Assembly (NCBI GenBank): GCA_964538855.1
Contig: CAZIEY010000001.1
Coordinates: 82,811-146,810, forward strand
Direction: 5' to 3'
Length of the DNA stretch: 64,000 nt
Origin: an uncultured Candidatus Saccharibacteria bacterium
GTDB lineage: Bacteria; Patescibacteriota; Minisyncoccia; Phycocordibacterales; JAACPR01
Part shown: positions 1 through 64,000 of the stretch, in pieces
Layout: each line of letters starts with the position of its first letter
How positions within the stretch are numbered: position 1 is the stretch's first letter
The notes under the pieces: generated by a model
Database searches by the model: none
The model's input: only the letters and a program-made list of their open reading frames with translations
What the model was told of the DNA's origin: nothing
Program-made: the position numbers and the translations under genes

Positions 1-181
1 TAGAAGTTCTTAGTTCCAAAGATCCGTCAGAGAGTTCTTGAAATATATCTCTGAATTCAAAACGTTTTAAAGCCATATACTTGATATTATAATTTTATAC
101 CGTCTATTACAAGACTTGAATTATACTCAATATGTGATGTTAGTTGATATACTCCCTTAAGCAAATCGATGGGTATAACTT

Positions 182-814
182 TTATTTACTATCCAATTCG
201 TTCAATTGATTTTCTACAAGCTTAAAAATATACCCCCAAGTCGCATTTCGAAAACAAAGTTCAGAAAAAAGCTCAAATTGAGTCCTAATGTATTCAGGTT
301 TTATACCGACAGAAGATTTACCACTTACTATATAATTTGCGGCATTGGTTATATTTTGCTCGATATAATTTGAAAAAATGGGCGCTATTTGTGGAACAAC
401 AAAATATTCTTTTTTCAGAGAATCTATAGAAATAGAATCTATTCCAAGATTAGCATCCAAATAATCGCTTGCCTTTGTTAGCCTATCGATTCGAGATTCA
501 TTTTTATTATTCAAAATCTTTAAAAAGTTCTCGTCTTGTATTTTGGAGATCTTTCCAAACTTCTCTTCCACCAGTCTAAATAAGTAACCAAAAATCATGA
601 AAGATCTGTACAGATCCTTCATAGTAAACAGACCCAGGTCAGATTCTTTACCTAAAACATCTTTAAAATCTCGAGAAAAATATGATTCTTTTCTAGAGAA
701 AACATACTCCTGAACTTCAGCAAAACTAGATGTATTAAAATCACCAATAACCTTTTTACCACAATTAGCGCAATATTTACCGTTTGTAGGTTCTTGGCAA
801 TAAAAACATTTCAT
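182..814 (-). CDS. hypothetical protein with N-terminal CxxC-x9-CxxC zinc-ribbon
   Basis: 210 aa ORF; N-terminus MKCFYCQEPTNGKYCANCGK; last gene of a three-gene minus-strand operon; no recognisable catalytic motifs. Confidence 0.45.
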   Translation of the reverse strand: MKCFYCQEPTNGKYCANCGKKVIGDFNTSSFAEVQEYVFSRKESYFSRDFKDVLGKESDLGLFTMKDLYRSFMIFGYLFRLVEEKFGKISKIQDENFLKILNNKNESRIDRLTKASDYLDANLGIDSISIDSLKKEYFVVPQIAPIFSNYIEQNITNAANYIVSGKSSVGIKPEYIRTQFELFSELCFRNATWGYIFKLVENQLNELDSK

Positions 815-855
815 GAATTTACTCTATCATTAAAATAATATTTAAGCACCCATCC

Positions 856-1614
856 TTATTCCACCTCCCACACAAACCCATTTCGGCTCCAAAACCAGAG
901 CGGCGAGTGCATATCGATGGGGTCGATGCCACTTGTGGCGAGCAACAATCGCCATCGCTCGGAAATCGCGTCTTTGGTGAGCGTGAGGGCTTCTTCTGCA
1001 GTGATGACGCCGAGCCGTATTGAACATTGCGTGATGTGTGTGTCCGGTGCAATTTCGATGTGGTCGCGATGCGTCAGGACGAGCTTGCCGTACGTGCTCA
1101 TAATAAACAACCAGTAATTAAAAATCTTTGGGCCGGAGAGATACGGAAAACCTTTTTTATGCACCACCTTCACCTGTTCTTTGAGGACGAGAAAGTCATT
1201 ACCTGTGGCTTCAAAAAATTTCGTGAATGAGCCCCAATTCGTCGCAATCGTCTGCGCGATAGTGCGCCAGGTGTGCACGTGTTTGTTCGGTTGAAGCGCG
1301 AGCTTGTATTTCAGGAGCGCCTGTCGCACATCGTCTTCGCTCGCCTCACTGACTTTTTTCACATCAAACACAAATCGAGTTTCTGGATCATTGTATGTTG
1401 TGAGCGCCGCTTCCCACAATTTGTAACTGTCCCGCTGATAGTTGAGCGCCATCGGCAACGTGAAATACGCGATTCGATTTTCGCTCTCGTTTTCCTTGAA
1501 GCCGGGATTTGCGTCCTCGGGCATCACCGTCTGACCGAGCTTGCCTGATTTGTAGGCGACGATGAGAGCACGGCAGGTTGTGTGGAGGTTAGATTTCATT
1601 GAGAAACTTCTCAT
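856..1614 (-). CDS. HhH-GPD superfamily DNA glycosylase-like protein (endonuclease III-like core)
   Basis: 252 aa; segment FPYLSGPKIFNYWLFIM...APDTHITQCSIRLG aligns to EndoIII helix-hairpin-helix plus catalytic Asp region (LPGVGRKTANVVL...VDTHIFRV). The stop of the upstream SET gene overlaps this start codon. Confidence 0.5.
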   Translation of the reverse strand: MRSFSMKSNLHTTCRALIVAYKSGKLGQTVMPEDANPGFKENESENRIAYFTLPMALNYQRDSYKLWEAALTTYNDPETRFVFDVKKVSEASEDDVRQALLKYKLALQPNKHVHTWRTIAQTIATNWGSFTKFFEATGNDFLVLKEQVKVVHKKGFPYLSGPKIFNYWLFIMSTYGKLVLTHRDHIEIAPDTHITQCSIRLGVITAEEALTLTKDAISERWRLLLATSGIDPIDMHSPLWFWSRNGFVWEVE

Positions 1615-2003
1615 TAAATCCCTCGATGTTTTAAATCTTCCTCACTTTCAAATTCGAGATAATTCTGTGTCAACTCCTCTCCCTTTTTCACATCACGAGA
1701 TGCAACCAAATATACCTCGGTATGATTTAGATCTTGAGTTACAGTACCTTCGGGTAAGTGATTTATGAATTTCGAAACATCAAAATCGACATGCCAACGT
1801 TGTGAAGCCGCATCAAAGAAACCCCACCAACGAAATTCTTCTTTTTCTCTATCACTGAGAGAATCAAATTGTGCTTGGGTTAGATTCACATCCAAAAGAG
1901 GGCTTGCGGTATATATAAGCTGTCCTTTTTTCAAATCTTCATCTGCAAATAAACCAATACCGTGATGTTCTGACCTATCGAGTTTATATTTAATATGAAT
2001 CAT
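1614..2003 (-). CDS. SET-domain protein (putative protein lysine methyltransferase)
   Basis: 129 aa; GIGLFA...KGQLI, FINHLPEGTV (NHxCxPN-like) and GEELTQNY (ELxxxY) SET signatures; translationally coupled to downstream gene (TAATG overlap at 1612-1616). Confidence 0.65.
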   Translation of the reverse strand: MIHIKYKLDRSEHHGIGLFADEDLKKGQLIYTASPLLDVNLTQAQFDSLSDREKEEFRWWGFFDAASQRWHVDFDVSKFINHLPEGTVTQDLNHTEVYLVASRDVKKGEELTQNYLEFESEEDLKHRGI

Positions 2004-2055
2004 ATAATTATTTTAAAATATGCCGAATCTTTGAATATACAATCCAATATAACAA

Positions 2056-2469
2056 TTACAACCCAAAAAAACCAATCAACGCACTGCCCACCCAACCAAT
2101 TGCAGACAAAGCACCCGACACCATCAATAGTCGGCGCTCTTCTGGGGCAAGTGCAGCATACGACGTGACAGTCGCTTTCATCATCAAGTTGTGAATGAAA
2201 AATCCATTCAATGCAATAGAGGCGACTAATGCTAATTTTGCATAGAACAACGGCTTTTCAAACCAGACGGCCCAATTCCCTGCAACAAGCACAATTCCAG
2301 ACACGATTAACAGAAAAAGTCCTGTCATCACTGCGCGATGAGCCCAGCGAATATGTCGAGCGTCGAGCGTTTGAACTCGTCCTGTAAAATAAGTAAAGCC
2401 CATATGATCGGCATAGATAATAGCCGGCACAACAAGCACAAAAAACGCAAAGTGTAATGTGGTGAACAT
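2056..2469 (-). CDS. hypothetical integral membrane protein (4 predicted TM helices)
   Basis: 137 aa, hydrophobic helices throughout; no motif recognised. Confidence 0.45.
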   Translation of the reverse strand: MFTTLHFAFFVLVVPAIIYADHMGFTYFTGRVQTLDARHIRWAHRAVMTGLFLLIVSGIVLVAGNWAVWFEKPLFYAKLALVASIALNGFFIHNLMMKATVTSYAALAPEERRLLMVSGALSAIGWVGSALIGFFGL

Positions 2470-2478
2470 ACAAATATA

Positions 2479-3006
2479 TTATCGCAATGAACCTATCCGA
2501 TAATTCGCCAAGATTTTTTCTGGTCGAGATTCTCCGCCGTGTTGACCTTCAAATTCAGATGAGCCGTCAGTTCCGCAGATTCTCAAAATTTTGCTGGAGC
2601 CTCCTGGATGCTTCGGAATATACGACGTCAAATCGTACACACCACCGTTGATTGCAGACCAACAACTTGTTCCATCACTATGAGCCGAGACTTCTGCCAT
2701 TGTAAACGAAGTTGGAGCCGGAGCCGGCGCTGGTGCTGGAGCAGGAGTAGGCGCCGGAGTTGGTTGTGGTGCAGGTGTAGGAGTTGGGGTCGACGCTGGT
2801 ACTGGAGCTGGTGTTGGTGCGGGAGTAGGTGTCGATGTTGATGTCGTCGGAGTTGGTGCAGTCACAATTGGCTCAACCATATTCATATCACCATCCAATA
2901 CACGTGTCGCTTGTGGTGCAATCGTAAAATACAGACCACTGGCCACAACGAAAATTCCTACTACTGATAAAATTAAATTTTTTGTATTCATACCTATATT
3001 ATACAC
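2479..3006 (-). CDS. membrane-anchored cytochrome b5-like heme-binding domain protein with Pro/Thr/Ala-rich linker
   Basis: N-terminal TM helix, ~50 aa PTPAPTPAP low-complexity linker, C-terminal cyt-b5 fold signature (TSYIPKHPGG...ICGTDGS). Confidence 0.55.
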   Translation of the reverse strand: MYNIGMNTKNLILSVVGIFVVASGLYFTIAPQATRVLDGDMNMVEPIVTAPTPTTSTSTPTPAPTPAPVPASTPTPTPAPQPTPAPTPAPAPAPAPAPTSFTMAEVSAHSDGTSCWSAINGGVYDLTSYIPKHPGGSSKILRICGTDGSSEFEGQHGGESRPEKILANYRIGSLR

Positions 3007-3017
3007 CCGAGGTATTC

Positions 3018-4670
3018 CTACAACAAAATACGTAACGCATTTAATATCACCGTCACATCAATCGCTTCTTGGATAAAGGCGCCGACGACAGGGTTGATGT
3101 AACCGAGCGCGGCGAACACCATTCCGATAGTAGAGAGTGCGATTCCACCATACACACTTTGGCGAGCGATGCTCATTGTGCGGCGGGATGTCTTCATAAT
3201 GTATTCCAAGCGATCAATGCCGGAACCGAGCACTGCGATATCGGCCGCTTCTATTGCTGCACCATTTTCGCTGCCAGAAAAAACGATGCCGACATTTGCG
3301 GTTGCCAAAGCCGGCGCATCATTCACACCGTCACCAATCATCGCGACGACTTCGCCGCGCTGTTGCGCCTCGCGAACCAGACGCATTTTATCTGCGGGTG
3401 TCTGTTCCGCGTAAATTTTCATACGAGTATCGTTGAACAAATTTGTCGCGTGCGCCAATGTGTCGCCAGTAATCAGAGCAGACGTTGCGCCCCTTTCCGC
3501 AAGCGTCGTAATAAAATCTGCAGATCCGTGTTTCATCACATCGGAAAAAGCAAAGTTCGCGATTGTTGCATCGCCTCGCATCAAATGCGTTCCATCAAAT
3601 TTATATTCCGCACCATCAACACGTCCGGAAATTCCCTTGCCGATTTCTTCGTGTACATCGGTGGCGACTGGAAACGCGACATTTCGCCGACGAGCTTCGG
3701 CCACAATTGTCCGCGCACGCGGATGCAACGAATGAATTTCGAGCGCGGCTGCAATTCGCAAATCTATATCTGAAATTTTTGACACAAGCGCCGGCTCACC
3801 GAGCGTCAGTGTCCCCGTCTTATCAAAGAAAAAAGTTGTCGCGCTGTCGATCGATTCCAACGCCGAAGGTTTGCGCACAATAATTCCAGCCTTGGCGGCA
3901 CGCGACATTCCAGACACGAACGCAACTGGTGCGGCGATAATCAACGGGCACGGTGTTGCAATGACGAGCACGGCGAGAACTCGTCCCAATTCCCCAGTGT
4001 AGACATACGCACACGTTGCGAGAGCCACCGACAATCCTGTGAAATACGCATTCGCTCGCGCCGATAATCGCACCATACGAGCCGGATGAGTTCGGGCTTT
4101 TTCAACCACTTCGACAATTTTGTGATATGTGGATGTGGTGAAGTCGCCGGTGACGCGCATTTCGAATGCCTCACCTTTGTTAATCACGCCCGATTTAATG
4201 GAAGTGTCAGCAACGACTTCGACCACATCGCTTTCGCCCGTCAAATTCGCTGTGTCGAGCAACGCCCCGCGCGGCGATACCACCACGCCGTCGAGCGGAA
4301 TGATTTCTTGATGCTTGACCAAAATAATTGAGCCGTCATGAATTGATTGTAGAGGTGTGTCGACGAACATGTCGCCTTGTCGCACGGCGCACGTTTTTGG
4401 AATTGTATGTGCCAATTGAGACAGCGACGACGAAGCTTTACGAGTCGCATATCGCTCTAACGCCTCGCCTCCCAAAAACATCACCGCGATCACTGCGCCC
4501 GCAATATATTCCCCCGTCACAAGCGACAACACCATCGCCGCTGCTGCGATATAATCCAAACTGTATTCACCGCGTCGAATGTGTTGAAACGAATCTATCG
4601 CAATGCGAATGAGTCCGAGGCAGATGATGGGGATGAGGAATATTTCCATACATAAAGTATACCAACACAT
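3018..4670 (-). CDS. P-type ATPase, heavy-metal (P1B-like) translocating, minimal architecture
   Basis: DKTGTLT phosphorylation motif, MIGDGVNDAPALA hinge motif, TPCPL (CPx-type) membrane motif; 550 aa, no N-terminal metal-binding domain. Confidence 0.8.
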   Translation of the reverse strand: MCWYTLCMEIFLIPIICLGLIRIAIDSFQHIRRGEYSLDYIAAAAMVLSLVTGEYIAGAVIAVMFLGGEALERYATRKASSSLSQLAHTIPKTCAVRQGDMFVDTPLQSIHDGSIILVKHQEIIPLDGVVVSPRGALLDTANLTGESDVVEVVADTSIKSGVINKGEAFEMRVTGDFTTSTYHKIVEVVEKARTHPARMVRLSARANAYFTGLSVALATCAYVYTGELGRVLAVLVIATPCPLIIAAPVAFVSGMSRAAKAGIIVRKPSALESIDSATTFFFDKTGTLTLGEPALVSKISDIDLRIAAALEIHSLHPRARTIVAEARRRNVAFPVATDVHEEIGKGISGRVDGAEYKFDGTHLMRGDATIANFAFSDVMKHGSADFITTLAERGATSALITGDTLAHATNLFNDTRMKIYAEQTPADKMRLVREAQQRGEVVAMIGDGVNDAPALATANVGIVFSGSENGAAIEAADIAVLGSGIDRLEYIMKTSRRTMSIARQSVYGGIALSTIGMVFAALGYINPVVGAFIQEAIDVTVILNALRILL

Positions 4671-4712
4671 TCACACCTATACAAAAACATATTTTTTGCC
4701 ATAATATCGCGT

Positions 4713-5513
4713 ATGAACATGCTCGAGAAATTTGAAGCTTATAAAAAGATGCGCCGTGTATTCGATCAAAAAGACGAATCGGGTTTCACCTCGACGCACG
4801 AAATTGGAATCGACTACACAACGACCGAGAAGGGTTTGTTTTTGCCGGCAGAAACCGCGGTGATGTATCAATTACTGGACGACGCATTGAAGAGTGGGTT
4901 TATGAATCCTGCCCAACCTTTTGTTGATGCAGGTTCTGGTGACGCTCGGGTGAATCACATCGCAGCGCTGCTTGGTGTACGCACATCGATTGGTATTGAA
5001 TACGACGGCGACATCGTAGAAAAAAGTCGCGCACAAACAAAAGCGTTCGAGGACGCCGGCATCATTCCCGCTGGTCGCATCACATTATTGCAAGGCGACT
5101 TTACCGACACTGCGACGTACACACGACATGGCATAAATGTTCAGGACATTGGGACTTTTTTTAATTATGTAAACGGCTGGAAAAGTTTGCTCGATTTTAT
5201 TTCGACGCACGGCGCGGTCGGAACTAAATTAATTTTAATTGACGAGCAATACAATGTATCGAACAGAATTGTCGAAACCATCGGCGTACACCCAACACTC
5301 TCCATCACAGACACCGTCAAATATGTGTACGACGCGAAACGCGACACCTCTGAAAAATTAACTGACGAGAAGCTACATAAATTGCAAAAAATTGATGCAG
5401 AATTAACCTCACAACACATGCACTTAGACGCTTCGCACGCCGGCCAATTTGCAATTACCCCAAGAGATTACAGAGTCGTGACTGTGTATTTGTGTGAAAA
5501 GATACAGCAATAA
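4713..5513 (+). CDS. hypothetical protein, class I SAM-methyltransferase-like
   Basis: 266 aa; VDAGSGDARV glycine-rich motif-I-like segment; TAA stop. Confidence 0.4.
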   Translation: MNMLEKFEAYKKMRRVFDQKDESGFTSTHEIGIDYTTTEKGLFLPAETAVMYQLLDDALKSGFMNPAQPFVDAGSGDARVNHIAALLGVRTSIGIEYDGDIVEKSRAQTKAFEDAGIIPAGRITLLQGDFTDTATYTRHGINVQDIGTFFNYVNGWKSLLDFISTHGAVGTKLILIDEQYNVSNRIVETIGVHPTLSITDTVKYVYDAKRDTSEKLTDEKLHKLQKIDAELTSQHMHLDASHAGQFAITPRDYRVVTVYLCEKIQQ

Positions 5514-5518
5514 ATAAA

Positions 5519-6697
5519 TTACGCCTCTGATAAATTTATCACACATGTCACCGCGACATTTGTTACGTTTGATGATGCCACGGTGCCTGAACCAGAAGTC
5601 ACCACACATGTCATAGCCGGAGAACTTGGTTGCGTGAGGACGGTGACTGAATACGATTGACCTGTAGTCAAAGAAGTCGCGAATGAAAATGCTCCGTTTC
5701 CGGAAATAGCCAAGTTATCACCACCATTATTTTGTAGTACCAAACCGGAACCAGATAAACCAGACACAGTACCTCCGACAGTATATGTAGCCAGTGCAAA
5801 CGTCGCAGTTACAGTCGTATCATCGGACATCGTCAACACACATGTACCAGTTCCAGAACAACTTCCACCAGACCAGCCAGTGAATGTAGAGCCGACTGCT
5901 GCAACAGCGGTTAATGTAACTTCGGTAATATTATCAAACACCCCTTCGCAGGTTGAGCCGCAATTAATGCCTGTAGGAGAACTGGTCACAGTACCAGAAC
6001 CGGTTCCAGCTCGGTTTACAGTCAACGTATATGTAATGAGCTCGAAATTCGCAGTGACAGTCGTGTCGTCGGTCAATGTCACGACACAGGCACCTGTTCC
6101 AGAACATCCTCCGCCAGACCAACCAGTAAACGTTGCGTTAGGTGCGACAACCACAGCGAGTGATACTGCGGTGTTATCATCGAAATCTTCGCTACAATTT
6201 TCAGAACACGAAATGCCCGCCGGTGTGCTTGTTATAAAGCCGTCACCAGAACCGGTAAAGTTAATACTCAGCGTATGGGTAGTTGGATCTGGCTCTGGTT
6301 CGGATGTACGATGAGAAGATCGCGAACCGCCTCTACGACGGACTGGTGGTGTAACTTCTGTCACTGTAGTAGTTGGATTTGAAATTTCGAGAATTTTTGC
6401 ACGAGTAATTGGCCCGACTGCACCCACCGGCGAAATGCCGTACGCAATTTGGAATGATACAACTGCGGCGCGTGTAAATGCACCGAAATATCCGGTCACT
6501 GTTGGATATGTAAAGTAACCGAGATTTTTTAAGAATTGTTGCAACGATGCGACTTGCTCGCCTTCGAGTCCGCCATATAAATCTGCGGTGATTGTAGGAT
6601 TTGGAGGAGTAACAGTTTGTGCGTGAACCGATGTATGTGATACCAATAGAGAACCAACCGCGATGAATGCTAATAAAAGTTTTTTATATAATGACAT
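5519..6697 (-). CDS. secreted protein: signal peptide, peptidoglycan-binding domain, tandem bacterial repeat domains
   Basis: N-terminal signal peptide; QQFLKNLGYF...GPITRAKI resembles PG_binding_1; two ~80 aa repeats (NFTGSGDGFITSTPAGISCSENC... / VNRAGTGSGTVTSSPTGINCGSTC...) resembling InlB B-repeat-type domains. Confidence 0.6.
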   Translation of the reverse strand: MSLYKKLLLAFIAVGSLLVSHTSVHAQTVTPPNPTITADLYGGLEGEQVASLQQFLKNLGYFTYPTVTGYFGAFTRAAVVSFQIAYGISPVGAVGPITRAKILEISNPTTTVTEVTPPVRRRGGSRSSHRTSEPEPDPTTHTLSINFTGSGDGFITSTPAGISCSENCSEDFDDNTAVSLAVVVAPNATFTGWSGGGCSGTGACVVTLTDDTTVTANFELITYTLTVNRAGTGSGTVTSSPTGINCGSTCEGVFDNITEVTLTAVAAVGSTFTGWSGGSCSGTGTCVLTMSDDTTVTATFALATYTVGGTVSGLSGSGLVLQNNGGDNLAISGNGAFSFATSLTTGQSYSVTVLTQPSSPAMTCVVTSGSGTVASSNVTNVAVTCVINLSEA

Positions 6698-6758
6698 GCG
6701 AAAATTATATCACCGTTTGGAAAGTGCGAAATGGGTTTATTCTGCGACTAGAGACACA

Positions 6759-7211
6759 CTATTTCTCCGCCAACTCTTTTAACGATTGCAATGCGCGCGG
6801 CCACATATCTTCAAACATAATTTTATAGTCGTCAGGAACATCGATGTCAATGAGAAGTTCTGTCGCACCGGCAGATTCCCGAAAGGTATAGTTTTCAAAC
6901 GCAGATGTCCATTGTTTGACAGCGTCACTTGTTGTATCTTCGACACCATTATTGATCATACCGAGATGCTCGATGGAAACAAATTCGTGTAAGCGGTTTT
7001 TAACGATGCGACTGGTCATACCACCTTCACCATTTCCATCAGGATTTGGACCGAGAAAAAGAATTTTTGAACCCTCGTCCCAACTGCCTTTGAAATACGA
7101 GCCGGGGTTAAACGCCGTAGTCCATTGTCGATATGTCGCGTCGGAAAGCATCGTGTTCCAGACCTTTTCGCGTGGTGCGTTGATTGTAATGGTGAAGTGA
7201 AGTTTTTGCAT
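6759..7211 (-). CDS. SRPBCC/AHSA1-like domain protein
   Basis: 150 aa; sequence pattern of activator-of-Hsp90-ATPase/polyketide-cyclase-like fold (EKVWNTMLSDATYRQW...). Confidence 0.5.
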   Translation of the reverse strand: MQKLHFTITINAPREKVWNTMLSDATYRQWTTAFNPGSYFKGSWDEGSKILFLGPNPDGNGEGGMTSRIVKNRLHEFVSIEHLGMINNGVEDTTSDAVKQWTSAFENYTFRESAGATELLIDIDVPDDYKIMFEDMWPRALQSLKELAEK

Positions 7212-7268
7212 ACACAGTTGTATTATCTATTAACTATCTTATCATCTCATAATTTCCTCGTTCCCACA

Positions 7269-8006
7269 CTACAATAAATCAGCTATCAACGGGCGGTAAC
7301 CATTCATTGATTTCAGAAAAGATCGTATGTTATTTCCAGGAACAAAAACTAATTCTGACATCTCATCTTCTGCACGATGAGTAAATGCATCTACTGTTTG
7401 TTGTTGGGACAAGGTGAGCTCAACAAAAAATACCAGCAAAATATTCGATGAGGTAGATTGTACAATACCGAGACCTTGTAATGATGTAACCGAAGATTGT
7501 TCAATACCAGTCTCTTCAGTAATTTCTTTTATAACATTTTTCTCAAGATCAATTCCGCTCGAAATAGCAAATTCGTCTGGTTGTGCGCCACCCCCGATTA
7601 AATCAATAGTTCCATTTTTACGGCGTTTACCAAATATGTACACACCGTCTGATGTGCGAATGATAGCAGTAGTTGAGAGATGATACAAAGGTGTGACCCC
7701 ATACTGCTGATGTAGTGGCAACAAATCAACAAAGGTTGCGACATAACGATACGAGATAATCCCCAATTTCAAATGCAAAATTCTATCGTCTTCTATCTCT
7801 GATACATTCATTACCCGGTACTGAATCCCATCCCATATTTCCACACCAGCATTGTGAGCGAGTCGCTCTTTCTCCTTCCATGCTTCACGCACTTTTCCAT
7901 CATACACAGGGTGTGTAGTCCACACCGCATTTGGCAGACATTCGATTTTAATATCAGAAGCAGAAAACTTTTTAGAAAATAATGTCTTTGGTTGGTACAT
8001 GAACAC
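7269..8006 (-). CDS. Nudix-family hydrolase with N-terminal extension
   Basis: Nudix box-like GGGAQPDEFAISSGIDLEKNVIKEITEETGI. Confidence 0.5.
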   Translation of the reverse strand: MFMYQPKTLFSKKFSASDIKIECLPNAVWTTHPVYDGKVREAWKEKERLAHNAGVEIWDGIQYRVMNVSEIEDDRILHLKLGIISYRYVATFVDLLPLHQQYGVTPLYHLSTTAIIRTSDGVYIFGKRRKNGTIDLIGGGAQPDEFAISSGIDLEKNVIKEITEETGIEQSSVTSLQGLGIVQSTSSNILLVFFVELTLSQQQTVDAFTHRAEDEMSELVFVPGNNIRSFLKSMNGYRPLIADLL

Positions 8007-8064
8007 GTATATTTACTACTACTCCACTTATCAACGCCATCTCACAATTCCCCTTCCGAACACC

Positions 8065-8514
8065 CTACACAAACAACCCCGCCACACCCGCAATCACCAT
8101 CAATGTCACCAAAATTTCCAAGATGTCAGAGAAGAATTTTTTCCACGCAATCGCGCGGTCGCAATTTCCCCACAAAATTGTTCCACCTACAGTCGGCACC
8201 ACAAAACAAAGCCACACAAACGCTACTAATCCGAGTGAAGCGCTGAATGACAGACCACCTTGCGTACCCACAGTAATAATTACGACCGTCGCAAATGCAG
8301 TGAGAAACGATAACACCATTTGCCCCGCGTACATTTTCGGCATCATTGGTTTTGCTTCGGCCATTTTTGCTTGCTGTTCTGCCGGCGTCAATTTATCGAA
8401 TCCCAAAAATCGCATGTGCAATTTCCCCACTGGAGTGGCGTTTGAATACCAAATTGTGCCGATAACTGCTGCGATGATTGCTCCGACGATTGAAAGAATG
8501 ATGATTGTGGTCAT
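8065..8514 (-). CDS. hypothetical integral membrane protein
   Basis: 149 aa, four hydrophobic segments. Confidence 0.4.
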   Translation of the reverse strand: MTTIIILSIVGAIIAAVIGTIWYSNATPVGKLHMRFLGFDKLTPAEQQAKMAEAKPMMPKMYAGQMVLSFLTAFATVVIITVGTQGGLSFSASLGLVAFVWLCFVVPTVGGTILWGNCDRAIAWKKFFSDILEILVTLMVIAGVAGLFV

Positions 8515-8531
8515 GTGTGTAGGTAGTTATG

Positions 8532-9596
8532 TTATTCAACTTTAAATAATTTGCTTTGTGCTGTAATACCCCTCACAATACCATCGTCATCAAGTTCAAG
8601 TGTTCCGGTTAAACCTTTTACAGAAGTATCATAAAGATTTTTGCGGAATTCTTCAGGATTACTACCCTTCTCCAAGGTCTTCAAAATAAAAGTCATTGCG
8701 TCGTAGCCAAGCGCAACAAATAGAGGTTGTGATGGTTCGGACTTATATTCTTCTTTGTACTTGCGGACAATTTCTTTGTATTCTTTAGATTCTTGATCCC
8801 AACCGAGGTAATACAATGGGAGGTTAATCTTTCCAGCATTACCAAGAAAGCCTGGACTCGTAAAACTCGCGAGCCCAAAGACAGTTGGTGCAAAATTAAG
8901 TTCGTCCGACTGTCGAATAAAGAAACCTGTTTCATCCCAACCGATCAAAAGGACAGTATCTACACCCAAATCCTTCATCTTGCTCACCACCGTTCTGAAA
9001 TCTGTAATGCCCGGTTGATATCCTTCAGTTAAAACAAGATTTCCTTTGAATTGCTCCTTAAACGCATTGACAATTAATTGAGTAAACGTCTCGCCTTGGT
9101 TATAAAAAACTGCAACCTTTTTGCCTCCAGAAGCTTCTATAGTTCTCGCAAAATTTGTACCGTGCCCATCAGCATAGTAACCAATACCTAAAAGATATTC
9201 ACCCGCTTTTGCAATCTCGCTGCTCGCATCAATACTGTTGGCTACGAAAATTTTATCTCCATCTGCCTTTGAAGCAAGTGCCATGATTCCATTATATGTA
9301 GGAGACATCATCATGAAGACATTTTCAGTCTTAAGTTTCTCGTATGCGCTGAGAGAATTTTTAGCAGTAAATTGATCATCTTCTGTACGTAAATCAATCA
9401 TTCCATTGCCGTGGTCTTTTATAGCTAACTGAATACCGCGCAAGTTTTGTTCTCCCAAAGAAGCTACTGGTCCTGAAAGTGGACCGAACCACCCGATAGA
9501 GACTTTGTCCCCTATTTTATCTGACCCTCTTTGATTTGTAACTATTAAAAGTGCGATTACTACGATTACAACTGCGGTTGTTAAAATTTTTTTCAT
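8532..9596 (-). CDS. ABC transporter substrate-binding protein, branched-chain amino acid (LivJ/K-like, type I PBP)
   Basis: Signal/TM anchor then SIGWFGPLSGPVASLGEQNLRGIQLAI characteristic of Leu/Ile/Val-binding protein family. Confidence 0.7.
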   Translation of the reverse strand: MKKILTTAVVIVVIALLIVTNQRGSDKIGDKVSIGWFGPLSGPVASLGEQNLRGIQLAIKDHGNGMIDLRTEDDQFTAKNSLSAYEKLKTENVFMMMSPTYNGIMALASKADGDKIFVANSIDASSEIAKAGEYLLGIGYYADGHGTNFARTIEASGGKKVAVFYNQGETFTQLIVNAFKEQFKGNLVLTEGYQPGITDFRTVVSKMKDLGVDTVLLIGWDETGFFIRQSDELNFAPTVFGLASFTSPGFLGNAGKINLPLYYLGWDQESKEYKEIVRKYKEEYKSEPSQPLFVALGYDAMTFILKTLEKGSNPEEFRKNLYDTSVKGLTGTLELDDDGIVRGITAQSKLFKVE

Positions 9597-9640
9597 AAAA
9601 CCACTATACTAAAGGTTTAGGGATTTGTCGACATAGCAAC

Positions 9641-10339
9641 TTACGAAACGTTTACATTAAGATTTCTGCCGGCAAGCACCCTCTCCGCTCGCTCCACATC
9701 TTCAGGATAACCAATCGGAATCCAAAGCTGCTCTTCGACTACTGCCAAAGGATATTTGTCCTTGTAACGCATAATAATTTCCGGCATAAAGTACTCATTC
9801 TTGATTGGCGCTTCGGGATTATAATCAAAAATATGTTGATCGAGCACCATCGGGCCAGTGGCGACCAAGTTAGACGATGGTGACGTCGGCTTTTCTTCCA
9901 TGTCAGCAATAGTGCCGTCGGGATTTCGTACAATCACACCGAAACGTTCTGGAGTGTCGCTTGTCGTCGCGAGAATCGATCGACTAAACGAAACTGCACG
10001 GGCCAAATCTTGTGCACCATGAATATCATCAGCAAACATGAACAAGAAACGACCGCGAACGTATTGTTTGCACAACCAGAGCGCCTTGGCTGGCCCATTA
10101 ATTTCTGTCTGTTCTACATACGTAACTGGTCGGCCATGAAAAACATTTCCGCAATATTCGCGGATCATTTCACCTTTATACCCCGTCACAATAATAATTT
10201 CTTTGACGGCAGTTGGAAATGCTTCGACGATATGATCAAGCAACGTTTTCCCCGCAACTTTTACAAGCGGTTTAGGAATAGTATCGGTGAGCGGACGCAA
10301 TCTGGTACCCCTTCCTGCTGCTAAAATGACGCATTGCAT
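9641..10339 (-). CDS. sugar-phosphate nucleotidyltransferase (NTP_transferase domain)
   Basis: VILAAGRGTRLRPLTDTIPKPLV signature; likely start at MQCVILAAG (10339) rather than the ORF-track start 10360. Confidence 0.7.
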   Translation of the reverse strand: MQCVILAAGRGTRLRPLTDTIPKPLVKVAGKTLLDHIVEAFPTAVKEIIIVTGYKGEMIREYCGNVFHGRPVTYVEQTEINGPAKALWLCKQYVRGRFLFMFADDIHGAQDLARAVSFSRSILATTSDTPERFGVIVRNPDGTIADMEEKPTSPSSNLVATGPMVLDQHIFDYNPEAPIKNEYFMPEIIMRYKDKYPLAVVEEQLWIPIGYPEDVERAERVLAGRNLNVNVS

Positions 10340-10393
10340 ATATAAGAGACATAGTATCACATACCGCCTCTGGCTTCCACGCGTACGAAATAA

Positions 10394-10696
10394 CTATTTC
10401 TCCCCTTTGACAATAATTCGATTATCGAAAGCGCCTTTTTCGTCGCGCTTGTGCAGACGAACATGTTCGAGGTCTTTGTATTCCGGCAATCGCATAAGCG
10501 CCATCACCACCTCCATCACATCAGCGAGCTCTTCTGTGACTGGTGTTGCCTGAAATTCGTGTGCTTCTTCAACTAATTTTTTAATTAACTCGGTCCTGTA
10601 TTCCGTGTCATCGGCGATGCGTTGTTGATATGGAACACCTTTGCAATCCAAAATGCGCGGGATGTTGTCGCGGACGAGTTTTTCGTAGGGGGTCAT
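10394..10696 (-). CDS. MazG-like nucleotide pyrophosphohydrolase (house-cleaning NTPase)
   Basis: 100 aa; EExxE pattern LVEEAHEF...ELADVMEVV typical of MazG/HisE-like all-alpha NTP-PPase. Confidence 0.65.
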   Translation of the reverse strand: MTPYEKLVRDNIPRILDCKGVPYQQRIADDTEYRTELIKKLVEEAHEFQATPVTEELADVMEVVMALMRLPEYKDLEHVRLHKRDEKGAFDNRIIVKGEK

Positions 10697-10744
10697 GGGG
10701 TTATTTTTATACTACCAATATTATAGCAGACTTTATATATGATA

Positions 10745-11314
10745 CTATTTTAATTTTTGAGTAATAGCCCTAAACAATTTTTCATATCCGCTTGCATTTG
10801 GATGCACACCATCAAACAAATCTGATTCGGGCTGTAATACATTAAACACATCAATAAATTGCAAGTTTTTTTCTTCAGCAATGTGTTTTAAATTATCGCA
10901 GTAAATTTGAATGTCTCGATTAACAAATCGCGTCCCCCCATATCTTGGCACAGACTCGTCTACAGCAGTAAGTCCCACGATAACAACATTGTTCGTATAC
11001 ACCTGTGCTTGTTGTATAAGCAGCCGCATATTTGCTTGAAACTTTTCTAATGGAACTTTATTTTTTGTCTCCCCATCTAAATATTTAGTATCATTAATAC
11101 CTATAGCAAAAATAATCTGAGTCGGCTCCAGAGAATCTGCTTCAGTTAAAAATCTTTTAAGTACATCCTCAGTGGTATCTCCATTCACCCCTCTGTTATA
11201 TACTGCGACGTAATCTCCTGTTGAGAATGTGTTTCTAAATCTACCAACCCAACCAAGCCCAGCCTCATCGCATGATCCGTATGTAATACTGTCTCCCCAA
11301 ATAGCTATTTGCAT
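10745..11314 (-). CDS. SGNH/GDSL family hydrolase
   Basis: IAIWGDSITYG (GDS block I), GINDT block, DGVHP block V. Confidence 0.75.
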   Translation of the reverse strand: MQIAIWGDSITYGSCDEAGLGWVGRFRNTFSTGDYVAVYNRGVNGDTTEDVLKRFLTEADSLEPTQIIFAIGINDTKYLDGETKNKVPLEKFQANMRLLIQQAQVYTNNVVIVGLTAVDESVPRYGGTRFVNRDIQIYCDNLKHIAEEKNLQFIDVFNVLQPESDLFDGVHPNASGYEKLFRAITQKLK

Positions 11315-11324
11315 AAGTTATATA

Positions 11325-11813
11325 TTAACATTTTTGTGGAGCTTTGAAATAAACCGTGAGTATCTCAACAACCTCCTCAAGCGACCTCTCGGTACTTACA
11401 GGTATCGCTCCTTTCTCAAGCATACTCTCCTCAAAATTCTTGTAAGTATCCAGCAGATACTTCTGAGCAGTTTCGTCCTTGCCGAAGTCGTTGTCTTTTC
11501 TTTCCATAATTCTTTTGAGAAAAGTTTCTGGAGCACACTGGAGCAATATAATTTTATCGAATAGGTGCAAAAAATCAGCCTGATTCTCTGCATGACCAAA
11601 GATGATAGTACCTTTGCCTTCATCAAGCATTTTTGCCAATCGCTCTTTATCACATACCCACATATGAGAATTAATAAATTCCTGATTGAGCACAGCTTCG
11701 TAATCTATTTTCTGACCATCTAATCTATTTATCCAACTACATTCTAAAGCTTCGAGGATTTTCTCGGAATTAGATAAGTTACATTCCAACAAAAAACTCT
11801 TGCCTATCTTCAA
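11325..11813 (-). CDS. hypothetical protein, degenerate P-loop kinase-like
   Basis: 162 aa; MKIGKSFLL resembles a decayed Walker A; 35-nt 3' overlap with upstream Nudix gene. Confidence 0.3.
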   Translation of the reverse strand: MKIGKSFLLECNLSNSEKILEALECSWINRLDGQKIDYEAVLNQEFINSHMWVCDKERLAKMLDEGKGTIIFGHAENQADFLHLFDKIILLQCAPETFLKRIMERKDNDFGKDETAQKYLLDTYKNFEESMLEKGAIPVSTERSLEEVVEILTVYFKAPQKC

Positions 11814-12222
11814 ACCATTTCGCTAGTACCAGCTTCAACTGTACAGGCAAAAGTTCAACAGTTGATAGATCGGATATTTTAATCTTTTCAAAACTCAGAA
11901 AAGATTCTCGGCTCTTGAATACGACATCAGCAGCGACTTCGGTTACAAATATGTGATTGATTTCGTGTTGAATAGCACCATCTTTGAAATCAAATTGATG
12001 TTCACACACACCGATGTGAACCGGTGTTGAATGTGGAAATCCACCCAGTTCTTCGATAAATTCCCTCTCGAGCGTTTGCGTCAAAGATTCTCCGCTCTCG
12101 ACATGTCCACCAGGCAGAAAGTAGAGATTATTACGCTTACAAATCAACACTGCATCACCTTGAATAATCAAGGCTCGGGCCAAGACGTGAATTGAAGAGT
12201 TTGAGGGGTGGTATAATTTCAT
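11779..12222 (-). CDS. Nudix hydrolase
   Basis: Nudix box GGHVESGESLTQTLEREFIEELGG. Confidence 0.8.
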   Translation of the reverse strand: MKLYHPSNSSIHVLARALIIQGDAVLICKRNNLYFLPGGHVESGESLTQTLEREFIEELGGFPHSTPVHIGVCEHQFDFKDGAIQHEINHIFVTEVAADVVFKSRESFLSFEKIKISDLSTVELLPVQLKLVLAKWFEDRQEFFVGM

Positions 12223-12798
12223 TTAATCAGTATAACATTTCAATATCAAATCACTCATAACTAACTTATTCGCAAACCGATGTATATGCGGATCAAGATT
12301 TATAATATCAGTTTTCAGTATCTCCTCGTAATCAAACCACCGACATCCATTAAATTCCCCTGGATCATAGGTAACTTTTTTGGTCGAATCTGCCTTGAGC
12401 ACATACCAAAGACTTACATCTGTGTGCCCCGCCGTCTTTCCGACAGTTACCGTTTGTGTAATGAAAAATGGATTCACGCTCAGAAATTCCGCTGGCATAT
12501 GTAACTCCTCTTGAATTTCGCGCTCGACAGTTGCACGCGGGTCCTCGTCTTTTTCGACATGACCCCCAGTAGGAAGCCATCTCTCTGCTTTGATATGATC
12601 GACGAGCAATATCTTACGTCTCGCGACATCAACAAGTACAAAATACGAAACGAGATGTTTTGGTGGCGTCGCTGGTTTCTCGATTCGAAATATTTCTACT
12701 CCACTATCTATCCAAGCAAGCGCATCGAAAATATGCTCAGCCTCGATATTATCGAATGGTCGTATCGATTGAATAAGTTGTTTAATGTGATTTCTCAT
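12223..12798 (-). CDS. Nudix hydrolase
   Basis: Nudix box TGGHVEKDEDPRATVEREIQEEL. Confidence 0.8.
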   Translation of the reverse strand: MRNHIKQLIQSIRPFDNIEAEHIFDALAWIDSGVEIFRIEKPATPPKHLVSYFVLVDVARRKILLVDHIKAERWLPTGGHVEKDEDPRATVEREIQEELHMPAEFLSVNPFFITQTVTVGKTAGHTDVSLWYVLKADSTKKVTYDPGEFNGCRWFDYEEILKTDIINLDPHIHRFANKLVMSDLILKCYTD

Positions 12799-12799
12799 T

Positions 12800-13222
12800 T
12801 TATATTACCCGGAATAAATCTTTATTCTTATGCGATTCAAGAAACCACTCTTTTATCGTATGCGGAACGAGGTTCAAATCCGCCACCTCTGATATATCTT
12901 TCCACATCGGCTCGTATTGATTCGATTCGTTTCTTTTTTGTATTTCATTCCCATTTCCCAATTGTGGCTCGCCAGATATATATGAGCAAAGATAAAAGTA
13001 GCTCTCTGAAGTCTCGTCAGTAATTTTATACAGATATTTTTCAACTTTCACTTTGATAGAAGTTTCTTCCATCGCTTCTCTAGCGACAGCTTCTTCGATA
13101 GTTTCACCTTCCTCTTTTCCTCCACCAGGAAATACGAAATACGTGTTGCCGTTCTTTTTTCTCCACAAGAGTAGGACTCTTTCTTTGTCGACGACTATGG
13201 CGACTGCGCGGGTGCGTTTCAT
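12800..13222 (-). CDS. Nudix hydrolase
   Basis: Nudix box PGGGKEEGETIEEAVAREAMEETSI. Confidence 0.8.
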   Translation of the reverse strand: MKRTRAVAIVVDKERVLLLWRKKNGNTYFVFPGGGKEEGETIEEAVAREAMEETSIKVKVEKYLYKITDETSESYFYLCSYISGEPQLGNGNEIQKRNESNQYEPMWKDISEVADLNLVPHTIKEWFLESHKNKDLFRVI

Positions 13223-13258
13223 AGTGTGATTATAACTCAGAAAACAGTTTCATCGAAA

Positions 13259-13903
13259 CTACTTCACAATCGACTGTATACGTTTAATCGCCTTCGGTTG
13301 ATTCATTCGTCCATGACCAACTGGATAGTAGGTTGGATAAATATGATACGTGTGACCATCAATTACCATATCTTCTTTCTGACTGCCACTATATTTACTG
13401 ACTGAAACTTGTTGACCAAGTAAAATAGAGCTGACTTGATTGCCAAACGTAATAATGTGTTGAGGCTTGATCAATGCAATTTCCCTTTTCATTAACTCGA
13501 CATATTTTCGAAAGACATCATCTTTCAAAGGACGAGCGTCGAGCTGAGTACATTTTGCTAAATTTGTTACGTAAACTCCTTTCTTTTGTAACTCAGTATA
13601 TATGTCTTCGCACACATTCAATGACCATTCGTGTGGTTGAAGCGTTTGCGTAATTTTAAAATATTTTTCAGGAAGAAAACGTAAATCTCTCAAAAGGCTC
13701 CAAATGTTTTTGGTGCCGAGCCAAGGAGCTCGCATTCCTTTCCACGATTTCTGTGCAGATACATTTTTTGCAGTCGGATTCATAAAAATAAGCATTACTT
13801 TAGGCTTATCTATACAACCAGCTCCATACACAGAACAAAGAGAGCTGTCTCCATACAGATTATGTAGCACGTCTATTTCATGGTGTATTTCTTTTACTTG
13901 CAT
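13259..13903 (-). CDS. uracil-DNA glycosylase superfamily protein (MUG/SMUG-like motif)
   Basis: VMLIFMNPTAKN resembles the G[IM]NPG motif A of MUG/SMUG-type UDGs; C-terminal YPVGHG in the position of motif B; assignment tentative. Confidence 0.45.
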   Translation of the reverse strand: MQVKEIHHEIDVLHNLYGDSSLCSVYGAGCIDKPKVMLIFMNPTAKNVSAQKSWKGMRAPWLGTKNIWSLLRDLRFLPEKYFKITQTLQPHEWSLNVCEDIYTELQKKGVYVTNLAKCTQLDARPLKDDVFRKYVELMKREIALIKPQHIITFGNQVSSILLGQQVSVSKYSGSQKEDMVIDGHTYHIYPTYYPVGHGRMNQPKAIKRIQSIVK

Positions 13904-13962
13904 AGTGAATTAATTGAAGCTGATAATTAGAACGTCCTATTTTCTGCACGACTGATTTTTTA

Positions 13963-14436
13963 TTAATAACCTTCAGGTGGTCGAATCTTTGGGCCTAACA
14001 AGCTATAGCTCTTCGCTTTCAGTTGCATATCTATATTATGAACTTCAGTCTCTAACATAGATTTTTCTTCTGGTGTTTTCGACTCAAGAATATAAGCCAA
14101 TGTTTTATCAAAATCATTTTTAAACTTTTGATTTATATCTTTCCACGCAATACCTTTAAGTATTTGTGCGATCTTTGGAGAATATTGTAATTCACCAATC
14201 ATCATCAAAAACGCAATCGCGGGATATCCTAAATAACCTTTGTAAAAAGAAGCATTATCATTAACCATAATCGAATCCGAATCTGAGTCAAAATTAACTG
14301 TATAAAATTTATTCCCGCTTGAAGAATACACTTTTGCAGAATTTCCTTCTATTGTTAATCTATTATCTGCGACAGAACCAAGAGCTTCGTAAATCTTTAT
14401 TATCGGTGGATGTTGCCATTTCATATTACATATCAT
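13963..14436 (-). CDS. hypothetical protein
   Basis: 157 aa ORF with good coding periodicity; no motif recognised. Confidence 0.4.
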   Translation of the reverse strand: MICNMKWQHPPIIKIYEALGSVADNRLTIEGNSAKVYSSSGNKFYTVNFDSDSDSIMVNDNASFYKGYLGYPAIAFLMMIGELQYSPKIAQILKGIAWKDINQKFKNDFDKTLAYILESKTPEEKSMLETEVHNIDMQLKAKSYSLLGPKIRPPEGY

Positions 14437-14504
14437 ATCACTCGTTCAAATTTTTCTAAATAGAGGGGGCGCCCTTTCGTTATGAAAATTTACACCAAAT
14501 CTAA

Positions 14505-15227
14505 TTATCGTTTTACCAATTCCCAAACTTCGACAAATGCTCCAACGTCTTCAGAAAATGTTGTATCTGTTGCCAAAGGCCAAACTTTAATTCCATCTCG
14601 AAGGACAAAACCAGCGTTGATTAATTGGCGATGGGCAAACTCTCTAGATACTTTATATTCGAATCGATCACTGTGTGCAGTCTGCATAATGAAATTTTCC
14701 AACTCAGAGCTTCTACTATTTTGAGGTATATTCTTCAGTAAATAATCATAATATGCCAAAGTCGTTGCTTTATCTGGACTATATATTTCTCCTAAAAGTA
14801 ACACGCCTCCAATTTTAAGTGCGTCTTTAGATACTTCAACGTATTTTTCTTTATCTTCATCTGCTACATGATGATAGGCAAACATCGATATTATTGCGTC
14901 ATGCTCTGACTTCAATGAAACTTTTAAAATATCCGACTGTATTGGAACTACATTTTCGGCTCTTATATTAGATTTGGCTGCGATTGCGAGAAATTCTTTA
15001 TTGATATCAATTAAAGTTGCCTGGTGTAATGCGATGCGATCTGCAATAAGATGAGTATTGTTACCTGTGCCGCAACAAAAGTCTGCAATTGTTAGCGGGG
15101 CTTTATCTTTGAGAAATTTTAAAGTTAATTCCAACAACACTTTTCGAGCGCCGACATAATCTGGTCTCTTTTCCTGAAGAGTTTCATATAAAGCCGTTGT
15201 CTTTGTATATAAATCTATGTCTGTCAT
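14505..15227 (-). CDS. class I SAM-dependent methyltransferase
   Basis: Motif I IADFCCGTGNNT, acidic motif II LIDIN; UbiE/small-molecule MTase-like. Confidence 0.75.
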   Translation of the reverse strand: MTDIDLYTKTTALYETLQEKRPDYVGARKVLLELTLKFLKDKAPLTIADFCCGTGNNTHLIADRIALHQATLIDINKEFLAIAAKSNIRAENVVPIQSDILKVSLKSEHDAIISMFAYHHVADEDKEKYVEVSKDALKIGGVLLLGEIYSPDKATTLAYYDYLLKNIPQNSRSSELENFIMQTAHSDRFEYKVSREFAHRQLINAGFVLRDGIKVWPLATDTTFSEDVGAFVEVWELVKR

Positions 15228-15366
15228 GTTGCGTATAATTGTAGACTTTTATGGAGAATATTCAATTGGTGGGACTTAGGTGTGTTTAATTTGCTTAGAC
15301 CTCTTTGGCGATGTTAGAACCGTTTTATTGCATGAAAAAAGTAAATTTTATTGTTGATGTAAAATT

Positions 15367-17952
15367 CTAATTTACTGATGTGCTTAATGAATATGTATTT
15401 ATAAACGCCTGAGTGTGTGGACCAAGAACTCCTGTCCCTGATGTCAGACCAGCGGGTTCAAGAATACTTTCTTTGTTTGCTTCTTGGAATTTCTTGAGGG
15501 CAATTTGAGTTAGTATACCAAAATACGATGTCTCAGAACCCCTTGAACCCGGGCCTGAAGTATTTATCGTAAATCCGTTTGCGTTAAGGAATTTTTGAAG
15601 CTCTACAACATCTGGATCTGTCACCTGAGGACGAAGGATTTTATTAAAAATAAACTTTGTATTGGTTGTTGATGTAACCTCTATCGGCGCTATGTTATTT
15701 TCTGGTTCAACTTCGCTTTGTACCACAACTGATATTGATTGTTGATCTGTAAATTGATTTGGGTATTGATTTATGAGAACGTTTGCTGCCTCGATATTGC
15801 CCATGTCGGTTAAATTCCTAACCCTTCTTGCAACAGAAGAACCCGGGGATCTTCTTGGTGTATCTTCCTCAACTACAGGTTCACTTTCTGTGGTAAAACT
15901 CCAAGTTGTGGCGTCAGAAATTCCTGCATAACTATTACCACTCGTGTCATCAAATGCCGTCGCATCGATTTGCACATAATACTCTGTTTCATATTCAAAA
16001 TCCGCAGTTGGATTTATTGTAATTATCGTTGTACCTGTTCCTGTTACTAAAAGTCCAGTGACGTCCATCGCCTGTACTAATGAATCATCACTTGATTTAT
16101 AAAGAGAAATATTTCCTGTCTCAACGTCTACTATTTCATCAAAAGTAATAACCAAATTTGCATCAAGGTCAACATCGATCGCTCCATCAAGAGGCGAAAG
16201 ACTAGATACTGCAGGAACACCAGTGTCGGCGGTGGTAAAACTCCACGAAGTCGTATCTGAAATTCCTGCATAACTATTACCACTCGTGTCATCAAATGCG
16301 GTCGCGTCGATTTGGATATAATATTGAGTAAAGCTAGATAATACTGTATTCGGATTTATAGTAATGATTGTTGTTCCGGTACCAGTGACAAGACCACTCG
16401 TCACATCGATGGTTTCAATAGTGGAATCGTCGCTTGATTTTTTAATCGTAATGTTTCCTGTTTCCACATCGACCGCCGTATCGAATGTCAAAATCAAGTT
16501 CGCTGTTGCAGAAACGCCTGTTGCATTATCGGCTGGCGATAATGTCGAAATAATCGGTGCAGTCGTATCAATCACCAACGCCTTGTTTGCGGCGAGGTTT
16601 GTCGTCGGTACAAAATTACTCATTGCATTTGCTGATGCGTCTGCGATCGTTCCAGAAATACTTGAAACAGTCAGGTCAGCCGACGTATCACCTGCTTGAA
16701 CGGTATAGTTACATGTTCCTGTTGTAGTTGCAGTCACTGAAAAAGTACATGTTCGATCAGTATCTCCCGTTTCCAATGTAACAGTCACATCTCCCGTCGA
16801 GGTTACTACTTCGGAAAATGTGACGTCAATATCAATTACTTCACCAACGGTGTAAGAACCATTTGTTTTATCGGATGAAACATTAGTAATTGTCGGCGCA
16901 GTAACATCAGAATAGTCTTGCCATAACAGATATGGGTATCCATCATTATTTACCCCATCAATAGCCCAAATAGTACTAAAATCCCAACCGGAATAGGTTC
17001 CTTGGGTTTTCATTTGTGATGTTGTTTTACCTACGACACCTGCCCCACCACCGGATGTGGCGCGCCCAGATGTTTCGGTATCCCAATACGAACTTGTCGT
17101 GTTGGTATAGCTTGATCCAGCCAGACCTCCGACATTACTCGGAAAACTGCCAGACACCATCGTTATTGACCCTGTGGAGTACAAATTTGTTTTAGTACCA
17201 CTACTATAATCATTTCCATACAATCCTCCAACAGATCCTTGGTTAGCAACACTGTATGTCAATACAATATTACTGCGTGAATAAGAATTGTTAATCGTCC
17301 CACCACTATACGCTTCACCAGCAAGACCTCCAAAACAACAAGTCGCAGCCCCCGTCGGAGTGAAGTAGACTGTGTTATCTGAATATGTTTGCGTCATGGA
17401 TCCATAATTTGAACCAACTAATCCACCGGTGCGTTGGAAACCAGTGATTGAACCATCAACAACACTCACTTTTGATATGGCACCAGTATTTGACCCTACT
17501 AATGCTCCAACACCCACATTTCCCGTGACTACAGCATTGTTTAATAATAAATTTGAAATAGTTGCACCACTGGCTACATATCCAAAAAGTCCAACATTGT
17601 TTGTTCCTGAACTGTTGTAATATAAATTCGAAATGGTTTTGAAATCACCGTCAAACTTTCCGTAAAAATACGAACCACTTGTTCCAATCGGTGTCCATCC
17701 GGTTCCTGTATTATAAGGGGAAACGTTTAAATCAATATCAGCATCCATTTTAAAATACTTCCCTGAATTTCCTGCACCTAGACAATTTGAAATCGCAGCA
17801 AGTTCAGTCGGTGTGCTAATTAAATAGGGTGCTCCTACGGTTCCTGATCCGCCTGTAATACTATCTCCGCATGCAGCAAAAGCCTCTGGTGTCATCACCG
17901 CAAATAACACAATTGCAATAATAAAATAAAGCCATCTCTTCATAGAAAACAT
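15367..17952 (-). CDS. large cell-surface protein: signal peptide, GLUG/beta-helix repeats, two tandem Ig-like (Big) domains, C-terminal peptidoglycan-binding domain
   Basis: Two ~115 aa near-identical repeats (…LSPADNATGVSATANLILTFD… / …LSPLDGAIDVDLDANLVITFD…); G-rich GGLVGSNYG/GGLAG repeats; C-terminal PDVVELQKFLNANGF… PG_binding_1-like; start chosen at MFSMKRW (17952) directly abutting a TGTTATAAT -10 element. Confidence 0.7.
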   Translation of the reverse strand: MFSMKRWLYFIIAIVLFAVMTPEAFAACGDSITGGSGTVGAPYLISTPTELAAISNCLGAGNSGKYFKMDADIDLNVSPYNTGTGWTPIGTSGSYFYGKFDGDFKTISNLYYNSSGTNNVGLFGYVASGATISNLLLNNAVVTGNVGVGALVGSNTGAISKVSVVDGSITGFQRTGGLVGSNYGSMTQTYSDNTVYFTPTGAATCCFGGLAGEAYSGGTINNSYSRSNIVLTYSVANQGSVGGLYGNDYSSGTKTNLYSTGSITMVSGSFPSNVGGLAGSSYTNTTSSYWDTETSGRATSGGGAGVVGKTTSQMKTQGTYSGWDFSTIWAIDGVNNDGYPYLLWQDYSDVTAPTITNVSSDKTNGSYTVGEVIDIDVTFSEVVTSTGDVTVTLETGDTDRTCTFSVTATTTGTCNYTVQAGDTSADLTVSSISGTIADASANAMSNFVPTTNLAANKALVIDTTAPIISTLSPADNATGVSATANLILTFDTAVDVETGNITIKKSSDDSTIETIDVTSGLVTGTGTTIITINPNTVLSSFTQYYIQIDATAFDDTSGNSYAGISDTTSWSFTTADTGVPAVSSLSPLDGAIDVDLDANLVITFDEIVDVETGNISLYKSSDDSLVQAMDVTGLLVTGTGTTIITINPTADFEYETEYYVQIDATAFDDTSGNSYAGISDATTWSFTTESEPVVEEDTPRRSPGSSVARRVRNLTDMGNIEAANVLINQYPNQFTDQQSISVVVQSEVEPENNIAPIEVTSTTNTKFIFNKILRPQVTDPDVVELQKFLNANGFTINTSGPGSRGSETSYFGILTQIALKKFQEANKESILEPAGLTSGTGVLGPHTQAFINTYSLSTSVN

Positions 17953-18016
17953 GGACATATTATAACACAATATTTTTTCCAAACTTAAATAAAACCCAAA
18001 TTCTCTGCCTCACGTT

Positions 18017-18195
18017 TGCTGCCCGACAGGGACTCGGTCACAGGTTTTCTTCGCTTCGCTACGAAACCCGCGACCCCGCCTCGCGACCTATTTCTCACTA
18101 CGTTCGAAACAGGTAACCCGCTCCGGCTTTCGAGTCCTGACGTAACGCTCTCGCGTTACTTCGGACATCACTCCGCTCGCTTCGCTTGCTCCGTG
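18017..18195 (-). repeat. tRNA-trailing GC-rich element ending in 20-nt direct copy of tRNA-Gln 3' end
   Basis: 18017-18036 is identical to 18194-18213 (tgctgcccgacagggactcg); contains GGGGTCGCG and GTGACCGAG blocks shared with the Leu and Trp elements; strong internal hairpins (GTAACGC/GCGTTAC). Confidence 0.6.
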
Positions 18196-18266
18196 CTGCC
18201 CGACAGGGACTCGAACCCCAATACCCGCCTCCAAAGGGCGGTGTCCTACCATTAGACGATCGGGCA
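18196..18266 (-). tRNA. tRNA-Gln (anticodon TTG)
   Basis: Manual fold: acceptor TGCCCGA/TCGGGCA, D-loop AATGGTA, anticodon loop CTTTGGA, T-loop TTCGAGT; CCA not encoded. Confidence 0.8.
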
Positions 18267-18324
18267 AAAAGACAATACGACAAGCATACTATTTTTAGGT
18301 TGAAATTTCAACTTATTTTTAATC

Positions 18325-18353
18325 TTGACCTTGGCAAAATATTTTTGATATAA
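18325..18353 (+). promoter_or_regulatory. near-consensus sigma70 promoter (TTGACC-N17-TGATATAAT)
   Basis: Seen directly; points toward the hairpin terminator 25 nt downstream; convergent with the NYN gene. Confidence 0.45.
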
Positions 18354-18379
18354 TCATTGGGTAGAATAAACGGTAGAAA

Positions 18380-18418
18380 CAAGGCCTGCAGGTTCCGTCC
18401 TGCAGGACCTGTTTGTTT
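18380..18418. terminator. bidirectional intrinsic terminator (palindromic CCTGCAGG stem, loop TTCCGT)
   Basis: 8-bp perfect stem; T-tract GTTTGTTTTT on plus strand, U-rich tract on minus; ends the NYN gene (minus) and any plus-strand short transcript. Confidence 0.6.
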
Positions 18419-18919
18419 TTATCTCATAGATAATTTGTGTTGCAAATGATTTAAATACTCTATTAAACCACCGGCTTCGAATTTCAAAAGTTTTGCGCAT
18501 TTGTGCACGTTGGGACTCAAGACACACCCTAACTTATGACCATGTCGCAAAAAGCGCACTGTCGAATAGAAATCTCCATCACTAGTCACCACAATCGCTT
18601 TATCGTAATTACGTAATCTAGACATAATGTATACAATCATATCTCCGTCACAATTTCCTTTTATATTTCTATGTATATCAATCACGACGGGTTTGAAAAC
18701 AAGAATATAGCCACATCGCCGTAACAAATTATAAAACTCTGTATTCGTTTCAATAAAACCAATAAAGACAAATACTTTATCGATTTTGTACTTATCCTTG
18801 AGATAAACAAAGAACTTTTTCCAGTCTAATTTCCAACCCATAGCGACAATCCCCATCGTCAAATTCTGCGCGTCTATAAAAGCAAAATTGCGTCGCTGAT
18901 TTTTCATCATGCCACGCAT
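18419..18919 (-). CDS. NYN-domain (LabA-like) predicted RNA nuclease
   Basis: NYN hallmarks: FIDAQNL (first Asp), NIKGNCDGDM, VVTSDGDF. Confidence 0.7.
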   Translation of the reverse strand: MRGMMKNQRRNFAFIDAQNLTMGIVAMGWKLDWKKFFVYLKDKYKIDKVFVFIGFIETNTEFYNLLRRCGYILVFKPVVIDIHRNIKGNCDGDMIVYIMSRLRNYDKAIVVTSDGDFYSTVRFLRHGHKLGCVLSPNVHKCAKLLKFEAGGLIEYLNHLQHKLSMR

Positions 18920-18966
18920 TATACTCAGCAGGTCTAAAATAATTATAAAGAAAGTCTAAAGTTTTT

Positions 18967-20031
18967 TTATTTCTTCCCCATCATTTCCACGACAGCCATC
19001 TCGATCGGCAAGTACGGCAAATATGATCGTCCGATTTCGTTCATGGCGTCAATGAGACGTGACAATTTCGCAGAGTCCACCGCCGCCGCGTTTTTCCCGA
19101 GCAATTCGGCGAGCCATTTCGCATCATCTTCGGACACAGAATTTTCATACAAATTTTTCTTGCCGGGCGCAACGCGCATGAGCAAAAGGCAGCGGAATTT
19201 TTCGAGTAACAATTTCATGAAAACTTTGGCGTCGAGGTTCGCATCATTCGCGGTTTGAATCGCAGAAAGTCCACGCGAAACATCGCCATCAACAATCGCT
19301 TCCACACATTCGTTAATGAGTGCATTTTTAGGAGCGCCAGTCACACGTTCGACTTCGGCAAGCGTGATTTTTGCATCGCCAGAAATCCGGGACAATTTCT
19401 GTAAAATCGTATGTGTATCGCGGAACGATCCATCACCAAGCACCGCCACAAGTTCAATCGCCGCAGGTTCCAAATCATACCCCTCTTTTTTCGCAGTCGT
19501 CGCAATCATCTTCTTCAAGATCTCGCGATTCGGCGTCTTGAAATTGTATTGCTCGCAACGAGAAATGACAGTCTCGGGAATTTTGTGAGGCTCGGTGGTC
19601 GCCAAAATGAACACGACATAGTGTGGCGGCTCCTCGAGCGTTTTCAAAAGCGCGTTAAATGCCGACTTCGACAGCATGTGCACTTCATCCAAAATGTAGA
19701 CTTTGTATTTCGAATCAAACGGCAAAAGATTTACTGACTCGTTAAGTTCGCGAATGTTCTCAACACTTGTGTTTGAAGCGGCGTCAATTTCAAAAATATC
19801 ACGAGGTGTGGTGCCAATTTCCCGCGCAAAAATTCTCGCGATCGAAGTCTTGCCAGTCCCGCGTGAACCTGTAAATAAATACGCATGCGCAATGTTCCCA
19901 TTTTTCACCGAGTCAGACAAAACGCTCGTGATGTGTTCTTGGCCCAACACCTGCGCAAAAGTCTGCGGGCGATATTTTGTGTACAGCGCAACGTTGTGCT
20001 CACCCCCTTTGGTTTCTGCGGATTTTTTCAT
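18967..20031 (-). CDS. dnaX: DNA polymerase III subunit gamma/tau, short form
   Basis: YRPQTFAQVLGQEHI…LFTGSRGTGKTS Walker A, clamp-loader AAA+ motifs; 354 aa (no tau C-terminal extension). Confidence 0.9.
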   Translation of the reverse strand: MKKSAETKGGEHNVALYTKYRPQTFAQVLGQEHITSVLSDSVKNGNIAHAYLFTGSRGTGKTSIARIFAREIGTTPRDIFEIDAASNTSVENIRELNESVNLLPFDSKYKVYILDEVHMLSKSAFNALLKTLEEPPHYVVFILATTEPHKIPETVISRCEQYNFKTPNREILKKMIATTAKKEGYDLEPAAIELVAVLGDGSFRDTHTILQKLSRISGDAKITLAEVERVTGAPKNALINECVEAIVDGDVSRGLSAIQTANDANLDAKVFMKLLLEKFRCLLLMRVAPGKKNLYENSVSEDDAKWLAELLGKNAAAVDSAKLSRLIDAMNEIGRSYLPYLPIEMAVVEMMGKK

Positions 20032-20344
20032 AGGGATATTATATCAGGTGCGGGTGTGGAGTTGAAGGAGATAAACTCAATACTACTATAAAATAATAGC
20101 CCCGCGCTTGACCTACCTAGTGTGGTGGCGCGCGGGGCTCGTCTCTTGAACAAGTGAAGAATAATTGTGCTACTTGCCATCTGGTGAATTTTGGCTGAGG
20201 CCGTGGCCAAAGGCCTTGATCACGAGAATTAGGCTTTCACTCGCTCAGAGGAACTTGAATGTATACTTTCGTCCTACACACAATTCTACACCCACCATCC
20301 GACGAGTCAACTACTTACGCACAGTGAAAATGAATATGTAAATA

Positions 20345-20395
20345 AAAAACGCAGGACGTCGAGGGAAAACCTCTTATTCCTGCGAAAAGCTGCAC
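20345..20395 (-). terminator. intrinsic terminator on minus strand inside dnaX upstream intergenic region
   Basis: CGCAGGA…TCCTGCG 7-bp stem with inner GAGG/CCTC, followed by TTTTTTATT on the minus strand. Confidence 0.5.
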
Positions 20396-20607
20396 TGGGC
20401 ATTTAATCAACCTAACCACCCATGACGTGTCCGGGTCACAGACATAAGCTGATCATTTGCCCATCTGCATGCGTGCAACAGCATGCCCTCCCAAAAAGAT
20501 TGGGATACTTATACCGCGACATAGTAGCAGTCTTTTCCGAACTCAATCCACCTGAGTTGAGGTGTTTGGCTCCCTGCTAACACATCGCGATCTTACATAA
20601 TCTTACA
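20396..20607 (-). ncRNA. candidate structured ncRNA (unidentified) between dus and dnaX
   Basis: ~210 nt non-coding, GC-richer than surrounding spacers, bounded 3' by the minus-strand terminator; occupies the slot where ffs (SRP RNA) precedes dnaX in many bacteria, but no SRP domain-IV motif could be confirmed by eye. Confidence 0.25.
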
Positions 20608-21651
20608 TCATTTTAATTTATTTGTCAAATACCCCTCCACCACCGCCTCTACTTCAGCCGGCGTATTGCATTCCATCAGTTTCAATTTCAAATCGTGGGC
20701 GCCAGGCAAACAGCTGGTGTATGACTTGTAATGTTTTTTCATAAGTGCGAAATTTTTGTGAGGCAACAGCTCAGCGAACAATTTTGTGTGCTCGACTAAA
20801 ACGTTCAAACGCTCCTCAACACTAGGAACCCGCCCACTGAAAAACCACGGGTTACCAAAAATTCCGCGACCAACCATGACACCATCGCATTTTGTTTGTT
20901 CAGTCAGCGCGCGTGCCTTTTCCAGACTATCAACATCACCATTTCCAAAAATGAGTGTACGTTCATCCGCCGGCACATCCGCCTGAACCGCGTCGCGAAT
21001 TTCAACAGCGCGTTTCACCCGTTCCCATCGAGCTGGAACTTTTGACATTTCTTTTCGAGTGCGTGCGTGAATCGTCACCACCGCCGGACGTTCGGCCAGC
21101 AAAATCGGCAACCACTCTTCTAGCTGGTCTTTGTTATATCCGAGGCGAGTTTTCACCGAAACCGGCATATTCGGCGCACCACGTTTCACCGCGCGAATAA
21201 TCGCCACCGCGCTTTCTGGATTTTTAATCATCGCAGAACCACATCCCTGTTTTTCGATGCTTTTATCAGGGCAACCCATATTCAAATCGATGCCGTCGAA
21301 TCCAAGTTCCGCGCACAACGCCGCCGCCTTTTCCATATTTTCAACACGCGATCCAAACAACTGCGCTACAATCGGACGCTCGATTTCGGCGTATTTCAAA
21401 TCGGCTCGCAATTTGTCTTGGCTCGTAATACCTTGTTCATTCGGATTATCATTCGGCGCTTTGACCAAGCCGTCAGCTGACACGAATTCCGTCCACATTA
21501 CGTCTGGCTTGCCGTATTTTGCGATGACACGTCGAAAAGAAACGTCAGTAACGTCCGCCATTGGAGCGAGCACCATAATCGGTTCGCTGCCCTTTTCTGC
21601 TTTTATTTTGTGCCAGAAATTGTTCATGCGTGTGTTTTGAGGTCCGCCCAT
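20608..21651 (-). CDS. dus: tRNA-dihydrouridine synthase
   Basis: LAPMADVTD…, DLNMGCP FMN/active-site region; Dus family. Confidence 0.85.
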   Translation of the reverse strand: MGGPQNTRMNNFWHKIKAEKGSEPIMVLAPMADVTDVSFRRVIAKYGKPDVMWTEFVSADGLVKAPNDNPNEQGITSQDKLRADLKYAEIERPIVAQLFGSRVENMEKAAALCAELGFDGIDLNMGCPDKSIEKQGCGSAMIKNPESAVAIIRAVKRGAPNMPVSVKTRLGYNKDQLEEWLPILLAERPAVVTIHARTRKEMSKVPARWERVKRAVEIRDAVQADVPADERTLIFGNGDVDSLEKARALTEQTKCDGVMVGRGIFGNPWFFSGRVPSVEERLNVLVEHTKLFAELLPHKNFALMKKHYKSYTSCLPGAHDLKLKLMECNTPAEVEAVVEGYLTNKLK

Positions 21652-21663
21652 ACTACCTCATTT

Positions 21664-22659
21664 TTAATAAAACTCAATGTTACGCAAGAGATACAAAATA
21701 ATTGCTCGCACATCCTTTTCGTTCCGTTCACCATCAAGCAAAATAATTGCGATAGTGCGCGACTCGGAATCCGAACCCAAGGGTAATTTGAAAAGCGCCA
21801 CGAGAGTGTGATTCGCTTCTTCTGTATAACCATTCTTCCCACCCACATATTTCGAGTCATTCACAAACACATTATTGTTATACCAAAGGTGCGATCCAAC
21901 GCGGTACATTCTCTCGTGCGTCATATCAATAATTTCCGGATAGCTACGATACACATACTGTGCGAGGCGCAACAAATCATCCGCGCTCGAGACATTTTTT
22001 TCTGACAAACCGCTCGGGTCGGAAAAACGCGTATTGCGCATTCCCAAATATTCTGCCTCCGAATTCATTTTGGAGATAAAATCATCTCGCCCTGCAACTT
22101 CAGCCAAAACTTCTGCGGCGTCATTAGACGATTGCAACAAAAGTGCACGCATCAATGCACTCACCGTGAGATTTTCTCCGGCACGCAAACCACCTTGTGT
22201 GCCATACGTCGAAACCGCTGAATACGAAACGCGCGTAGTCGCACCCTGATCAATATTTTTCAAAGCAACGAGCGCAGTCATCAATTTAGAAACTGAAGCG
22301 ATTGGGTGTTCAACAAATGAATCATAACTTTTAATTATTTCCCCAGTATCGAGATCTGCAATCAAATACGATCCGGCAGTTAATTTTGGGAAAGCCATGT
22401 CGGCATGTATCACGTGATATCCTCCATTTTTAGTTACATAGCTAATCGCACGACGAATAAAATTTGATTCGGTATTTGGTAGAGCAGCATCTTGGTCCTG
22501 TGTACCATTCTCGTATTGCTCAACAACCTCGGAATTACGATCTTCAAACAAGGATGAAACAAAATACATAGTAAGCCTCGCGAGACTTACTACACCATAC
22601 CCCGCAACTATCCCCACAATCATCGTTGTAAAAAATGTAGTGTATAATTTTGCCCTCAT
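21664..22659 (-). CDS. D-alanyl-D-alanine carboxypeptidase (peptidase S11, PBP5-like)
   Basis: SxxK (ASVSK), SxN (QSSND) and KTG-like motifs; N-terminal TM anchor. Confidence 0.8.
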   Translation of the reverse strand: MRAKLYTTFFTTMIVGIVAGYGVVSLARLTMYFVSSLFEDRNSEVVEQYENGTQDQDAALPNTESNFIRRAISYVTKNGGYHVIHADMAFPKLTAGSYLIADLDTGEIIKSYDSFVEHPIASVSKLMTALVALKNIDQGATTRVSYSAVSTYGTQGGLRAGENLTVSALMRALLLQSSNDAAEVLAEVAGRDDFISKMNSEAEYLGMRNTRFSDPSGLSEKNVSSADDLLRLAQYVYRSYPEIIDMTHERMYRVGSHLWYNNNVFVNDSKYVGGKNGYTEEANHTLVALFKLPLGSDSESRTIAIILLDGERNEKDVRAIILYLLRNIEFY

Positions 22660-24137
22660 GAAAGTTCCTCGACGTACTGCGAAGTTACCACCCGTTCATT
22701 ATCGCGACGCACATTGTCGGCTAGCTTTTTCAAAAACTTTACAATAGAGATAAGATACGTTCCATCAATACTTGGACCTGAAAATTTCGCGGCGACGTCC
22801 CGAATAACTTGGTATGTAAAAAATACATTTTTCTCAGATTCAATCATTTTAACTTGATCCTTCAGAATGCGATGCAGGGTTTGATTATCAATTTTAGAAA
22901 ATTGAATCTTTTCGAAATGTCGAACAAATTTTGTATGCGGTGCAATTGTTGCATGATATTCATCTGTATCGACTACTGCGATAATATTCAAATCGGTCGA
23001 CTTCAAGAAACTATCCATCAATTCCGAAGCATCGAGCCCTAATGCATGAGCCTGCTCTATAAAGACTGAAGTTTGGGGCAACACCAAAATTACTTTTCCA
23101 TCTCTATGCGCTTCTTCAAGAACGCCGCGGATAATACGCTCGAACTCGTCTTTGGTTTTCACTGCATCCAAAAATTTTTCGGAACTCAAAAAATAAATTT
23201 CCTTACCCTCAATCGCATACAACGCGTTACCTCGTAAAATAATTTGTCCGAGTGCCGACACAATTTCCATCCCCGCCTCGATGGTCGGAGCAACCAACAA
23301 AACATTACGGCCACGTTTATGAGCCAGAACGTTCTCCACTTCCTGCGCCTCCTTTTTATAAATACGCCACTCTTCTCCGAGACTTGTGTACAGACGACTT
23401 TTGTAAATTGGCAGACAATATGTATCAAGAATGGAAAATTGAGTATACGTCCACGTCTTGCCGATACTCGGGATCCGTTCCAATCGATCACGTGATAAAA
23501 AGAGTGCCCGCTTTCTCTGTTCATACAAAATTTCATTTGCCCATTGTAATGCACCCAAAAAGGTCTTTTCATCGACAAAATTAATGTCTAAAAAATATCG
23601 CAATTCAGAGTCACGTGTATACAACGCGGAACCATACAGCACAGGTGTGGTCTCGCCTCGCTCTGTTTCAATAAACTCGACACTTACTTCACGAAGTTTT
23701 TTTCGATCCTTGTTTTTAATAAAATACGTAACAGATGCGTCTGGAATATTTAACCGATCCAATGTAGTACTACCAATTTCCGACTCGAAGAAACTTTTGA
23801 CCACGTCATTTTCATCTGACCAAAAAACAAGCTGAGCGACCTCAAAATCGACGAGCGTTTTTCTGAAATAGTATGACAGATAAAACCATTCGGTAAGATA
23901 TGCAAATAATGTTGCAAGAAAAATGAGGAAAAATCCACCGCGAATGCGATACATATCCGTGGTCACATTATCACCCATGACAATATGCGTAAAAAGCATC
24001 GCTATCAGCGCAGTAATTGTTGAAACCAATAAAATGGTTCGAAAAATCTTTCTGCTCCTGTATGGAAAATGTCGTTCCATAAGCAAAGCCGGATATAAAT
24101 CTTCACTATGTTTTCTGAGTTGGGCAAACGTTATCAT
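22656..24137 (-). CDS. membrane-anchored protein with degenerate (catalytically dead) ClpA/ClpB-type AAA+ D1-like domain
   Basis: Two N-terminal TM helices; C-terminal half aligns block-by-block to ClpB NBD1: LGEEWRIY…VLAHKRGRNVLLVAPTIEAGMEIVSALGQII vs GRDEEIRR…[24 protein letters not shown] (Walker A GxxGxGKT lost), VILVLPQTSV vs VILFIDELHT (Walker B DE lost), TDEYHATIAPHTKFVRHFEKI vs [22 protein letters not shown]. Stop overlaps the PBP5 start (ATGA). Confidence 0.5.
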   Translation of the reverse strand: MITFAQLRKHSEDLYPALLMERHFPYRSRKIFRTILLVSTITALIAMLFTHIVMGDNVTTDMYRIRGGFFLIFLATLFAYLTEWFYLSYYFRKTLVDFEVAQLVFWSDENDVVKSFFESEIGSTTLDRLNIPDASVTYFIKNKDRKKLREVSVEFIETERGETTPVLYGSALYTRDSELRYFLDINFVDEKTFLGALQWANEILYEQRKRALFLSRDRLERIPSIGKTWTYTQFSILDTYCLPIYKSRLYTSLGEEWRIYKKEAQEVENVLAHKRGRNVLLVAPTIEAGMEIVSALGQIILRGNALYAIEGKEIYFLSSEKFLDAVKTKDEFERIIRGVLEEAHRDGKVILVLPQTSVFIEQAHALGLDASELMDSFLKSTDLNIIAVVDTDEYHATIAPHTKFVRHFEKIQFSKIDNQTLHRILKDQVKMIESEKNVFFTYQVIRDVAAKFSGPSIDGTYLISIVKFLKKLADNVRRDNERVVTSQYVEELS

Positions 24138-24138
24138 A

Positions 24139-24516
24139 TTATTGGAAGAAACTTATTAAACCGGCTCCGAAAAGACCTAGAGACAAAAATGGAAGAGCGA
24201 TCCAAAAAATAAAAACTGCAGTCCAAAATACGAATGTCAAAATGAATGAAAGAAGCCCACATAAAATAGTTGCGATTCTGACTAGAAATCCGACGAGTCC
24301 CACGACAATAGTGACGAGCACCATTTCCCGATCCTTCTCATCAGACCCTGCCTCTGGTCGAGAACGAAATGGTTGAAAAATAGTCTTGAATAAGAGTTTG
24401 ATAGAAAAGAAGTTATACGAAAAGAACACAATATTTCTATACACGGCCAAAATATGAGCAAAGGCAGTGGTGTAATGCCACGAGAGATAATATGCAGGAA
24501 TTAAAAAAGCTTTCAT
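24139..24516 (-). CDS. small integral membrane protein
   Basis: 125 aa, 3-4 TM helices; start abuts the downstream gene. Confidence 0.4.
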   Translation of the reverse strand: MKAFLIPAYYLSWHYTTAFAHILAVYRNIVFFSYNFFSIKLLFKTIFQPFRSRPEAGSDEKDREMVLVTIVVGLVGFLVRIATILCGLLSFILTFVFWTAVFIFWIALPFLSLGLFGAGLISFFQ

Positions 24517-24553
24517 TGCTCACTTATTATATCGCACTCCTTAAAAAGAAAAA

Positions 24554-25393
24554 CTAAGTTTTCGGATCAAGTGGCGTGGTGATTTTATAAAAAACCTTGT
24601 TACCGAATCGCAAATCAATATATTGTAAATTTTGAAATTGCGCCTTATTAATTTCCTCTTGCTCGATCACGATTTTCAGGTTTTCATAAATCTGGTCCGC
24701 CTCGTTATTTTTCTCTACGAGCAGATATGGCCCCTTTACGGTATGAATTGCAAACGTTTCAAAATCCTCGGTTTCAATCGTCTTGACGACAATGTGTAGT
24801 TGAGGAACTTTTTGTACGAAATTGATTAAATTATTAAAGTTTTCTATTGGCAAGTAATGAGTGCCGACGATAGTCGTTGTTGCGACATCACCAAATAATT
24901 TTGGAACCTCAAAAAAATGAGCGTCAGTCTCTGGTGCAAAAAATTGACCTTTCCTATTTACTACATAACAAGGCTTGGATTCGGTACGCGCGTCACGACC
25001 ACACCACTTTGCGACCACTTCGTGCTCTTTTACTACAATATTGAGGTGATGGAGAGATTCTCGGTTTACAAATACTTCAGAAATAGATGAATTATTCGCG
25101 AGCAAACGTGTGCGAATAGAAGTTGACGGGACGAAAAGGAAATTTCTTTTTGAAAAAAGACCAAAATATTTTTCATCGAGCACGCCATTAATTTCCTTCA
25201 GCAAATCTGAGGACGCTGCAAATGTAGCCTCGGAAACAGTAACTGATGAAATCGAAAAAGATGGATGATTAAACCAGAAGACAAATCCATAAAGACAAAT
25301 CAAAGTGCACACCACCCAAAAAAACATTTTGAGCATCAGGAGATTTTTTTTCTTTTTCTCGAGTTGCGGTGAACGGTATTGATTTTTAGACAT
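24554..25393 (-). CDS. FtsQ/DivIB-like cell division protein (TM + POTRA-like)
   Basis: Single TM then ISSVTVSEATFAASSDLLKEINGVLDEKYFGL… pattern as in the FtsQ POTRA region; tentative. Confidence 0.45.
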   Translation of the reverse strand: MSKNQYRSPQLEKKKKNLLMLKMFFWVVCTLICLYGFVFWFNHPSFSISSVTVSEATFAASSDLLKEINGVLDEKYFGLFSKRNFLFVPSTSIRTRLLANNSSISEVFVNRESLHHLNIVVKEHEVVAKWCGRDARTESKPCYVVNRKGQFFAPETDAHFFEVPKLFGDVATTTIVGTHYLPIENFNNLINFVQKVPQLHIVVKTIETEDFETFAIHTVKGPYLLVEKNNEADQIYENLKIVIEQEEINKAQFQNLQYIDLRFGNKVFYKITTPLDPKT

Positions 25394-25398
25394 AGGTC

Positions 25399-26664
25399 TT
25401 AATCTTTTTTAATAAACTCCTTGCCCATGTATGGGACAAGCACCTCTGGTACCTTAATACTACCATCTGCCTGCTGGAAATTTTCCACAAGTGAGACCAA
25501 GATGCGTGGTGTTGGAATTGCAGTGCAGTTTAGTGAGTGCGCGAATCGCAGTTTTTCATCGGTGTCGCGATAACGAATATTGAGGCGGCGAGTTTGAAAA
25601 TCATGGAAATATGAAGCTGAGGAAATTTCGCGATATGTTTTTTCTCCTGGCACCCACAATTCGATATCAAATTTTTTGACTTGACCAAGCCCAAGGTCAC
25701 CTCCGCAATTCACCACAGTGTGATATGGAATGCCGAGCGATTCAATAAATTCTTCGGTGTTGCGATTAATTTCTTCGTGAAGTGCGGCTGATGTTTCGTG
25801 ATTTGCTTCGCATAACACAACTTGTTCCATTTTGAAAAATTCATGCACACGAATGAGACCTTTTGTATCCTTGCTGTGTGCACCTGCCTCACGTCGGAAA
25901 CACGGTGAAAATGCAAGTACCTTGACTGGAAACTTTTTCGCGTCGATGACGGTGTCAGTGAAATAACTCATTGCAGAGACTTCGCCTGTTCCTGCTAAAT
26001 AATCGTCGTCTTGCGTTCTGTAGAGGTCTTCTTCACCTTGTGGTAGATATCCAGTACCATACATAGTCTGCTTTCGAACAAGTGAAGGGACGATCATAAA
26101 TTGAAATCCTTTTTTCATCCAGAAATCACGTGCATAATTCCAAATTGCAAACGTAAGTACCGCACCAGCATTTTTCAAAAAATAACCACGGAAACCGGCA
26201 ACCTCGGCGCCTTTTTCAAAATCAGCCATGTCCAAGTCCTTCATCAAATCAATGTGATTTTTCGCAGCGAACGTAAAAGTGTTTTGTTCTCCCCACTTTT
26301 TGACTTCTTGATTGTCTGCATCGTCGTCACCATCTGGCACTGTCATGTCTGGCACATTAGGCACTTGCACCATTAACAATTGCCACTTTTTCATAATTTC
26401 ACGTAACGTTTCATCGTCTTTTTGAAGATCCTCTTTCAAGACTTTCATTTCGGCGAGCAATGCTGCTTTTTCTTCTGGAGTCGCCTTTGGAATTTTTTCA
26501 CTGACGGCGTTTTGCTTTGCGCGCTTTTCCTCGACTCGCAAAAGAGTCGCTCGACGTTCATCATCCACCGAGATCAATTCGTCTACGTTAAAATTGATGT
26601 GCTTTTTCTTTGCACCTGCTGCGACGACGTCTTTATTTTCTCGTATGAATTTAATATCAAGCAT
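25399..26664 (-). CDS. serS: seryl-tRNA synthetase
   Basis: N-terminal coiled-coil arm, class II motifs (FRREAGAHSKDTKGLIRVHEF…), 421 aa. Confidence 0.9.
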   Translation of the reverse strand: MLDIKFIRENKDVVAAGAKKKHINFNVDELISVDDERRATLLRVEEKRAKQNAVSEKIPKATPEEKAALLAEMKVLKEDLQKDDETLREIMKKWQLLMVQVPNVPDMTVPDGDDDADNQEVKKWGEQNTFTFAAKNHIDLMKDLDMADFEKGAEVAGFRGYFLKNAGAVLTFAIWNYARDFWMKKGFQFMIVPSLVRKQTMYGTGYLPQGEEDLYRTQDDDYLAGTGEVSAMSYFTDTVIDAKKFPVKVLAFSPCFRREAGAHSKDTKGLIRVHEFFKMEQVVLCEANHETSAALHEEINRNTEEFIESLGIPYHTVVNCGGDLGLGQVKKFDIELWVPGEKTYREISSASYFHDFQTRRLNIRYRDTDEKLRFAHSLNCTAIPTPRILVSLVENFQQADGSIKVPEVLVPYMGKEFIKKD

Positions 26665-26752
26665 TTTCTTTATTTTTTCTCTATTATTTCTTTATTACAA
26701 CATCATACCAGATTTGTCATACTTTGAGAACCTGCGTAACCAGCAGGACAAC

Positions 26753-27619
26753 ATGCTACATATATTAGACGATTATCCGATCAGGGTCTTTCCCAAATCG
26801 GAGTGGCCTTTGGGATTATTAGAAATTCCCACACCGCCCGCACAATTACATATTCGGGGCACCATTCCGACCGAGGTGAAGTTTCTATGTGTCGTCGGTC
26901 CACGCAAATACACGGAATACGGTAAAATGGCGTGTCAGAAATTAATTTCCGGTCTCGCAGGATTTCCTGTTTGTATTGTTTCAGGGCTCGCATATGGTAT
27001 GGATTCAATTGCACACAAAGCAGCAATGGAAAGTGGGCTTGTTACAATTGCCTTCCCGGGATCAGGACTCGGTGAAGATGTCATCTATCCATCAGCGCAC
27101 ATTCACCTCGCTAAAGAGATTTTAGAACGAGGTGGATGTCTCATATCGGAATTCGACAATACTTTTGGTATTCAAAATTGGATGTTTCCACAGCGCAATC
27201 GCCTACTCGCGGGAATTGCCGACGCAGTCCTTATTATAGAGGCTCACGAAAAATCTGGAACCTCGATCACAGCGCGCCTTGCTACTGACTATAATAGAGA
27301 GCTATGTGTTGTGCCTGGTTCAATTTTCAATGACAGTTCGATTGGGTCAAATCGAATGATTCGTGCTGGTGCGACCGTAGTTACATCTTCGAAAGATATT
27401 TTAGAAGCACTTCGCTTTGAGCCACAACAAACCGAACTCGTTTTTAACAATGTAAACGAGGAAGAAAAAATGCTGCTTAAAAACATCCTCGAACCAACAA
27501 GTGTCGAGGAATTACTACGCCGAACTGGAATGCAGATCAACGAAATAAACGTGCTTATCACTGGGCTTGAAATAAAAAATATTGTACAAGTTATAAACGG
27601 AAAAATTTGCAAAAAATAG
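26753..27619 (+). CDS. dprA: DNA processing protein DprA (Smf)
   Basis: Rossmann-like DprA core (CIVSGLAYGMDSIAHKAAMESG…); start moved to ATG 26753 to avoid overlap with serS; dprA-topA synteny. Confidence 0.85.
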   Translation: MLHILDDYPIRVFPKSEWPLGLLEIPTPPAQLHIRGTIPTEVKFLCVVGPRKYTEYGKMACQKLISGLAGFPVCIVSGLAYGMDSIAHKAAMESGLVTIAFPGSGLGEDVIYPSAHIHLAKEILERGGCLISEFDNTFGIQNWMFPQRNRLLAGIADAVLIIEAHEKSGTSITARLATDYNRELCVVPGSIFNDSSIGSNRMIRAGATVVTSSKDILEALRFEPQQTELVFNNVNEEEKMLLKNILEPTSVEELLRRTGMQINEINVLITGLEIKNIVQVINGKICKK

Positions 27620-27633
27620 TCAGATGAGTTATT

Positions 27634-29868
27634 TTGTCATTAATGGCTACAAAAAAAATCAACATGGCATCGACAACAAATGGGAGCGGAAAAAAACTTC
27701 TCATTGTTGAGTCACCTGCAAAAGCAAAAACTATTTCCAAATATCTGGGCGCGGATTTTACTGTGGTCGCATCAGTTGGTCACGTGCGCGATTTACCGAA
27801 GAATAATAAAAAAGCGATCGACATCAAAGCGGGCTTCGTGCCGACCTATGAAATCAGCGCCGGCAAAGATCACGTCATTTCAGAAATAAAACGCCTCGCA
27901 AAAAAAGCAGACGAAATTTATCTCGCGACTGACCCCGACCGTGAAGGTGAAGCAATCGCATGGCACTTGAAAGAAGTGCTCGGCCTCAAAAACGCACAGC
28001 GTGTCACATTTAACGAAATCACAAAAGAAACTGTGAACGAAGCTGTGTTACATCCGCGCAAAATCGACGACAATTTGCGAATCGCCCAGGAAGCGCGTCG
28101 TGTGTTGGACCGTCTCGTCGGTTACGATTTGTCAGGTTTGATTTGGAAAAAAGTTCGCTACGGATTATCTGCAGGTCGAGTTCAATCCCCTGCGCTCCGC
28201 ATTATCATGGAACGCGAACGCGAAATTCGCGCTTTCAAGCCAGAAGACTTTTGGGTTATTACTGCGACAACTGAAAATGCGAAAGCTCGATTTGGATTAA
28301 CTTGCGCCGAAGAGCCAAAAACTGTCGCGGAAGCCGACCGAATCGTGAGTGTCGGTCGCGCTGGAACGTGGACTGTTCGCGACGTAAAAGAAACCGCGGC
28401 GAAACGTTCTGCTCGTCCACCTTTTATTACTTCAACATTGCAACAGACAGCATCGACTCGTCTTGGATTTTCTCCTTCTCGAACCATGGGAATCGCTCAA
28501 AAATTGTACGAAGCCGGTCACATCACCTATATGCGTACCGACAGCGTGAACCTCAGCCAAAATGCGCTCGGGCAAATTCGCACCGTCGTTGGAAAATTAT
28601 TCGGTGAGGACAAATATCAATCGCGAGTGTTCGCTTCAAAATCAAAAAATGCACAAGAAGCCCACGAAGCAATTCGTCCGTCAGATATTTCAAAACGTTC
28701 TGCCGGCTCTACACCTGAACAGAAAAAATTGTACGAAATGATTTGGGCGCGTACTGTTGCGAGCCAAATGAAAGATGCCGAAGTTATGCGCACAAAATTG
28801 AGTGTCGCAGTTAATGGCGGCGAAACTCCTGATTTCACTGCAAACGGCCAGCGTGTGATTCGCGAAAACTGGTTGATGGCAGATCCTGCAGCGCGCGGCG
28901 AAGACGTCGAATTGCCGAGTGTTATAATTGGCGAGACTTTGAAATTGGTTCAAATTAATTCTGAAGGCAAACAAACATTGCCGCCAGGACGTTACACCGA
29001 AGCAGGCCTCATTAAAGAATTAGAAAAGCGCGGCATCGGTCGCCCTTCTACCTATGCATCTATTATTCGCACAATTACCGAACGTGAATATGTAACAAAA
29101 GAAGGCAAAACATTAATTCCAACTGATACTGGCGATGTTGTGTCTTCTTTCCTCGAACAGAATTTCGAAAAATACATCAGCGATTCTTTTACTGCTGAAA
29201 TGGAAAATGAATTGGATGAAATCGCAAATGGTGAACGCGATTACGTAAAAACAATGAAGGATTTTTACGGACCATTTTCTGATGACGTAAAATCAAAAGA
29301 AAAAATCGATAAATTAACAACGCTCGGCGAAGCTGATGCGAAATGGAAATGTCCAAAATGCGGCGCAAGTATGCAGATAAAACTCGGTCGTGGAGGAAAA
29401 TTTTTAAGCTGTTCCAAATATCCTGAATGCGATGGCGCTTTGACTATTGAAGGTCACGAAATCAAAGCCGACGAACCAATTGGAAATCACCCAACAAGCG
29501 GCGAACCAATTTTTGTGAAAGTCGGACGATTCGGCCCATACGTACAACTCGGAATCGGAGGTAAAGATGAAAAAGGCAAAAAAATAAAAGCGCGTATGGC
29601 AAGCATTCCGAAAGAAAAAAATCCAACGGAAGTTACAGTTGAAGAGGCAGCAAAATATTTGAGTGTACCTCGACCACTCGGTGCACACCCTGAAACAGGT
29701 GCAACTATTACCGCAGGCGTCGGACGCTTTGGTCCTTACATTGTGCACGAAAAAGATTTCCGATCTCTCAAGACCGACAGTGTGTACGATATTTCTCTCG
29801 AACGTGCCATCGAAATTTTGAAGGAACCGAAAAAGCCGCGAGGGTTTAAAAAGAAGGAGAAAAAGTAA
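27634..29868 (+). CDS. topA: DNA topoisomerase I
   Basis: TOPRIM (LLIVESPAKAKTI, TDPDREGEAIAWH), active-site Tyr region, C-terminal CxxC zinc ribbons (CPKCGASM…CSKYPECDG). Confidence 0.95.
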   Translation: MSLMATKKINMASTTNGSGKKLLIVESPAKAKTISKYLGADFTVVASVGHVRDLPKNNKKAIDIKAGFVPTYEISAGKDHVISEIKRLAKKADEIYLATDPDREGEAIAWHLKEVLGLKNAQRVTFNEITKETVNEAVLHPRKIDDNLRIAQEARRVLDRLVGYDLSGLIWKKVRYGLSAGRVQSPALRIIMEREREIRAFKPEDFWVITATTENAKARFGLTCAEEPKTVAEADRIVSVGRAGTWTVRDVKETAAKRSARPPFITSTLQQTASTRLGFSPSRTMGIAQKLYEAGHITYMRTDSVNLSQNALGQIRTVVGKLFGEDKYQSRVFASKSKNAQEAHEAIRPSDISKRSAGSTPEQKKLYEMIWARTVASQMKDAEVMRTKLSVAVNGGETPDFTANGQRVIRENWLMADPAARGEDVELPSVIIGETLKLVQINSEGKQTLPPGRYTEAGLIKELEKRGIGRPSTYASIIRTITEREYVTKEGKTLIPTDTGDVVSSFLEQNFEKYISDSFTAEMENELDEIANGERDYVKTMKDFYGPFSDDVKSKEKIDKLTTLGEADAKWKCPKCGASMQIKLGRGGKFLSCSKYPECDGALTIEGHEIKADEPIGNHPTSGEPIFVKVGRFGPYVQLGIGGKDEKGKKIKARMASIPKEKNPTEVTVEEAAKYLSVPRPLGAHPETGATITAGVGRFGPYIVHEKDFRSLKTDSVYDISLERAIEILKEPKKPRGFKKKEKK

Positions 29869-29869
29869 A

Positions 29870-30598
29870 TTAGAATTTCAAAATCCAAGTCGTTTGATTA
29901 ACATAATCAGCATCTTTTAATATCTCTGAAACTTGCTGGGCATCTGTATCGGATAATTTATACTTCTCAATTAATAATTCGGATAAACCTAGCACTTTTC
30001 GATTTTGTATACATTCGAATTCGATACCTTGTTCCTTAAAGAAGTCTTCAATTTGATTCGGTGTACTAAAAAAGAATTCCGATCTTTGTAATTGAGGGAT
30101 AGCACCACCAAACAACTTTTTCGACGCACTTTGTAATGGATCAGGATCTTGTGATTCCGCACCTTGATGTTGGATAATTCCAATTGTACGTCCAATTCTT
30201 TTCATCTCGGCAATAATTTGATGTTGTGATTCTAAATTATTCCATGCCAAAACATATCTGCATACAACAACATCTATACTTTTTTCTGGTATATCAATAT
30301 GACCTAAATCAGATTTAATCTTAATATCAGCCGAGTTATCAAGTAAATCATCTTCATTAACATCAACCGCAATTGAGTGAAATTCATATTCTGGTAGTAT
30401 GTTCAGTAAATCCCTTAAAAAAGCGCCCTTATGACTACCTAGATCTGCTAAGGAATAAGAGATTCCTGGTTGTATATACTTTCTCACCACATCAGCAAAT
30501 AGTGGCGCGGATTCAGCATACATAGAGTAGGCAGCATTCGATACAGCCTCGCCATGAAACATTTTAGGAGCATTATCTCCTTGTTCTTTGGGATTCAT
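29870..30598 (-). CDS. class I SAM-dependent methyltransferase
   Basis: LADLGSHKGAF motif I-like, VVVCRYVLAWN; 242 aa. Confidence 0.65.
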   Translation of the reverse strand: MNPKEQGDNAPKMFHGEAVSNAAYSMYAESAPLFADVVRKYIQPGISYSLADLGSHKGAFLRDLLNILPEYEFHSIAVDVNEDDLLDNSADIKIKSDLGHIDIPEKSIDVVVCRYVLAWNNLESQHQIIAEMKRIGRTIGIIQHQGAESQDPDPLQSASKKLFGGAIPQLQRSEFFFSTPNQIEDFFKEQGIEFECIQNRKVLGLSELLIEKYKLSDTDAQQVSEILKDADYVNQTTWILKF

Positions 30599-30617
30599 AG
30601 TACCAATATATACTACG

Positions 30618-31577
30618 TCAAATCGAAAAATTCTTCAACGAATACAAATCATCATCCTCTCTTAATTCATTTTTTGGATGATCAGCAATTTCTGTTGGGG
30701 CCACTTCATCCACGCCAGCAAGCGCCGTTTCACGTCGAGCTGCTTCGCGAGTTCGCAAAATTTCCATAATTTTTCGGAGGCTTTCTTCATCAAAATAATC
30801 AATTTCAATGCGACCACCGATTTCGCGAGGTTCAATGTGCACACGTGTACCTAATGTAGAGCTAACTTCTTCTTCCCATTCCACAATTTCAGGGTTGAAC
30901 ATGCGTTCTTTCTTGCGCACTTTGTCATAGGCGATTTTGCGAGAAATTTTTTCCGCATCACGCACCGTCATTTTCTTGAGCAAAATTTCTCGGAATAATA
31001 CCATTTGTTCTTCGGGACGATCAGCAAGCATCAACAGTGGTCGTGTGTGCCCTTCTGAAATCTTTCGATCGCGCAATGCATCTTGCATTTCTTGAGGCAA
31101 CAACAAAATACGAATCGTGTTTGAAATATATTCGCGGCTGCGTCCTACTTTTTTACCAATTTCGGCATGCGTGAAATTAAATTTTTCAGCGAGTTGTTGG
31201 AATGCGAGCGCGCGATCAATCGAATTCAAATCTTCGCGTTGCAAGTTTTCGATAATGGCCAATTCGAGTTTCGTTTTATCATCATCCTGCGAAGAGCGAA
31301 TCAACGCCGGCACTTCTTTGAGCCCCGCCAATTTTGAAGCACGCAAACGTCGTTCACCCGCAATCAATTCATATTCAGATGCGATTCCCCCGTCGTCTTT
31401 GATGATTTCGCGACGTGTCACCACAAGCGGTTGCAAAATACCGTACATACGAATCGAGTCAGCCAATTCCTGGAGGCGATTCGGATCAAATTCTTTCCGA
31501 GGTTGAAAAGGGTTCGGCTTGATTTTGTCGACTTCGATAAAGAAGACGGCATTATTTTGAAATGAAGAGTGTTCCAT
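30618..31577 (-). CDS. parB: ParB/Spo0J-family partition protein (no adjacent parA)
   Basis: ParB box GERRLRASKLAGL, HTH region, N-terminal IEVDKIKPNPFQPR. Confidence 0.8.
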   Translation of the reverse strand: MEHSSFQNNAVFFIEVDKIKPNPFQPRKEFDPNRLQELADSIRMYGILQPLVVTRREIIKDDGGIASEYELIAGERRLRASKLAGLKEVPALIRSSQDDDKTKLELAIIENLQREDLNSIDRALAFQQLAEKFNFTHAEIGKKVGRSREYISNTIRILLLPQEMQDALRDRKISEGHTRPLLMLADRPEEQMVLFREILLKKMTVRDAEKISRKIAYDKVRKKERMFNPEIVEWEEEVSSTLGTRVHIEPREIGGRIEIDYFDEESLRKIMEILRTREAARRETALAGVDEVAPTEIADHPKNELREDDDLYSLKNFSI

Positions 31578-31671
31578 GCAGACTATCTTACCATATTGAT
31601 TTCGGATAAAAAATCGAGTACACTTCTCTTATTGTGCATTTCGGGTGGATATCTGAAATGTGCGCAAAATT

Positions 31672-31755
31672 GCCGGAGTGGCGGAATTGGTAGACGCGCA
31701 CGACTCAAAATCGTGTATTCGAGAGGATGTGAGGGTTCGAGTCCCTCCCCCGGCA
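31672..31755 (+). tRNA. tRNA-Leu (anticodon CAA)
   Basis: GCCGGAGTGGCGGAATTGGTAGACGC… long variable arm, anticodon loop CTCAAAA, T-loop TTCGAGT; CCA not encoded. Confidence 0.85.
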
Positions 31756-31767
31756 CATTATTAAAAA

Positions 31768-31797
31768 ATCTCCTATTCTTTAGGGGATTTTTTAATA
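31768..31797 (+). terminator. intrinsic terminator after tRNA-Leu
   Basis: ATCTCCTA…TAGGGGAT hairpin followed by TTTTTT. Confidence 0.6.
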
Positions 31798-31969
31798 ACT
31801 GTGTAAGGGATCTGGGACGAGAAAGGCGGAGGCGTGGGTCCCCTGTGTCGAGAGTATCGAGACCTGGGGCGCCGAGCCGGGGTCGCGAACACTTAGATTT
31901 TTATGAGTGAGTCCCTCGAGCGAAATAAAAAGCTTAGTGATTCGTGACCGAGTCCCTCCCCCGGCACCA
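31798..31969 (+). repeat. tRNA-trailing GC-rich element ending in 19-21-nt direct copy of tRNA-Leu 3' end (with CCA)
   Basis: Blocks GCCGAGCCGGGGTCGCGAACACTT (31871-31894) and TTAGTGATTCGTGACCGAG (31934-31952) are shared with the Trp element; 31949-31969 cgagtccctcccccggcacca copies the tRNA-Leu T-arm/acceptor. Confidence 0.65.
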
Positions 31970-32027
31970 TTCAAAATTGCAGGACTTAATTGCGTATGAT
32001 AGATTAACAATCAGAAAGGAGGGTCCC

Positions 32028-32456
32028 ATGACGGAACCTCGTGAAGTGTCGCCGACAATAAAGCTGCGTAATTCTCTTTTGGAAATCATCGAGCAGTCGC
32101 GCAGGCAAGACGTCGGCCTCGTATTCATTATAGAAAAATATTTATCACGTGAAGATATGGAGTTTGCATTCCCAATACAACAAATCGGAGTGTTCAAGGA
32201 TGATACCATAAAATTCTTCGTAGATAGACAGTTTTGGAGTATCAATGGTGTATGGTGTGTCAAAAAAGGCTGCACAACCATCGCATTCACAATAAATCCG
32301 CACTTTAAAATTCAAAGGAATGGTGATATTATCACATGGTCTATGGGGCAAGACCCTGGTGCAAAACCTCCACCACACACGCAAGGGATTATCATGCGTC
32401 ACGTGGTTTTTGAGAGAAAGTTACCAGCCCCCAAACAACTATATCTGAACCTGTAG
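32028..32456 (+). CDS. hypothetical protein
   Basis: Strong SD (AGGAGGG) 7 nt before ATG at 32028; 142 aa; followed by a perfect 11-bp-stem terminator. Confidence 0.5.
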   Translation: MTEPREVSPTIKLRNSLLEIIEQSRRQDVGLVFIIEKYLSREDMEFAFPIQQIGVFKDDTIKFFVDRQFWSINGVWCVKKGCTTIAFTINPHFKIQRNGDIITWSMGQDPGAKPPPHTQGIIMRHVVFERKLPAPKQLYLNL

Positions 32457-32500
32457 CGCATTATATAAAAAATAATATGCGCTACAGGTTCGACTTTTTT
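32452..32500. terminator. bidirectional intrinsic terminator
   Basis: CTGTAGCGCAT…ATGCGCTACAG 11-bp stem flanked by A/T tracts; serves convergent genes 32028 (+) and murE (-). Confidence 0.7.
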
Positions 32501-33806
32501 ATTTCACCAGCTTTTGCAACTCTTCCCTCACCACAACTCGATCATCCCAGGGCGCAGATTTTTCACCAATCATAATCGACTGCTCCGCACCTTTACCTGT
32601 GATAAGCACCACATCTCCAGTTCTCGCTAATGTAAGCGCCTGATGAATCCCCGCGCGGCGATCTTCAATGACAAATAAATCTTTGCCACGAACTTTTCCA
32701 AACTTTTCAGCCACAATTGCAATATCCTCCAAAATTTTCTTCGGATCATCTTCGTATGGATCGACATTTGTCACCACCACAAAATCCGCCATCTTCGCAG
32801 AAAGCTCGCCCATAATTGCGCGCTTTGCCGTATCACGACCACCACCTTCGGCACCAAGTGCAATAATTGTTTTCGCACCAGCCGGTTTCATATTATTCGC
32901 GGTCTGCAACACATTCGTAATGCTTTGCTTTTCATGAGCATAGTCCACGAGCACGGTGAAATCTTGTCCTTCAATAATTTTTTCCATGCGACCAGGAATA
33001 ATTTTCAAGTCCAAAAGACCACGCGCAATTTCCGCATCGCTCGCCCCAAAAAGTCGCGCAATAATAATTCCGGGCATTGCATTGTACACATTAAACTTCC
33101 CTAAAATGCCAAGCTCGAAATTCGCAGAGTCGACACGGAATTTCACACCAGAACCAATTTCCTGAACCGCAGTCGCCACGACATTCGCCGGTTTTGAAAT
33201 TCCAAAGGTGATTTTTTTATCAGCTTTATGATTCAAATAGAAATCTGCGTGCTCACTATCAGCATTTGCAATGATAACTTTTTCAACACGTTTGCCCGAA
33301 ATCTTTTTCTGATGTGACGACAAGGCCGCAAACATCTTTGCCTTCATCTGTTTATATTTTTCAAAACTTCCATCATGCGAAGGCAAATGTTCCGGAGACA
33401 AATTCGTAAACACACCGATATCATAATAAATTCCAGTGTGACGAAATTGCTTGAGCCCCTCCGAAGTTGTCTCGACAATACAGAACTTGCACCCAGCACG
33501 AACCATCTCGGCCATTTTCTCTTGGATAACAAATCGCCCCGGCATCGTCATGTGATATTTATTCAAAAATTCTTGCTCTCCGATGCGGATATTTGCAGTG
33601 GTGATAATGCCAGTTGTATGACCACTTGCCATTAAACACGACCAAATAAAATTAATAGTGGAAGTTTTACCCTTGGTCCCCGTCACACCAATCACAATCA
33701 TTTTTTTCGAAGGAAATCCGAAATAAATTGTCGCACACATCGCGAGCATATAGTGATACAAGTACAAAAGTTGCTTTGGTAATAATTGTTTAATGAGTTT
33801 TTTCAT
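32499..33806 (-). CDS. murE: UDP-N-acetylmuramoyl-tripeptide synthetase (MurE-like Mur ligase)
   Basis: GVTGTKGKTST P-loop, DYAHEK…GGRDTAKRAIMG, NVDPYEDDP (DNPR-like) motifs; lacks an N-terminal domain. Confidence 0.65.
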   Translation of the reverse strand: MKKLIKQLLPKQLLYLYHYMLAMCATIYFGFPSKKMIVIGVTGTKGKTSTINFIWSCLMASGHTTGIITTANIRIGEQEFLNKYHMTMPGRFVIQEKMAEMVRAGCKFCIVETTSEGLKQFRHTGIYYDIGVFTNLSPEHLPSHDGSFEKYKQMKAKMFAALSSHQKKISGKRVEKVIIANADSEHADFYLNHKADKKITFGISKPANVVATAVQEIGSGVKFRVDSANFELGILGKFNVYNAMPGIIIARLFGASDAEIARGLLDLKIIPGRMEKIIEGQDFTVLVDYAHEKQSITNVLQTANNMKPAGAKTIIALGAEGGGRDTAKRAIMGELSAKMADFVVVTNVDPYEDDPKKILEDIAIVAEKFGKVRGKDLFVIEDRRAGIHQALTLARTGDVVLITGKGAEQSIMIGEKSAPWDDRVVVREELQKLVK

Positions 33807-34885
33807 CGTAGTAATGATTTGAAATATCGACGGAGATTATACATATGATACCAAAATGAATTCGTAACTACATCAAAAAATTCAGAGCGAATTACAGCCT
33901 CTCCTCCAAATTTCTTTTTGAAGGTTGTGATACCGTCCCAACCCTTGTACGTATCTGATTCAGCAGAAATTGCGCCGAAACTATAAAAATCGCAGCCGAG
34001 TTTTTTTGCGTGGCACACTGCGCGCCACTGTGCCAAATACGTCGGCATGCGGTTTCGTTCGTCGGCACTCGATCCGCCAAAGACGTAATTCGCCACCCCA
34101 CTAAACACAATAACTAAATCAATCGCCAAAACTTTTTCACCGAATTTCGCAACAGAAATATAGGAATCTTTCGAATCAAGGCCTGCAAAAACATTCTGAT
34201 AGTATTCTTTGGAATGGAGATGGAAATTATTTCGTTTCGCAGTATCCACCATTAATTGATAAAAGATGTCGAAGTATTTCCCAAAGTTTTCGGTCACAAT
34301 TTCTGAAGTGATTTGTTTTCGTTCAGCGAGACGAATCGAGTAACGAGTCTTTTCATGCATGTCCATCAAAATTTCATTTTCTGTTTTGTCCAATTTCAAA
34401 AACCATTCTACGCGAGGCTGAAAATATGCCGAGTGATAGGTGCAACGTGGTGACTTGGTAAAAAGTTTCGATAACACATCCGGCGCGATTGGTGGTGAAA
34501 AATCAAGTCGAGCAAAAACCGCGTTCTCTGCGCGGGCAATTTTTTGCAACTCTTGCCTTAAAAAGACAAGGAGTGGTTCCGAAACGCTTTTCACGACCGG
34601 CCCGAGTGGTACATACAAATATGTTTTTCCAAACACGAGTGGAAATCGTAATATCTGGAAATATGCGACCGGACCAGTATCATCAGAAATTAAAAAACGC
34701 TTTACCTCTCGACCCAAATTTTTCTGCCAAGATCCATACACATCGGCCTGAGTAAATGGTACATGTTGCGAAAGAGTACTCGGATCAAAATGTTCCTTGT
34801 CGCTCAGGGCCTTAATAATAAACGTGTTCATGGTGAATAAAAAATAATTTACGAGCTGATGCCTTGTTATAGAATAGTTTATCAA
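33803..34885 (-). CDS. FemAB-family peptidoglycan interpeptide-bridge aminoacyltransferase
   Basis: FemAB/FemX fold pattern (…FQILRFPLVFGKTYLYVPLGPV…, …VFGGSSADERNRMPTYLAQWRAV…); adjacent to murE. Confidence 0.6.
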   Translation of the reverse strand: MINYSITRHQLVNYFLFTMNTFIIKALSDKEHFDPSTLSQHVPFTQADVYGSWQKNLGREVKRFLISDDTGPVAYFQILRFPLVFGKTYLYVPLGPVVKSVSEPLLVFLRQELQKIARAENAVFARLDFSPPIAPDVLSKLFTKSPRCTYHSAYFQPRVEWFLKLDKTENEILMDMHEKTRYSIRLAERKQITSEIVTENFGKYFDIFYQLMVDTAKRNNFHLHSKEYYQNVFAGLDSKDSYISVAKFGEKVLAIDLVIVFSGVANYVFGGSSADERNRMPTYLAQWRAVCHAKKLGCDFYSFGAISAESDTYKGWDGITTFKKKFGGEAVIRSEFFDVVTNSFWYHMYNLRRYFKSLLR

Positions 34886-34965
34886 TTTTTCGTGGTTACG
34901 CCAAATGTAGCATTGTCAAAACTTCCCATATGTGGTAATTTCATATATAGAAAGGAGGCAAACCA

Positions 34966-35217
34966 ATGAAAGCCTCGAATTTGATCAGGGTGATCTTTCT
35001 CGTCATAGCCCTGTTTGGCGCAGGTTGCTATGAGAACGAGCCGTACATCGAGAACCGTGAACGTCAAGCGCGGTATGAACGAATCTACTACAAATCAGGA
35101 GAACAATACACGCACGGGGATTACTATTACTACTCTGACGGCTACTGTCACTACTGCAATTATAGGCAAGACGGTACCCCGGAGTGCGGCGAGAAACGTT
35201 GGAGGGATGATCACTAA
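34966..35217 (+). CDS. small Tyr-rich putative lipoprotein
   Basis: Strong SD AAAGGAGG; signal peptide with lipobox-like LFGAGC; 83 aa. Confidence 0.45.
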   Translation: MKASNLIRVIFLVIALFGAGCYENEPYIENRERQARYERIYYKSGEQYTHGDYYYYSDGYCHYCNYRQDGTPECGEKRWRDDH

Positions 35218-35298
35218 GAACACCACCACCCCTCGCGAACAGTTATCCCGAAAACCCGCCGCCAACGGGTTTTCCTTTTTATACTCATCAAATGTTTT

Positions 35299-36198
35299 AT
35301 GAAAAAAATAAAATCTAAGCCAAAAATCATCGTAATCCTCGGCCCGACCGCAACCGGCAAAAGTGACCTCGCGGTGAAAATCGCACGTACATGTAACGGC
35401 GAGGTTATTTCGGCTGACTCACGCCAAGTATATCGCGGCATGGACTTGGGCTCAGGAAAAATTACGCATGCGGAAATGCGTAACGTGCCACATCACTTGA
35501 TTGATGTCGCATCGCCTCGTTCGGTATACAATGTTGCGAAATTTCAACGCGACGCATATAAAGCCATCGATGACATTATTGCTCGCGGTAAAACTCCAAT
35601 CGTATGCGGAGGCACCGGTTTTTATATTCAATCAATTGTTGACGGCGTCATCGTTCCAGAAGTTCCTCCAAATCACGCACTCCGTAAAAAACTGGCGCGT
35701 ATGACGATAGACAAATTGTGCGAGAAGCTTAAACAATTAGATCCAGAACGATTGGCTGACATCGACACACAAAATCCCGTGCGCCTCATTCGAGCAATTG
35801 AAATTGCAACTGCGCTTGGTGCCGTGCCACAGATTGTGAAACAGCCACGATACAATTGTCTGCAAATCGGATTGACTATTCCCTTTGAAGAACTCGAGAA
35901 AAAGATTGCGAAACGCCTCACGAAGCGTATGAAACTTGGGATGCTCGACGAAGCAAAAAAGCTGCGCAAGGCCGGCATGTCGTGGAAACGAATGGAGTCA
36001 TTCGGGCTTGAATATCGATTCATGGCGCAATTTTTGCAAAAGAAAATTTCACGCGCTGAAATGATCGAGCAAATTCGTGTAAAAAGTTTACAATTTGCAA
36101 AGCGACAGATGCGGTGGTTTAAACGAGATGAGAGAGTGAACTGGTTTGCACCACATGACTTAAAAGGAATTTGTAAGATGTGGCATGGGTTTTTATAA
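35299..36198 (+). CDS. miaA: tRNA dimethylallyltransferase
   Basis: P-loop GPTATGKS, SADSRQVYRGMDLGSGK signature. Confidence 0.9.
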   Translation: MKKIKSKPKIIVILGPTATGKSDLAVKIARTCNGEVISADSRQVYRGMDLGSGKITHAEMRNVPHHLIDVASPRSVYNVAKFQRDAYKAIDDIIARGKTPIVCGGTGFYIQSIVDGVIVPEVPPNHALRKKLARMTIDKLCEKLKQLDPERLADIDTQNPVRLIRAIEIATALGAVPQIVKQPRYNCLQIGLTIPFEELEKKIAKRLTKRMKLGMLDEAKKLRKAGMSWKRMESFGLEYRFMAQFLQKKISRAEMIEQIRVKSLQFAKRQMRWFKRDERVNWFAPHDLKGICKMWHGFL

Positions 36199-36283
36199 TT
36201 ACTATTAAATTTGACAAAGCATATTTATATATGTAATGTATAGATGAAGCCCCGATCTTTGACCCACCCACAGGAGAACTGTT

Positions 36284-36544
36284 ATGCCCATCAAGTTGTG
36301 CGCCTGGATTGTAATCTTTTCCATACCTATAAAGGCCTTTTTCAAGTGGGCACAAAGAAAAATAACGTGCCCATACTGCAAAAAACCGACCTTGCCTTGC
36401 AGACTGGAAAGGGCGCCGCTCACCGTATGGTGCCCAAAGTGCAAATACCGTAGCCAACTCTTACCTTCTGGGTATTGGACCAGCGGTTGGTACAACTGGA
36501 GAACCGATCCTAAAATCCCGAAAAAATATAGGCTCCCACGCTAA
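36284..36544 (+). CDS. small Cys-rich (CxxC…CxxC) hypothetical protein
   Basis: SD AGGAGA; CPYCKK…CPKCK zinc-ribbon-like; followed by a terminator. Confidence 0.35.
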   Translation: MPIKLCAWIVIFSIPIKAFFKWAQRKITCPYCKKPTLPCRLERAPLTVWCPKCKYRSQLLPSGYWTSGWYNWRTDPKIPKKYRLPR

Positions 36545-36565
36545 CACAGCGTCCGGGAAAAACCG

Positions 36566-36598
36566 CCGATCCAATGAGGTCGGCGTGTTTATTTTTTA
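36566..36598 (+). terminator. intrinsic terminator
   Basis: CGCCGA…TCGGCG stem followed by TGTTTATTTTTT. Confidence 0.55.
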
Positions 36599-36611
36599 GG
36601 CTAACCCGTAA

Positions 36612-37073
36612 TTATTCTTCAAAACCCCGATACTCTAGTTTTGTAATATTGTATGGAATATGTATTGAAGTTATCTTATCGAGCAAGGTACCGTCCTCTT
36701 CTGCATAATAGACAGCGACGGATCCTGATTCGAAAACAGGTACTATATAATCCCCTTCACATCGTATTGTTCGAGAAATATCGTCGAAATCCACTGCCGC
36801 ATCTTCACAACTGAGAATTGCTTGTTTATACATCACATTTTCATACCAAGCTCTAAAAACTAATCCAGATTCACACACCATTATCCCGGTACAAACCGGA
36901 GCAAAGTCCAAGTCATAAAACACAGTATCTTTTTCTGTCAGTGATTCAGATAAAATAGTTTTAATAGGCTGTTTATCGATTTTATATTTAGCCGGGAAAA
37001 ACTGATAATCGATCACTAAAAGGATAGTAATGGCTGCGAAAATACAAAGTGAATATTTTATAGTTTTCTTCAT
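36612..37073 (-). CDS. hypothetical secreted/membrane-anchored protein
   Basis: N-terminal hydrophobic anchor; 153 aa. Confidence 0.45.
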   Translation of the reverse strand: MKKTIKYSLCIFAAITILLVIDYQFFPAKYKIDKQPIKTILSESLTEKDTVFYDLDFAPVCTGIMVCESGLVFRAWYENVMYKQAILSCEDAAVDFDDISRTIRCEGDYIVPVFESGSVAVYYAEEDGTLLDKITSIHIPYNITKLEYRGFEE

Positions 37074-37104
37074 GTGATTATACTAGCTTACATTATATAT
37101 CACT

Positions 37105-37333
37105 TGCGGGTCCACCACTCTCGGTCACGAATCACTAAGTAAAATGCTTCGCCTCGACCATATTTCGATAGATGATGACGGCTCGCATTTTACAAAGTGT
37201 TCGCGACCCCGGCTCGGCCATCCCAGATTTCGCTGCGCTCCATACTGGGACCCTTGGCCTGCGCCTTTCGAATCCTGGTGGACCTCGCAACAAAAATCGC
37301 CGCCTCCTCTCGGAGACGGCTCATTTTGTTGTG
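37105..37333 (-). repeat. tRNA-trailing GC-rich element ending in 13-14-nt direct copy of tRNA-Trp 3' end; contains inverted copy of tRNA T-arm
   Basis: Blocks GCCGAGCCGGGGTCGCGAACACTT (rc of 37195-37218) and ACTTAGTGATTCGTGACCGAG (rc of 37119-37140) are shared with the Leu element; 37105-37117 tgcgggtccacca duplicates 37332-37344; 37267-37284 ttcgaatcctggtggacc is the inverted complement of the tRNA 3' region. Confidence 0.65.
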
Positions 37334-37405
37334 CGGGTCCACCAGGATTCGAACCTGGAACCTCAGTTTTGGAGACCGATGTTTTACCATTGAAACTATA
37401 GACCC
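37334..37405 (-). tRNA. tRNA-Trp (anticodon CCA)
   Basis: GGGTCTATAGTTTCAATGGTAAAACATCGGTCTCCAAAACTGAGG…TTCGAATCCTGGTGGACCCG; CCA not encoded. Confidence 0.85.
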
Positions 37406-37432
37406 TAGAAATAAGATTCTAACATAAAACGA

Positions 37433-37515
37433 GCAAATAAAAAGTACTCAAATTTTGAAGTCCTCGGGTCGCTCTGCTCAACCAGACATTCAAAATTTGA
37501 GTACTTTTTATTTGC
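37433..37515. repeat. AT-rich terminal-inverted-repeat element E1 (27-bp perfect IR, 29-nt GC-rich core)
   Basis: gcaaataaaaagtactcaaattttgaa … ttcaaaatttgagtactttttatttgc; core GTCCTCGGGTCGC is shared with E3. Confidence 0.6.
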
Positions 37516-37747
37516 CTGCTACGAGAATCCTACTTCTTCACTTCTTTGAACACTACAACCTTTCGTAATTTTCGGCTGAATTTTCGTAATTCCAATTTTT
37601 CCGCGTTATTTTTACGATTTTTTCTAGAATAATAAACTTCGCCAGTTGGCTTGTGCTTTAAAATGACTAATTTCTCTTGTGACATAGTTAAACTAGATTA
37701 CTATATTATTAAGGTTTTAGCAACTGTTTATAGGTCAAAAATGACTT

Positions 37748-37777
37748 GACATAGAGGCATTAAACGTGGTATTATAC
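37748..37777 (+). promoter_or_regulatory. sigma70-like promoter (TTGACA-N18-TATTAT) for the CARDB-protein gene
   Basis: Seen directly 6 nt upstream of ATG 37783. Confidence 0.45.
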
Positions 37778-37782
37778 GCATT

Positions 37783-39132
37783 ATGTCAGAAAACACAAAC
37801 GTATTTAAAAACATATTCACCAAGGCGCTTTTCATCCTTGGCATTATCATAATCGTAGTAATTTTGGCTTTCGCGGTGATTAAAATCATGCCGAAGGTAT
37901 TTTCAGGCTTTGCATCAGTCGGAAAAATCTTTAAATCCCCTTTTGTTGATAAAACCATCAGTATTTCTTCAGCAAATGACGACGATTTGAAATCTGGCGA
38001 GACAACCGTGCTTGCATGGGAATACGAACCAACAGAAGAAGGTTCATATATTTTGAAATACTCTTGTGTGAGCAATGTTCAATTATCGATGGCGACCACA
38101 AACGGTTTGCAGCGATTGATTTGTAATACTCCTTATACGTTTGGCGCAGATATCCAAGCAGTTGAAATCACACCTACTTTAACCAAAGAAAATATTGATG
38201 TCACTATTCCTTTTTCTATTGAATTTATTAACGACGAGGATGACTCAGTAGCAGATGGTGATGTAAAAATTGGCGTAACAAATAAAAAAGGAGACGCGCT
38301 CGCAAGCGCAGGTACAATCATCAGCACCACTCCTGTTATTACTGGTGCTGCGAATAATCAACCAACAACACCTCCAGCAGTACGACCAACAACACCTACG
38401 AACACACAACCGGTTTATAATTACCCACGAATCGCAGATATCGCCCTCTCAAACATGGTGGATACAGGAAACGGTTTGATTTCATTCACAGTTTCAAATA
38501 TCGGTTCAGCTGTTACAGGAAATTGGGTATTTAATTACACAACTCCAGACGGCGAGACGACTTATTCCCCTACCCAAGTTTCACTTAATCCAGGTGATGC
38601 AATCCGATACACTTTGCGATTCACAGATTTGACCGAAGGAACAATGACAGTAGTCGCTGATCCTCAAAACTTTGTGTATGAAACAAACAACTCGAACAAC
38701 TCTATTTCGATGCGGGTAAGTGAAAATGGTAATGGTGGCGGTTCCGTTGACTATGACCGAAACGATGATGCCGACCTAGAAATCGACTCGTTTGAAGTCG
38801 GTCGTATGGATGGTAATCGATTCCGCGAAGACGACACGATTGACGAGGATGACGACGCAGCCGTTCAATTCACAGTTATCAACCGTGGTGGCGAATCAAC
38901 TGGTTCATGGAGATTTGAAATCGAAAACACTCCTGACGATGACGACGACTACCGATCACGAGTTCAATCATCAATGCGTCCGGGCGAATCTCGCACATTT
39001 ACTGTCGAATTCGAAAACCCAGACACTGGCACATTCCGAATGAAATTGACTGTCGATTCTGATGACGACGTCGACGAAGAAGACGAAAACAATAACGACG
39101 AGACAGAGGAATTAGAAGTAGAGCCAGATTAA
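37783..39132 (+). CDS. membrane-anchored secreted protein with two CARDB-like domains and poly-Asp segments
   Basis: N-terminal TM; CARDB signature (NIGSAVTGNW…VADPQNFVYETNNSNNS; VINRGGESTGSW…); acidic D/E-rich C-terminus. Confidence 0.6.
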   Translation: MSENTNVFKNIFTKALFILGIIIIVVILAFAVIKIMPKVFSGFASVGKIFKSPFVDKTISISSANDDDLKSGETTVLAWEYEPTEEGSYILKYSCVSNVQLSMATTNGLQRLICNTPYTFGADIQAVEITPTLTKENIDVTIPFSIEFINDEDDSVADGDVKIGVTNKKGDALASAGTIISTTPVITGAANNQPTTPPAVRPTTPTNTQPVYNYPRIADIALSNMVDTGNGLISFTVSNIGSAVTGNWVFNYTTPDGETTYSPTQVSLNPGDAIRYTLRFTDLTEGTMTVVADPQNFVYETNNSNNSISMRVSENGNGGGSVDYDRNDDADLEIDSFEVGRMDGNRFREDDTIDEDDDAAVQFTVINRGGESTGSWRFEIENTPDDDDDYRSRVQSSMRPGESRTFTVEFENPDTGTFRMKLTVDSDDDVDEEDENNNDETEELEVEPD

Positions 39133-39138
39133 TTAAAT

Positions 39139-39172
39139 AAAAAACACCTCGCACATCGCGAGGTGTTTTTTA
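39139..39172. terminator. bidirectional intrinsic terminator between convergent CARDB gene and gyrB
   Basis: CACCTCGC…GCGAGGTG 8-bp stem flanked by AAAAA / TTTTTTATTTTTT. Confidence 0.75.
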
Positions 39173-39176
39173 TTTT

Positions 39177-41234
39177 TTAAAGGTCAATCTCCGCCAACTT
39201 CGCGTTCGTTGTAATGAATGATTTTCGAGCAGGAACGTCTTTACCCATGAGCATATCGAAGACTTTGTCGGCTTCGATTGCGTCGTCAATCACGACTTTT
39301 TTGAGGACACGATTGTTTTTATCCATTGTAGTTTCCTTCAATTCGTTCGCGTTCATTTCTCCGAGACCTTTATATCGTTGAACTCGCCATTTTGTAGAGT
39401 TTTTCTTTGTGGCAACTTCGACTTCAGCGTCGGCTGGTTCAACCTCGCCTTCTCCACCTTCTTCGTTGATTTCGTCATTGTCGGCACCGATCAATTTCAC
39501 TTTTTCTTCGTCGCTGTACAAATAGTGAACTTCTTTACCTCGCATCACTTTATACAGAGGAGATTGCGCGATGAACAAATATCCACCATCAATAATTGGT
39601 CGAAAATATCGATAGAAAAGAGTGAGCAACAATGTCGCGATGTGCGCACCGTCGACGTCGGCATCTGTTGCGATAATAATTTTGTGATATCGCAATTTTG
39701 TAATATCAAATGTGTCACCGATTGCAGCACCAAGCGCAACGACGAGATTTTTGATTTGCTCTGACGCCAACATTTTATCGAGACGAGCTCGTTCCACGTT
39801 CAAAATCTTACCTCGCAATGGAAGCACGGCTTGAGTTCGGCGATCTCGACCAGTTTTAGCTGTACCACCCGCAGAGTCTCCCTCCACAATGAAGAGTTCG
39901 GCTTCGGCTGCGTCTTTGACCTGACAGTCGGCGAGTTTTCCAGGCAACGTCATGCCTTCAAGTGCGCCCTTTCGGAGCACAGAATCTTTTGCTGCTTTTG
40001 CGGCTTTTCGAGCACGCACAGCGAGCACTACTTTTGAAACGATAGCTTTACCATCTTCTGGGTGTTCTTCGAGGAATGCAGCGAATGCTTCACCAAATAC
40101 GGCTTCAGTCGCACCACGCGCTTCGGTTGAACCGAGTTTTGCTTTGGTCTGACCTTCGAATTGAATTTCAGGCATCTTGATCGACACGACCGCAGTGATA
40201 CCTTCGAGAACGTCTTCACCTGTGAAAGCACCGTCGGCTTCTTTGATCAAGTTATTTGCCTTGCCGTAGGTATTCAATGTTCGAGTGAGCGATGTTTTGA
40301 AACCAGTCACATGTGTACCACCTTCGCTGTTGTAAATGTTGTTTGCAAATGCAGTGAGGCGAGGAGAAATATCGTCCACGTATTGAAGCGAAACTTCGAC
40401 CTGAATATCACCGACAGATTTTTCAACGTAAAAAATATTCGGGTTGATTGGTTTTTGAAATTGATTTTGAAATTTTACAAGCGACGCGAGTCCTCCTTCG
40501 AAATAGAAAGTTTGTGACGGAGCTTCGACTTCGGAATCTTGGAGGTAATAAATGTCGTCGAAGTCCATTTTGTCTTTGACGAGACGCGCATCAATCGCAG
40601 TGATTTTCAAACCACGCACGAGATAGGCTTGTTGGCGCAAGTGACCGAGAATCTTTTTGAAATCATATTCAACAGTTTCGAAAATTGTATCGTCGGCTTT
40701 GAAAGTAACAATAGTACCGCGCATTTTTGTAGCACCGATTTTCTTTACATCTGATTTTTTCTTACCGATATTGTATTCTTGACGATATTTAAAACCGTCG
40801 CGGTGAACTTCGGCAATGAGGTGCGTCGAAAGCGCGTTTACCACAGAAGCACCCACACCGTGGAGACCTCCAGACACTTTGTAACCGCTGCCTTCCCCAC
40901 CGAATTTACCTCCGGCATGGAGCACTGTCATAACAGTTTCAAGCGCAGACACTTTTGTTTTAGAGTGTTTATCAACCGGAATACCACGACCGTTGTCGAC
41001 AACGCGAACATAACCGTCCGGCAAAAGCGCGACTTCGATGCGATTCGCGTGACCACCCATGGCTTCGTCGCGAGAGTTATCAAAAATTTCTGTAATCAAG
41101 TGATGCAGACCATCCGGGCCAGTTGTACCAATGTACATTCCGGGTCGCTTTCGTACCGGCTCGAGCCCCTCGAGAACTGTAATCTCATCCGCACCATACT
41201 TTTTAACGTCTTTTTCTGATTTTTTGTCTGCCAT
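39177..41234 (-). CDS. gyrB: DNA gyrase subunit B
   Basis: GHKL ATPase (GLHHLITEIFDNSRDEAMGG), TOPRIM EGDSAGG, PLRGKILNVE; start set to MADKK (41234) because TGCTATAAT -10 element lies 9 nt upstream. Confidence 0.9.
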   Translation of the reverse strand: MADKKSEKDVKKYGADEITVLEGLEPVRKRPGMYIGTTGPDGLHHLITEIFDNSRDEAMGGHANRIEVALLPDGYVRVVDNGRGIPVDKHSKTKVSALETVMTVLHAGGKFGGEGSGYKVSGGLHGVGASVVNALSTHLIAEVHRDGFKYRQEYNIGKKKSDVKKIGATKMRGTIVTFKADDTIFETVEYDFKKILGHLRQQAYLVRGLKITAIDARLVKDKMDFDDIYYLQDSEVEAPSQTFYFEGGLASLVKFQNQFQKPINPNIFYVEKSVGDIQVEVSLQYVDDISPRLTAFANNIYNSEGGTHVTGFKTSLTRTLNTYGKANNLIKEADGAFTGEDVLEGITAVVSIKMPEIQFEGQTKAKLGSTEARGATEAVFGEAFAAFLEEHPEDGKAIVSKVVLAVRARKAAKAAKDSVLRKGALEGMTLPGKLADCQVKDAAEAELFIVEGDSAGGTAKTGRDRRTQAVLPLRGKILNVERARLDKMLASEQIKNLVVALGAAIGDTFDITKLRYHKIIIATDADVDGAHIATLLLTLFYRYFRPIIDGGYLFIAQSPLYKVMRGKEVHYLYSDEEKVKLIGADNDEINEEGGEGEVEPADAEVEVATKKNSTKWRVQRYKGLGEMNANELKETTMDKNNRVLKKVVIDDAIEADKVFDMLMGKDVPARKSFITTNAKLAEIDL

Positions 41235-41396
41235 ATGGGGGTTATTATAGCATTTTTTCAAGCGGTCTCCAAGTGGTTTTTTATTAATTTAAGTCTTATT
41301 TTATAAGGTCTTTGTACATATTGACATTGTTATACGTATATGATACTTTACATATGTACTGACTGATCCTTACAACCCACAAACCGGAGAACGAAC

Positions 41397-41936
41397 GTGA
41401 AGCGGAAGATCTTGCCTCTCTTTATTGCAATCAGCACACTGATTGCAATAATCTGGAACCTCCTTGTTTACAAGGACGAAGTGGAATATTCCTGGGACAA
41501 CCTAACCAGGACCACTACAATCGAAACGCATTCAACTAATGTCATGGTTGTCACCGAACGCCCATCGCCAATTGCTCTCACATGTAACGGAGAACTCATA
41601 TTGCGAGAACTCTCTGAAGTGGTTACGGTTGTACTGTATCCACACGAAGGAAAAATTGACTACTATATAAAGGGAAAGAATCGATATCTCTTGATATATA
41701 CTGACACCCTGTCATTCGAGAAACCCGTAGAAGGGGTTCAGATTGAAGGAACGAAAGTCACCATGAAGAGTGGTAGCTCACAAGCCGTGGCTGAGGTGAC
41801 ATTCAAAAAGTCACCTGACACAGTAAACAAAAGTGCTATACTCATATTCTTCATTTGGCTGACTATAGCTAGTATCGGAGGTTTTATTGTATATATTTAC
41901 AGCCTTAACCACAAAGAGGTTAGCACGGGGGAATAA
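41397..41936 (+). CDS. hypothetical membrane protein (N- and C-terminal TM helices)
   Basis: 179 aa; followed by a terminator. Confidence 0.4.
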   Translation: MKRKILPLFIAISTLIAIIWNLLVYKDEVEYSWDNLTRTTTIETHSTNVMVVTERPSPIALTCNGELILRELSEVVTVVLYPHEGKIDYYIKGKNRYLLIYTDTLSFEKPVEGVQIEGTKVTMKSGSSQAVAEVTFKKSPDTVNKSAILIFFIWLTIASIGGFIVYIYSLNHKEVSTGE

Positions 41937-42006
41937 TTTCTCGCGCCACAGCACCGTTCATCACCGGTCTTCACGACCGAACCGAGGACTTCGATCCTCG
42001 TAAAAA

Positions 42007-42045
42007 CCGCCCGACGCCCTGTGCGCCTGGCGGTTTTCTTGCATC
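42007..42045 (+). terminator. intrinsic terminator
   Basis: AAACCGCC…GGCGGTTT stem followed by a T-tract. Confidence 0.6.
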
Positions 42046-42126
42046 TCAAGAAACAACGAGAAAACTTTATTTTTTCTTTGGACTTTCTTTAACGAAACTT
42101 CATACCCAATCCGTATAATGTGATAC

Positions 42127-42516
42127 GTGAAAGATTTTGACAGTTGGAATCTAAAGAAACAAGAAATAGATAGAAAAGCATATTTTTTCCACCCAAAAGT
42201 TGGAGAAATTTGGTGGTGCATGATAGGAATGAATATTGGATCAGAAATATATGGTAAAGGAAAAAATTACCTCCGACCAGGGCTTGTGATTGAATTGGGT
42301 CAACACGACAATTTTATCGGTATCCCCTTAACATCAAAAAAGAAGAAATCACGACGTTCATGTATCATACGTTCAGAAGATGGAATATTACATACTGCTC
42401 TTATCACTCAACTGCGTTGTTTCGACAAGAGGAGATTACTAGAGAAAAAATCCGCTTTATCAAATGATGAATTTACACTTATTAAAAATTGTCTGAGGAG
42501 CGTTCTTAAAATATAA
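42127..42516 (+). CDS. PemK/MazF-like endoribonuclease toxin family protein (solitary)
   Basis: GEIWWCMIG…RPGLVIELGQ…GIPLTSKKK pattern matches the MazF/PemK fold (GxIWxVDF…RP.LVL…P.TS); GTG start 7 nt after a TATAAT box; no antitoxin-like small ORF adjacent. Confidence 0.4.
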   Translation: MKDFDSWNLKKQEIDRKAYFFHPKVGEIWWCMIGMNIGSEIYGKGKNYLRPGLVIELGQHDNFIGIPLTSKKKKSRRSCIIRSEDGILHTALITQLRCFDKRRLLEKKSALSNDEFTLIKNCLRSVLKI

Positions 42517-42693
42517 TAGCCCCTTTCGGGGCATATCTGGCTCTTTCGAGCAAGGATGGCCAAACCATCCTAGAACATGATTGTATCAAACTATTCTCGC
42601 GAAAGTCAACCTGAAAATTCATTATTTCTTTAAAATGCTTATTTCGCGATTTCTTCAAACCAACAAGAGTTAGTAGGGCGAATAAAAATTCCG

Positions 42694-42731
42694 AGTAATC
42701 AAAAAAGCGATTAAAGATTTACTCTAACCGC
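42694..42731 (-). terminator. intrinsic terminator downstream of pheST
   Basis: AAAAAAGCG…CGCTTTTTT hairpin on the minus strand. Confidence 0.5.
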
Positions 42732-42832
42732 TTTTTTGTATTTTCCTCCCTAACATCTTGCGATGTTTCGGGCGAGCCATAGGCGTTTATGTGTCTAATA
42801 TAGTAAAAATTAGGGAAAAGTCAATCTGCATT

Positions 42833-45178
42833 TTACCTCACCTCCCACCCACTCTTCTTCATCTCGCCGGCAATGCCATCCATAATCGCGTTCACTTCCG
42901 CATCCGTCAGAGTTTTTTCGAATGATTGGAATACGAGACGGAATGCATATGAAGTGCGACCGTCTTTTTTGAATACGTCGAACAAGCGATTTTTAATCAT
43001 CAAAGGGCCGGCGTTTTTCGTAATGAGCGCAAGCACGTCCGATTCCGCCACCGCATCAGGCACCCACACCGCAACGTCTCGAATCATAAAAGGATACGCT
43101 GAGATCGGCGCGTATGTAACCGTCTCCACCGGCACAAGCGGTTCGTATGAAATATCGCCAATCGACGCCACGACTTTTTCCAAATCAATTTCCACGAAAA
43201 GCGGTGTATCTGAAATTTCCGTAGTAACTAATTTCACCCCCAGAACTTCTGAGAGCTTCGATAAGGTATCCTTAATGGTCTCTTCTGGTCTTGGTTTTTT
43301 GAAACCATTGCGATTCGCCACACAAATACCAAGCATCACGCGTTCTATACCCTTCTTTGGAAAGACTTTACCAATTTCAAACACACGCACCTGATCAAGC
43401 ATCAAGAAATCAATATTGTAGAGATTTTGAGGGAGTGTTGTACCAATACCATGAGCAAGCGTCGTTCGCAAAAACGCCTTGTCTTCTGAAATAGGATTCT
43501 CAGGAGCAATCACACCAGTCGGCACGAATGTGTACGTGTAGACTTCGGAAAAGCCAAGGCCGTTGAGCGTCGCTTTTATTTTCTGCGACACCGCATACAT
43601 TTTGTTTTGTGCAGGGGCAAAATCCATCTGCGAGATCGCAGTTTCTTTGACGTGTTCGTATCCGAGGACGCGACCAACTTCTTCGATAACATCCGCGCCA
43701 GTTTTAATATCCAATCGTTCAACAGGCACCGTCAATGCAAATCGATTTTCATTCGGAGCAAAAAATCGACCGTACCCTACAATATTTTGAAAGCGCGCAC
43801 TGTCAGCAATTTTTTCTTCGACAACGCCAGCGTCATTCAATTCAGTCGCATGCAACACTTTACCATCGCCAGTATAAAATCCAACATGATCCACGCCATG
43901 GACCACATCAGTGCCTTTGGCAAACTCGACGCTCTTGTAATCAATTTTATGTTTCAAATCGCCAGTGTTTGCAAAAATCACATCGCCTGGTTGCATGTCA
44001 GCTTGCGAAATTTTTTCTGCGTACACAAATTGGTCGACAGACATGCGAGGCACCGACAAACCAGCGAGCGCTGATACGTACGCAGTGAAACTCGAACAAT
44101 CAAATGCATTCGGTGCGTCAAAAAATACACTTGAAGCCCACTTGTATGGAACTCCTACCAATTTTTGTCCTTCAGAAATAACCACCTCGCGAGGATTCAC
44201 AATTACATATTCAAAACCGAGACGGTCGAATGCGCCAGCAATTTCTTTTTCAGAATATGCAGTACCGAGCAACGCGTTGACTTCACGCACCGACACACCT
44301 GTGCGATATGGTCGCCATGTTTTTGGATAATGTTCGGCCTTGAGCGACACCGCAGTCACATCGGTCGCCGCATATTTCAAAATCAATTCAGTCGCCATAT
44401 CCATCGCGAGATCCGCAATCGCAGGCGTCACTTCGTTTTCGAAACGCTTTGATGAGTCGGTCATCACGCCGATTTTGCGCGACGTTTTTCGCACATATGT
44501 CGGATTGAAATTGGCAGACTCCAAAATGATGCGCTTTGTCGCACCGTCGACTTCTGGAATTTTTCCGCCCTTGATGCCGGCAATTGCGAGAGGTGTGTCA
44601 TTGTCATAAATTACCACCGCATCCATATTTAATTTCACCTGCTTGTTATCAAGCGTCGTGATTTCTTGTTCGTCTGTAGCGCGACGTACCACAATATTCC
44701 CCGTGATTTTATCCGCATCAAACGCGTGCATCGGTTGCCCCACCGCAAACATCACAATATTTGTGATATCGACAATGTTGTTAATTGAGCGTTGACCGAG
44801 AGCTTCGATTTTCGCTTTCAGTTCAGGAGCGCTTTCAGCCACGCGGACATTCGTAATTTCACGAGCCACATATCGGCGGCACAAATCGGTTTCGACGGAT
44901 AAAGTAAAGCTTGGCGCAAAAGTACCAGCATGCAGTGGAATCTCGCGCTTTTTTAATTTCAAGCCCGTCATCATTGCAATTTCGCGTGCAATTCCGTCGT
45001 GCGACAAACAATCGTGTGCGCGGTTCGGCAACACATCAACATCAATAATCCAATCATCGCCGTGCGCGGTCACTTCTTCAATTTCAAAAGCCTTGAGCGA
45101 AATCATAGACGCCAAATCCTCGGCCGGTGGCAACGGCGCATCGAAATATTCTTGAAGCCATTTGTATGAGACGAGCAT
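42833..45178 (-). CDS. pheT: phenylalanine--tRNA ligase beta subunit with inserted NlpC/P60-like domain
   Basis: B3/B4, B5 (VSVREVNALLGTAYSEKEIAGAFDRLGF), catalytic-like core and C-terminal FDX-ACB domains; ~150 aa insertion (residues ~325-478) carrying NlpC/P60 motifs (GVPYKW…FDCSSF…PGDVIF…HVGFYTGDGKVLHA). Confidence 0.9.
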   Translation of the reverse strand: MLVSYKWLQEYFDAPLPPAEDLASMISLKAFEIEEVTAHGDDWIIDVDVLPNRAHDCLSHDGIAREIAMMTGLKLKKREIPLHAGTFAPSFTLSVETDLCRRYVAREITNVRVAESAPELKAKIEALGQRSINNIVDITNIVMFAVGQPMHAFDADKITGNIVVRRATDEQEITTLDNKQVKLNMDAVVIYDNDTPLAIAGIKGGKIPEVDGATKRIILESANFNPTYVRKTSRKIGVMTDSSKRFENEVTPAIADLAMDMATELILKYAATDVTAVSLKAEHYPKTWRPYRTGVSVREVNALLGTAYSEKEIAGAFDRLGFEYVIVNPREVVISEGQKLVGVPYKWASSVFFDAPNAFDCSSFTAYVSALAGLSVPRMSVDQFVYAEKISQADMQPGDVIFANTGDLKHKIDYKSVEFAKGTDVVHGVDHVGFYTGDGKVLHATELNDAGVVEEKIADSARFQNIVGYGRFFAPNENRFALTVPVERLDIKTGADVIEEVGRVLGYEHVKETAISQMDFAPAQNKMYAVSQKIKATLNGLGFSEVYTYTFVPTGVIAPENPISEDKAFLRTTLAHGIGTTLPQNLYNIDFLMLDQVRVFEIGKVFPKKGIERVMLGICVANRNGFKKPRPEETIKDTLSKLSEVLGVKLVTTEISDTPLFVEIDLEKVVASIGDISYEPLVPVETVTYAPISAYPFMIRDVAVWVPDAVAESDVLALITKNAGPLMIKNRLFDVFKKDGRTSYAFRLVFQSFEKTLTDAEVNAIMDGIAGEMKKSGWEVR

Positions 45179-45182
45179 AGGT

Positions 45183-45869
45183 TTAAAATTGATTATTAAA
45201 GCGCAAATCCCCTGAATAAAAGTTTCGCAAATCGTCGATTCCGTATTTCATCATCGCGATTCGTTCCACGCCAATACCAAAGGCAAAGCCTCGATATTTT
45301 CGTGAATCAATACCAACGTTGTTAAGGACTTTTGCATTCACCATGCCGGCGCCGAGGACCTCAATCCAATTGCCGCCCTTTTTGCGCATATCGATTTCAA
45401 CGCCAGGTTCCACGAATGGGAAAAAGCCCGGTCGAAAACGAATCTCCATATCATCGCCGAATAACTTTTTCAAAAACGAGCCGAGCGCATATTTCAAATT
45501 CGCCATTGAAATGTCTTCACCAACGACAAGCCCTTCAATTTGATGGAATTGCACTTCGTGCGTTCGATCGGTGGCTTCATATCGATACACTTTTCCTGGT
45601 GCAACAATTTTAAACGGAGGTTTATGTGACTCCATAAAGTGAATTTGCGCGTTCGACGTCTGAGTTCGCAACAAATGTTTCGGAAAATCGCGCAACCAAA
45701 ATGTGTCCTGCATGTCGCGCGCCGGGTGATCAGCCGGCACATTGAGTGCGTCGAAATTGTGATACTCATCGTCGACTTCGTTACATGTCACAATTTCAAA
45801 ACCCATTCCGGCAAAGACCGAAACGATTTCATCCATGACGCGTGTGATTGGGTGCAAATGTCCTTTCAT
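45183..45869 (-). CDS. pheS: phenylalanine--tRNA ligase alpha subunit (short, core only)
   Basis: Class II motifs (FRPGFFPFVEPG…, GAGMVNAKV…); 228 aa; 4 nt upstream of pheT. Confidence 0.9.
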   Translation of the reverse strand: MKGHLHPITRVMDEIVSVFAGMGFEIVTCNEVDDEYHNFDALNVPADHPARDMQDTFWLRDFPKHLLRTQTSNAQIHFMESHKPPFKIVAPGKVYRYEATDRTHEVQFHQIEGLVVGEDISMANLKYALGSFLKKLFGDDMEIRFRPGFFPFVEPGVEIDMRKKGGNWIEVLGAGMVNAKVLNNVGIDSRKYRGFAFGIGVERIAMMKYGIDDLRNFYSGDLRFNNQF

Positions 45870-45883
45870 AAAAATCTATTTTA

Positions 45884-46804
45884 TCAGATTCGGAGCTCAA
45901 AAAATACCCCTTCGTCTGACACGATAATTCTGTCGTTTTCATTGATGCGAAAATCGAGACCCGCACCTAAATACACAGGTTGAATATTTCTCTCTGATCT
46001 ATCGTCGATTTCAACTGCCCACAACCCTTCATTATTCAGAACGAGAAGCACATCGGGTCGTTCTGGCATGAATGCGAAACGCACAATATCAACATCCCAA
46101 TCAAGTACGATTTGATCTCGACAATGTGTCACAGTACAAAAATAAAAAGGAGTAGTTTCTTGCTCATTCACCCATGTTACAATCACATTTCCATCTTCTA
46201 ACCACGCGACTTGATCTCCTACAATTTCAAAATTGACCAAATCGGCCACATCCGACACTCCATGTAATGCGAGTGCTTCGAGTATGTCCGATGGTGTCGT
46301 TGATGCACTCTGTGCCACATCCGACACCACAAAAAGTGACTCAATCGCCGTGTATGTTTTCTGTGGTACTTTATTCGCCAACCCTAATGTGGTAGTTCCG
46401 TTTCCTTGTGCATCAACTGCAGGGTATGTCGCCATTGTTTTAATACTCGTCGGCAACATCAACGCATACGCTTCTGTGACCATGCCTTCCGCCACTGATA
46501 AATTTTTTGTCCACGAATGATAGCCATCCTTGTGCATTTCAACTGTGTGTGCAACATCCGGATTAAGTGTTTGAACTAACACATTACGCATCCACACACT
46601 ATTATTTTTGACATATTCACCATCCACAAATACTTCGGTATCAGAAACATCAGAGTGCACGTAAATACCGCCAGTTTTCACAATACCCTTATCATCAAAG
46701 CGATATCCAAATGAATACGACAAAATAAAGGGACTAATCGCAATAAATACAAGGAAGAGCAATCCCCAAGAAATTTGTCGTGTTTTTTTTGAAAGTGGTT
46801 TCAT
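45884..46804 (-). CDS. membrane-anchored PEGA-like domain protein
   Basis: N-terminal TM; VHSDVSDTEVFVDGEYV…HTVEMHKDGYHSW resembles a PEGA domain. Confidence 0.4.
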   Translation of the reverse strand: MKPLSKKTRQISWGLLFLVFIAISPFILSYSFGYRFDDKGIVKTGGIYVHSDVSDTEVFVDGEYVKNNSVWMRNVLVQTLNPDVAHTVEMHKDGYHSWTKNLSVAEGMVTEAYALMLPTSIKTMATYPAVDAQGNGTTTLGLANKVPQKTYTAIESLFVVSDVAQSASTTPSDILEALALHGVSDVADLVNFEIVGDQVAWLEDGNVIVTWVNEQETTPFYFCTVTHCRDQIVLDWDVDIVRFAFMPERPDVLLVLNNEGLWAVEIDDRSERNIQPVYLGAGLDFRINENDRIIVSDEGVFFELRI

Positions 46805-46828
46805 GTGTTGAATAAATTACGCACCCTT

Positions 46829-48370
46829 TTATTTCCTATGCTTTGGTGTCACCCAGAATTCACCCATGTATCTGCCGAGCATCAATTTTGTCTGAGCATG
46901 CAATCCTGGTAATGAGCCGAACAAGATAATCGTAAATGGCACAAACACCCATTGCAAAATTTGTACTGCCCAGCGGATTTTTCGTCGCTCCATAGTGACT
47001 GGCATTGCAGGCAGTAATGACGCAGAAATGATTGCAGCCAAAATAATTCCGAGTGTCGAAATCGTCATCAATGTTCGTGTCACGATCGGCAAGTTATACG
47101 ACAACAATGTTTCTCGGAAAGCTTCCCCACCCACAATAATCGGTAACCAGCCGAGCACTAAAATCATAATTGGGTTTGTTGCGAGTGACCAAAAACCAAC
47201 CAATTGTGTGAATGATTTATCCCACTTTTGCTTCCAAGAAATTTTCTTGTTTTTAATAAAGCCAAACAGCATGTACGGGATATTTTCGACACCCCACATC
47301 CATCGCATGTGTTGTTTATAAATATTACGCAATGTCGCAAATAATGTCGGCGCCAAATTCGCATCCATCGAAACCGGATATGCCAATGGCACAACTTCGT
47401 AATTACCGTCTTTTGCCAAGAACAAATTCCAGAAAATACGTGAATCTTCTGACACCATATTTTTTTGCCAATACCCTACTTCGTACAGAGCTTTGAATGG
47501 AATTGAGTGTGAAGAAAATGTCGCCAACTTTTCAGGGCGCTCCTGTTGAATCATTTGCCAGAATGTCGAAGTCACCGCAGCAACGCGAGACAACGCTGGA
47601 GCTTGCCAAATGTTGTTGTTATACAAAGGCACCGGTTGATACGATTTATTATATCGATTTTCCGCGGTCAAAAAGTGCCATGTGAGGCATGCAAAATAAT
47701 GTGGCCAAATCACTGTATCGATATCGAATGATGACACGAGAATGTTTTCGTATGGTATTTGTTTTGGGTCGATGACTCGCAATTGAGTTTCTTTGAGCGC
47801 GTATGCGATGTTTGAGCCCTTGCCGCGTACTTCCCCCGGTAAATTATCCGGGTGCATTGTCACAATAAAATCATCGAAATATTTTGCGTACATATTTTGC
47901 AATTCAACAGTGACGCCTGTGTATTCGGAACCAGCGCGAACTTCTGCTGCTAAAACGATAATCATTTTCTTTGGGTCGTAATGTGACGCGAGTAGTGATT
48001 TTAATGATGCTTCAATCACATCTTTACCTTCTTTATAAAATGGAAGCAAAATAACGTGACGAAGATGTTCATATTTCAAATCTGCTAATTTCGCTTGCCA
48101 ATCAACATTGATATTATGTTTGAGGCGGCGCCAATTGTAATACTGGTGAAACGAAAGGTGTACAGTTTTCAGTAACCAATACAAATCAAACACAATAATA
48201 AACACCGCGACATACAGAGGAAGAAAAACCGAACCCACCACAATCAATATCAACGTCCCCCACGATAGAAAGCCTGGTAAAATTTCGAGTAATCGGAAAA
48301 TAATTCGGTCACGCCCAGTCAAATCGCGGGCATGCGCTACATGAAAATAAGGAGTTTTCGAATAGTCCAT
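46829..48370 (-). CDS. membrane glycosyltransferase family 2, processive (QxxRW motif)
   Basis: Multiple TM helices, GT2 DxD region, QHMRWMWG (Q(Q/R)xRW) as in cellulose/PNAG/chitin synthase-type GT2. Confidence 0.7.
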   Translation of the reverse strand: MDYSKTPYFHVAHARDLTGRDRIIFRLLEILPGFLSWGTLILIVVGSVFLPLYVAVFIIVFDLYWLLKTVHLSFHQYYNWRRLKHNINVDWQAKLADLKYEHLRHVILLPFYKEGKDVIEASLKSLLASHYDPKKMIIVLAAEVRAGSEYTGVTVELQNMYAKYFDDFIVTMHPDNLPGEVRGKGSNIAYALKETQLRVIDPKQIPYENILVSSFDIDTVIWPHYFACLTWHFLTAENRYNKSYQPVPLYNNNIWQAPALSRVAAVTSTFWQMIQQERPEKLATFSSHSIPFKALYEVGYWQKNMVSEDSRIFWNLFLAKDGNYEVVPLAYPVSMDANLAPTLFATLRNIYKQHMRWMWGVENIPYMLFGFIKNKKISWKQKWDKSFTQLVGFWSLATNPIMILVLGWLPIIVGGEAFRETLLSYNLPIVTRTLMTISTLGIILAAIISASLLPAMPVTMERRKIRWAVQILQWVFVPFTIILFGSLPGLHAQTKLMLGRYMGEFWVTPKHRK

Positions 48371-48436
48371 CTTGTCTACTAGACTACCATTTTTACGAGC
48401 TTTTTCAACCTTTTTTTGTTTTTTCCTCTTTGTAAA

Positions 48437-48468
48437 AATTTAGACAGGCACAATTTGTGCCTGTCTAA
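48437..48468. terminator. bidirectional intrinsic terminator immediately 3' of tRNA-Thr
   Basis: TAGACAGGCAC-AATT-TGTGCCTGTCTA perfect 11-bp stem flanked by A5/T5. Confidence 0.8.
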
Positions 48469-48473
48469 ATTTT

Positions 48474-48549
48474 TGGAGCCACCTGTCAGGCTTGAACTGA
48501 CGACCTGCCGTTTACAAAACGGCTGCTCTACCAACTGAGCTAAGGTGGC
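48474..48549 (-). tRNA. tRNA-Thr (anticodon TGT), CCA encoded
   Basis: GCCACCTTAGCTCAGTTGGTAGAGCAGCCGTTTTGTAAACGGCAGGTCGTCAGTTCAAGCCTGACAGGTGGCTCCA. Confidence 0.85.
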
Positions 48550-48564
48550 AATTACTACACGCTT

Positions 48565-48951
48565 CTACTCTTTATCCTTCGGCAAAGAGTCTTTGTGATC
48601 ATGCATTGATTTCCAATACGATGACATCGGACCTTGTTTACCAGAGACGTGGTGGCGATGGAATCGATCAAAATATCGATCAACCTTCACCCGAACTTTT
48701 GCCCACACCCGCGCGAGAGACAAACTGATTCTATGAGGAATCACTGCCCATTTCTCTATTGCGAGTTTTTTTATTCTAGCAAGTATTCGCAAAATAGCCA
48801 AGCCGAATCTAGACAAACCACGATCAGCCCATGTTCGACACCCCATTGAAAAAATCTGTCGATTGTTTTTTAATTCGTAATTACGAATCGCAAGCATAAT
48901 CAAAATCCCTATAAGCGACACGCAAAACAAAATAATAAGGGTGGGGTTCAT
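48565..48951 (-). CDS. small membrane protein, hypothetical
   Basis: N-terminal TM helix; 128 aa. Confidence 0.35.
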   Translation of the reverse strand: MNPTLIILFCVSLIGILIMLAIRNYELKNNRQIFSMGCRTWADRGLSRFGLAILRILARIKKLAIEKWAVIPHRISLSLARVWAKVRVKVDRYFDRFHRHHVSGKQGPMSSYWKSMHDHKDSLPKDKE

Positions 48952-48960
48952 ATTGAAGGC

Positions 48961-49470
48961 TTAACCAACAACAGAAAATCGCGCGATGCGACCGATTGCA
49001 ACCTTTTCTCCAAATTTTTGAACAGCTTGTTCGAGCAGACTTTCGATAGTCTGGTCTGGATTTTTAATATAGGCCTGTTTTACGAGCACTTTCCCTTCTG
49101 CAACAGCTGCCTCGAGCGCATCTGCTGCAACATCAGTAACGTTTGCAAATTCGGGTGCAGTCGCAGACACTTGTACTGCAATTTCACGCGCGAGTTTTTT
49201 AAACTCTTCATTATTGGAAACGAAGTCAGTTTCACACATCAATTCAACCATAGAACCAATCATGCCATTCCCATGAATATATGTTGCTACAGTTCCCGCA
49301 CCCAAAGTACGATCAGCTTTTTTTGCAGCAGATACCGCGCTATTTTTGAGTAGAACGGCTTTAGCTGCCTCCAAGTCACCATTCGCTTCTTCCAAAGCTT
49401 TTTTACATTGACCAATAGAAACACCTGTTGCTTCACGTAATACTTTGACTTGATCCATTGAAATTGCCAT
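48961..49470 (-). CDS. tsf: translation elongation factor Ts (short form)
   Basis: UBA-like N-terminus MAISMDQVKVLREATGVSIGQCKKALEEANGDLEAA; rpsB-tsf synteny. Confidence 0.85.
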   Translation of the reverse strand: MAISMDQVKVLREATGVSIGQCKKALEEANGDLEAAKAVLLKNSAVSAAKKADRTLGAGTVATYIHGNGMIGSMVELMCETDFVSNNEEFKKLAREIAVQVSATAPEFANVTDVAADALEAAVAEGKVLVKQAYIKNPDQTIESLLEQAVQKFGEKVAIGRIARFSVVG

Positions 49471-49510
49471 GGTTCTTGAGGGTTAAACTATTAAAACTCG
49501 AAAAACAAAA

Positions 49511-50215
49511 CTACGCTGTTTTCCCAGACTTATATGATTCTACTATCTCGTTGAGGAAAAATTTAATACTATCAACAGATGAATCGTTACCAGGGATAAC
49601 ATAATCGATGAGGCTGTAGTTACAGTCAGTGTTTGCGAGGCTGATGATTGGCACGCCAGTTTGAATTGCTTCGTCTCGGGCGATGTTTTCTTTGTCAGCG
49701 TCAATAATGAAGATTGCTGCTGGTTTTTTGTCCATTGAAACAATTCCACTGAATCGTTCTTCTAATTTTGCGATTTCTCGGTCGATCAAAAGTCGTTCTT
49801 TCTTTTTGTATTTTACGAGCTCGCCTTTTTCTTTTTGAGAAAGTAATTTTGTGTAGTGGTCGATTCTCTTTCGGATTTCTGTAAAGTTAGTCAAAGTTCC
49901 ACCAATCCATCGTCCAGACACATGTGGCATATCAATTTTTTCTGCTGCATCTTTGATTGCGGCTTGTGCTTCTTTTTTACCACCAACGAAAAGAATGCGT
50001 TTGCCTTCTTTGGCGAGTGTTGCAACGAATGCTTTTGCCTTTTCTAATTGAACCTCGACTTTTTCAAGGTCAAAAATTTCGACATTATTTTTTCGGCCGA
50101 AAATATACGAAGCGGTTGTTGGGTGTCGTCGTGATTTGATATAACCAAAATGAGCCCCGACGTCAAACATCGACTCAATTTTGTTCTTTGAAACCTTGTT
50201 TTTTGTTGAAATCAT
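49511..50215 (-). CDS. rpsB: 30S ribosomal protein S2
   Basis: MFDVGAHFGY…HVSGRWIGGTLTNF. Confidence 0.95.
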   Translation of the reverse strand: MISTKNKVSKNKIESMFDVGAHFGYIKSRRHPTTASYIFGRKNNVEIFDLEKVEVQLEKAKAFVATLAKEGKRILFVGGKKEAQAAIKDAAEKIDMPHVSGRWIGGTLTNFTEIRKRIDHYTKLLSQKEKGELVKYKKKERLLIDREIAKLEERFSGIVSMDKKPAAIFIIDADKENIARDEAIQTGVPIISLANTDCNYSLIDYVIPGNDSSVDSIKFFLNEIVESYKSGKTA

Positions 50216-50261
50216 GTAGGACGAAGTCTAGCAAATCGGCGGTTTTAAATCAAGAGGCAAC

Positions 50262-51254
50262 CTATAATGAGGTTGTGGAATCATCCTGTACCTGTGCTTC
50301 ATCAGCTTTTTTGGCCAAAGTATCAATAATATCGGCAATATCCCCTTTCATTGCTTCTTCTATGTTATGCCAGGATTCACCAATACGGTGATCAGTAATA
50401 CGGTTTTGAGGAAAATTATACGTGCGAATCTTTTCTGACCGGTCATTCGTACCAATTTGTGATTTTCGATTTGCAGCGAATTTTTTGGCTTCTTCCTCCT
50501 CTTTATGAAGTTGCAATTTAGACATCAAAAGCGACATAGCAGTTTCTCGGTTTTTGAGCTGACTGCGTTCTGAGGTACAGCGCACATCAATACCAGTCGG
50601 CAAGTGCACAAGGCGCACTGCGGTCTCAACTTTGTTCACGTTCTGACCACCTTTACCACCAGCACGCGAAAATTCCATATGAATTTCTTCTGGACGAACT
50701 TCGATATTGTACTTTTTACGAATCGGCAAAATAGCAACTGACGCGGTCGAAGTATGAATACGTCCCATTTTTTCAGTAATTGGAATTCTCTGAACACGAT
50801 GCACACCAGTTTCAAAACGCATCTTTTTATAGACTCCCTGGCCGTGCATCTCTATAGAAACCTCCTTATAGCCACCCGCTTCAGAAAGAGATTCCTCGGT
50901 CTTTTTCACTTGCCAACCCTGAGCCTCGCCATAACGGCTATACATTTCAGCGAGCTGAGCTGCAAAAATAGAAGCTTCGTCACCACCAGCACCAGCACGA
51001 ATTTCCAGCATAATTTCATTTGGGAACTGCTCTTCTTCTTTTTCACTTTTCACAATCTCTTTGATTTGAGACATCATCGCCGCTTTTTGTTCGGCAATAG
51101 ATTTAGACTCTTCCTCAACCATATCCTTCATGTCGGGATCGGTTTCAAGAAGTGCTATATTTTCCTGCTCCTTAGCCAAAAGTCGCTCCAACTCCTCGGC
51201 GAAGAATTTAGTTTTGACGTTTTCTTTGTGCTTTTTTAGATCTTCTGGATTCAT
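50262..51254 (-). CDS. prfA: peptide chain release factor 1-type (PxT = PIT; GGQ present)
   Basis: GGQNVNK GGQ motif; [15 protein letters not shown] aligns to the RF1 PxT tripeptide region (not the SPF of RF2). Confidence 0.8.
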
Positions 51255-51297
51255 GTTATTTTTTGCACTTCGTATGGAATAAGTCTACTACAAAAAT

Positions 51298-51431
51298 AAA
51301 TTTAAAAATACTCATTATTTTGAGCCTTTCGGAGGACGCCTGTTTTCTCCCAATTAGCGTCCGGGAACGAGCTGATTTTTCCTGATAAGGCAAAATACAG
51401 CGTGCTCAAAATAATGAGTATTTTTAAATTT
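51298..51431. repeat. AT-rich terminal-inverted-repeat element E2 (28-bp perfect IR, 78-nt core) between rpmE and prfA
   Basis: aaatttaaaaatactcattattttgagc … gctcaaaataatgagtatttttaaattt; right arm overlaps the rpmE stop codon; inner GGACGC/GCGTCC palindrome. Confidence 0.6.
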
Positions 51432-51690
51432 ATTTCTTTGTCTTAGCCTTGGACATTCGAGTCTTGAACTTCTCTACGCGACCAGCAGCATCAAGAATGT
51501 TTTCCTTGCCAGTATAGAATGGGTGTGACGCAGATGAAATTTCAATGTTATAAGCAGGATATTCCTTACCATCTGTCCATTTTTCGACTTTGTCTGTTTC
51601 AACAGTTGAATAGACCAAGAATCGCTCGCTTGATGAGTCGTCGATAAAAATCACTTTTCGGTTATTTTGTGGATGAATGTCTTTTTTCAT
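51430..51690 (-). CDS. rpmE: 50S ribosomal protein L31 (no CxxC; type B-like)
   Basis: MKKDIHPQNNRKV…HPFYTGK. Confidence 0.85.
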   Translation of the reverse strand: MKKDIHPQNNRKVIFIDDSSSERFLVYSTVETDKVEKWTDGKEYPAYNIEISSASHPFYTGKENILDAAGRVEKFKTRMSKAKTKK

Positions 51691-51738
51691 GTACTTATAA
51701 TACGTTAAATTTGTCCACAGACTATATCAAAATACAGC

Positions 51739-53118
51739 TTAATCGTCAACTTCTTCCAAGAAATTCAGCTGTTCTTGGAAAGTCGCAGCGTGCGACAAGA
51801 CGCTATTTGCATAACCAAGTCCAAGCGTAGCCCAAGCGCCTCCTGCATAATACCGCGCTGCTGCTTGCTGTTCTGCACTATAACCGCCCGCCGCTGCACC
51901 GAGATCTTTTACGAAAAGGCCCGTTGCCATAAAGGCGTGCTCTGGTAGCCATGGATTTGCAGCTGAAATTCCGAGCGTTGTCGCGACACGTGCCGCATAA
52001 CCGATCCACGTTGAAGGAATAAACTGTGAGGGACCCATCGCACCTCCGTACCCAACCGAAAGTGGGCACGATACAGGTGTCTGATATGGATCTAATCCAA
52101 GCGCTCGAGTAATCGTCAAGAATGGAGTCACATCTCGATCCGGTTTCATCACTTTGGCAAACGGTGTACCAGTATTTTTACCGATTCCCGCGCCCGTTTC
52201 AGTATTCGATAGGTAACACTGACCGACATTAACCCCGAGATTTGATTCTTGTTTCAAAATACCCAAAATAAATGCGGCGCGCACCCCGGTAAATTTCGAA
52301 GCTTTATTCGCATATTTTACCGCATCTCCAAACGAAATCCCCTCCTGATCGCGCAACTTAAAAAGCTGAGCCCTGATTGATGCCGCCTTGGCATTTTTCT
52401 GTTGGATGACAGTTTGATAATTTGCCTCGGTTTGTTTACTGATCGATAGAAGCCCTGCTTTTTCCTGCTTTTTAATAGTCACCGTACGCTTATCTTGTTC
52501 AATTTCTGCTTTCACATCTTGCTCCTTATTTTGTTTAATTTGTAACTCTTGCTTCTCTTTCTCGTTTTGTTCTTGAATAACTTTCACTTCATCGATTAGG
52601 TCATTCAGCTGTCTCTCTACTACAGTGAACTCATCAAATTCCACGAAAAAATCTGACAAGGTTTCGTTGCCCAGCAAAATTTCTGGCAGAGACATATTGT
52701 CTGCCTCGTTCGTCTTGCGCATTAGATCAATGAGGTTTTTTTTACTACGATTAATTTTTTCTTCAAGTTGGTTAATAGTCTGCTCTTTTAATTCAATTCC
52801 AGACATGAGATTTTTGATTTCGATATTTTTCTTTTGAATAACAAGCTCGGCTTGTTTAACTTGATTTGTGAGGACAGAAATATCGCGTGAAATGGTGGCG
52901 GTTTGACTCTGTTGCTGTTTGAGAGATTCATTCAAGACACGAGCCTCTTCCTCGATTTGAGCAAGTTCTTTGCGTAGTTGAGCTTCCTGTTGCGGCGTAA
53001 GAGCAGCAAATACCTGTAAAGGCAGGATATTAAACACAAAAGCCACAAGAACGAGCATTAGTGCCGGTTTTTTAAGAATAGCAAAAATCATCTTCTTTAT
53101 TATAGCAAAAAAACTCAT
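51739..53118 (-). CDS. secreted coiled-coil protein with C-terminal lytic-transglycosylase (SLT)-like domain
   Basis: Signal peptide, ~250 aa heptad-rich region, then ILKQESN…GAMGPSQFIPSTW resembling SLT catalytic Glu and GxMQ blocks. Confidence 0.5.
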   Translation of the reverse strand: MSFFAIIKKMIFAILKKPALMLVLVAFVFNILPLQVFAALTPQQEAQLRKELAQIEEEARVLNESLKQQQSQTATISRDISVLTNQVKQAELVIQKKNIEIKNLMSGIELKEQTINQLEEKINRSKKNLIDLMRKTNEADNMSLPEILLGNETLSDFFVEFDEFTVVERQLNDLIDEVKVIQEQNEKEKQELQIKQNKEQDVKAEIEQDKRTVTIKKQEKAGLLSISKQTEANYQTVIQQKNAKAASIRAQLFKLRDQEGISFGDAVKYANKASKFTGVRAAFILGILKQESNLGVNVGQCYLSNTETGAGIGKNTGTPFAKVMKPDRDVTPFLTITRALGLDPYQTPVSCPLSVGYGGAMGPSQFIPSTWIGYAARVATTLGISAANPWLPEHAFMATGLFVKDLGAAAGGYSAEQQAAARYYAGGAWATLGLGYANSVLSHAATFQEQLNFLEEVDD

Positions 53119-53157
53119 CGGCGCACCTTGGTGAGTTTAGAAGAACCCTGGCCTGGA

Positions 53158-53279
53158 AAGTAAAGCAAAACTGCTTAATTTTAAAAGTCTGGTTGAGCAT
53201 CAACACAAAACGCACGTTCTTTACAGAACGTGCGTGATGCGACCCGAGGACTTTAAAATTAAGCAGTTTTGTTTTACTT
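53158..53279. repeat. AT-rich terminal-inverted-repeat element E3 (~31-bp IR, 1 mismatch + 1 indel) immediately 3' of rplY
   Basis: aagtaaagcaaaactgcttaattttaaaagtc … gactttaaaattaagcagttttgttttactt; core ends in GCGACCCGAGGAC (reverse complement of the E1 core GTCCTCGGGTCGC) and has an inner ACGCACGTTCT/AGAACGTGCGT hairpin. Confidence 0.6.
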
Positions 53280-53942
53280 CTTGTCCTGACCTTCCGCCGC
53301 TGGAGTTCCTCCTGGCACACCTTCTTCGTCTTTCTTACCCTTCTTTTCAACTTCGATTGAAGCGAGGTCAACTGGAGCCGCCTCTTCTTCCTTCTCTTCG
53401 CGAGGTTCTTTAACGAGCGCAATCACTTCGTCAGATTTTGAAACTAATTCAACACCTTCTGGCAATTTCACATCTTTTGCTTGAATGTGCGCAGCAAAAT
53501 CCACGAGAGAAGAGATGTCTACAGTAATATTGTGTGGGAGGTTTTTAGGCATCGCTTCGATTTCGACTTCGTGCATAACTTTCATCAAAATACCACCGAG
53601 GTTTTTCACTGCAGCAGATACACCAACGAATTCGAGAGGAACGTTAACTTTGAGCTTCTTACCTTTTTCAATAACATAAAAGTCTGCGTGGAGAGGTCGC
53701 AATGACACCGCGTCAAATTGTACATCTTTTAACAATGTGTCGTGTTCTTCTGAACCAAGTTTAAGAGTAATAATTGAAGATTCACCGGCTTCTTTGTACG
53801 CTTTCAAAAATTCGACTTCGTTAATAGTAATAGGTGTAGATGCTTCTTTTGGACCGTAAAATACAGCAGGAATATTGCCGCCTTTTCGCATTTGGGCTTT
53901 ATCTGACTTTAATTCTCGTGTCTTTGCGTTTAATATCAACAT
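53274..53942 (-). CDS. rplY: 50S ribosomal protein L25 / general stress protein Ctc
   Basis: MLILNAKTRE…NIPAVFYGP…; Ctc-type C-terminal extension with acidic tail. Confidence 0.85.
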   Translation of the reverse strand: MLILNAKTRELKSDKAQMRKGGNIPAVFYGPKEASTPITINEVEFLKAYKEAGESSIITLKLGSEEHDTLLKDVQFDAVSLRPLHADFYVIEKGKKLKVNVPLEFVGVSAAVKNLGGILMKVMHEVEIEAMPKNLPHNITVDISSLVDFAAHIQAKDVKLPEGVELVSKSDEVIALVKEPREEKEEEAAPVDLASIEVEKKGKKDEEGVPGGTPAAEGQDKK

Positions 53943-53963
53943 ATAGGGCTGTATTATACACGA

Positions 53964-54995
53964 CTAGTCCAAATATTCAAGTGATACGTCGTAATCACCG
54001 GCGTCGGCGAGCTGATTGAGGCGAAGGCGCTTTGTGAATTCAGTGCGCGCTGCGGTGACGTTTTCATCTTTTCCCTGCCAAATTGTGAGGGCACTTTCCT
54101 GCAATGCACGCGCATATGAGAAGGCAATTTCCCAAGGAAGATCGTCTTTTTCTGCAATTGCGTCGAGGTGTGCAGTGGCTTCGACTGCAGTTTGTCCGCC
54201 TGACAAAAACACTACTCCGCCGATTTCTGTTGGCACAGTTTTTCGTAACATTCGCACAGTTGCATCGGCGACTTCGGTAGGAGAAGCTTCGTCGGCATTT
54301 TTATTTCCGTTGATCACCATGCTCGTCTTCAAAATAACACCTGGCAAGTAGGCTTTGTAGTCCTGCAATTTTTGCATGACGGCGCCGACCACGCGAGTTG
54401 TCACGATTTCAGAAGTTTTCAAGTTGTGCGGACCTTCGAGCAACACTTCTGGTTCGACAATTGGCACAAGACCGAATTGTTGTGCGGCAACTGCGTAACG
54501 AGCGAGTGCGTCGGCGTTAGCTTCGATACACGCGTCAGTTGGGAGGCCGGCCGATTCATCGATTTTTATGACGGCTCGCCATTTTGTGAACGCGGCTCCT
54601 GCATCTGCGTACTTTTTGATACGCTCTGGTAAATCATCGAGACCGACTGTCAATTTTTCATCTGGAAAACCTGGGAAGTCCTTTGCGCCGAGGTCGACTT
54701 TGATTCCTGGCAAAATTCCCTTTTCAGCAAGTGCAGTGCGAAATGGTGTCCCGTCGCAATTGTTTTGCCAAAATGTCTCGTCGTATAAAATGACGCCAGA
54801 TAGAAATTCCTCGAGGCCTGGCATACATAAAAAGAGATGGCGGAATTTGCGGCGCATGTCTTCACCGGTTGCGATACCGAAAGATTCGAGGCGCTTATCG
54901 GCTGTGCTGTTTGATTCATCAGCTGCAAGAATTCCTTTTTCAGGTGCGAGTAAATGTGCGACGGTTGCCGTCAGTTTTTGTGTTTCGATGTTCAT
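53964..54995 (-). CDS. fructose-bisphosphate aldolase, class I
   Basis: GKGILAADES signature, Schiff-base Lys region; start set to MNIETQKL (54995). Confidence 0.8.
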   Translation of the reverse strand: MNIETQKLTATVAHLLAPEKGILAADESNSTADKRLESFGIATGEDMRRKFRHLFLCMPGLEEFLSGVILYDETFWQNNCDGTPFRTALAEKGILPGIKVDLGAKDFPGFPDEKLTVGLDDLPERIKKYADAGAAFTKWRAVIKIDESAGLPTDACIEANADALARYAVAAQQFGLVPIVEPEVLLEGPHNLKTSEIVTTRVVGAVMQKLQDYKAYLPGVILKTSMVINGNKNADEASPTEVADATVRMLRKTVPTEIGGVVFLSGGQTAVEATAHLDAIAEKDDLPWEIAFSYARALQESALTIWQGKDENVTAARTEFTKRLRLNQLADAGDYDVSLEYLD

Positions 54996-55037
54996 GAGAA
55001 TAGTATAACAAAGAATAAATAATGTTATAATTGCCAC

Positions 55038-56048
55038 ATGAGCTTGTTCCATAAACAATTAGATTTTATCGGCGTCGGCGATGCAGTCGTCGATACCTTT
55101 ATCGAGCTCCAAGACGCGTGGATCGAAAATGACAATCCGAAAAAGACACGAGAATTGTGTATGCGATTCGGCGATAAAATTCCGTATAAAAACGAGGTGA
55201 CAGTACGAGGAACAGGAAACGCATTGAATGCAGCGCACGCGGCGATGAAGCTCGGCTTGAAAACCGGAATTATTACAGATATCGGAGATGATGATAACGG
55301 TCTCGAGATTTTAAAAAGTTTTAACCACAAAGGTATCGATACACGACATGCGACCATACACAAAAAGTCACTCACTAATCACAATTACATTCTACGATAT
55401 CAAGAAGAACGCACTATTTTAATTCAACATCACGATTACGATTACAAGTTTCCAAAATTCGCACGCGGTAGTGGACCAAAGTGGATGTATCTAAGTTCAC
55501 TATCACAAAATTCTCTTCCCTATCATTTAGAAATTATTGAATTTTTAAAAGCTCATCCTGAAACAAAGTTAGCGTTTCAGCCTGGCACGTTTCAAATCAA
55601 GCTCGGCGTAGAAAAAATTCCCGATTTATATAAAATGTCAGCCATCTTTTTCTGCAACAAAGAGGAAGCGCAGAAAATTCTTGCAACCAAAGAAAGCGAT
55701 ATAAAAAGTCTTTTGACCGGCATGCACGCACTTGGCCCAAAAATCGTCGTCATCACTGACGGCCCGGACGGAGCATTCGTCTACGATGGTACCGAATTTT
55801 GGCATGGACCAATGTACCCGGATATTGCTCCGCCAGTTGATCGAACCGGTGCCGGAGATTCCTTCTCTGCGACGTTCACCGTCGCAATTGCGATCGGAAA
55901 AACAATTCGCGAAGCTTTGATGTGGGGACCAATCAATTCAATGAGTGTCGTGCAATTTGTTGGCGCACAAGCCGGACACTTAACATACGCGCAAATTGCA
56001 GAGTATTTAAAAAAAGCGCCGGCAGGATACGAGCCGAGAAAAATGTAA
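55038..56048 (+). CDS. PfkB-family carbohydrate kinase (ribokinase/fructokinase-like)
   Basis: GG motif near the N-terminus, C-terminal DRTGAGDSFSATF anion-hole motif. Confidence 0.8.
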   Translation: MSLFHKQLDFIGVGDAVVDTFIELQDAWIENDNPKKTRELCMRFGDKIPYKNEVTVRGTGNALNAAHAAMKLGLKTGIITDIGDDDNGLEILKSFNHKGIDTRHATIHKKSLTNHNYILRYQEERTILIQHHDYDYKFPKFARGSGPKWMYLSSLSQNSLPYHLEIIEFLKAHPETKLAFQPGTFQIKLGVEKIPDLYKMSAIFFCNKEEAQKILATKESDIKSLLTGMHALGPKIVVITDGPDGAFVYDGTEFWHGPMYPDIAPPVDRTGAGDSFSATFTVAIAIGKTIREALMWGPINSMSVVQFVGAQAGHLTYAQIAEYLKKAPAGYEPRKM

Positions 56049-56059
56049 ATCTCGAAAAT

Positions 56060-56350
56060 CTAAACGATTTTGAAATGAATTGTAGGTGTATCACCCGCAA
56101 GCACGCTCTCCTTCTTGCGGACTTGTGTTTTGACTGCTAATAGATAGGTACCTTCGCTTGTGTGAGGAAAGAGACTGGTGCGCCACGTCGTTGCGCCGAG
56201 CGTTGCTTGAATTGGCACAAACCCAACACGTTTTCGGACGCCACCTTTTTTAATTTCAGCAGATAATTTTTTAGGAAGCGTAACAAAATGCCACCCTGCC
56301 GCTCCGGGCCATATCCAAACTTTTTCACGAATTGTGTAGTTACTTTTCAT
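56060..56350 (-). CDS. hypothetical protein (DUF1905-like)
   Basis: 96 aa; WIWPGAAGWHFVTLP resembles the DUF1905 family; tentative. Confidence 0.35.
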   Translation of the reverse strand: MKSNYTIREKVWIWPGAAGWHFVTLPKKLSAEIKKGGVRKRVGFVPIQATLGATTWRTSLFPHTSEGTYLLAVKTQVRKKESVLAGDTPTIHFKIV

Positions 56351-56612
56351 TACCGAGCGCCTTATATAAAGTTCCTGTCAAGAACAAGGCCACAATACCA
56401 ATCCAAATCAACGCAAATGGATGTGTATGGAAAAATTCGATTTGATCTGCCCACAATTCGAAACCGTGGAGAACCGCAGCGACACTAAATGTGAAAGTAA
56501 AAGCAAATAGTAGTGGGTAGCGTCGCAAAACTGGTCGAGTATATTTTCCTGCACTTTTATGCGCTTCTTTCAAAATTTTTTCCGCGTGATGAATTGGATC
56601 TTTTTTAAACAT
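56340..56612 (-). CDS. small membrane protein, hypothetical
   Basis: 90 aa, two TM helices. Confidence 0.35.
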   Translation of the reverse strand: MFKKDPIHHAEKILKEAHKSAGKYTRPVLRRYPLLFAFTFTFSVAAVLHGFELWADQIEFFHTHPFALIWIGIVALFLTGTLYKALGNEK

Positions 56613-56624
56613 GTGTTTTATGAA

Positions 56625-57617
56625 TTACTTGCGATTCAAAACTTTTTCAACTGCTTCGGTGATGCCGTTTTCGTCGAGGTCAAAGAAATTGATGAGCTCC
56701 ATTCCCTTGCCGGATTCGCCGAACTTGTCGCGGATGCCGACGAATTCGATTGGGACTGGGCGATGTGCGGCGAGTACTTCTGCAACAGCGCTGCCCATTC
56801 CGCCAGCGATTTGATGTTCTTCGACTGTCACGATTGCGCCAGATTTTTTTGCAAAATCGATGACGGCTGATTCGTCGAGCGGTTTAATTGTCGCGAGATT
56901 CATCACACCTACGTTGATGCCGCGCATTCCCATTTCACGAGCCACCCGCATCGCAGTGTGCACCAAAAATCCGCACGCGATAATGCCAACATCCATTTTT
57001 TCTTTTGGAGCGTAAAAAATTTGTGCCTTGCCGATTTCAAATGGAGTTTTGTCCGTGGTGATGACCGCGGTTTTTTCTCGACCCAAACGCAAATATGAAG
57101 GGCGAGAATTTTGTGCGAGAGCGAGCGTCGCCTTGCGAGCTTCGATATGATCGCACGGCACAATGACTGTCATGTTTGGGATGACGCGTGTGATTGCGAT
57201 ATCTTCCAAGGCTTGATGAGTTCCGCCGTCAGGGCCAGTCGTCACACCCGCGTGTGAACCAACCACTACAACCGGCTGATTATTGTATGCGACTGTCGTG
57301 CGAATTTGTTCCCAGCTGCGACCCGGAGAAAACATCGCGTAACTTGCGGCAAACGGAACTTTTCCCATCGCAGCGAGACCTGACGCAACCGATACCAAGT
57401 TTTGTTCCGCAATTCCAATTTCAAAAAATCGATTTGGAAATTCTTTTGCAAAAAGATCGGTTTTTACGGACTCTGACAAATCAGCGGTGAGCGCGACAAC
57501 TCGTGCGTCCGCCTTGCCCGCCTCGAACAATCCTTGTCCAAATCCCATGCGCACAGGAACAACTTCGACGTTATCTTCGAAAATGTTTGGATTGAGATGT
57601 GGGGTTTTGTTAATCAT
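56625..57617 (-). CDS. tkt: transketolase, C-terminal section (pyrimidine-binding + C-terminal domain)
   Basis: FEIGIAEQNLVSVASGLA…; split-Tkt subunit B. Confidence 0.85.
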   Translation of the reverse strand: MINKTPHLNPNIFEDNVEVVPVRMGFGQGLFEAGKADARVVALTADLSESVKTDLFAKEFPNRFFEIGIAEQNLVSVASGLAAMGKVPFAASYAMFSPGRSWEQIRTTVAYNNQPVVVVGSHAGVTTGPDGGTHQALEDIAITRVIPNMTVIVPCDHIEARKATLALAQNSRPSYLRLGREKTAVITTDKTPFEIGKAQIFYAPKEKMDVGIIACGFLVHTAMRVAREMGMRGINVGVMNLATIKPLDESAVIDFAKKSGAIVTVEEHQIAGGMGSAVAEVLAAHRPVPIEFVGIRDKFGESGKGMELINFFDLDENGITEAVEKVLNRK

Positions 57618-58059
57618 TGGTTTTATAAAAAGTATTATCCTTATATCTGTCTATTATATACCGACTTGGTGGAAATAATTTTGTTGGAAGATTGCCGAGT
57701 GCAAACCACCTCCATTCTGTAATTTCATCCGGTTCCATAACACGCGGTTCTCCTGAAAAAGCTTCTGCGAAAATTCCAATGGTAATGAAATGGGCTTTTG
57801 CTCCTATGCAATTTTCGACACAAATAATTTTAGATCGACTCAACGTCATACCAGTCTCTTCTTTTAATTCGCGGCGCGCACCATCCTCAAATTGTTCTGC
57901 GTAGTCTAATTTCCCACCAGGCATAGTCCAAGTCCCCTCTCCTGATAATTCAGAACTAGCTTTTTCTGGATCATCATTTCTTTTACCGAGTAAAACTTTC
58001 CCATCTTTTAAAAGCATAATTCCAAACCCCGCGCCGATTTTTTTAATATCAGAAGACAT
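57610..58059 (-). CDS. Nudix hydrolase
   Basis: Nudix box MPGGKLDYAEQFEDGARRELKEETGM; sits between the two transketolase halves. Confidence 0.8.
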   Translation of the reverse strand: MSSDIKKIGAGFGIMLLKDGKVLLGKRNDDPEKASSELSGEGTWTMPGGKLDYAEQFEDGARRELKEETGMTLSRSKIICVENCIGAKAHFITIGIFAEAFSGEPRVMEPDEITEWRWFALGNLPTKLFPPSRYIIDRYKDNTFYKTND

Positions 58060-58062
58060 AAA

Positions 58063-58932
58063 TTAATATTGATGAAAATCCACCTTACCACCGAGTGTAC
58101 GCAATTCGCGAAGCGCCATTTTGGCCTCTTCAGCATTCGGAGCTTTGCCGTGCCATTCGGGTTTTCGTTCGAATTCGTGAACACCTTTGCCGGGAATTGT
58201 GTTTGCGATAATCACGGATGGTTTATCGAAAATCGCCTTGGCCTGACCGACAGCGTCGTCAATCATTTCAAAATTGTGCCCGTCGATTTCTTGCACATGC
58301 CAATTGAAAGCGCGAAATTTTGCACCGAGGTCATTGAGCGGCATAACGTCTTCGGTATATCCATCGATTTGAATATTGTTACGATCAACAATCACAATTA
58401 GGTTGTGCAATTTTTCTTTGGCAGCAAGCATCAAGGCTTCCCAATTTTGACCTTCGTCCAATTCCCCGTCGCCCGTCACACAATACACAAAACGATTCGC
58501 CGATTTACCCAAGTCAATTCGAATCGCAAGCGCCATTCCGACAGCCTGCGAAATTCCAGAACCGAGCGGCCCCGACGAAGTCTCAATTCCCGGAAGCGCC
58601 GTTCGATGCGGATGCCCCTGCAATCGCGAACCTAATTTTCGCAACGTTTGCAATTCTGCAACCGGAAAATATCCCGCGTGCGCAAGCGTCGCGTACAATC
58701 CCGGACAGACGTGCCCGTTCGACAACACAAACATATCACGCTTGTCCCACATCGGATTCTTTGCATCATGCTTCATCGCATGAAAATATAAATAGGTAAA
58801 GATATCAGCGAGTCCGAGCGGTCCAGCTGTGTGACCAGAACCTGCTTCGAGAAGCGCTTCGATTGTCGATTTTCGAATTTCGTTTGCGATCGCTTGCAAT
58901 TTTTTAATGTACGCGTCGGTGAGGTTGCTCAT
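58063..58932 (-). CDS. tkt: transketolase, N-terminal section (TPP-binding)
   Basis: GSGHTAGPLGLADIF…, GDGELDEGQNWEA TPP motif; start set to MSNLTD (58932), 7 nt after TGGTATAAT. Confidence 0.8.
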   Translation of the reverse strand: MSNLTDAYIKKLQAIANEIRKSTIEALLEAGSGHTAGPLGLADIFTYLYFHAMKHDAKNPMWDKRDMFVLSNGHVCPGLYATLAHAGYFPVAELQTLRKLGSRLQGHPHRTALPGIETSSGPLGSGISQAVGMALAIRIDLGKSANRFVYCVTGDGELDEGQNWEALMLAAKEKLHNLIVIVDRNNIQIDGYTEDVMPLNDLGAKFRAFNWHVQEIDGHNFEMIDDAVGQAKAIFDKPSVIIANTIPGKGVHEFERKPEWHGKAPNAEEAKMALRELRTLGGKVDFHQY

Positions 58933-59045
58933 ATAAATAATTATACCAAGAAAATGAAAATACGAAGCCATTTTATACGAGAGTAAATGAAAATGACCCT
59001 CGGTCGCCGTGAAGCAAACCGAGGATCGGATATGAGCAGAATCTT

Positions 59046-59576
59046 TCATCCTGGAGCAAATCGATACACACGACTATCGACACGCCAATTACTAGAGACT
59101 CCAAAATAGCTAATATCTAGAGACCATGAGTTACCAGACCCATACAGAAAGATAACCTGTTTCCGACCTCTACAATCTAAAGCAAAGAATATATTTGCCA
59201 TACGATCAATTAAGATATCTTGCGCTCCTTGTATGTTGAGCACCAAAAGAGCGCAAACGTCTGCGATATCGGTCAGTGCGTCAGGACCTCCAAGTGTGAG
59301 TGCAGCAAAAAGATCCTGATTGTTCAGTTCCACTTCCAAATCTCCACACCACACGTCATGAGCCGGCATGGCAGAATAAGTATTGGACCCGAACGCCTTG
59401 TCAAAAGCCAGTGAAGTATCAATCATCAGCCCAGGTGCAACACCACTCACCAAATGCCTACCGACCACAAACTCAGTGGGGCGAGCAGGAATAGAGAAAG
59501 TGCCATGAGGTTTAATGGACATGTGAGACTCTCCTTCTTTCAAATAACAAGAGATTAAGAGCCGATACGGGCGCAC
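59046..59576 (-). CDS. hypothetical protein
   Basis: 176 aa ORF; no motif recognised; true start may be internal (MSIKPHG). Confidence 0.3.
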   Translation of the reverse strand: MRPYRLLISCYLKEGESHMSIKPHGTFSIPARPTEFVVGRHLVSGVAPGLMIDTSLAFDKAFGSNTYSAMPAHDVWCGDLEVELNNQDLFAALTLGGPDALTDIADVCALLVLNIQGAQDILIDRMANIFFALDCRGRKQVIFLYGSGNSWSLDISYFGVSSNWRVDSRVYRFAPG

Positions 59577-59615
59577 CCATATCGTGATAACTCTTATTCC
59601 TTAAACATAATTACA

Positions 59616-60329
59616 TTACCCCAACACCTCTGTCAACTCCCTCACCACCTCCACCGGATCCCCCGCATTTAAAATGAGTGACCCCGTCGCAAAACGCGTC
59701 ACACCAGCATCGCGCAATTTCGGAGCCGTCTCCATAGTCACGCCAATATCAATTGCAATCGGAAAATCCGCGCGACCGAGCGAATCCATTTTCTCACGCA
59801 ACGCACGCACCTTGTCATACACCCGCGCATCGAGTGTCATACCGTGATATCCAATATTGTCATTTCCCATAAATTGAACGCCGTCGGCAATATCCAAATA
59901 TTCATCAAGTGCCTCGTTCGGAGTGCTCGGGTTCAAGGCAAACACCACTTGCACATTGTATTGATTCTTAAGCTCGAACAATTCGGCCTTGTCGCTGTCT
60001 TTCAACGCTTCGATATGAGGAATGATTCGCGTCACACCAGCCGAAATCCAATCGCGAGCAGCGGCGATTTGGTCAATAACCATTAGGTCCACCTCGAAAT
60101 CAAGCTCCTCCCAATACGGCAAGCCGACGTTTTGATTCAACAATTCACGCCAATTTTCGTCTTGCTCGTCGTTATACGGCCATGTTATCGACGGCGCGAA
60201 TTTTCCATCCGTCACATCAATTTGCACAATTTTTGCAGCGCGATGTACATGCCCGATTTCGCTTTCTAAATGCTCAAAGTCTTCGGGCAATATTGCAGGG
60301 ACTATTTCGATTGGTAATTTTTCTGACAT
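59616..60329 (-). CDS. rpe: ribulose-phosphate 3-epimerase-like (TIM barrel)
   Basis: IVPAILPEDFEHL…IVQIDVTDGKFAP aligns to RPE N-terminal strands (IAPSILSADF…HFDVMDNHYVPN); DLMV. Confidence 0.6.
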   Translation of the reverse strand: MSEKLPIEIVPAILPEDFEHLESEIGHVHRAAKIVQIDVTDGKFAPSITWPYNDEQDENWRELLNQNVGLPYWEELDFEVDLMVIDQIAAARDWISAGVTRIIPHIEALKDSDKAELFELKNQYNVQVVFALNPSTPNEALDEYLDIADGVQFMGNDNIGYHGMTLDARVYDKVRALREKMDSLGRADFPIAIDIGVTMETAPKLRDAGVTRFATGSLILNAGDPVEVVRELTEVLG

Positions 60330-60354
60330 GTTTTTGTTTTATAACGCGGCGCGT

Positions 60355-60840
60355 TTACATTCCGATCTGATCGATTTTTTGAATTCGTCGAATGTGACGT
60401 TCGTCACCAGAAAAATCAGTCTCGAGCCACAGTTCAACTGCTTCGAGTGCTTCTTCTGTCGTCAAAAATCGCGCACCGAGCGACAGCACGTTCGAATCGT
60501 TGTGCTGACGAGAAAGTTCGACAACGTTCGGTACTTCGCGACCATCAACAGGTTCCGGCTGACCGATGAAAAGTCCAGCTCGCACACCTTTAACACGATT
60601 TGCAACAATCATTTCGCCCTGTCCTGACCCACCAATCACGATGCCAACGGCTTCTGGATCAAGCGACACGTCGAGCGCCACCGGATAACAATAGTCTGGA
60701 TAATCATCCTCCTCGTCATATTCGTATGGGCCATGATCAATCACTTCGTAGTCACGCTTTTCTAAAAACGCAACAATTTCTTTTTTAAGCTCGAATCCCG
60801 CGTGGTCAGAGCCGATAAAAATTTTTCGGATATTTCGCAT
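60355..60840 (-). CDS. rpiB: ribose 5-phosphate isomerase B
   Basis: KIFIGSDHAGFELK…, GIVIGGSGQGE RpiB/LacAB signature. Confidence 0.85.
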   Translation of the reverse strand: MRNIRKIFIGSDHAGFELKKEIVAFLEKRDYEVIDHGPYEYDEEDDYPDYCYPVALDVSLDPEAVGIVIGGSGQGEMIVANRVKGVRAGLFIGQPEPVDGREVPNVVELSRQHNDSNVLSLGARFLTTEEALEAVELWLETDFSGDERHIRRIQKIDQIGM

Positions 60841-60970
60841 AGATATATTGTATCAAATAAATAAAGAAAGTATGAATTTTGTAGTTGACTTTTCCCAAAA
60901 TCACGCTACTATACTTGTATCACCTCGAATTGCTCCTGTTGCGGTTTCGTCCGCAATGGGGGCTTTTCAT

Positions 60971-61561
60971 TTAATCTCGCTTAATCAAGTTTTTGATTTC
61001 TGGCAAAAAGGTTAGTTTCGGAGCAAGTCTTTTAATCAAGCTCGAACATTTTTCCTTCCCTCTCGGACTTAATACTATTTGTAACTTATTCTTTTCCTGT
61101 AGAAATTTGATGAGGCACCCAAAATCCCCATCACTCGACACCACAACCATTTTTTCGAAATTATTTTCATAATAATCTCTAACCGCCTTCAAAACTAATT
61201 CCGCATCACAATTCCCCTTTATGTTTCCACGTCCGTCGGGTAAAGTTGGTTTAAATATTAACGTATACCCTTGTTCTTGAAACCGCTTATACCTTTCCTC
61301 ATTACCAGGAACATAACCAGTAAATATGTAGGCAGCTTTAATACGAAATTTATCCCTTAAATAAGTTCTAAATTTGACATAATCAGTAGTGAAACCTTCC
61401 GCCTCGCATCCTTTATAGAAATTTGTATTGTCTATATATGCAACATTTTTTAGATCTTTATTTTCCACCTCGTCTATTATACGGACCCGACCTAAAAGCT
61501 TTATAAAGAAACAATCAAGAAATTCTAAAACTGTCTGTATAGCGATTTCCGCACCCTTCAT
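60971..61561 (-). CDS. NYN-domain (LabA-like) predicted RNA nuclease, second paralog
   Basis: AYIDNTNFY, NIKGNCDAELVL, VVVSSDGDF NYN motifs; paralog of 18419..18919. Confidence 0.7.
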   Translation of the reverse strand: MKGAEIAIQTVLEFLDCFFIKLLGRVRIIDEVENKDLKNVAYIDNTNFYKGCEAEGFTTDYVKFRTYLRDKFRIKAAYIFTGYVPGNEERYKRFQEQGYTLIFKPTLPDGRGNIKGNCDAELVLKAVRDYYENNFEKMVVVSSDGDFGCLIKFLQEKNKLQIVLSPRGKEKCSSLIKRLAPKLTFLPEIKNLIKRD

Positions 61562-61575
61562 ATATAATCAAGCCA

Positions 61576-62453
61576 TGTATATTGTCCTCCAATCACATAA
61601 CACGCCGTCTGTTGACCTCGCGGGTACTGCGGTGGTAAAGGCTTTGCACAAGGCGCATCCAGACGCGAAAATCATCGTCACCAGCAATTTTCCAGAGATT
61701 TGGCTTCATAATCCGGATGTGTGGCGGGTGTATCGGCTTGGACAGACGCCATATTTTTTCGAAGACTTTGTCGAAGGGCGCGACACGAAAATTTTTGCGC
61801 ATGACCCGACAAAATCGAGCGACTATGTAACGGGCGTAAAACACCTCATCGAAGCGTGGTGTGATATGTGCGAGGTGCCGTATTCGGGTGAACTTCCCTC
61901 TTTGCATTTTACTCAACGTGAAAGCGAAGTCGCAATGCGCATGACAAAATCGGACCGCCCGCTGTTTTTCATTCAACCATATGAAATGTACGGCGCAGTT
62001 TCGCAAACTGGCTGGTCATGGCCCAAAGATTTACCAACGGACATTGCTTCAAAAATCGTAAACAAAATGATAGTGGCGGGATATCAACCAGTGCTCATCA
62101 AAAATCAAAACCAACCAGCAATCGCAGGTGCGGGCATTTTACAAATGAGTCTACGTCTCGCCCTTGCGGCGTTGCAATATTCGACAAAACGCCTTTTTGT
62201 AGATTCATTTATGCAAGTTGCAGCGGCGGCGATCGGTAAACCATCGGTTGTGACCTGGCTTTCAACGCATCCACAAAAAACAGGGTACGATATTCATACA
62301 AATATCCTGGCGCGCATCGATACAGACCTCAAAAACATTTTGGATCAATATCACCCATTTTTTGATGTCGATAATAAAATGCTTAATTCTAACGTCGACA
62401 CCAGCCGTGCGTACGACGTGGACGCAATCGTTAAAGCGCTTCTACAAGCATGA
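61576..62453 (+). CDS. glycosyltransferase family 9 (heptosyltransferase-like), paralog 1
   Basis: Start set to MYIVLQSH 6 nt after TATATAAT; C-terminal RLFVDSFMQVAAAAIGKPSVVTW resembles GT9 (NDSGPMHLAAALGxPxVALFG) region; TGA stop overlaps the start of the next gene (ATGA). Confidence 0.55.
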
Positions 62454-63349
62454 AATTACACAATACCGACAGATTAATATTTGTAATTTCCGGTGGTACT
62501 GGAAAAAACATCATCGCAACTGGCGTAATTGAGGCCGCACGCAAACAATTTCCCGCTGCCGAAATCATCATTGCAACCCCATGGACCGATGTGTGGCTCA
62601 ATAATCCACACATTAACCGCGCAGTCGATTTCATCAAAGAACCAGACCTCTACAAAAATTATGTGAACAAGCCGAACACGACAGTATTCCTGCACGACGT
62701 ATATCACGAAGAGTCATTTATTCACAAGCGCAAACACTTGACCGAATCCTGGGCGGACATGTGCGGAATCAGATACAATGGCGAAGCTCCAAAATTATAT
62801 TTTACAGATGCGGAACGTGCGGCGACAAAAGCAAAATTGCCGCAGGACGGCAAGCCGTTGTTTTTCATACAGACGTCAGGTGGAGCTCAAAATCAAGACT
62901 ACCCCATTTCGTGGATGCGCGACATGCCACTCTCCATTGCACAGCGCGTTGTCGATAGGATGAATGCACTCGGTTATACGACAGTGCATTTGCGACGGCC
63001 TGATCAGTATGGACTCGATGGGACATTTGTACCGCATTTTACAGTACGCGAATTACTCTGCTCAATAGAATTTTCTAATAAACGCCTATTTATTGATTCA
63101 GTAGCAGAACACGCGGCGGCTGCTCTAGATAAACCATCCGTCATTGTATGGACCGGCAATCGTCCAAATATCTTTGGTTGGAACATACATACAAACTTAC
63201 TTCCTAGAGAAACTCCAAAATTCCGTCATAAAATAGACTCGTACCTGGAACTATACAACATCACTGGCCTTATCCACGAATGTCCTTATGATACAGATGA
63301 ATTGTTTGATGTAGATAAAATTATAACAGAGCTACTTAAACAAAAATAG
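62450..63349 (+). CDS. glycosyltransferase family 9 (heptosyltransferase-like), paralog 2
   Basis: RLIFVISGGTGKNIIATGVIEAARKQFPAAEIIIATPW (GT9 N-terminal pattern), RLFIDSVAEHAAAALDKPSVIVW; shares PLFFIQ, SNKRLF, IHTNL blocks with the upstream paralog. Confidence 0.6.
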   Translation: MKLHNTDRLIFVISGGTGKNIIATGVIEAARKQFPAAEIIIATPWTDVWLNNPHINRAVDFIKEPDLYKNYVNKPNTTVFLHDVYHEESFIHKRKHLTESWADMCGIRYNGEAPKLYFTDAERAATKAKLPQDGKPLFFIQTSGGAQNQDYPISWMRDMPLSIAQRVVDRMNALGYTTVHLRRPDQYGLDGTFVPHFTVRELLCSIEFSNKRLFIDSVAEHAAAALDKPSVIVWTGNRPNIFGWNIHTNLLPRETPKFRHKIDSYLELYNITGLIHECPYDTDELFDVDKIITELLKQK

Positions 63350-63362
63350 ACGCACTCCGGAT

Positions 63363-63893
63363 CTATTCCGTTCCTCCAGTTGAAGAGTCGGCACCACTCG
63401 GATCTCCTGATGAATCACCTGCATCAGTAGAGTCGCTTTCGCTAGGTGTTTCAGATGCGTCCGAAACGGAATCGGGTTCTGATGGAGCCTCTACGTCAGA
63501 ATCAGGAGCATCATCAGAAACAATTTCAGAATCGTCAGTCTCGACAGGCACATCCTCTGTCATATCAGTACCATCCCCGTTTTCTGAAGTATTTTCATCT
63601 TCAACTGGTTCTGTAATTTCATCTACACTACCACCATTGCCGACATCGTTCGACTCTTCTGAGGTATCACCTTCTGCAACATCTTCATCTTGTACGTCAT
63701 TATTATCCTCATCATCGTCAACCTCAACTTCTTCACACTCACCCTGTTGGGTTTTCATTTCACCATTTTCAAAGTACACACAAATTGGTTCCCCTGTCTT
63801 TCGATCATAAATAATTAAGCCTGTTTTTTCTGGGTGATCTTCGTTGTTGATAATAACCTCAGAAGCAGTAATTTTCTTCGCGACAACATCCAC
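63363..63893 (-). CDS. acidic (D/E/S-rich) low-complexity protein, hypothetical
   Basis: 176 aa; ~60 aa structured N-terminus then a long acidic, disordered-looking tail. Confidence 0.35.
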   Translation of the reverse strand: MDVVAKKITASEVIINNEDHPEKTGLIIYDRKTGEPICVYFENGEMKTQQGECEEVEVDDDEDNNDVQDEDVAEGDTSEESNDVGNGGSVDEITEPVEDENTSENGDGTDMTEDVPVETDDSEIVSDDAPDSDVEAPSEPDSVSDASETPSESDSTDAGDSSGDPSGADSSTGGTE

Positions 63894-64000
63894 AAAAGTT
63901 ACGATGCCTTCATAAACTGTTGCGCCGAAAGATTCAAGCCGAGCAAATATATCATCAACTCTATCAGAAAGAGTGATAATCTCTTCGGATTGAGCATCGA

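Follow-up and report, generated by a model that had tools for sequence, protein, structure and literature searches.

Integrative elements that target tRNA genes (phage and island att sites, CIME-type elements) occupy the 3' end of the tRNA, produce a direct repeat from the T-loop to the 3' end, leave the tRNA intact, may stand in tandem copies, and can be lost precisely. The same can be said of the element described here, which follows tRNA-Trp in a 64,000-nt stretch (hereafter the window) of a contig from an uncultured Candidatus Saccharibacteria bacterium. The flanking repeat of the tRNA end is present, but the element measures 130 to 250 nt, has no cargo and no carried or adjacent integrase or recombinase gene, places one core at at least 16 different tRNAs, each time with matching arms, and possesses in addition an inverted target copy and a three-way-junction core that covaries. 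Like MITEs and REP-REPIN sequences, it is small, non-coding, multicopy, hairpin-forming, intergenic, often terminator-acting, and, in our best reading, non-autonomous, with a copy content that varies among relatives. Unlike them, it takes its arms from the local tRNA rather than from conserved ends, shows neither conserved terminal inverted repeats nor a target duplication of fixed length, stands strictly after tRNA genes in a single orientation, and has no parent IS or RAYT that we could find. Its direct repeats disfavor membership in the IS200/IS605 or REP/RAYT groups, since IS200/IS605 elements, to our knowledge, leave none.

Structural parallels are found among RNAs. In tRNA-like RNAs (the tmRNA domain, YrlA, mascRNA, viral TLS), as in the modeled element, the 5' and 3' ends form a stacked acceptor/T-stem helix that ends at the discriminator, and processing by tRNA enzymes appears plausible; here, by contrast, there is no Rfam match, a two-hairpin junction takes the place of the T-loop, and the mimic copies the adjacent tRNA, is multicopy, and is dispensable. 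Junction riboswitches with a switching P1 also combine a conserved three-way junction with a closing helix in which one strand can pair elsewhere, but in the element this second partner lies upstream, in a finished tRNA, and not in a downstream expression platform. R2/SIDE retrotransposons reside in or beside a host RNA gene with which they are co-transcribed, and base-pair through their 5' sequences with the host RNA upstream; the Neurospora Mauriceville retroplasmid carries a tRNA-like 3' tag and integrates at tRNA genes. These are eukaryotic or organellar and depend on a reverse transcriptase (RT), whereas here no RT was found in the window or near elements and the inserted block takes in the hairpin that precedes the arm. 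Retrons share with the element a closing helix and a long variable hairpin, but the RT gene is missing and, unlike a retron, the element has many copies per genome. A literature search retrieved no published description of the family, which is apparently undescribed so far; PMC8040213 does not mention such elements, and PMC13011429 deals with anticodon-loop group I introns and reports group II introns as absent from Patescibacteria.

The tRNA-Trp (CCA) gene spans 37333 to 37405 on the minus strand (ARAGORN; Rfam tRNA, 59.2 bits), and its segment X, from the T-loop to the 3' end, is the source of the sequence copied in the element. ARAGORN, Rfam, and a repeat search confirmed the trailing element proposed in the preliminary description; its parts follow in the order terminator-like hairpin, inverted copy, conserved core, and 13-nt direct copy. 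The trailer with terminator-like hairpin t1 occupies 37291 to 37332 (minus strand; terminator scan, inverted repeat); its stem-loop, GCCGTCTCC GAGA GGAGGCGGC at 37299 to 37320, is followed by GATTTTTGTT in the terminator scan, and the palindrome is lengthened by an A-tract and a T-tract on its flanks. This hairpin between tRNA-Trp and the inverted copy had been overlooked. The 5' arm, X' (TTGCGAGGTCCACCAGGATTCGAA; 37267 to 37290, minus strand; repeat search, folds), is an inverted copy of tRNA positions 54 to 73 plus "CA," in which 18 nt are exact and the remainder matches around one extra A. The 18-nt inverted copy reported earlier is exact (37267 to 37284 against 37336 to 37353, 100% complementary in the repeat search), but its tRNA arm had been placed one position off, at 37337 to 37354, and 51 rather than about 52 nt separate the arms. 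The core consists of the junction (AAG), short helix P2, and hairpin A at 37211 to 37266 (minus strand; fold), P2 being GNC/GN'C with the internal loop GGAG/CGAG, and of hairpin B (P3) at 37120 to 37210 (minus strand; pattern match, anchor-indexed covariation, alignment A1), of which the base, GGGGTCGCGA...YGTGACCGAG, and a bulged A are conserved, while the upper stem is variable and covaries. A distal direct copy of the tRNA-Trp 3' end (AGTGGTGGACCCGCAA; 37104 to 37119, minus strand; repeat search, fold) concludes the element, as had been claimed; the direct repeat TGCGGGTCCACCA is exact over 13 nt (37105 to 37117 and 37332 to 37344; repeat search).

In the predicted fold, the distal copy pairs with X' and thereby closes the three-way junction; that the inverted copy closes a helix with the distal direct copy had also escaped the preliminary description. 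When tRNA-Trp and its trailer are folded together (z = -10.7), the predicted minimum-energy fold sequesters the tRNA 3' half, in agreement with the earlier proposal that the trailer could capture the tRNA 3' end; the distal copy is in this fold the partner of the tRNA 5' strand. A tandem tRNA paralogue was rejected as the origin of the arm, because the 5' arm reverse-complements the 3' strand: where a U of the tRNA 5' strand stands opposite G, the arm shows C, and its sequence runs ACTCGAA rather than TTCGAGT. The promoter scan of the Trp locus gave no promoter-like site between the terminator-like hairpin and the 5' arm. A spurious 85-aa ORF had been called over the Trp element, and a homologue search with the neighboring 153-aa gene recovered only the query protein.

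Further copies follow two other tRNA genes of the window, and the proposal that the Trp, Leu, and Gln trailing sequences are one element family holds. The element after tRNA-Leu (CAA; 31672 to 31756, plus strand) lies at 31757 to 31969 on the plus strand (model R1 match, 31808 to 31964, 76.3 bits); a weak X' and the core follow hairpin t1, and a direct repeat of 19 nt, with ...GGCACCA as its last letters, reproduces the tRNA end. The one after tRNA-Gln (TTG; 18195 to 18266, minus strand) lies at 18017 to 18167 on the minus strand (R1 match, 18021 to 18144, 77.8 bits; RNAduplex); it begins with the acceptor-strand complement (18161 to 18167), an inserted hairpin P0 (18142 to 18159), and then the T-stem complement, its core carries a short hairpin B, its direct copy measures 20 nt, and the terminator scan found no terminator-like site ahead of it. 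The weaker inverted copy noticed before in the Gln element (CAGGACTCGAA) is present. Trp and Leu elements are identical over GCCGAGCCGGGGTCGCGAACACTT (24 nt, as first stated) and CTTAGTGATTCGTGACCGAG, which comprises 20 nt and not 19. The motif pair GGGGTCGCG...GTGACCGAG occurs three times in the window and in none of 100 shuffles, and is not there by chance. The tRNA-Thr of the window has no element.

In public contigs, the same architecture stands behind about 90 tRNA genes with at least 16 amino-acid specificities. Of 134 pattern matches, 87 are located 65 to 330 nt downstream of a tRNA on the same strand (at least 16 specificities), and model R1 detected 122 copies in 684 kb; all copies within 450 nt downstream of a detected tRNA are on the strand of that tRNA, and most remaining R1 matches adjoin a contig end or are further copies of a tandem array. 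All labeled genome matches are Patescibacteria, and the element is kept from Saccharibacteria to Paceibacteria as a non-coding, GC-rich structured appendage of about 130 to 250 nt in the orientation of the tRNA, with a core of about 100 to 150 nt that is conserved and covaries across phyla with 28 to 58% GC. The first genome-wide pattern (18 bases) was too loose and returned 120 loci, mostly chance matches in high-GC genomes, 9 of which were real, all CPR. Phage origin was rejected as well: a scan of viral contigs gave 87 stretches, and those checked were chance matches in high-GC contigs, none of them with a tRNA context. At the Rfam 15 gathering score, the tRNAs alone pass and the element matches no family; relaxed searches (E ≤ 10 at the Trp locus, E ≤ 1 at seven other loci) returned weak, inconsistent matches to unrelated hairpin families.

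Covariation supports the core structure. RNAalifold predicted 23 pairs in alignment A1, 12 of them with compensatory changes; paired cells amounted to 93.6%, compared with 74.6% in shuffles and 31 to 42% when the partners were slid, and double-change cells numbered 226 (67 in shuffles). The middle base pair of P2 covaries in A1 (CG 28, GC 10, AU 7, UA 4), as do the anchor-indexed pairs of hairpin B (e.g., GC 38, AT 27, CG 17), the bulged A of which is conserved in 74 of 83 cases. Conserved positions keep G-T pairs (59 G-T versus 21 G-C), in 73 of 73 elements the sense strand folds more stably than its antisense counterpart (mean, -12.2 kcal/mol), and G-U pairs number 219 in sense and 64 in antisense. 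The three-way junction is thus supported by covariation and forms on the tRNA-sense strand only. This conserved core, the most constrained part of the element, was a further feature missed by the preliminary description. On inspection, a hammerhead reading of the junction was rejected (no CUGANGA, no Rfam match), as was a group I intron (no U-G splice-site pair, no Rfam match). Tandem G-A motifs and GNRA loops abound in the elements, and hairpin loops with the core GCGAAGC recur among them; GCGAAGC forms a DNA mini-hairpin of exceptional stability, and such loops also typify single-stranded DNA when it folds.

The closing helix (median, 18 bp; RNAduplex) joins the 3' strands of acceptor and T-stem to their complement and, being built from two tRNA-derived arms, imitates the coaxial acceptor/T-arm helix of the neighboring tRNA. 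Hairpin P0 sits between the acceptor and T-stem complements, at the 7/49 junction, and many copies have an extra hairpin where the D and anticodon arms would branch. The elements thus have what marks a tRNA-like structure, namely, a helix equivalent to acceptor plus T-stem and a single-stranded discriminator/CCA end. The distal copy has CCA in 13 of 14 cases in which the tRNA gene encodes it; where the gene lacks CCA, it appears in 3 of 33 copies, not significantly more than the roughly 2 expected given the shared C74, so that copying from a mature tRNA (RNA-derived CCA) was rejected.

Each block is assembled from an optional hairpin, which is often terminator-like, the 5' arm, the conserved core, and usually the direct repeat, and its arms change with the tRNA behind which it stands. 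In reverse complement, the 5' arm reads as the host tRNA from T-loop position 54 through the 3' end, while the direct repeat reproduces the tRNA from about position 60 and usually ends at the tRNA 3' end (median across the family, 19 nt; range, about 6 to 64 nt). The hairpin base ...GTGACCGAG abuts target-derived DNA at tRNA position 60/61 and is invariant in the motif-collected copies, although conservation of the collecting motifs arises partly by construction, because the family was gathered with a fixed motif pair. In 41 of 71 elements, the 5' arm forms a more stable duplex with the 3' end of its own tRNA than with the distal copy; the reverse holds in 7, and in 23 the two are equal. The 5' arm also tracks the T-loop variants of its host (TTCGAAT, TTCGATT, TTCAAGT), whereas the distal side is constant (CCGAGT), and the 12 nt of the Trp arm that face the T-arm lack a partner in the distal copy and yet are retained across relatives.

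Since the 153-aa gene next to the Trp element gave no homologues, relatives were reached via ParB. After tRNA-Leu, the window and L331 have the block, and L329, L332, and L333 lack it; the flank GTTGACTTCAT... directly follows tRNA-Leu in L329 and follows the distal repeat in L331. After tRNA-Trp, four genomes have the block and L329 lacks it. At orthologous tRNAs of genomes with 93 to 95% ParB identity, the block may be there or missing: its insertion point coincides exactly with the tRNA 3' end, it takes in the hairpin upstream of the 5' arm, and it is gained or lost between close relatives. The Trp copy, however, is common to the window and a genome with only 71% ParB identity, and its retention since that split suggests selection rather than pure parasitism. 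Hairpin t1 of the Trp locus is orthologous in L331, L332, and L333. The preliminary description had named lack of conservation at orthologous loci as a finding that would speak against it; the inverted copy is recognizable at the Trp locus of three relatives, and this objection therefore fails. Orthologous copies are mosaic, hairpin-B sequences of 46 nt are identical beside Val, Arg, and Ala tRNAs, and modules are exchanged between copies; de novo arm formation, unlike such exchange, was not observed. Tandem arrays, remnants, and decayed distal copies also occur.

In 41 of 72 elements (57%), Trp among them, the 5' arm comes after a terminator-like hairpin with a T-run, so that many transcripts would end ahead of the inverted copy; about 40% of the copies have no terminator ahead of the element, and the G+C-rich stem-loop with T-run of an intrinsic terminator, found at Trp, is therefore not universal in the family. 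A role for the trailer in tRNA 3' processing or termination, as first suggested, is supported in part, the complement being systematic and tRNA specific and more often pairing better with the tRNA's own end, but the element is dispensable and the terminator often lies upstream; as only some tRNAs have the block and it is missing from the same tRNAs at 93 to 95% ParB identity, the view of the element as simply a tRNA trailer with a processing role is not supported as stated. The window has no transposase, integrase, or RT gene, and no HUH (TnpA/RAYT), Xer, or other recombinase gene was found in its 64 kb or enriched near elements; it does encode DprA. Clustering of 377 neighbor ORFs revealed no enriched protein family, the clusters being syntenic housekeeping genes only (ParB, MiaA, RbfA, IF-2, RluA, and the CCA-adding enzyme).

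We prefer to read the element, with about an even chance of being right, as a mobile but non-autonomous repeat with an RNA structure, directed at tRNA 3' ends and mimicking the acceptor/T-arm in its closing helix. As we infer its function and mobility, the element would be transcribed as a 3' extension of the tRNA, terminator-preceded copies depending on read-through, and its tRNA-like helix would make it a substrate of RNase P, RNase Z, and the CCA-adding enzyme with the tRNA unharmed. The 5' arm would have two alternative partners, the 3' half of its tRNA and the distal copy. Recombination in the duplicated tRNA 3' end would account for spread and loss; in formal terms, a circular unit "tRNA end-hairpin-5' arm-core" would cross over with the tRNA gene, comparable to tRNA-targeting integrative elements. 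An enzyme acting in trans may recognize the invariant base of hairpin B, or host recombination following natural transformation may serve instead. Several observations run against this reading: no recombinase gene was found in the window or enriched near elements, a crossover in the repeated tRNA end alone leaves unexplained how the core acquires the arms of a new tRNA, the terminator-like hairpin stands before the 5' arm in 41 of 72 copies, the GCGAAGC loops are also typical of single-stranded DNA, and the better match of the 5' arm to the tRNA's own end fits a cis function at least equally well.

Such a cis function, a sharpened form of the earlier proposal, in which the host would use the element as an RNA device to gate the maturation, the termination, or the quality control of the adjacent tRNA, we regard as rather unlikely. 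In read-through RNA, the 5' arm would zip from the hairpin into the tRNA 3' half, and the precursor would be inactivated or marked; pairing of the 5' arm with the distal copy, stabilized by the junction, perhaps with a bound ligand or protein, would free the tRNA. The arm preference (41 elements versus 7, with 23 equal), its adherence to host T-loop variants opposite a constant CCGAGT, the retained 12 unpartnered nucleotides of the Trp arm, the sequestered 3' half in the minimum-energy fold of tRNA-Trp, the conserved and covarying, aptamer-like junction, and the position always directly downstream on the same strand would all be expected of it. Yet the block is missing at the same tRNA in relatives of 93 to 95% ParB identity and at tRNA-Thr of the window, arrays, remnants, and decayed distal copies exist, a terminator before the arm in 57% of the copies would prevent its transcription, and a folded, modified tRNA is hard to invade.

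Mobility at the DNA level, which seems improbable, would dispense with a functional RNA: single-stranded DNA folds would be recognized in trans by an HUH (IS200/IS605- or RAYT-type) transposase or an Xer-type recombinase, and the 5' arm and the tRNA-end copy would rebuild a duplex target site, as CTX phage does at dif. Folding is strand specific, the invariant hairpin base adjoins target-derived DNA, GCGAAGC loops recur, the Trp locus leaves no room for a promoter, tandem arrays occur, and the order of parts may be that left when a folded single-stranded circle crosses over with the tRNA gene; against this stand the missing HUH, Xer, or other recombinase gene in the window or enriched near elements, the kept G-T pairs, tandem G-A motifs, and GNRA loops that are more typical of RNA, the direct repeats that IS200/IS605 elements lack, and arms made per tRNA, unlike transposon ends. 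Very little probability falls to a retroelement-like RNA, a transcript with a tRNA-like tag that an RT in trans would copy into cDNA recombining with the tRNA gene. A tRNA-like closing helix ending at the discriminator, co-orientation beside a host RNA gene, a 5' arm that complements the upstream host gene as R2 5' ends do, and three distal copies with CCA where the gene has none speak for it, but this CCA excess is not significant (3 of 33 versus about 2 expected), the 5' arm complements the genomic trailer and not a CCA end, the inserted block includes the pre-arm hairpin that a processed RNA would lack, no RT is found in the window or near elements, and group II introns are reported to be absent from Patescibacteria (PMC13011429). 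That the repeats are scars of ordinary integrated islands (att sites left after deletion) or chance repeats, as the direct repeat of the tRNA 3' end, a classic att signature, might suggest, is effectively refuted: shuffles gave no motif-pair match, the same architecture recurs at about 90 tRNAs, the core is conserved and covaries across phyla, and there are no island genes.

Whichever reading applies, the elements generate spurious ORF calls, and the duplicated tRNA 3' ends could be mistaken for prophage att sites. We tentatively raise a broader idea, to which we assign a low probability, that they form a new class of tRNA-coupled RNA with arms as functional guides rather than by-products of insertion. 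As a switch acting on the maturation or the decay of individual tRNAs, the conserved junction may control whether the tRNA loses its 3' half to the 5' arm; as a self-targeting mobile RNA, the arms may guide it to the region from the T-loop to the 3' end of tRNA genes and be read by a new CPR enzyme. Patescibacteria have very small genomes, and yet many of their tRNA genes bear a structured appendage of 130 to 250 nt. If it is mobile, as we prefer, it would be unusual in regenerating its target and carrying an inverted and a direct copy of whichever tRNA hosts it, with no linked enzyme, and would point to a hitherto unrecognized recombination system directed at the universally conserved T-loop. 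A functional RNA, in turn, would mean that each such tRNA has its own specific acceptor-arm mimic or antisense produced beside it, and this would bear on how tRNAs are processed and controlled in reduced organisms.

Downstream of tRNA-Trp(CCA) (37333-37405, minus strand), the locus opens, in the tRNA sense, with a G+C-rich stem-loop and T-run (37299-37320, then GATTTTTGTT). It continues through the segment TTGCGAGGTCCACCAGGATTCGAA (37290-37267), a 56-nt region with one hairpin, and a 91-nt hairpin (37210-37120) with ends GGGGTCGCG and GTGACCGAG, and it closes with AGTGGTGGACCCGCAA (37119-37104). The repeat search found a perfect 18-nt inverted repeat (37267-37284 with 37336-37353, gap of 51 nt) and a perfect 13-nt direct repeat (37105-37117 and 37332-37344). 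The inverted and direct copies of the tRNA 3' end reported here by the preliminary description are thus confirmed, with coordinates correct to within one base, and the repeat search and family scans greatly generalize them; the blocks it had found common to the Trp and tRNA-Leu elements (24 nt and, in place of the 19 nt given there, 20 nt) and the weaker inverted version at the Gln element are also real. As a pair, the two core motifs are found at three places in the window and in none of 100 shuffles. An 85-amino-acid ORF (37144-37401, plus strand), antisense to the Trp element and tRNA and represented by a 73-amino-acid gene in the Logan annotation (5250-5471 of L001, a contig carrying the window genes), is almost certainly a spurious call due to the GC-rich element.

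A copy begins with an optional hairpin, t1, which is terminator-like in 41 of 72 copies. The 5' arm corresponds to the tRNA, from T54 to the discriminator, in reverse complement, and it often extends into sequence complementary to the trailer; by sequence the arm is a true inverted copy, and its derivation from the 5' strand of the tRNA was ruled out. The junction AAG follows the arm, and then helix P2, which has 3 bp (GNC/GN'C) and a GGAG/CGAG internal loop and bears hairpin A (missing from some copies), and hairpin B, which has the base GGGGTCGCGA...YGTGACCGAG, a bulged A, and an upper stem that varies between copies. The distal copy, the last part, repeats the tRNA from about position 60/61 to the 3' end and includes CCA in 13 of the 14 cases where the tRNA gene encodes it. 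The arms are tRNA-derived, and the closing helix between them has a median of 18 bp and -22.8 kcal/mol (RNAduplex). Many copies, among them the Gln element of the window, carry an inserted hairpin (P0) within the 5' arm, exactly between the complements of the acceptor strand and the T stem, which gives a topology of acceptor stem, side arm, and T stem in which a two-hairpin junction replaces the T-loop. Throughout the family, trailers and the loops of elements repeatedly contain GCGAAGC mini-hairpins, and in one locus (L314, ~300-530) a ~77-nt unit (..TTTTAATGAACGAAGTGAATATAAAAACTTCGCGTCCTGAGGCTAATGCCGAAGGGCAGGTTAG..) stands three times in tandem between tRNA-Gln and its element.

Structure prediction by RNAalifold on an alignment of 50 elements (A1) yielded 23 pairs in four helices, with double compensatory changes at 12 pairs. 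Standard pairs occupy 93.6% of the cells of this structure, compared with 74.6% in column shuffles (0 of 500 reached the observed value) and 31 to 42% when partners were slid by 1 to 3 columns; the cells changed on both sides number 226, 67, and 27 to 47, respectively. By construction, the two motifs through which the family was collected do not vary, and the covariation evidence comes from positions outside both. Counts indexed from fixed motifs concur: one hairpin-B pair is GC in 38, AT in 27, and CG in 17 copies, and the bulged A is found in 74 of 83. Conservation of the fold is limited to the sense strand. This strand is stabler than the antisense strand in all 73 of 73 elements (mean difference, 12.2 kcal/mol), G-U pairs number 219 on the sense versus 64 on the antisense strand, and the pair closing the base of hairpin B is G-T in 59 versus G-C in 21.

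When 185,579 species genomes were scanned with a loose motif, most matches arose by chance in high-GC genomes; the nine real ones belong to Saccharibacteria, Paceibacterota/Parcubacteria, unnamed Patescibacteria, or an "uncultured bacterium" that bears no label but has the same architecture. Those matches of a viral scan that were checked were likewise due to chance, and a tighter scan of metagenome contigs gave at least 120 stretches. Among the matches listed, 87 of 134 lie 65 to 330 nt downstream of a same-strand tRNA (Leu, Val, Arg, Asp, Ser, Ile, Asn, Thr, Trp, Ala, Gln, Lys, Phe, Pro, Tyr, or Gly), and nearly all of those without such a tRNA lie either at the end of a contig or within a high-GC contig. 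The genome of the window resembles those of Paceibacteria: its GC content is 42%, and the closest homologues of its ParB are labelled Paceibacteria or Parcubacteria. Within the data searched, the elements form a non-coding, tRNA-linked family confined to CPR bacteria (Patescibacteria). No Rfam 15 family matches the element, it fits none of the known families by the membership tests run, and no description of these tRNA-trailing elements was found in the literature searched. For four copies on other contigs (L217, 522-681; L211, 1166-1326; L255, 2087-2204; L294, 1243-1347), neither a tRNA nor any other Rfam RNA was detected upstream; the first three are preceded by a common sequence (..AGTTCCGACAACGTCC..GCGCA), which could represent the degenerate 3' part of a tRNA or else an RNA gene that lacks annotation.

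The elements undergo gain and loss and exchange modules with one another. We compared the window with four related genomes found through ParB homologues (identities: L329, 95%; L331, 94%; L332, 93%; L333, 71%). At tRNA-Leu(CAA), the element is present in the window and L331 and absent from L332, L333, and L329, which implies at least one gain with L333 as the outgroup. The tRNA-Leu downstream flank (AGA GTTGACTTCATTTTCAAATTAGTCC...) stands directly after the tRNA in L329 and after the distal repeat in L331; the inserted block therefore comprises a hairpin, the 5' arm, the core, and a 19-nt tRNA-end repeat. At tRNA-Trp, the element is present in the window, L331, L332, and L333, and this copy is old, since its t1 hairpin is recognizably orthologous in the four; in L329 it is absent, having been lost unless the region was rearranged. 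Searched with the element model (R1), the window yields exactly three copies, L332 and L333 each yield the Trp copy alone, and L329 yields none. The L333 Trp copy has the short hairpin B of the window's Gln element, in the L331 Leu copy hairpin A is of the Gln type and hairpin B of the Leu type, the t1 hairpins of the two Leu copies are unrelated despite 94% ParB identity, and identical 46-nt hairpin-B sequences adjoin Val, Arg, and Ala tRNAs. Tandem arrays (loci L043, L320, L269, L005, and L018), truncated copies, and remnants are also seen, and three loci (L228, L219, and L261) have a single core between 44- to 64-nt repeats that take in the trailer.

The empty site after tRNA-Trp in L329 (7785-7830) holds a short, t1-like hairpin of A-tract, GAGCGAAGCGA, and T-tract. 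At the empty tRNA-Leu sites of L329 (9767-9822) and L333 (9848-9852), the next gene or promoter-like sequence lies at most 5 to 55 nt downstream with no terminator, so that tRNA read-through into neighbouring genes may be common in these genomes. Another locus (L116, minus-strand reading) has a second, degenerate copy ~200 to 520 nt downstream of its element (4109-4185). After this copy come duplicated 3' fragments of tRNA in antisense (TGGACGGTACAGGACTCGAACC...), which adjoin an antisense tRNA gene; partial tRNA duplication therefore occurs outside the element too.

No enzyme is linked to the elements. They have no coding capacity, and the genes of the window are housekeeping only (including ParB, TopA, DprA, SerRS, GyrB, PheRS, MiaA, FemAB, and MurE-like genes, ribosomal proteins, and pentose-phosphate enzymes), with no transposase, integrase, or reverse transcriptase. 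Among 377 ORFs within 2.5 kb of elements at loci other than the window, no linked enzyme was found, and the largest families (4 to 6 members) are syntenic housekeeping genes. The window encodes two NYN-domain (PIN-like nuclease) proteins (18419-18919 and 60971-61561, both minus strand), one of them directly upstream of tRNA-Gln and its element, and a PemK-family toxin (42127-42516, plus strand; L001 10205-10594) with no obvious antitoxin Pfam match adjoining. The PheRS beta subunit (42833-45178, minus strand), like that of L333, has an NLPC_P60 peptidase match between B3_4 and B5 in precomputed Pfam data, an unusual fusion. L333 also has a three-gene insert with an AEP-like primase (11761-13549) between a methyltransferase gene and topA; neither the window nor the other relatives have this insert, which is probably a small mobile island.

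The duplex of the 5' arm, calculated for 71 elements, is stabler with the element's own tRNA 3' end (plus trailer) in 41, stabler with the distal copy in 7, and equal in 23; this preference arises in part because the arm runs on into the trailer complement and in part from the interruption or decay common among distal copies. The T-arm segment of the tRNA-Trp arm is unpaired by the distal copy yet kept in relatives, and in a few cases an unusual host T-loop is matched by the arm but not by the distal side; one locus (L289) presents the reverse case, in which arm and distal copy have a common change that the tRNA lacks. Folded to its predicted energy minimum, the complete Trp transcript has the tRNA 3' half paired with the arm and the tRNA 5' strand with the distal copy. 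The earlier proposal that the trailer could sequester the tRNA 3' end, with possible consequences for processing, termination, or acceptor folding, finds partial support in these predicted pairings. In formal terms, block and proximal tRNA end together amount to a T-loop insertion at position 59/60.

Three other readings have to be set beside this evidence. Pairing between arm and tRNA is the context in which a cis-regulatory device would be considered, which we regard as unlikely. A DNA-hairpin transposon is distinctly improbable, and a retroelement is very improbable indeed. We favor instead a small repeat element that would be transcribed together with its tRNA; 43% of copies have no terminator ahead of the core, and the others would need read-through. 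Its tRNA-like closing helix would make it a substrate of tRNA-processing enzymes, and movement may proceed by recombination in the repeated tRNA end or in the universally conserved T-loop, carried out by an enzyme in trans or by the host after DNA uptake (DprA is present in the window). The element is best filed as an unusual variant among small site-specific repeat elements, one whose conserved RNA-type structure mimics the tRNA acceptor arm.

Follow-up and report, generated by a model that had tools for sequence, protein, structure and literature searches.

The 64-kb window, i.e., the whole stretch of DNA analyzed here, carries on its minus strand the two genes of a phenylalanyl-tRNA synthetase (PheRS), and the gene of the beta subunit, pheT, contains an inserted domain from another enzyme family (Table 1). 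The two genes form the pheS-pheT operon expected from the original prediction: pheS lies directly upstream of pheT at a distance of 4 nt, and just 14 nt separate it from the preceding ORF. PheS is reduced to the catalytic core, without the N-terminal coiled coil, and it scores 305 bits with TIGR00468 (cutoff 237).

Table 1. Features of the pheS-pheT locus, in window coordinates; residue numbers refer to the encoded proteins
Feature	Coordinates	Strand	Remarks
pheT, 781-aa beta subunit with peptidase insertion	42833..45178	-	stop codon included as the last three bases
pheS, minimal alpha subunit, 228 aa	45183..45869	-	Pfam tRNA-synt_2d, E 5e-95, aa 2-228
B3/B4 editing domain, aa 100-270	44369..44881	-	Pfam B3_4, E 1.3e-59
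B5 N-terminal half, aa 292-326 (strand, two helices, strand)	44201..44305	-	first stretch of the split Pfam B5 match
Inserted NlpC/P60 (MEROPS C40) papain-fold domain, aa 327-478	43745..44200	-	Pfam PF00877
Catalytic Cys361 codon (FDCSS)	44096..44098	-	codon checked
Catalytic His431 codon (DHVG)	43886..43888	-	codon checked
Third triad residue, His443 codon (LHAT)	43850..43852	-	codon checked
B5 C-terminal half, aa 479-510	43649..43744	-	second Pfam B5 stretch, aa 474-507, profile positions 34-67
Catalytic-like module (B6/B7), aa 522-661	43196..43615	-	Pfam tRNA_synthFbeta, E 8e-13
FDX-ACB anticodon-binding domain (B8), aa 693-781	42836..43102	-	Pfam FDX-ACB, E 4e-19

PheT is well recognizable as a PheRS beta subunit, with the Pfam domains B3_4, B5, tRNA_synthFbeta and FDX-ACB around NLPC_P60 and with pheS as its neighbor. 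The AlphaFold model of the full-length protein has a pLDDT of 92.1, and Foldseek aligns it with bacterial PheRS beta chains at E ~1e-50. The profile TIGR00472 (pheT_bact) is passed only narrowly, with 411.6 for a cutoff of 402.65, which is due to the insert and to the absent N-terminal domain. The alignment to this profile begins at profile position 158, corresponding to aa 41; Pfam gave no match to tRNA_bind (PF01588), i.e., to B2, in the window PheT, so that the N-terminal B1/B2 part is not recognizable in it. The same family does match two homologues, P0077 and P0101, which carry both tRNA_bind and the insert. Compared with the canonical (alpha-beta)2 enzymes of T. thermophilus and E. coli, the order of B3/B4, B5, B6/B7 and B8 is the same, and the editing residues, the acidic motif of B5 and the pheS-pheT operon are shared; in the window PheRS, however, B2 and the alpha coiled coil are missing, and a 150-aa enzyme domain replaces a B5 hairpin of 5-12 residues.

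The editing site described for the T. thermophilus and E. coli beta subunits (His261/265, Glu334, Thr354, Ala356) is found here as H151, E220, T240 and S242, with the equivalence to the E. coli-type residues H265/E334/T354/A356 taken from a PDB alignment. Across the family, H151 is conserved in 120/120 sequences, E220 in 119/120 and T240 in 117/120, while the fourth position is S or A. These invariant residues rule out that the NlpC/P60 domain substitutes for a decayed B3/B4 editing domain. PheT has no signal peptide; it is a cytosolic protein, and consequently any substrate of the peptidase must be intracellular.

With regard to the insert, Pfam NLPC_P60 (PF00877) matches aa 342-452 with an E value of 7.8e-14 and 52 bits, well above the gathering cutoff of 23. 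The original prediction had quoted a full set of NlpC/P60 and PheT motifs, and all are present in one continuous ORF of 781 aa: AGAFDRLGF (314-322), GVPYKW (342-347), FDCSSF (359-364), PGDVIF (397-402), HVGFYTGDGKVLHA (431-444) and ALTVPVERLD (481-490). The range that it gave for the insertion, 43745-44206, corresponds to aa 325-478 once the codons are checked. The triad Cys361-His431-His443 is intact and occurs in the unpermuted order that defines NlpC/P60 enzymes. The AlphaFold model of the insert (pLDDT 96.1) is a separate domain with a papain-like alpha+beta fold, which superposes on solved peptidoglycan DL-endopeptidases and matches 62 PDB chains at E <= 0.001 with Foldseek. The best match is the C. 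difficile autolysin Acd24020 (7cfl; E 1.9e-12, target-normalised TM 0.92, rmsd 1.6 A), followed by LytE, CwlO, MepS, SagA and YkfC. Between the GDxxF and the DHVG strands, the domain has a hairpin of ~25 aa (range 25-45 aa) that is specific to this family.

Where exactly does the domain sit? It had been placed after B5, but the Pfam match to B5 is split in two, and the insert lies inside B5, at the beta-hairpin ("wing") of this winged-helix domain. Canonical PheT proteins have about 5-12 residues at this point rather than the 15-20 first proposed: in the alignment to A. baumannii PheT (6p8t), residues 326 and 480 of the query correspond to residues 438 and 444. The C-terminal half of B5 contains the acidic motif D490, D496, E499 and E500, which we take, from UniProt annotation, to bind a Mg2+ shared with the alpha subunit. 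Among embedded forms, D490 is conserved in 120/120, D496 in 105/120 (116/120 as Asp/Glu), E499 in 116/120 and E500 in 118/120. Contacts of B5 with the catalytic core of alpha and with the helices of B3/B4 have been described (10.1101/067587; PMC12449066), so that the peptidase may lie near the path of the tRNA 3' end.

The distribution of this architecture is wide. The survey of orthologs found the module in 119 of the 120 closest PheT homologues and in at least 120 species-representative genomes of Patescibacteria (Parcubacteria-type), a large clade; the identical in-frame arrangement, at the same site, recurs in independent assemblies by the hundreds, among them the complete genome CP011215.1. 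Among close homologues, Cys361 and His431 are each present in 119/119 sequences and His443 in 115/119. In the wider embedded set the counts are 208/210 for Cys and for His and 199/210 for the third residue, whose substitutions are mostly D, N or Q. The mean column identity of the insert, 0.60, lies within the 0.48-0.72 of the other PheT domains. Of the 80 retrieved loci, about 66 keep the physical fusion to PheT; at one locus, L061, a seeming loss of the catalytic-like module turned out to be N-masking of the stored contig, not a deletion. Taken together, it is close to certain that a complete p60-type NlpC/P60 peptidase domain sits in the B5 wing of an otherwise functional-looking PheRS beta subunit, and that this domain is old, inherited across a large clade of Parcubacteria-type Patescibacteria and subject to purifying selection, with intact catalytic residues.

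The original prediction considered the architecture undescribed, and this is right for the literature searched, in which no paper describing a PheT with an NlpC/P60 insertion was found and the sole match for PheRS in Patescibacteria was the use of pheS as a counter-selection marker. It is not right for the public databases, where such proteins are already deposited (e.g., UniRef100_A0A1F5ENH5, OGD68958.1 and AKM84410.1); several homologues are named by NCBI just "beta subunit-related protein" or "C40 family peptidase". The architecture is thus new to the literature searched, though present in public databases.

The exception among the 120 homologues is informative. This protein, P0003, comes from a close relative with 76-81% identity and the same gene neighborhood, and it lacks exactly the inserted segment: the protein alignment shows a clean gap, and 12 residues stand at the insertion point. 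A separate NlpC/P60 gene was looked for on the P0003 contig and not found; the 250-aa gene downstream on this contig encodes an unrelated membrane protein.

The opposite situation is seen at 14 of the 80 retrieved loci. Here the place of pheS-pheT, upstream of gyrB, is taken by a monomeric PheRS of mitochondrial type, and pheT is reduced to a gene of ~220 aa that encodes B5::NlpC/P60 with its catalytic residues intact. In such stand-alone proteins the Cys and the His are conserved in 57/57 cases and the third His in 54/57; for the stand-alone triad set the counts are 64/64, 64/64 and, for the third residue, 61/64. The acidic motif of B5 is degenerate in these forms. The stand-alone gene overlaps the PheRS gene by 1 nt or is separated from it by a 1-nt gap, i.e., the two are translationally coupled. 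The B3/B4 editing domain is gone from these lineages, but the NlpC/P60 module has stayed. Given the insert-less relative and the stand-alone genes, selection on the peptidase appears not to depend on the remainder of PheT.

As for the monomeric PheRS itself, the proteins of the 14 loci match human mitochondrial PheRS at E 2e-57 as against 3.5e-37 for bacterial PheS, and share with the mitochondrial enzyme (FARS2) the combination of catalytic core and FDX-ACB. This likeness is limited to the 14 stand-alone loci, and the window PheRS differs. With TIGR00469 they score 238, just under the cutoff of 258; they also resemble the NCBIfam "PheS-related mystery ligase SrmL" (255 against 300), a name that was not found in the literature searched. 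The mitochondrial-type monomeric PheRS was described in 2010 as the sole known monomeric class II catalytic module of its kind (PMC3275996), and the related loci reveal bacterial homologues of it.

The conserved features of the insert can be compared with those of characterized NlpC/P60 enzymes. The p60-type DL-endopeptidases (C. difficile Acd24020, B. subtilis LytE and CwlO, E. coli MepS, E. faecium SagA) have the same fold, with TM up to 0.92, and share with the insert the unpermuted Cys-His-His triad, the DCS and PR-x-S motifs and the residues of the gamma-D-Glu pocket. However, they are secreted proteins or lipoproteins, with signal peptides and often with LysM, SH3b or coiled-coil targeting, whereas the insert has none of these, sits within a cytosolic aminoacyl-tRNA synthetase subunit and carries its own family-specific hairpin. 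The term "cell-wall hydrolase" first used for it therefore holds for the ancestry of the domain and not for its location, since the host protein is cytosolic and without a signal peptide. By analogy, the best functional counterparts are the cytosolic NlpC/P60 enzymes that recycle peptidoglycan peptides: Bacillus YkfC/DPP VI, Chlamydia trachomatis YkfC and Simkania NlpC/P60 are intracellular, have no export signals and cleave gamma-D-Glu-mDAP in free stem peptides. None of them is fused to a synthetase, unlike the insert. The Simkania enzyme works without SH3b domains, which the insert also lacks, and it too complements an E. coli reporter strain (PMC9928106).

The pocket gives the most direct clue to the substrate. 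Xu et al. defined a gamma-D-Glu S1 signature consisting of Tyr226, Trp228, Asp237, Ser239 and a small residue at 257, together with a conserved Arg255 (PMC2954226). In BcYkfC numbering, Tyr226, Asp237, Ser239 and the small 257 find equivalents here in Tyr345, Asp360, Ser362 and Ser380, by motif and spacing rather than by structural superposition. Tyr345 is conserved in 104/119 sequences, Asp360 in 118/119, Ser362 in 111/119, Arg378, the counterpart of Arg255, in 116/119, and Ser, Ala or Thr occupies position 380 in 112/119; residue 347, equivalent to Trp228, is aromatic or aliphatic at a variable position that is Arg in most stand-alone forms. The YkfC subfamily is further defined by an SH3b tyrosine and by Asp256, which recognize L-Ala's free amino group and, with the SH3b domain, limit cleavage to free stem peptides; the Asp256 position is the one that binds this amine (PMC2954226). 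The insert has neither: Pfam finds no SH3b domain (Tyr118 equivalent) in PheT, where the insert is flanked directly by two B5 strands, and the equivalent of Asp256 is Met379, a position that is M, I, V or L across the family.

From these residues and from homology we infer tentatively, as the reading we favor, that the insert may be a cytosolic gamma-D-glutamyl-diamino-acid peptidase processing peptidoglycan peptides, with PheT mainly as its scaffold. In such a mechanism the module would act as a cytosolic amidase: Cys361, activated by His431 and His443, would attack the gamma-D-Glu-mDAP/Lys bond of stem peptides or muropeptides derived from peptidoglycan, with Tyr345, Asp360, Ser362, Arg378 and Ser380 forming the pocket for D-Glu (S1), and the outcome would be the release of cell-wall-specific amino acids for reuse. 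PheT would mainly offer a stable and constitutively expressed support; aminoacylation and B3/B4 editing would be unaffected, and the chemistry of the peptidase would be independent of the remaining PheT. Genes for a Mur ligase, for PG_binding_1 proteins and for an SLT_2 transglycosylase lie in the window and show that the organism makes peptidoglycan; organisms of this group have little amino-acid biosynthesis. Within the 64-kb window, family profiles detected neither a C39_2-like gene nor a second gene for NlpC/P60, and a PDB sequence search with a C39_2-like protein gave no match.

This proposed recycling role brings questions of its own. An unrestricted cytosolic DL-endopeptidase could attack UDP-MurNAc-peptide precursors, and some control would therefore be needed; the family-specific hairpin could have reshaped the binding groove. 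Moreover, the scaffold idea leaves without explanation both the long stay of the module within or beside PheRS genes and the retention of the B5 halves in the stand-alone proteins.

Could the peptidase instead be wired to PheRS? It is unlikely, in our view, that its target is Phe-AMP or the aminoacyl end of tRNA-Phe (editing or Phe-transfer), or that it links phenylalanylation to the state of muropeptides or of peptidoglycan precursors; in either case, the coupled stand-alone gene beside an editing-less monomeric PheRS would be a trans-acting partner. The first possibility, i.e., hydrolysis of mischarged or modified aminoacyl-tRNA-Phe or of the aminoacyl-adenylate, or movement of Phe to an acceptor via a Cys361 thioester, is rather doubtful by itself. 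In support of it are the contacts of the host site with the alpha core and the editing helices, the invariance of the acidic B5 motif in embedded forms, the translational coupling that persists after fission and the retention of the module in lineages that dropped B3/B4. Furthermore, Cys-His hydrolases of this superfamily, such as the LRAT-like family, can process esters via acyl-enzyme intermediates. However, the full gamma-D-Glu pocket signature would not be expected to survive a switch to an aminoacyl-tRNA substrate, the acidic motif decays in the stand-alone forms and P0003 functions without the module; the B3/B4 editing residues being invariant, there is no editing gap to fill. To our knowledge, action on aminoacyl-tRNA is not described for any NlpC/P60 enzyme. 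The hydrolytic modules known from synthetases (B3/B4 and its stand-alone relative CtdA, AlaX and CP1) are, like the insert, built-in or free-standing according to lineage (PMC12449066), but they deacylate tRNA with unrelated folds, whereas the fold and pocket of the insert are those of a peptidoglycan peptidase and indicate no tRNA-directed activity.

The second possibility, a regulated device that cleaves or senses cytosolic peptidoglycan precursors or muropeptides taken up from outside and thereby ties wall synthesis to translational capacity, or modulates PheRS allosterically, we consider improbable. Without SH3b and without an equivalent of Asp256, N-terminally blocked (MurNAc- or UDP-MurNAc-linked) peptides are possible substrates, and the fusion to an essential translation enzyme has been kept in most of the retrieved loci. 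Against this, the two activities can be separated, as is seen from the stand-alone forms and from P0003, and in Chlamydia the avoidance of precursor cleavage is considered essential (PMC9928106).

A catalytically silent domain with a structural task, e.g., an extra tRNA- or partner-binding surface offsetting the absent B2 and alpha coiled coil, is more improbable still. PheS has only 228 aa, PheT lacks tRNA_bind/B2, and non-catalytic NlpC/P60 domains such as RipD do exist; yet P0077 and P0101 keep tRNA_bind and have the insert all the same, and unless the domain is catalytic it is difficult to see why Cys, both His, Tyr and the residues of the S1 pocket are conserved almost without exception in over 270 sequences. 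Finally, an artefact (assembly chimera, frameshifted pseudogene, intein or recent mobile or horizontal insertion) can be dismissed with hardly any doubt: as originally claimed, the frame is continuous and Pfam reports five synthetase and NlpC/P60 families with nothing intein-like, the site is fixed across the clade in independent assemblies, the structure prediction is confident, and the GC content of the insert (0.443 against 0.471 in the remainder of pheT) matches the gene and gives no compositional signal of recent transfer.

Non-canonical functions of aminoacyl-tRNA synthetases derive in large part from appended or inserted domains; as far as we know, the ones described to date serve in RNA binding, editing or protein interaction, and none is a peptidase. 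Here, across a large clade of ultra-small bacteria that depend on hosts, an essential enzyme of translation contains a complete cell-wall-type cysteine peptidase, apparently active judging from its conserved residues, and the peptidase is retained even where the remainder of the subunit was lost. Recycling of peptidoglycan peptides, if this is its role, would point to salvage inside the cell in bacteria about whose nutrition little is understood; action on tRNA or on the adenylate would instead amount to a new chemistry of proofreading or transfer.

The B5 domain of the window's PheT (phenylalanyl-tRNA synthetase beta subunit) harbours a p60-type peptidase domain that is intact, conserved and cytosolic. 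The original prediction of an NlpC/P60-type insertion is borne out by a Pfam match far beyond chance; every motif it quoted is found in the translation where it had been placed, and its coordinates are exactly PheT residues 325-478. The host protein is a true bacterial PheT, though a minimal one: its score against the bacterial pheT equivalog model, 411.6, lies only just over the cutoff of 402.65, and since that alignment begins only at profile position 158, the N-terminal OB-fold region is absent. The whole PheRS is in fact minimal, PheS having no N-terminal coiled coil and PheT no B2/tRNA_bind OB-fold; some homologues of ~900 residues (P0077, P0101) retain tRNA_bind alongside the peptidase. 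The insert and the rest of the gene are alike in composition (GC 0.443 and 0.471).

Features of the pheS-pheT region, of PheT and of related loci (window coordinates unless a locus, L, or PheT residues, aa, are named)
Feature	Position	Strand	Remarks
pheT ORF, 781 aa	42833-45178	minus	starts 4 nt after pheS
pheS, 228 aa	45183-45869	minus	
Minimal PheRS	45183-45869, 45059-45178		
B3_4	aa 100-270		Pfam
B5 strand	aa 292-296		AlphaFold model
B5 helices	aa 297-304, 310-320		AlphaFold model
B5 strand	aa 323-327		AlphaFold model; inserted domain follows
NLPC_P60	aa 342-452		Pfam E 7.8e-14, 52 bits against cutoff 23
Family-specific beta-hairpin	aa 403-428 (43895-43972)		
B5, second stretch of split match	aa 474-507		Pfam, profile positions 34-67
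B5 strand, helix	aa 479-483, 494-505		AlphaFold model; after inserted domain
Catalytic-like module	aa 522-661		Pfam
FDX-ACB	aa 693-781		Pfam
MazF/PemK-type toxin	42127-42516	plus	Pfam PF02452 E 4e-11
Mur ligase	32499-33806		
Surface-type/wall genes	15367-17982, 5519-6697, 37783-39132, 51739-53118, 32499-33806		
Insert-less pheT (P0003)	L081 3313-5223		
Monomeric-type PheRS, stand-alone module	L031 2781-3935, 3935-4591		
Monomeric-type PheRS, stand-alone module	L012 2767-3927, 3929-4600		
C39_2-like genes	L012 4593-5219, L031 4613-5194, L008 5344-5937, L064 5410-5967		

The AlphaFold model of full-length PheT (118 homologues) is confident (pLDDT 92.1, pTM 0.73), and the order of its B5 elements places the peptidase at the beta-hairpin tip of the winged-helix-like B5, where canonical PheT has about 5-12 residues. 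As a whole it matches bacterial PheRS beta chains (E about 1e-50), with an autolysin matched separately and locally. Modelled by itself (pLDDT 96.1), the insert superposes on solved peptidoglycan DL-endopeptidases, which also answers the structural question raised at the outset; C. difficile Acd24020 is the best match (E 1.9e-12, target-normalised TM 0.92, rmsd 1.6 Å), followed by LytE, CwlO, MepS, SagA, YkfC and RipA/B. Between the GDxxF and DHVG strands lies a family-specific beta-hairpin of about 25 residues ('NTG...K..ES.EF.PGT.V..GV'), some 20 residues longer (about 45) in the main stand-alone clade, which may shape the substrate groove.

The architecture is not confined to one contig. 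Among the 120 top-scoring homologues in the database, whose identity goes down to 43%, 119 have PF00877 at the same place, with inserts of 152-181 residues. When the insert alone was searched against 1.84 billion 50%-identity representatives, 355 proteins matched at E <= 1e-10, 63 of them at E <= 1e-30; the great majority of the top matches are about 780 aa long and have the domain near residues 325-490. A scan with one genome for each GTDB species gave at least 120 loci, and the 80 best of these were retained; every record with a title was of Patescibacteria/Parcubacteria type, with Campbell-, Yonath-, Lloyd-, Zambryski-, Taylor- and Wolfebacteria, Paceibacterota and Minisyncoccia represented and the complete genome CP011215.1 among them. 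Outside PheT, the nearest relatives in the representative library are proteins that repeat the NlpC/P60 domain 3-9 times in tandem and are about 30-35% identical (P0121, of 1183 aa, P0169, P0220, P0222, P0239). That the architecture is undescribed holds for the literature searched: full-text queries on NlpC/P60, PheRS/PheT, B5, CPR/Patescibacteria/Parcubacteria, insertions and monomeric PheRS brought up no article on it, and the AARS Online paper, a catalogue of synthetase families and domain superfamilies, was not among the NlpC matches. It does not hold for databases, which already contain it, only as automatic annotation, under names from 'hypothetical protein' to 'phenylalanine--tRNA ligase beta subunit(-related protein)' and 'C40 family peptidase' (UniRef100_A0A1F5ENH5, OGD68958.1, AKM84410.1).

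Is the synthetase still at work? The B3/B4 editing residues of the Thermus and E. coli beta subunits are His261/265, Glu334, Thr354 and Ala356 (PMC3275996). Their equivalents are H151, E220, T240 and S242; the first three are kept in 120, 119 and 117 of 120 sequences, and the fourth is S or A. The peptidase is therefore no replacement for a decayed editing site. The acidic B5 motif, which we take from UniProt annotation to hold the Mg2+ common to both subunits, is likewise retained (D490 120/120, D496 105/120, or 116/120 as Asp or Glu, E499 116/120, E500 118/120). By its residues, the synthetase part looks functional.

The peptidase is conserved to a similar degree, its mean column identity being 0.60, compared with 0.48-0.72 for the rest of the PheT domains. 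Cys361 and His431 are each present in 119/119 close homologues and 208/210 embedded sequences, and His443 in 115/119 and 199/210. Specificity of NlpC/P60 enzymes for gamma-D-Glu depends on Tyr226, Trp228, Asp237, Ser239, a small residue at 257 and the conserved Arg255 (Xu et al., PMC2954226). With equivalences assigned by motif and spacing, the insert has Tyr345 (104/119), Asp360 (118/119), Ser362 (111/119), Arg378 (116/119), Ser/Ala/Thr at 380 (112/119) and an aromatic or aliphatic residue at 347. In YkfC-type enzymes, Asp256 and an SH3b tyrosine limit cleavage to peptides with free L-Ala (PMC2954226). Here the Asp256 equivalent is M/I/V, and Pfam finds no SH3b domain in the window PheT. Taken together, these residues give the insert the look of a general p60-type amidase, active and directed at gamma-D-Glu; by sequence, structure and catalytic residues it is a member of NlpC/P60 (C40), outside the YkfC subfamily.

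Two natural variants separate module and synthetase. P0003 is a close PheT relative of 636 aa, 76% identical when the full alignment is counted and 81% in its best local stretch. Encoded in the same gene order (GT2, unknown, pheS, pheT), it lacks the insert at a clean junction, FEYET-AGQNSDTF-TLSIPVERLD; PheRS thus seems able to dispense with the module. No other protein of the 120 nearest homologues is like this. The C-terminal half of P0003 hardly differs from P0002 and the N-terminal half is more diverged, which hints at recombination.

The second variant is the converse. At 14 of the 80 retrieved loci (L031, L012, L014, L022, L033, L035, L040, L046, L047, L053, L065, L070, L073, L080) there is no full pheT; a 384-386-aa protein with a PheS-type core and C-terminal FDX-ACB is followed, with a 1-nt overlap or gap, by a 218-223-aa gene in which NlpC/P60 stands between the N- and C-terminal halves of B5; the genomes are of Parcubacteria type. 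The protein encoded upstream is far closer to human mitochondrial PheRS (E 2e-57) than to bacterial alpha subunits (3.5e-37), and scores just below the cutoff of TIGR00469 (238 against 258) and below that of NF051887, 'PheS-related mystery ligase SrmL' (255 against 300). Since it shares only about 30% identity with PheS of neighbouring lineages, it looks like a displacement by the monomeric type rather than a local fusion. All 14 have gyrB downstream on the same strand, as do 48 embedded loci and the window, so the two kinds of locus are positionally equivalent. Across 57 stand-alone proteins the peptidase residues persist (Cys, first His and Ser 57/57, Tyr 56/57, third His 54/57), while the acidic B5 motif has decayed (N/K/A at 496, mostly K at 499); most belong to a single clade of 43 sequences in the neighbour-joining tree, set among embedded ones. 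Of the beta subunit at these loci, once it had apparently become dispensable, no more than the peptidase and its B5 cradle was retained, so the peptidase appears to be under selection in its own right.

Downstream of pheT or the stand-alone module, 47 of 74 assessable loci carry a ~200-aa cytosolic Peptidase_C39_2-like papain-fold gene (PF13529 E 8e-7; conserved Cys in 'C.....KM' and conserved His), directly adjoining in 37. Its product, which had no PDB sequence match, may on genomic context be a functional partner of the module. No such gene was found within the 64-kb window, where the MazF/PemK-type toxin gene, between pheT and gyrB, occupies the spot at which many related genomes have it.

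What might the module do? Our leading reading, tentative and put at a little under an even chance, is that it would act within the cell on peptides derived from peptidoglycan, hydrolysing their gamma-D-Glu-diamino-acid bonds, while PheT serves as its scaffold. The chlamydial YkfC is an experimentally demonstrated cytosolic tripeptide/tetrapeptide peptidase, and a Simkania NlpC/P60 protein without SH3b domains likewise rescues an E. coli reporter (PMC9928106). The organism makes peptidoglycan, judging from the Mur ligase, PG_binding_1 proteins and SLT_2 transglycosylase of the window; its large surface-type proteins (Big_5, PG_binding_1, CARDB, InlB-repeat domains) point to an exported set of proteins that bind or lyse the wall and are distinct from the cytosolic module. 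Weak points of this scaffold and recycling proposal are that no feature of the insert shields UDP-MurNAc-peptide precursors from cleavage, that the family-specific hairpin is present, and that the lasting genetic linkage to PheRS is left unexplained. B5 is in contact with the catalytic core of the alpha subunit (10.1101/067587) and with helices of B3/B4 (PMC12449066), which leaves some room for a role directed at tRNA or adenylate, though an unlikely one, or for one in precursor sensing or coupling, slightly less likely again. A purely structural module is at odds with the active-site conservation and very improbable, and an artefact is excluded.

The bacterial mitochondrial-type PheRS merits separate study. 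The module itself brings known domains together in a clade-wide nested combination, undescribed in the literature searched, whose predicted function would be that of a peptidase.

Follow-up and report, generated by a model that had tools for sequence, protein, structure and literature searches.

The window, that is, the whole stretch of 64,000 nt that was analysed, contains three long inverted repeats and only three, designated E1, E2 and E3 (Table 1). The remaining inverted repeats of the window are short hairpins between an A-tract and a T-tract, as is typical of bidirectional terminators. E2, the subject of this analysis, lies between rpmE (ribosomal protein L31) and prfA (release factor 1), E1 lies between rpmG and the tRNA-Trp gene, and E3 is antisense to rplY. 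Two of the elements had been noted to lie immediately 3' of a ribosomal-protein gene in the preliminary description; in our analysis, all three were so placed (rpmG for E1, rpmE for E2, and rplY for E3).

Table 1. Coordinates of E2, E1 and E3 and of the neighbouring genes in the window.
Feature	Position	Strand	Remarks
tRNA-Trp	37333..37405		next to E1
E1 (type-A)	37433..37515	-	27-nt perfect arms; model score 71.3 bits
E1 core, GTCTGGTTGAGC-AGA-GCGACCCGAGGAC	37460-37487	-
rpmG	37530..37685		next to E1
prfA (release factor 1)	50262..51254	-	downstream of E2; PF03462, PF00472
TAGTAGACT, probable prfA -10 region, as judged from its sequence	51281..51289	-	homologous to the TAGTATACT box 3' of the terminator of relatives
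E2 3' arm (mRNA sense; left arm on the + strand), then UUUUUG	51294..51325	-
E2 core, 78 nt, G+C-richer	51326..51403	-	no similar sequence elsewhere in the searched data
Core hairpin B, GGACGCU...GGCGUCC	51334..51362	-	MFE structure; closing U.G is C-G in L005
Core hairpin A, GCUGUAUUUUGCC-UUAU-CAGGAAAAAUCAGC, imperfect	51371..51401	-	MFE structure
E2 5' arm (mRNA sense; right arm on the + strand)	51404..51435	-	32 nt, 100% complementary; includes the final Lys codon of rpmE and its TAA stop; rpmE ends at 51430
rpmE (ribosomal protein L31)	51430..51690	-	upstream of E2; PF01197
E3 (type-A)	53158..53279	+	model score 68.9 bits; 40-nt inner hairpin
E3 core	53187-53251	+
rplY	53274..53942		E3 antisense to it; E3 arm spans its stop codon

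E2 is 142 bp in total. Its arms had been described as perfect over 28 nt, and they are indeed perfect and somewhat longer: the 28 nt are the inner portion of a 32-nt inverted repeat (51294-51325 / 51404-51435) with 100% complementarity, whose two arms are separated by the 78-nt core. The number of chance occurrences expected in the window for the 22-nt arm pattern of E2 was 0.00. The overlap of the right arm with the rpmE stop codon was confirmed (the stop at 51430-51432 and the last Lys codon lie within the arm), and so was the palindrome within the core, GGACGC(C)...(A)GCGTCC at 51334-51362, with a stem of 6-7 bp; a second small hairpin was found in the core at 51371-51401. The predicted folding energy was about -61 kcal/mol on either strand, as compared with a mean of -26 for the shuffled sequences (z = -9.7 and -9.3 on the two strands), and none of the 200 shuffles was equally good. 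A small ORF in the 3' arm (19 residues, ending 1 nt before the ATG of prfA) was considered as a conserved coding sequence and rejected; in L005 (see below), its stop codon is lost and the changes are mostly non-synonymous.

E2 is not an assembly artefact, since independent public assemblies carry its halves joined to rpmE or prfA. The contig joined to rpmE (L001) ends 30 nt into the E2 arm, another (L003) begins inside the E2 arm upstream of prfA, and two more (L004 and L005) contain most of the core, the arm and prfA. As for the assemblies themselves, short-read assemblies were seen to break at hairpins: L001 (1-48 and 1771-1800) and L003 (1-30) end inside E3/E2 arms, and L001, a contig of 1.8 kb, runs exactly from E3 to E2.

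Relatives with the identical gene order aldolase-rplY-SLT-rpmE-prfA-rpsB-tsf were recovered, and the prfA homologs carry the name Candidatus Parcubacteria. The rpmE-prfA spacer is 175 nt in the window, where it contains E2, 52 nt in L006 (88% identity in prfA), where it contains one small hairpin, AAAATACTCCG-TAAAG-CGGGGTATTTT, and then TGTAGTATACT, and 61 nt in L007-L009 (78% identity in prfA), where it contains a GC-rich terminator and then TAGTATACT. By sequence inspection and a terminator scan, the spacers of L006 and of L007-L009 were both found to consist of a simple hairpin with a T-run. Besides the window, E2 was present only in the near strains L004 (99.5% nucleotide identity in prfA) and L005 (97% amino acid identity). 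The orthologous site is polymorphic for presence and absence, with E2 in the place of the terminator, and parsimony on these spacers places the gain of E2 after the divergence from the 88%-identity lineage.

Traces of the simple terminator were looked at on both sides of E2. The stem AAAATACTCCG/CGGGGTATTTT of L006 and AAAAATACTC of E2 are equally far from the stop codon, and the box TGTAGTA(G/T)ACT is located 3' of both the L006 stem and E2. The Lys codon and the stop codon in the outer arm of E2 are identical in L006 and L007, and in L007 the complementarity of the flanks already reaches within 2 nt of the rpmE stop codon. On the promoter side, E2 has a 12-nt mirror image of the Lys/stop sequence, TAAATTTATTTT, that is missing from L006.

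The sequence AATTTTRAA-GTCTGGTTGAGC-(loop)-GCGACCCGAGGAC-TTYAAAATT is common to E1 (minus strand) and E3 (plus strand), which thus have opposite orientations relative to their upstream genes. Plain terminators were found at their places in relatives, namely in the rplY-SLT spacer of L007 (for E3) and, GC-rich, in the rpmG-tRNA-Trp spacers of L010 and L012 (for E1). Because E1, E2 and E3 each occupy a site that holds a plain terminator in relatives, the role as terminators or mRNA stabilisers that had been put forward for two of them fits the position. No contig with E1 was found among the other strains searched. The arm of E3 mirrors the rplY stop codon. A copy of the E3-type core with the same 40-nt inner hairpin was found at a different locus, between convergent genes (L012, 8438-8546), where the core is enclosed in a different terminator-like stem, AAAAGAGACC/GGTCTCTTTT; judging from this copy, the comparison suggests that a cassette with inner arms of about 10 bp lands at the apex of existing hairpins.

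Some further features were seen near E1 and its counterpart in relatives. On the minus strand, the final 13 nt of tRNA-Trp, TGGTGGACCCGCA (37344-37332), have a second, directly repeated copy at 37117-37105. The GC-rich stretch of about 215 nt between the TGGTGGACCCGCA repeats (window 37105-37344) starts with an inverted copy of the 3' end of the tRNA (37284-37267), is conserved in the relative L010 (6985-7190), and has no match in Rfam; it could be an att-like remnant of integration or a non-coding RNA. In L010, a compound hairpin (5137-5225) with 29-nt arms that are 90% complementary and a 31-nt core lies between the convergent gyrB and CARDB-domain genes. It is not recognised by the covariance model R1 (see below), and its equivalent in the window (39135-39175) is a simple terminator.

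The family to which E1 and E3 belong is referred to as type-A. Its core is a 25-nt bipartite sequence, GTCTGGTTGAGC-(variable hairpin)-GCGACCCGAGGAC. A search of 185,579 species genomes added a single copy (L016, in a 5' UTR); both halves of the core, 3-33 nt apart, occur in at least 120 metagenome contigs, apparently of Parcubacteria/Patescibacteria. The architecture was derived from the 125 matches listed. Note that the exact search pattern imposes the invariance of the core in these matches; diverged copies exist, as the family model finds ones with one to several core substitutions. From the outside to the inside, the matches listed (n = 125) consist of a stem that varies by locus, a one-base bulge, the core, and a central hairpin of variable length (modes at 3, 10, 18 and 26-29 nt), and in all of them the core is enclosed by a long covarying stem. 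For 57 non-redundant copies, pairing in the outer stem was observed in 88.8% of the cells (70.3% when shuffled), and the covariation score was 0.428, as compared with 0.123 for the shuffles and 0.12-0.21 for the slid controls. On the strand that reads GTCTGG, the core folds as GUCU/GGAC, a CGA bulge, GGUU/GACC, a GA bulge and GC/GC, with two fixed G.U pairs; in the outer stems of the matches listed, G.U pairs number 174 on the GTCTGG strand and 83 on the opposite strand. A covariance model of the type-A family, R1, was built in this analysis; it detected 124 copies, diverged ones included, in 0.8 Mb of type-A loci, with at most 3 per 10 kb.

Approximately 42 of the 121 listed copies lie within long housekeeping ORFs and are read through in frame (these counts rest on our own ORF heuristic). 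The hosts include PolA, UvrA, UvrB, LigA, AlaRS, the CCA-adding enzyme, a Mur ligase, RNase R, Tgt, IscS and others, and all three reading frames are used. Among the matches listed, the strand that reads GTCCTC is in the mRNA in 36 of the 42 in-ORF copies. The same strand is in the mRNA of 21 intergenic copies between co-directional genes, against 12 with the other strand (matches listed); this bias exists, yet the two fixed G.U pairs favour the folding of the opposite, GTCTGG strand. Intergenic copies are found directly 3' of stop codons between co-directional genes (e.g. tuf-rpsJ, map-ndk and atpG-atpD). At the listed loci no split genes were seen, the flanking ORFs all being separate genes.

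The linker site of PolA contains the element in some close homologs and lacks it in another. The names carried by the hosts of the PolA homologs, filled and empty sites together, include Parcubacteria, Patescibacteria, Minisyncoccia, Nomurabacteria, Kaiserbacteria, Vogelbacteria, Uhrbacteria and Paceibacterota. Many PolA database entries from CPR bins are labelled 'partial' and have domains on only one side of the PolA insertion site; hairpin inserts that break assemblies may be among the reasons why 'partial' gene calls are so frequent in CPR bins. One Mur-ligase site has type-A copies in opposite orientations in two genomes (L123, 1809-1842, and L110, 798-832), as if, to judge from the two sequences, the core had been inverted by recombination between the arms. 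From the PheT orthologs, no exact value for the length of the insertion was obtained, as the proteins are too divergent.

At the loci examined, no transposase-like gene recurred as a neighbour of type-A copies, and housekeeping genes alone recurred. The copies matched no specific Rfam family at either gathering or permissive thresholds, and no description of the family was found in the literature, by sequence or by keywords. A type-A core as the core of a hammerhead, twister, pistol or hairpin ribozyme or of a bulge-helix-bulge intron was dropped, there being neither Rfam support nor split genes. The type-A core shows a 9-nt coincidence with the hairpin ribozyme and, on the GTCCTC strand, a BHB-like arrangement of bulges. 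With its conserved centre and variable, covarying ends, the E1/E3 family is apparently an unusual and undescribed variant among small palindromic elements.

E1, E2 and E3 had been described as one small family. The grouping was upheld for E1 and E3, true relatives that share the bipartite core (71 and 69 bits with R1), and failed for E2, which has no such core. R1 gave E2 10.4 bits (E = 7), all from the stem, and ordinary terminator hairpins of the window score 10-15 bits. E2 does have the long outer stem of a type-A element (32 bp, perfect). Similarity of the arms beyond AT-richness, as had been proposed, was also found: the E2 arm can be aligned in full with that of E1, AAAAA(G)TACTCA..ATTTTGA, with a score of 31 (p = 0.0004 against shuffles) that none of the 121 other family arms reaches. 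The motif AAAARTACTC is confined to E1 and E2 in the window (4 matches against 0.44 expected), and arms of the E1/E2 type were found elsewhere in the same strains only, plus two lone matches (L020 and L131). The arms of E3 have no similarity to those of E2. A second copy of the E2 core was found neither in the window nor in 0.89 Mb of related CPR loci, viral contigs, phages and plasmids; thus, E2 itself is at most a putative mobile element. A search of E2 against Rfam 15, at gathering and permissive thresholds, returned only generic long-hairpin models (plant miRNA precursors), with less than 30 bits against thresholds above 130, and the type-A copies gave the same picture. As far as the sequences tell, E2 is half a member of the family: its stem is homologous to that of E1, and its core is unrelated to type-A.

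On balance, we regard E2 as a palindromic insertion, confined to one lineage, into the apex of the rpmE terminator, and as the present 3' hairpin of rpmE. A cassette of E1's kind would have colonised the apex of the ancestral rpmE terminator hairpin, or the hairpin would have grown outward there. The AAAATACTC stem of the ancestral terminator would then survive in the outer arm of E2, with the TGTAGTA-ACT box still recognisable downstream, and the arms would have been perfected by palindrome correction; the 12-nt mirror image of the host Lys/stop sequence suggests an outward extension and perfecting by template switching. The rpmE message would carry E2 at its 3' end, and a separate promoter directly downstream of E2 would serve prfA. 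The rpmE transcript is expected to end in, or to be cut within, a duplex of 32-34 bp followed by UUUUUG, and the long stem with its U-run (UUUAUUUUUG, directly 3' of the stem) might terminate transcription, be a target of RNase III or protect the 3' end. No canonical terminator was detected at E2 by the consensus scan (50900-51800), so that termination, processing by RNase III and protection of the 3' end are equally plausible; the AU-rich base of the stem also makes efficient intrinsic termination uncertain. Rather than a new regulatory device, E2 would mainly be a selfish or neutral element, tolerated by its host, to which the job of the terminator has passed. The replacement of simple terminators by E1 and E3 as well argues for the insertion, whereas the absence of a target-site duplication at E2 and of a second copy of its core in the searched data argues against it. 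The conservation of E2, which is like that of the spacers (95-96%) and above that of synonymous positions (69-85%), could alternatively reflect function or recombination.

In a wider and more tentative reading, which we offer as a possibility, E1, E2 and E3 would be products of an undescribed hairpin-insertion system that is widespread in Parcubacteria/Patescibacteria. The asymmetric core, with its two fixed bulges and two G.U pairs, would be the recognition module of an enzyme acting on single-stranded DNA or RNA. The enzyme would insert the cassette into the apices of hairpins and, in frame, into essential genes at sites that permit it, with the stem made or maintained locally. E2 would then be a derivative, the core of which was exchanged for another structured RNA under selection at the rpmE-prfA junction.

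It is rather unlikely that E2 is a functional structured RNA kept by selection, be it a cis-regulator of prfA or a small RNA from the 3' UTR of rpmE. Between the window and L005, the visible part of E2 is identical at 91/94 positions (97%), and the third-codon positions are identical at 69% in prfA and 85% in rpsB, a difference that is significant even at 15% divergence (binomial p = 2e-4). From this comparison, E2 is not decaying freely. The identity in the adjoining spacers is however equally high (95.7% for prfA-rpsB and 96.1% for rpsB-tsf), which weakens the case for strong purifying selection on E2; the 39 nt from E2 to the start of prfA are 85% identical. The divergence from L005 is mosaic over 49460-51400 of the window, which suggests recombination between strains. 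With such mosaic divergence and equally conserved spacers, the identity of E2 cannot separate selection from recombination or recent spread. The three substitutions in E2 spare or improve pairing on the mRNA-sense strand (two lie at unpaired positions, and the third replaces a U.G by a C-G pair in hairpin B), and the A to G variant in the arm of L004 would form a G.U pair on that strand, as a functional RNA with so stable a fold (z = -9.7) would have it, but three substitutions alone are no real test of covariation. In addition, the relatives at 88% and 78% identity manage without E2, by a plain terminator, and Rfam has no match for it.

That E2 was never mobile and arose on the spot, by template-switch (quasi-palindrome) lengthening of the rpmE terminator together with a single unrelated insertion into its loop, also seems improbable to us. 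The outer arm includes ancestral host sequence, as its Lys and stop codons in L006 and L007 indicate, the mirror image TAAATTTATTTT on the promoter side is absent from L006, the rplY stop codon is likewise mirrored in the arm of E3, the arms are perfect across 32 bp, and the core is single-copy in the searched data; all these points speak for such lengthening. Purely local growth does not explain the whole-arm homology to the arm of E1, at an unrelated locus 14 kb away, and leaves the origin of the 78-nt core unexplained; since the flanks are complementary to within 2 nt of the stop codon in L007, the extension needed is moreover small.

That E2 is a degenerate or circularly permuted E1/E3 element is very improbable and was rejected: its arms are E1-like and, by eye, GTCCGGGAACGAGC-(27-nt hairpin)-GCG and CGGAGGAC in E2 resemble the core halves in swapped order, but these matches are at chance level (p = 0.86 with dinucleotide shuffles and 0.69 with random window segments) and the covariance model score of E2 comes entirely from the stem.

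CPR/Patescibacteria have small, streamlined genomes that are regarded as containing little mobile DNA. The present data indicate that CPR terminators can be colonised by palindromic cassettes, and that one cassette family, with a core identical in all retrieved copies (as the search pattern imposes), is spread across many lineages. The type-A cassette is tolerated in frame within PolA, UvrA, UvrB, LigA, tRNA synthetases and other essential genes, in parallel to the palindromic elements of Rickettsia, another group with reduced genomes. Its core is a concrete, searchable motif with which to ask how elements move without a transposase. The stake of E2 itself is modest, namely whether termination or processing between rpmE and prfA is now the task of a selfish hairpin.

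E2 and the E1/E3 family were compared with known systems. The elements had been called MITE- or REP-like, and these labels are better taken as analogy than as membership, as target-site duplications and terminal repeats conserved across copies are lacking and no transposase recurred next to the family copies. The check for target-site duplications that had been proposed gave none at E1, E2 or E3; for E2, the flanks (CTACAAAAAT before one arm and CTTTGTCTTA after the other) contain no direct repeat. The MITEs Correia/NEMIS, ERIC and RUP are small, non-coding and bounded by inverted repeats. E2 is also small, non-coding and bounded by terminal inverted repeats, lies in transcribed intergenic DNA, and is of a kind that can supply or alter terminators and RNase III sites; it differs in having no target-site duplication. 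The E1/E3 family reverses the MITE plan, with variable terminal repeats and a conserved centre, and no parent IS was seen near its copies. REP/REPIN elements are mobilised by RAYT transposases, and a REPIN forms a long imperfect hairpin whose asymmetric features are conserved. The elements described here are likewise extragenic palindromes 3' of genes, and the type-A core has its fixed bulges and two G.U pairs; E2, in contrast, lacks the GTAG or CGTC tag that accompanies the short GC-rich imperfect palindrome of REP elements, its arms are AT-rich, and the copy number seen is low (one in the 64-kb window and none in the 0.89 Mb of related loci). A RAYT gene was not seen in the neighbourhood of the elements.

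The Rickettsia palindromic elements (RPEs) are hairpin repeats located in the intergenic DNA and, in frame, in the genes of a reduced genome. By description, the E1/E3 family is similar to them: both are hairpin repeats of about 70-110 bp, are found between genes as well as in frame in housekeeping genes, and have no transposase of their own. The E1/E3 family differs from RPEs in the 25-nt core that is identical in the retrieved copies (imposed by the pattern), in its locus-specific stems and in its CPR/Patescibacteria hosts, and E2 itself is intergenic and has no such core. With bidirectional terminators, E2 shares the A-tract and T-tract that flank the hairpin, as in I4, I5, I8 and I13 of the window, and the 3' position, which is orthologous to that of the terminators of relatives. 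In place of the short GC-rich stem-loop of an intrinsic terminator, E2 has a 32-bp stem with an AU-rich base and a 78-nt 'loop' with two hairpins. The intervening sequences (IVS) of 23S rRNA are extended hairpins at the apex of a pre-existing helix, with a long duplex in which cutting by RNase III is expected. By analogy, E2 would be an extended hairpin at a helix apex, with a long perfect duplex in which a cut by RNase III might be expected; its host helix would be the terminator of an mRNA and not a helix of rRNA. Taken across these comparisons, E2 would work like a palindromic insertion that replaces a terminator.

Follow-up and report, generated by a model that had tools for sequence, protein, structure and literature searches.

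The RPEs (Rickettsia palindromic elements), short palindromic repeats of a reduced-genome bacterium, occur as many in-frame insertions in housekeeping genes as well as between genes, and no mobilizing enzyme has been assigned to them (PMC10969869). Among the MITEs of Neisseria, Correia and NEMIS, Correia has a central IHF site, while the pneumococcal SPRITE, BOX and RUP repeats include a terminator-like hairpin and elements inserted in one another (PMC10969869). The element E3 described here is, with a probability that we put at about 0.7, a copy of a short, non-autonomous family of palindromic mobile elements in the Patescibacteria (CPR) that is MITE-like, and RPE-like in its behavior. This apparently undescribed family of small hairpin mobile elements is widespread in the ultra-small Patescibacteria; a literature search that included the core sequences returned only general MITE and RPE reviews and no description of it.

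E3 occupies positions 53158-53279 (minus strand) of the window, by which we mean the whole 64-kb stretch of DNA analyzed. Its strand is defined as the one reading GTCCTCGGGTCGC...TGCTCAACCAGAC, which is the sense strand of the upstream host gene rplY (53274-53942, minus strand; L25/Ctc, 222 aa, Pfam PF01386 and PF14693). The element is a near-perfect hairpin of 122 nt and consists, on the minus strand, of a 28-nt 5' arm (AAGTAAAACAAAACTGCTTAATTTTAAA, 53252-53279), a conserved core block 1 (GTCCTCGGGTCGC, 53239-53251, required exactly by the scan pattern that gave the 121 instances listed below), the interior of a variable central hairpin termed P2 (53200-53238), a conserved core block 2 (TGCTCAACCAGAC, 53187-53199), and a 29-nt 3' arm complementary to the 5' arm (TTTTAAAATTAAGCAGTTTTGCTTTACTT, 53158-53186). 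The inverted arms after rplY proposed in the initial annotation are real and pair as claimed, with one mismatch (a G:T wobble on the plus strand) and one extra base (an A). The limits given there, 53158-53189 (32 nt) and 53249-53279 (31 nt), do enclose paired bases, but the GTC/GAC at their inner edges belongs to the core ends, and the arms proper have the shorter extent given above. The overlap of the right arm with the end of rplY was likewise found as described; the last codons lie within the arm together with the stop TAA (53274-53276, minus strand). In an inverted-repeat search the pairing of E3 reached 45 nt at 80%. The folding energies of its two strands are −63 and −67 kcal/mol, far below the average of −28 for shuffled sequences (z = −10.5 and −11.7).

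The 11-bp hairpin previously noted in the core lies at 53210-53235, followed on the minus strand by TTTGTGTT, and is part of a 39-nt insert in P2 that is closed by a GCATCA/TGATGC stem. As RNA on the rplY sense strand, the insert is closed by GCAUCA/UGAUGC and holds the 11-bp hairpin followed by UUUGUGUU. P2 of this type is also present in two other loci (L048 and L119). At the gathering score, Rfam matched only four tRNAs in the whole window, and around E3 searches with E values up to 10 gave chance-level matches only (E ≥ 1.2). The core also has no convincing origin in a known RNA. A 9-nt likeness to the hairpin ribozyme (UCAACCAGA, seen by eye) was treated as a coincidence, the second ribozyme domain being absent, and a K-turn was rejected because there is no G.A/A.G tandem. 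Core block 1 (GTCCTCGGGTCG) is one base from a tRNA string spanning variable loop, T-stem and T-loop (GTCCTCGGTTCGATCCCGAG, L109 position 5564); this is probably a coincidence as well, and a tRNA origin was rejected since a matching T-stem partner is missing. A near-match to core block 1 at 41977-41989 of the window has no flanking arms.

A second copy of the family, E1, was identified at 37433-37515 (plus strand). It is 83 nt long, with perfect 27-bp arms around a 29-nt core, GTCCTCGGGTCGC-TC-TGCTCAACCAGAC-A, in which P2 is minimal; E3 thus equals E1 with the 39-nt insert in its central variable hairpin. E1 lies between rpmG and tRNA-Trp, both on the minus strand, and is thereby antisense to its hosts, whereas E3 is sense to rplY. 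The 13-mer GTCCTCGGGTCGC occurs exactly twice in the window (37460-37472, plus strand, and 53239-53251, minus strand) and adjoins an arm each time, which is the shared core motif that had been pointed out in the initial annotation. A second common 13-mer at the other core end, TGCTCAACCAGAC, had been missed there; it too occurs exactly twice (37475-37487, plus strand, and 53187-53199, minus strand). The split core pattern had no match in 100 shuffles. A covariance model found exactly two copies in the window, E1 with 79.8 bits and E3 with 75.4 bits, scores that are in part a product of construction as both are among the 89 copies from which the model was built. All other window scores were at or below 27 bits, with the reverse strands of E1 and E3 at 24-27 and E2 and ordinary hairpins at 14-22. 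With both core ends in common and these scores, the proposed homology of E1 and E3 is upheld. The 13-mer is also no unrelated common word, since complementary arms surround every listed instance whose flanks lie inside its contig. Replication strand was ruled out as the cause of the opposite orientation of E1 and E3, because the GC skew does not change sign between them.

The third hairpin element of the window, E2 (51294-51435, no strand assigned), is located between rpmE and prfA and has arms like those of E1 around an unrelated, structured core of 78 nt. A 14-mer from this core was absent from 118 other CPR loci, and the core was therefore rejected as a widespread family. An ORF-free region at 37115-37300, just downstream (minus strand) of tRNA-Trp and its terminator, is strongly conserved, with long invariant blocks, in two relatives, one of them distant, and carries 18 nt from the 3' end of tRNA-Trp as an inverted copy (37267-37284 versus 37336-37353). 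It is a candidate non-coding RNA; the only Rfam match nearby is a weak one to gyrA-RNA, on the terminator.

In order to determine the extent of the family, one genome per species was scanned with the pattern GTCCTCGGGTC-N(1-61)-CTCAACCAGAC, comprising 22 nt in two parts. The scan gave at least 117 loci, with 121 instances listed. Among the matches listed, all but one are labeled Patescibacteria/CPR or carry no taxon label; the labels include Parcubacteria/Paceibacteria groups, Nomura-, Adler-, Campbell- and Zambryskibacteria, Minisyncoccia and many Saccharibacteria bins, and most of the carriers are genomes labeled as of the Parcubacteria/Paceibacteria type. The sole non-CPR label in this set, Burkholderiales, belongs to a copy at the very start of a 268-kb contig (L043, JAMPXW010000002.1). 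Its AT-rich flanks resemble the flanks of L006 and L014, two copies from Nomurabacteria, and to judge by them the contig is probably chimeric or mis-binned. A phage origin was rejected, as 2.9 million viral contigs gave one match, which lacked the architecture. A public contig with identical rplY (L001, Logan SRR13208906) stops 40 nt past the gene, inside E3. This is the effect expected of a repeat or hairpin on an assembler, and elements of this family probably fragment CPR assemblies.

All listed instances with flanks inside the contig share one plan, namely a long arm, block 1, P2, block 2, one to a few unpaired bases and the complementary arm. The consensus core, GTCCTCGGGTCG ... CTCAACCAGAC, is asymmetric and split by P2, the stem of which covaries (GC/GC, GGC/GCC, CCCGC/GCGGG and others). 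The elements are ~60-125 nt in size and non-coding, with AT-rich arms of a median length of 25 bp (117 copies). Arm sequence differs among subfamilies and loci, and pairing is always kept: in the alignment of 89 non-redundant copies, 76.7% of arm cells are paired, compared with 54.9% after shuffling and 36-50% after sliding, and all four Watson-Crick pair types occur at most arm positions. An exact-pattern scan overstates the invariance of the core, and about ten more copies with one to five changes in the 22 nt were found within ~0.9 Mb of flanking DNA.

Among the matches listed, approximately 53 copies, at 31 independent sites, are located inside long ORFs of housekeeping genes, including those for IleS (two sites), LeuS, PolA, LigA, RecG, UvrA, LepA and PheT. 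No stop interrupts these in-gene copies, which are read in all three sense frames and in two antisense frames. For LigA, the element matches a segment of 25 residues that LigA of E. coli (2owo) lacks, and the extra length is accounted for by the whole stem-loop, arms included. The orthologous copies in PolA, IleS and RecG have different arms that nevertheless pair perfectly. In the PolA linker, five genomes (L053, L099, L109, L110 and L111) have an element at the same position with near-identical core, P2 and inner arms, and with unrelated outer arms that are still perfectly complementary. Simple neutral decay does not account for the arms in PolA, IleS and RecG; selection on pairing, arm-to-arm conversion or repeated insertion is needed.

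Evidence for mobility was obtained from the flanks. Searches for duplications with automatic arm ends were too noisy, and only anchoring them to a fixed terminal motif gave a usable result. Arms are identical among the copies of the TGAATTACGAAA subfamily (…TGAATTACGAAAyGCAAAAATTTAG-core-…), of which several genomes have many. Of its 35 copies, 22 stand between direct repeats that are 6 bp or longer and 17 between repeats of 7 bp or more, compared with 1.3% for repeats of at least 7 bp in permuted left/right flank pairs. These repeats stand at a fixed offset and differ in sequence from copy to copy (TATTTAA, ATATAAA, TCTTATA, ATGCTATA and others). In other subfamilies a CTYCR pentamer was present on both sides of nine copies, where 2.9 would be expected. 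No target-site duplication was seen in the flanks of E3 and E1, either by repeat search or by eye. The window has two copies of the family and the closest relative has three, while several genomes have many, among them GW2011_GWA1_40_21, Campbellbacteria RIFCSPLOWO2_02_35_12 and REEB66. In the burst genomes of the TGAATTACGAAA subfamily, decayed and nested copies were observed; such sites are found in L063 (3700-3885), L095 (660-800, 1577-1717 and 4725-4855) and L035 (150-290), and examples of decayed cores in burst genomes are GTCCTTGAGTC and CTCAAATAGAC. An autonomous partner near the copies was looked for with separated half-cores, lone terminal repeats and the Pfam content of 140 neighboring ORFs, and none emerged: in the ~0.9 Mb of flanks the first two gave only truncated, decayed or chance matches, and the 25 most frequent Pfam families of the ORFs include no transposase family.

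The presence of E1 and E3 also differs between close relatives, and mobility is likewise indicated by an exchange of cores inside shared outer arms at the rpmE/prfA locus, described below. E3 is found in the window and in L119 and L120, where rplY is 94% identical, the closest relative being GCA_964412465.1. The site is empty in L121 (rplY 87% identical), where the rplY stop is followed by the hairpin AAAAAACCGC-TATACAATT-GCGGTTTTTT and then by the same downstream sequence, TTCCAAGC…TTTGCTATAAT. E1 is shared by the window and L122, whose copy has a single arm change, and the site is empty in L123 (74% identity in miaA), where the same A and U tracts enclose a GC-rich hairpin. A simple terminator scanner missed the L121 hairpin, which has a 9-nt loop, and reported the L123 hairpin on the opposite strand only, and both were folded instead. 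The empty sites could be deletions of the center of a former element rather than sites that were never filled.

The P2 of E3 contains a terminator-like site (53200-53235, minus strand), in which an 11-bp stem (53235-53210, 6 of the 11 pairs G-C) with a GTAA loop is followed by TTTGTGTTGA (53200-53209), giving the features of an intrinsic terminator. In L048, P2 of the same type is located directly after the 5S rRNA gene. On the basis of this hairpin and its U-run, the P2 after 5S rRNA and the terminator at the empty site, the E3 copy most likely now serves as the terminator of rplY. E3 supplies the last codons and the stop of rplY and stands where a relative has a plain intrinsic terminator. 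Its outer arm (ACAAAACTGC/GCAGTTTTG) looks like the terminator of L121 and equally like arms found in other copies, and may derive from the stem of the former rplY terminator or belong to the element. The downstream gene (51739-53118, minus strand) encodes a coiled-coil protein with a weak SLT_2 match and probably starts at the second ATG, 53091. A sequence resembling an extended −10 box, TTTGCTATAAT, is located 7 nt upstream of this ATG and is conserved in three genomes, which suggests that the mRNA of this gene is leaderless or nearly so.

These observations also have to be considered in terms of a structured RNA motif selected by the host, for instance to terminate transcription, to direct RNA processing or stability or to bind a protein, which would be kept for its usefulness and not through mobility. 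The strong covariation of arms and P2, the highly conserved loop and the compensatory arm changes among the orthologous PolA copies are in agreement with such a motif, as is the frequent location of copies directly after highly expressed genes (rplY, rpmG, tuf/rpsJ, nusG/rplK and 5S rRNA). In 71 of the 90 classifiable copies listed (about 74-79%), the GTCC strand coincides with the sense strand of the host gene, which also speaks for a transcribed motif; TGA in one antisense frame accounts for only part of this sense bias. Orientation nevertheless varies, and E1 and E3 are opposite with respect to their hosts on the same replichore.

Folding of a single strand, which likewise favors such a motif, is indicated by wobble pairs in the arms. 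With one representative per cluster, mismatches on the GTCC strand comprise 63 A:C and 23 G:T, and an A:C mismatch on this strand is a G:U wobble on the opposite one. Folding of the arms only prefers the strand opposite GTCC in 58 of 76 clusters. On this strand, which reads GUCUGGUUGAG…CGACCCGAGGAC, the core forms GUCU/GGAC and GGUU/GACC helices with G.U pairs, in which a GA and a CGA bulge, 4 bp apart, interrupt an almost continuous helix, and the sole arm mismatch of E3 is G:T on the same strand. The better-folding strand is thus antisense to the host in most copies, and the mismatch asymmetry is the same in copies sense and antisense to the host, neither of which is expected of an RNA that serves its host. 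Since the count over the 31 independent host sites is 18 versus 6 (p = 0.023), we regard the strand asymmetry as suggestive and not as proven. Taken together, the mismatch asymmetry and the core helices suggest that the relevant form of the element is a folded single strand, DNA or RNA, irrespective of host transcription.

Other observations against a host-selected RNA are the copies within essential coding sequences, the target-site duplications and the plain hairpin that suffices at empty orthologous sites, and no Rfam family was matched. In addition, the cores decay at a neutral rate in the close relative and in burst genomes; the E3 copy of L119 has changes in 3 of 26 core bases, a rate near that of its arms and P2. 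We consider a motif kept only for its use to the host unlikely. With single copies decaying nearly neutrally, a core that stays constant across subfamilies with different arms is most simply explained by a requirement of propagation, in line with a mobile element.

The E1/E3 subtype might also have spread or been swapped without any transposition, only by recombination or gene conversion between AT-rich terminator hairpins, with arm-to-arm conversion keeping the palindromes perfect. In its favor, E1 and E3 are without target-site duplications, and both empty sites are terminators of A-tract, hairpin and U-tract that resemble the outer arms. The rpmE/prfA locus is also in agreement, as it has the E2 core in the window and in L121 (5378-5529), while L119 (5516-5630) has an intact E3-type core (75 bits) in reverse orientation between the same outer arms; here a core was replaced inside unchanged outer arms. 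Common arm blocks (AAAA-n-ACT...AATTTTRAA), which could provide the homology for such exchange, are found in E1, E2, E3 and this rpmE copy of L119. Recombination as the only process leaves unexplained how elements first reached new sites, their in-frame presence at 31 independent positions in unrelated genes, and the clear 7-bp duplications of the burst subfamily with the same core, and we find it quite unlikely as a full account. Given the lack of duplications, the terminator sites in relatives and the arm blocks common to E2 and the swapped copy, the spread of E1 and E3 within a mobile family may still owe something to recombination or conversion between hairpins.

A signal at the DNA level, i.e. 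an uptake sequence or a site for a chromosome-organizing protein enriched by biased uptake or selection, would fit a 22-nt word that is conserved across many genomes of one lineage, is found in both orientations and often stands at terminators, like the uptake sequences of Neisseria and Haemophilus. The Patescibacteria are in addition thought to depend on DNA import. The density is low for such a signal, with two copies in the 64 kb of the window, and the word is always within an inserted palindrome of 60-125 bp and never alone. Uptake sequences come from point mutation and not from insertion, and target-site duplications are present in the family, so this explanation is highly improbable.

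In the bulge-helix-bulge motif, which directs RNA excision, a 4-bp helix is set between two 3-nt bulges, one per strand and each 5' of the helix; its splicing endonuclease is not known from bacteria. That the elements are intervening sequences removed from RNA through such a motif, or are translationally bypassed, so that in-gene copies remain untranslated, is barely credible in spite of the two conserved bulges 4 bp apart in the folded core and the position of elements inside essential genes, because the frame is open through the element in all 53 listed in-ORF copies, which is unexpected if the element is removed, because the better-folding strand has its 2-nt and 3-nt bulges 3' of the central helix, with a handedness opposite to that of the canonical motif, and because the eight close same-strand flank cases that were candidates for split genes are all pairs of distinct genes (tuf/rpsJ, nusG/rplK, rmuC/rplU, x/recA and others).

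For the mobile family as we understand it, the core is probably a cis site for the mobilizing machinery. This putative site would be read by that machinery on a folded single strand, probably the one reading GUCUGGUUGAG...CGACCCGAGGAC, and recognition at the folded core would explain why the center, and not the termini, is constant across subfamilies. A more specific proposal, which we make tentatively and think is doubtful at present, is that the constant center is the site of a single-strand-specific enzyme of the Patescibacteria (a recombinase, an HUH-type nuclease or a reverse transcriptase) that reads it at the apex of the hairpin and not at the termini. If this is true, the family represents a new kind of mobile element, with arms that may vary without constraint or be acquired from host terminators and with copies that are tolerated, even maintained, inside essential genes. 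The tiny and supposedly streamlined genomes of the Patescibacteria would in the mobile-element reading carry a selfish hairpin across ribosomal-protein operons, where its members can replace terminators, and the same element lengthens enzymes such as IleS, LeuS, PolA, LigA and UvrA by 20-35 residues. The family is also a sharp marker of recent genome change between close relatives.

Compared with the systems in which a folded strand is known to be recognized, i.e. attC sites, REP/REPIN-RAYT and the ends of IS200/IS605, the E3 family is similar in that stems vary while structure is kept, and in that one strand is distinguished by conserved unpaired or bulged bases and by a variable terminal structure. 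Its strand asymmetry fits recognition of a single-stranded hairpin as in these systems. Target-site duplications, present in the burst subfamily, are not produced by these systems, and in the E3 family no GTTRRRY/RYYYAAC boxes, no GTAG and no adjacent integrase, RAYT or TnpA were seen. An integron attC site was rejected, the arm ends of E3 reading AAGTAAA.../...TTTACTT and its neighbors being rplY and a lytic-transglycosylase-like gene, and identity with REP/REPIN was likewise rejected on the features examined.

The similarity to the pneumococcal SPRITE, BOX and RUP repeats lies in the terminator-like hairpin within P2 of E3 and in the nested copies of the family; taxon and sequence are unrelated, and only some P2 variants are terminator-like. 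The similarity to MITEs of the Correia/NEMIS type is more extensive. The elements are shorter than ~300 bp without coding capacity, have terminal inverted repeats and, in the TGAATTACGAAA subfamily, target-site duplications, and occur in many dispersed copies with presence/absence polymorphism, and, as in Correia and NEMIS, there are co-transcribed hairpins, a putative functional site in the center and copies that can give terminators or promoters. They differ from these in the absence of a cognate insertion sequence from the ~0.9 Mb of flanking DNA searched, in an AT-rich duplication of 7 bp, and in a wobble asymmetry that points to single-strand folding. Classical MITEs conserve their termini, whereas here the center is constant and the termini are variable, the reverse of the usual MITE logic, and this suggests that a folded single strand is read by some enzyme or host factor.

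With the RPEs the family shares short palindromes in a reduced genome that are inserted in frame in unrelated housekeeping genes and between genes. It is smaller (60-125 bp versus ~150 bp), belongs to a different host taxon and has a conserved, asymmetric central core with arms that differ between subfamilies, and E3 itself is intergenic, overlapping only the last codons and the stop of rplY. The likeness is one of behavior, and as its hosts are Patescibacteria we regard the family as an analogue of the RPEs and not as a member. From RPEs, Correia MITEs and SPRITE/BOX/RUP repeats alike, the E3 family is set apart by its taxon, by a constant asymmetric center with variable ends, and by its strand asymmetry.
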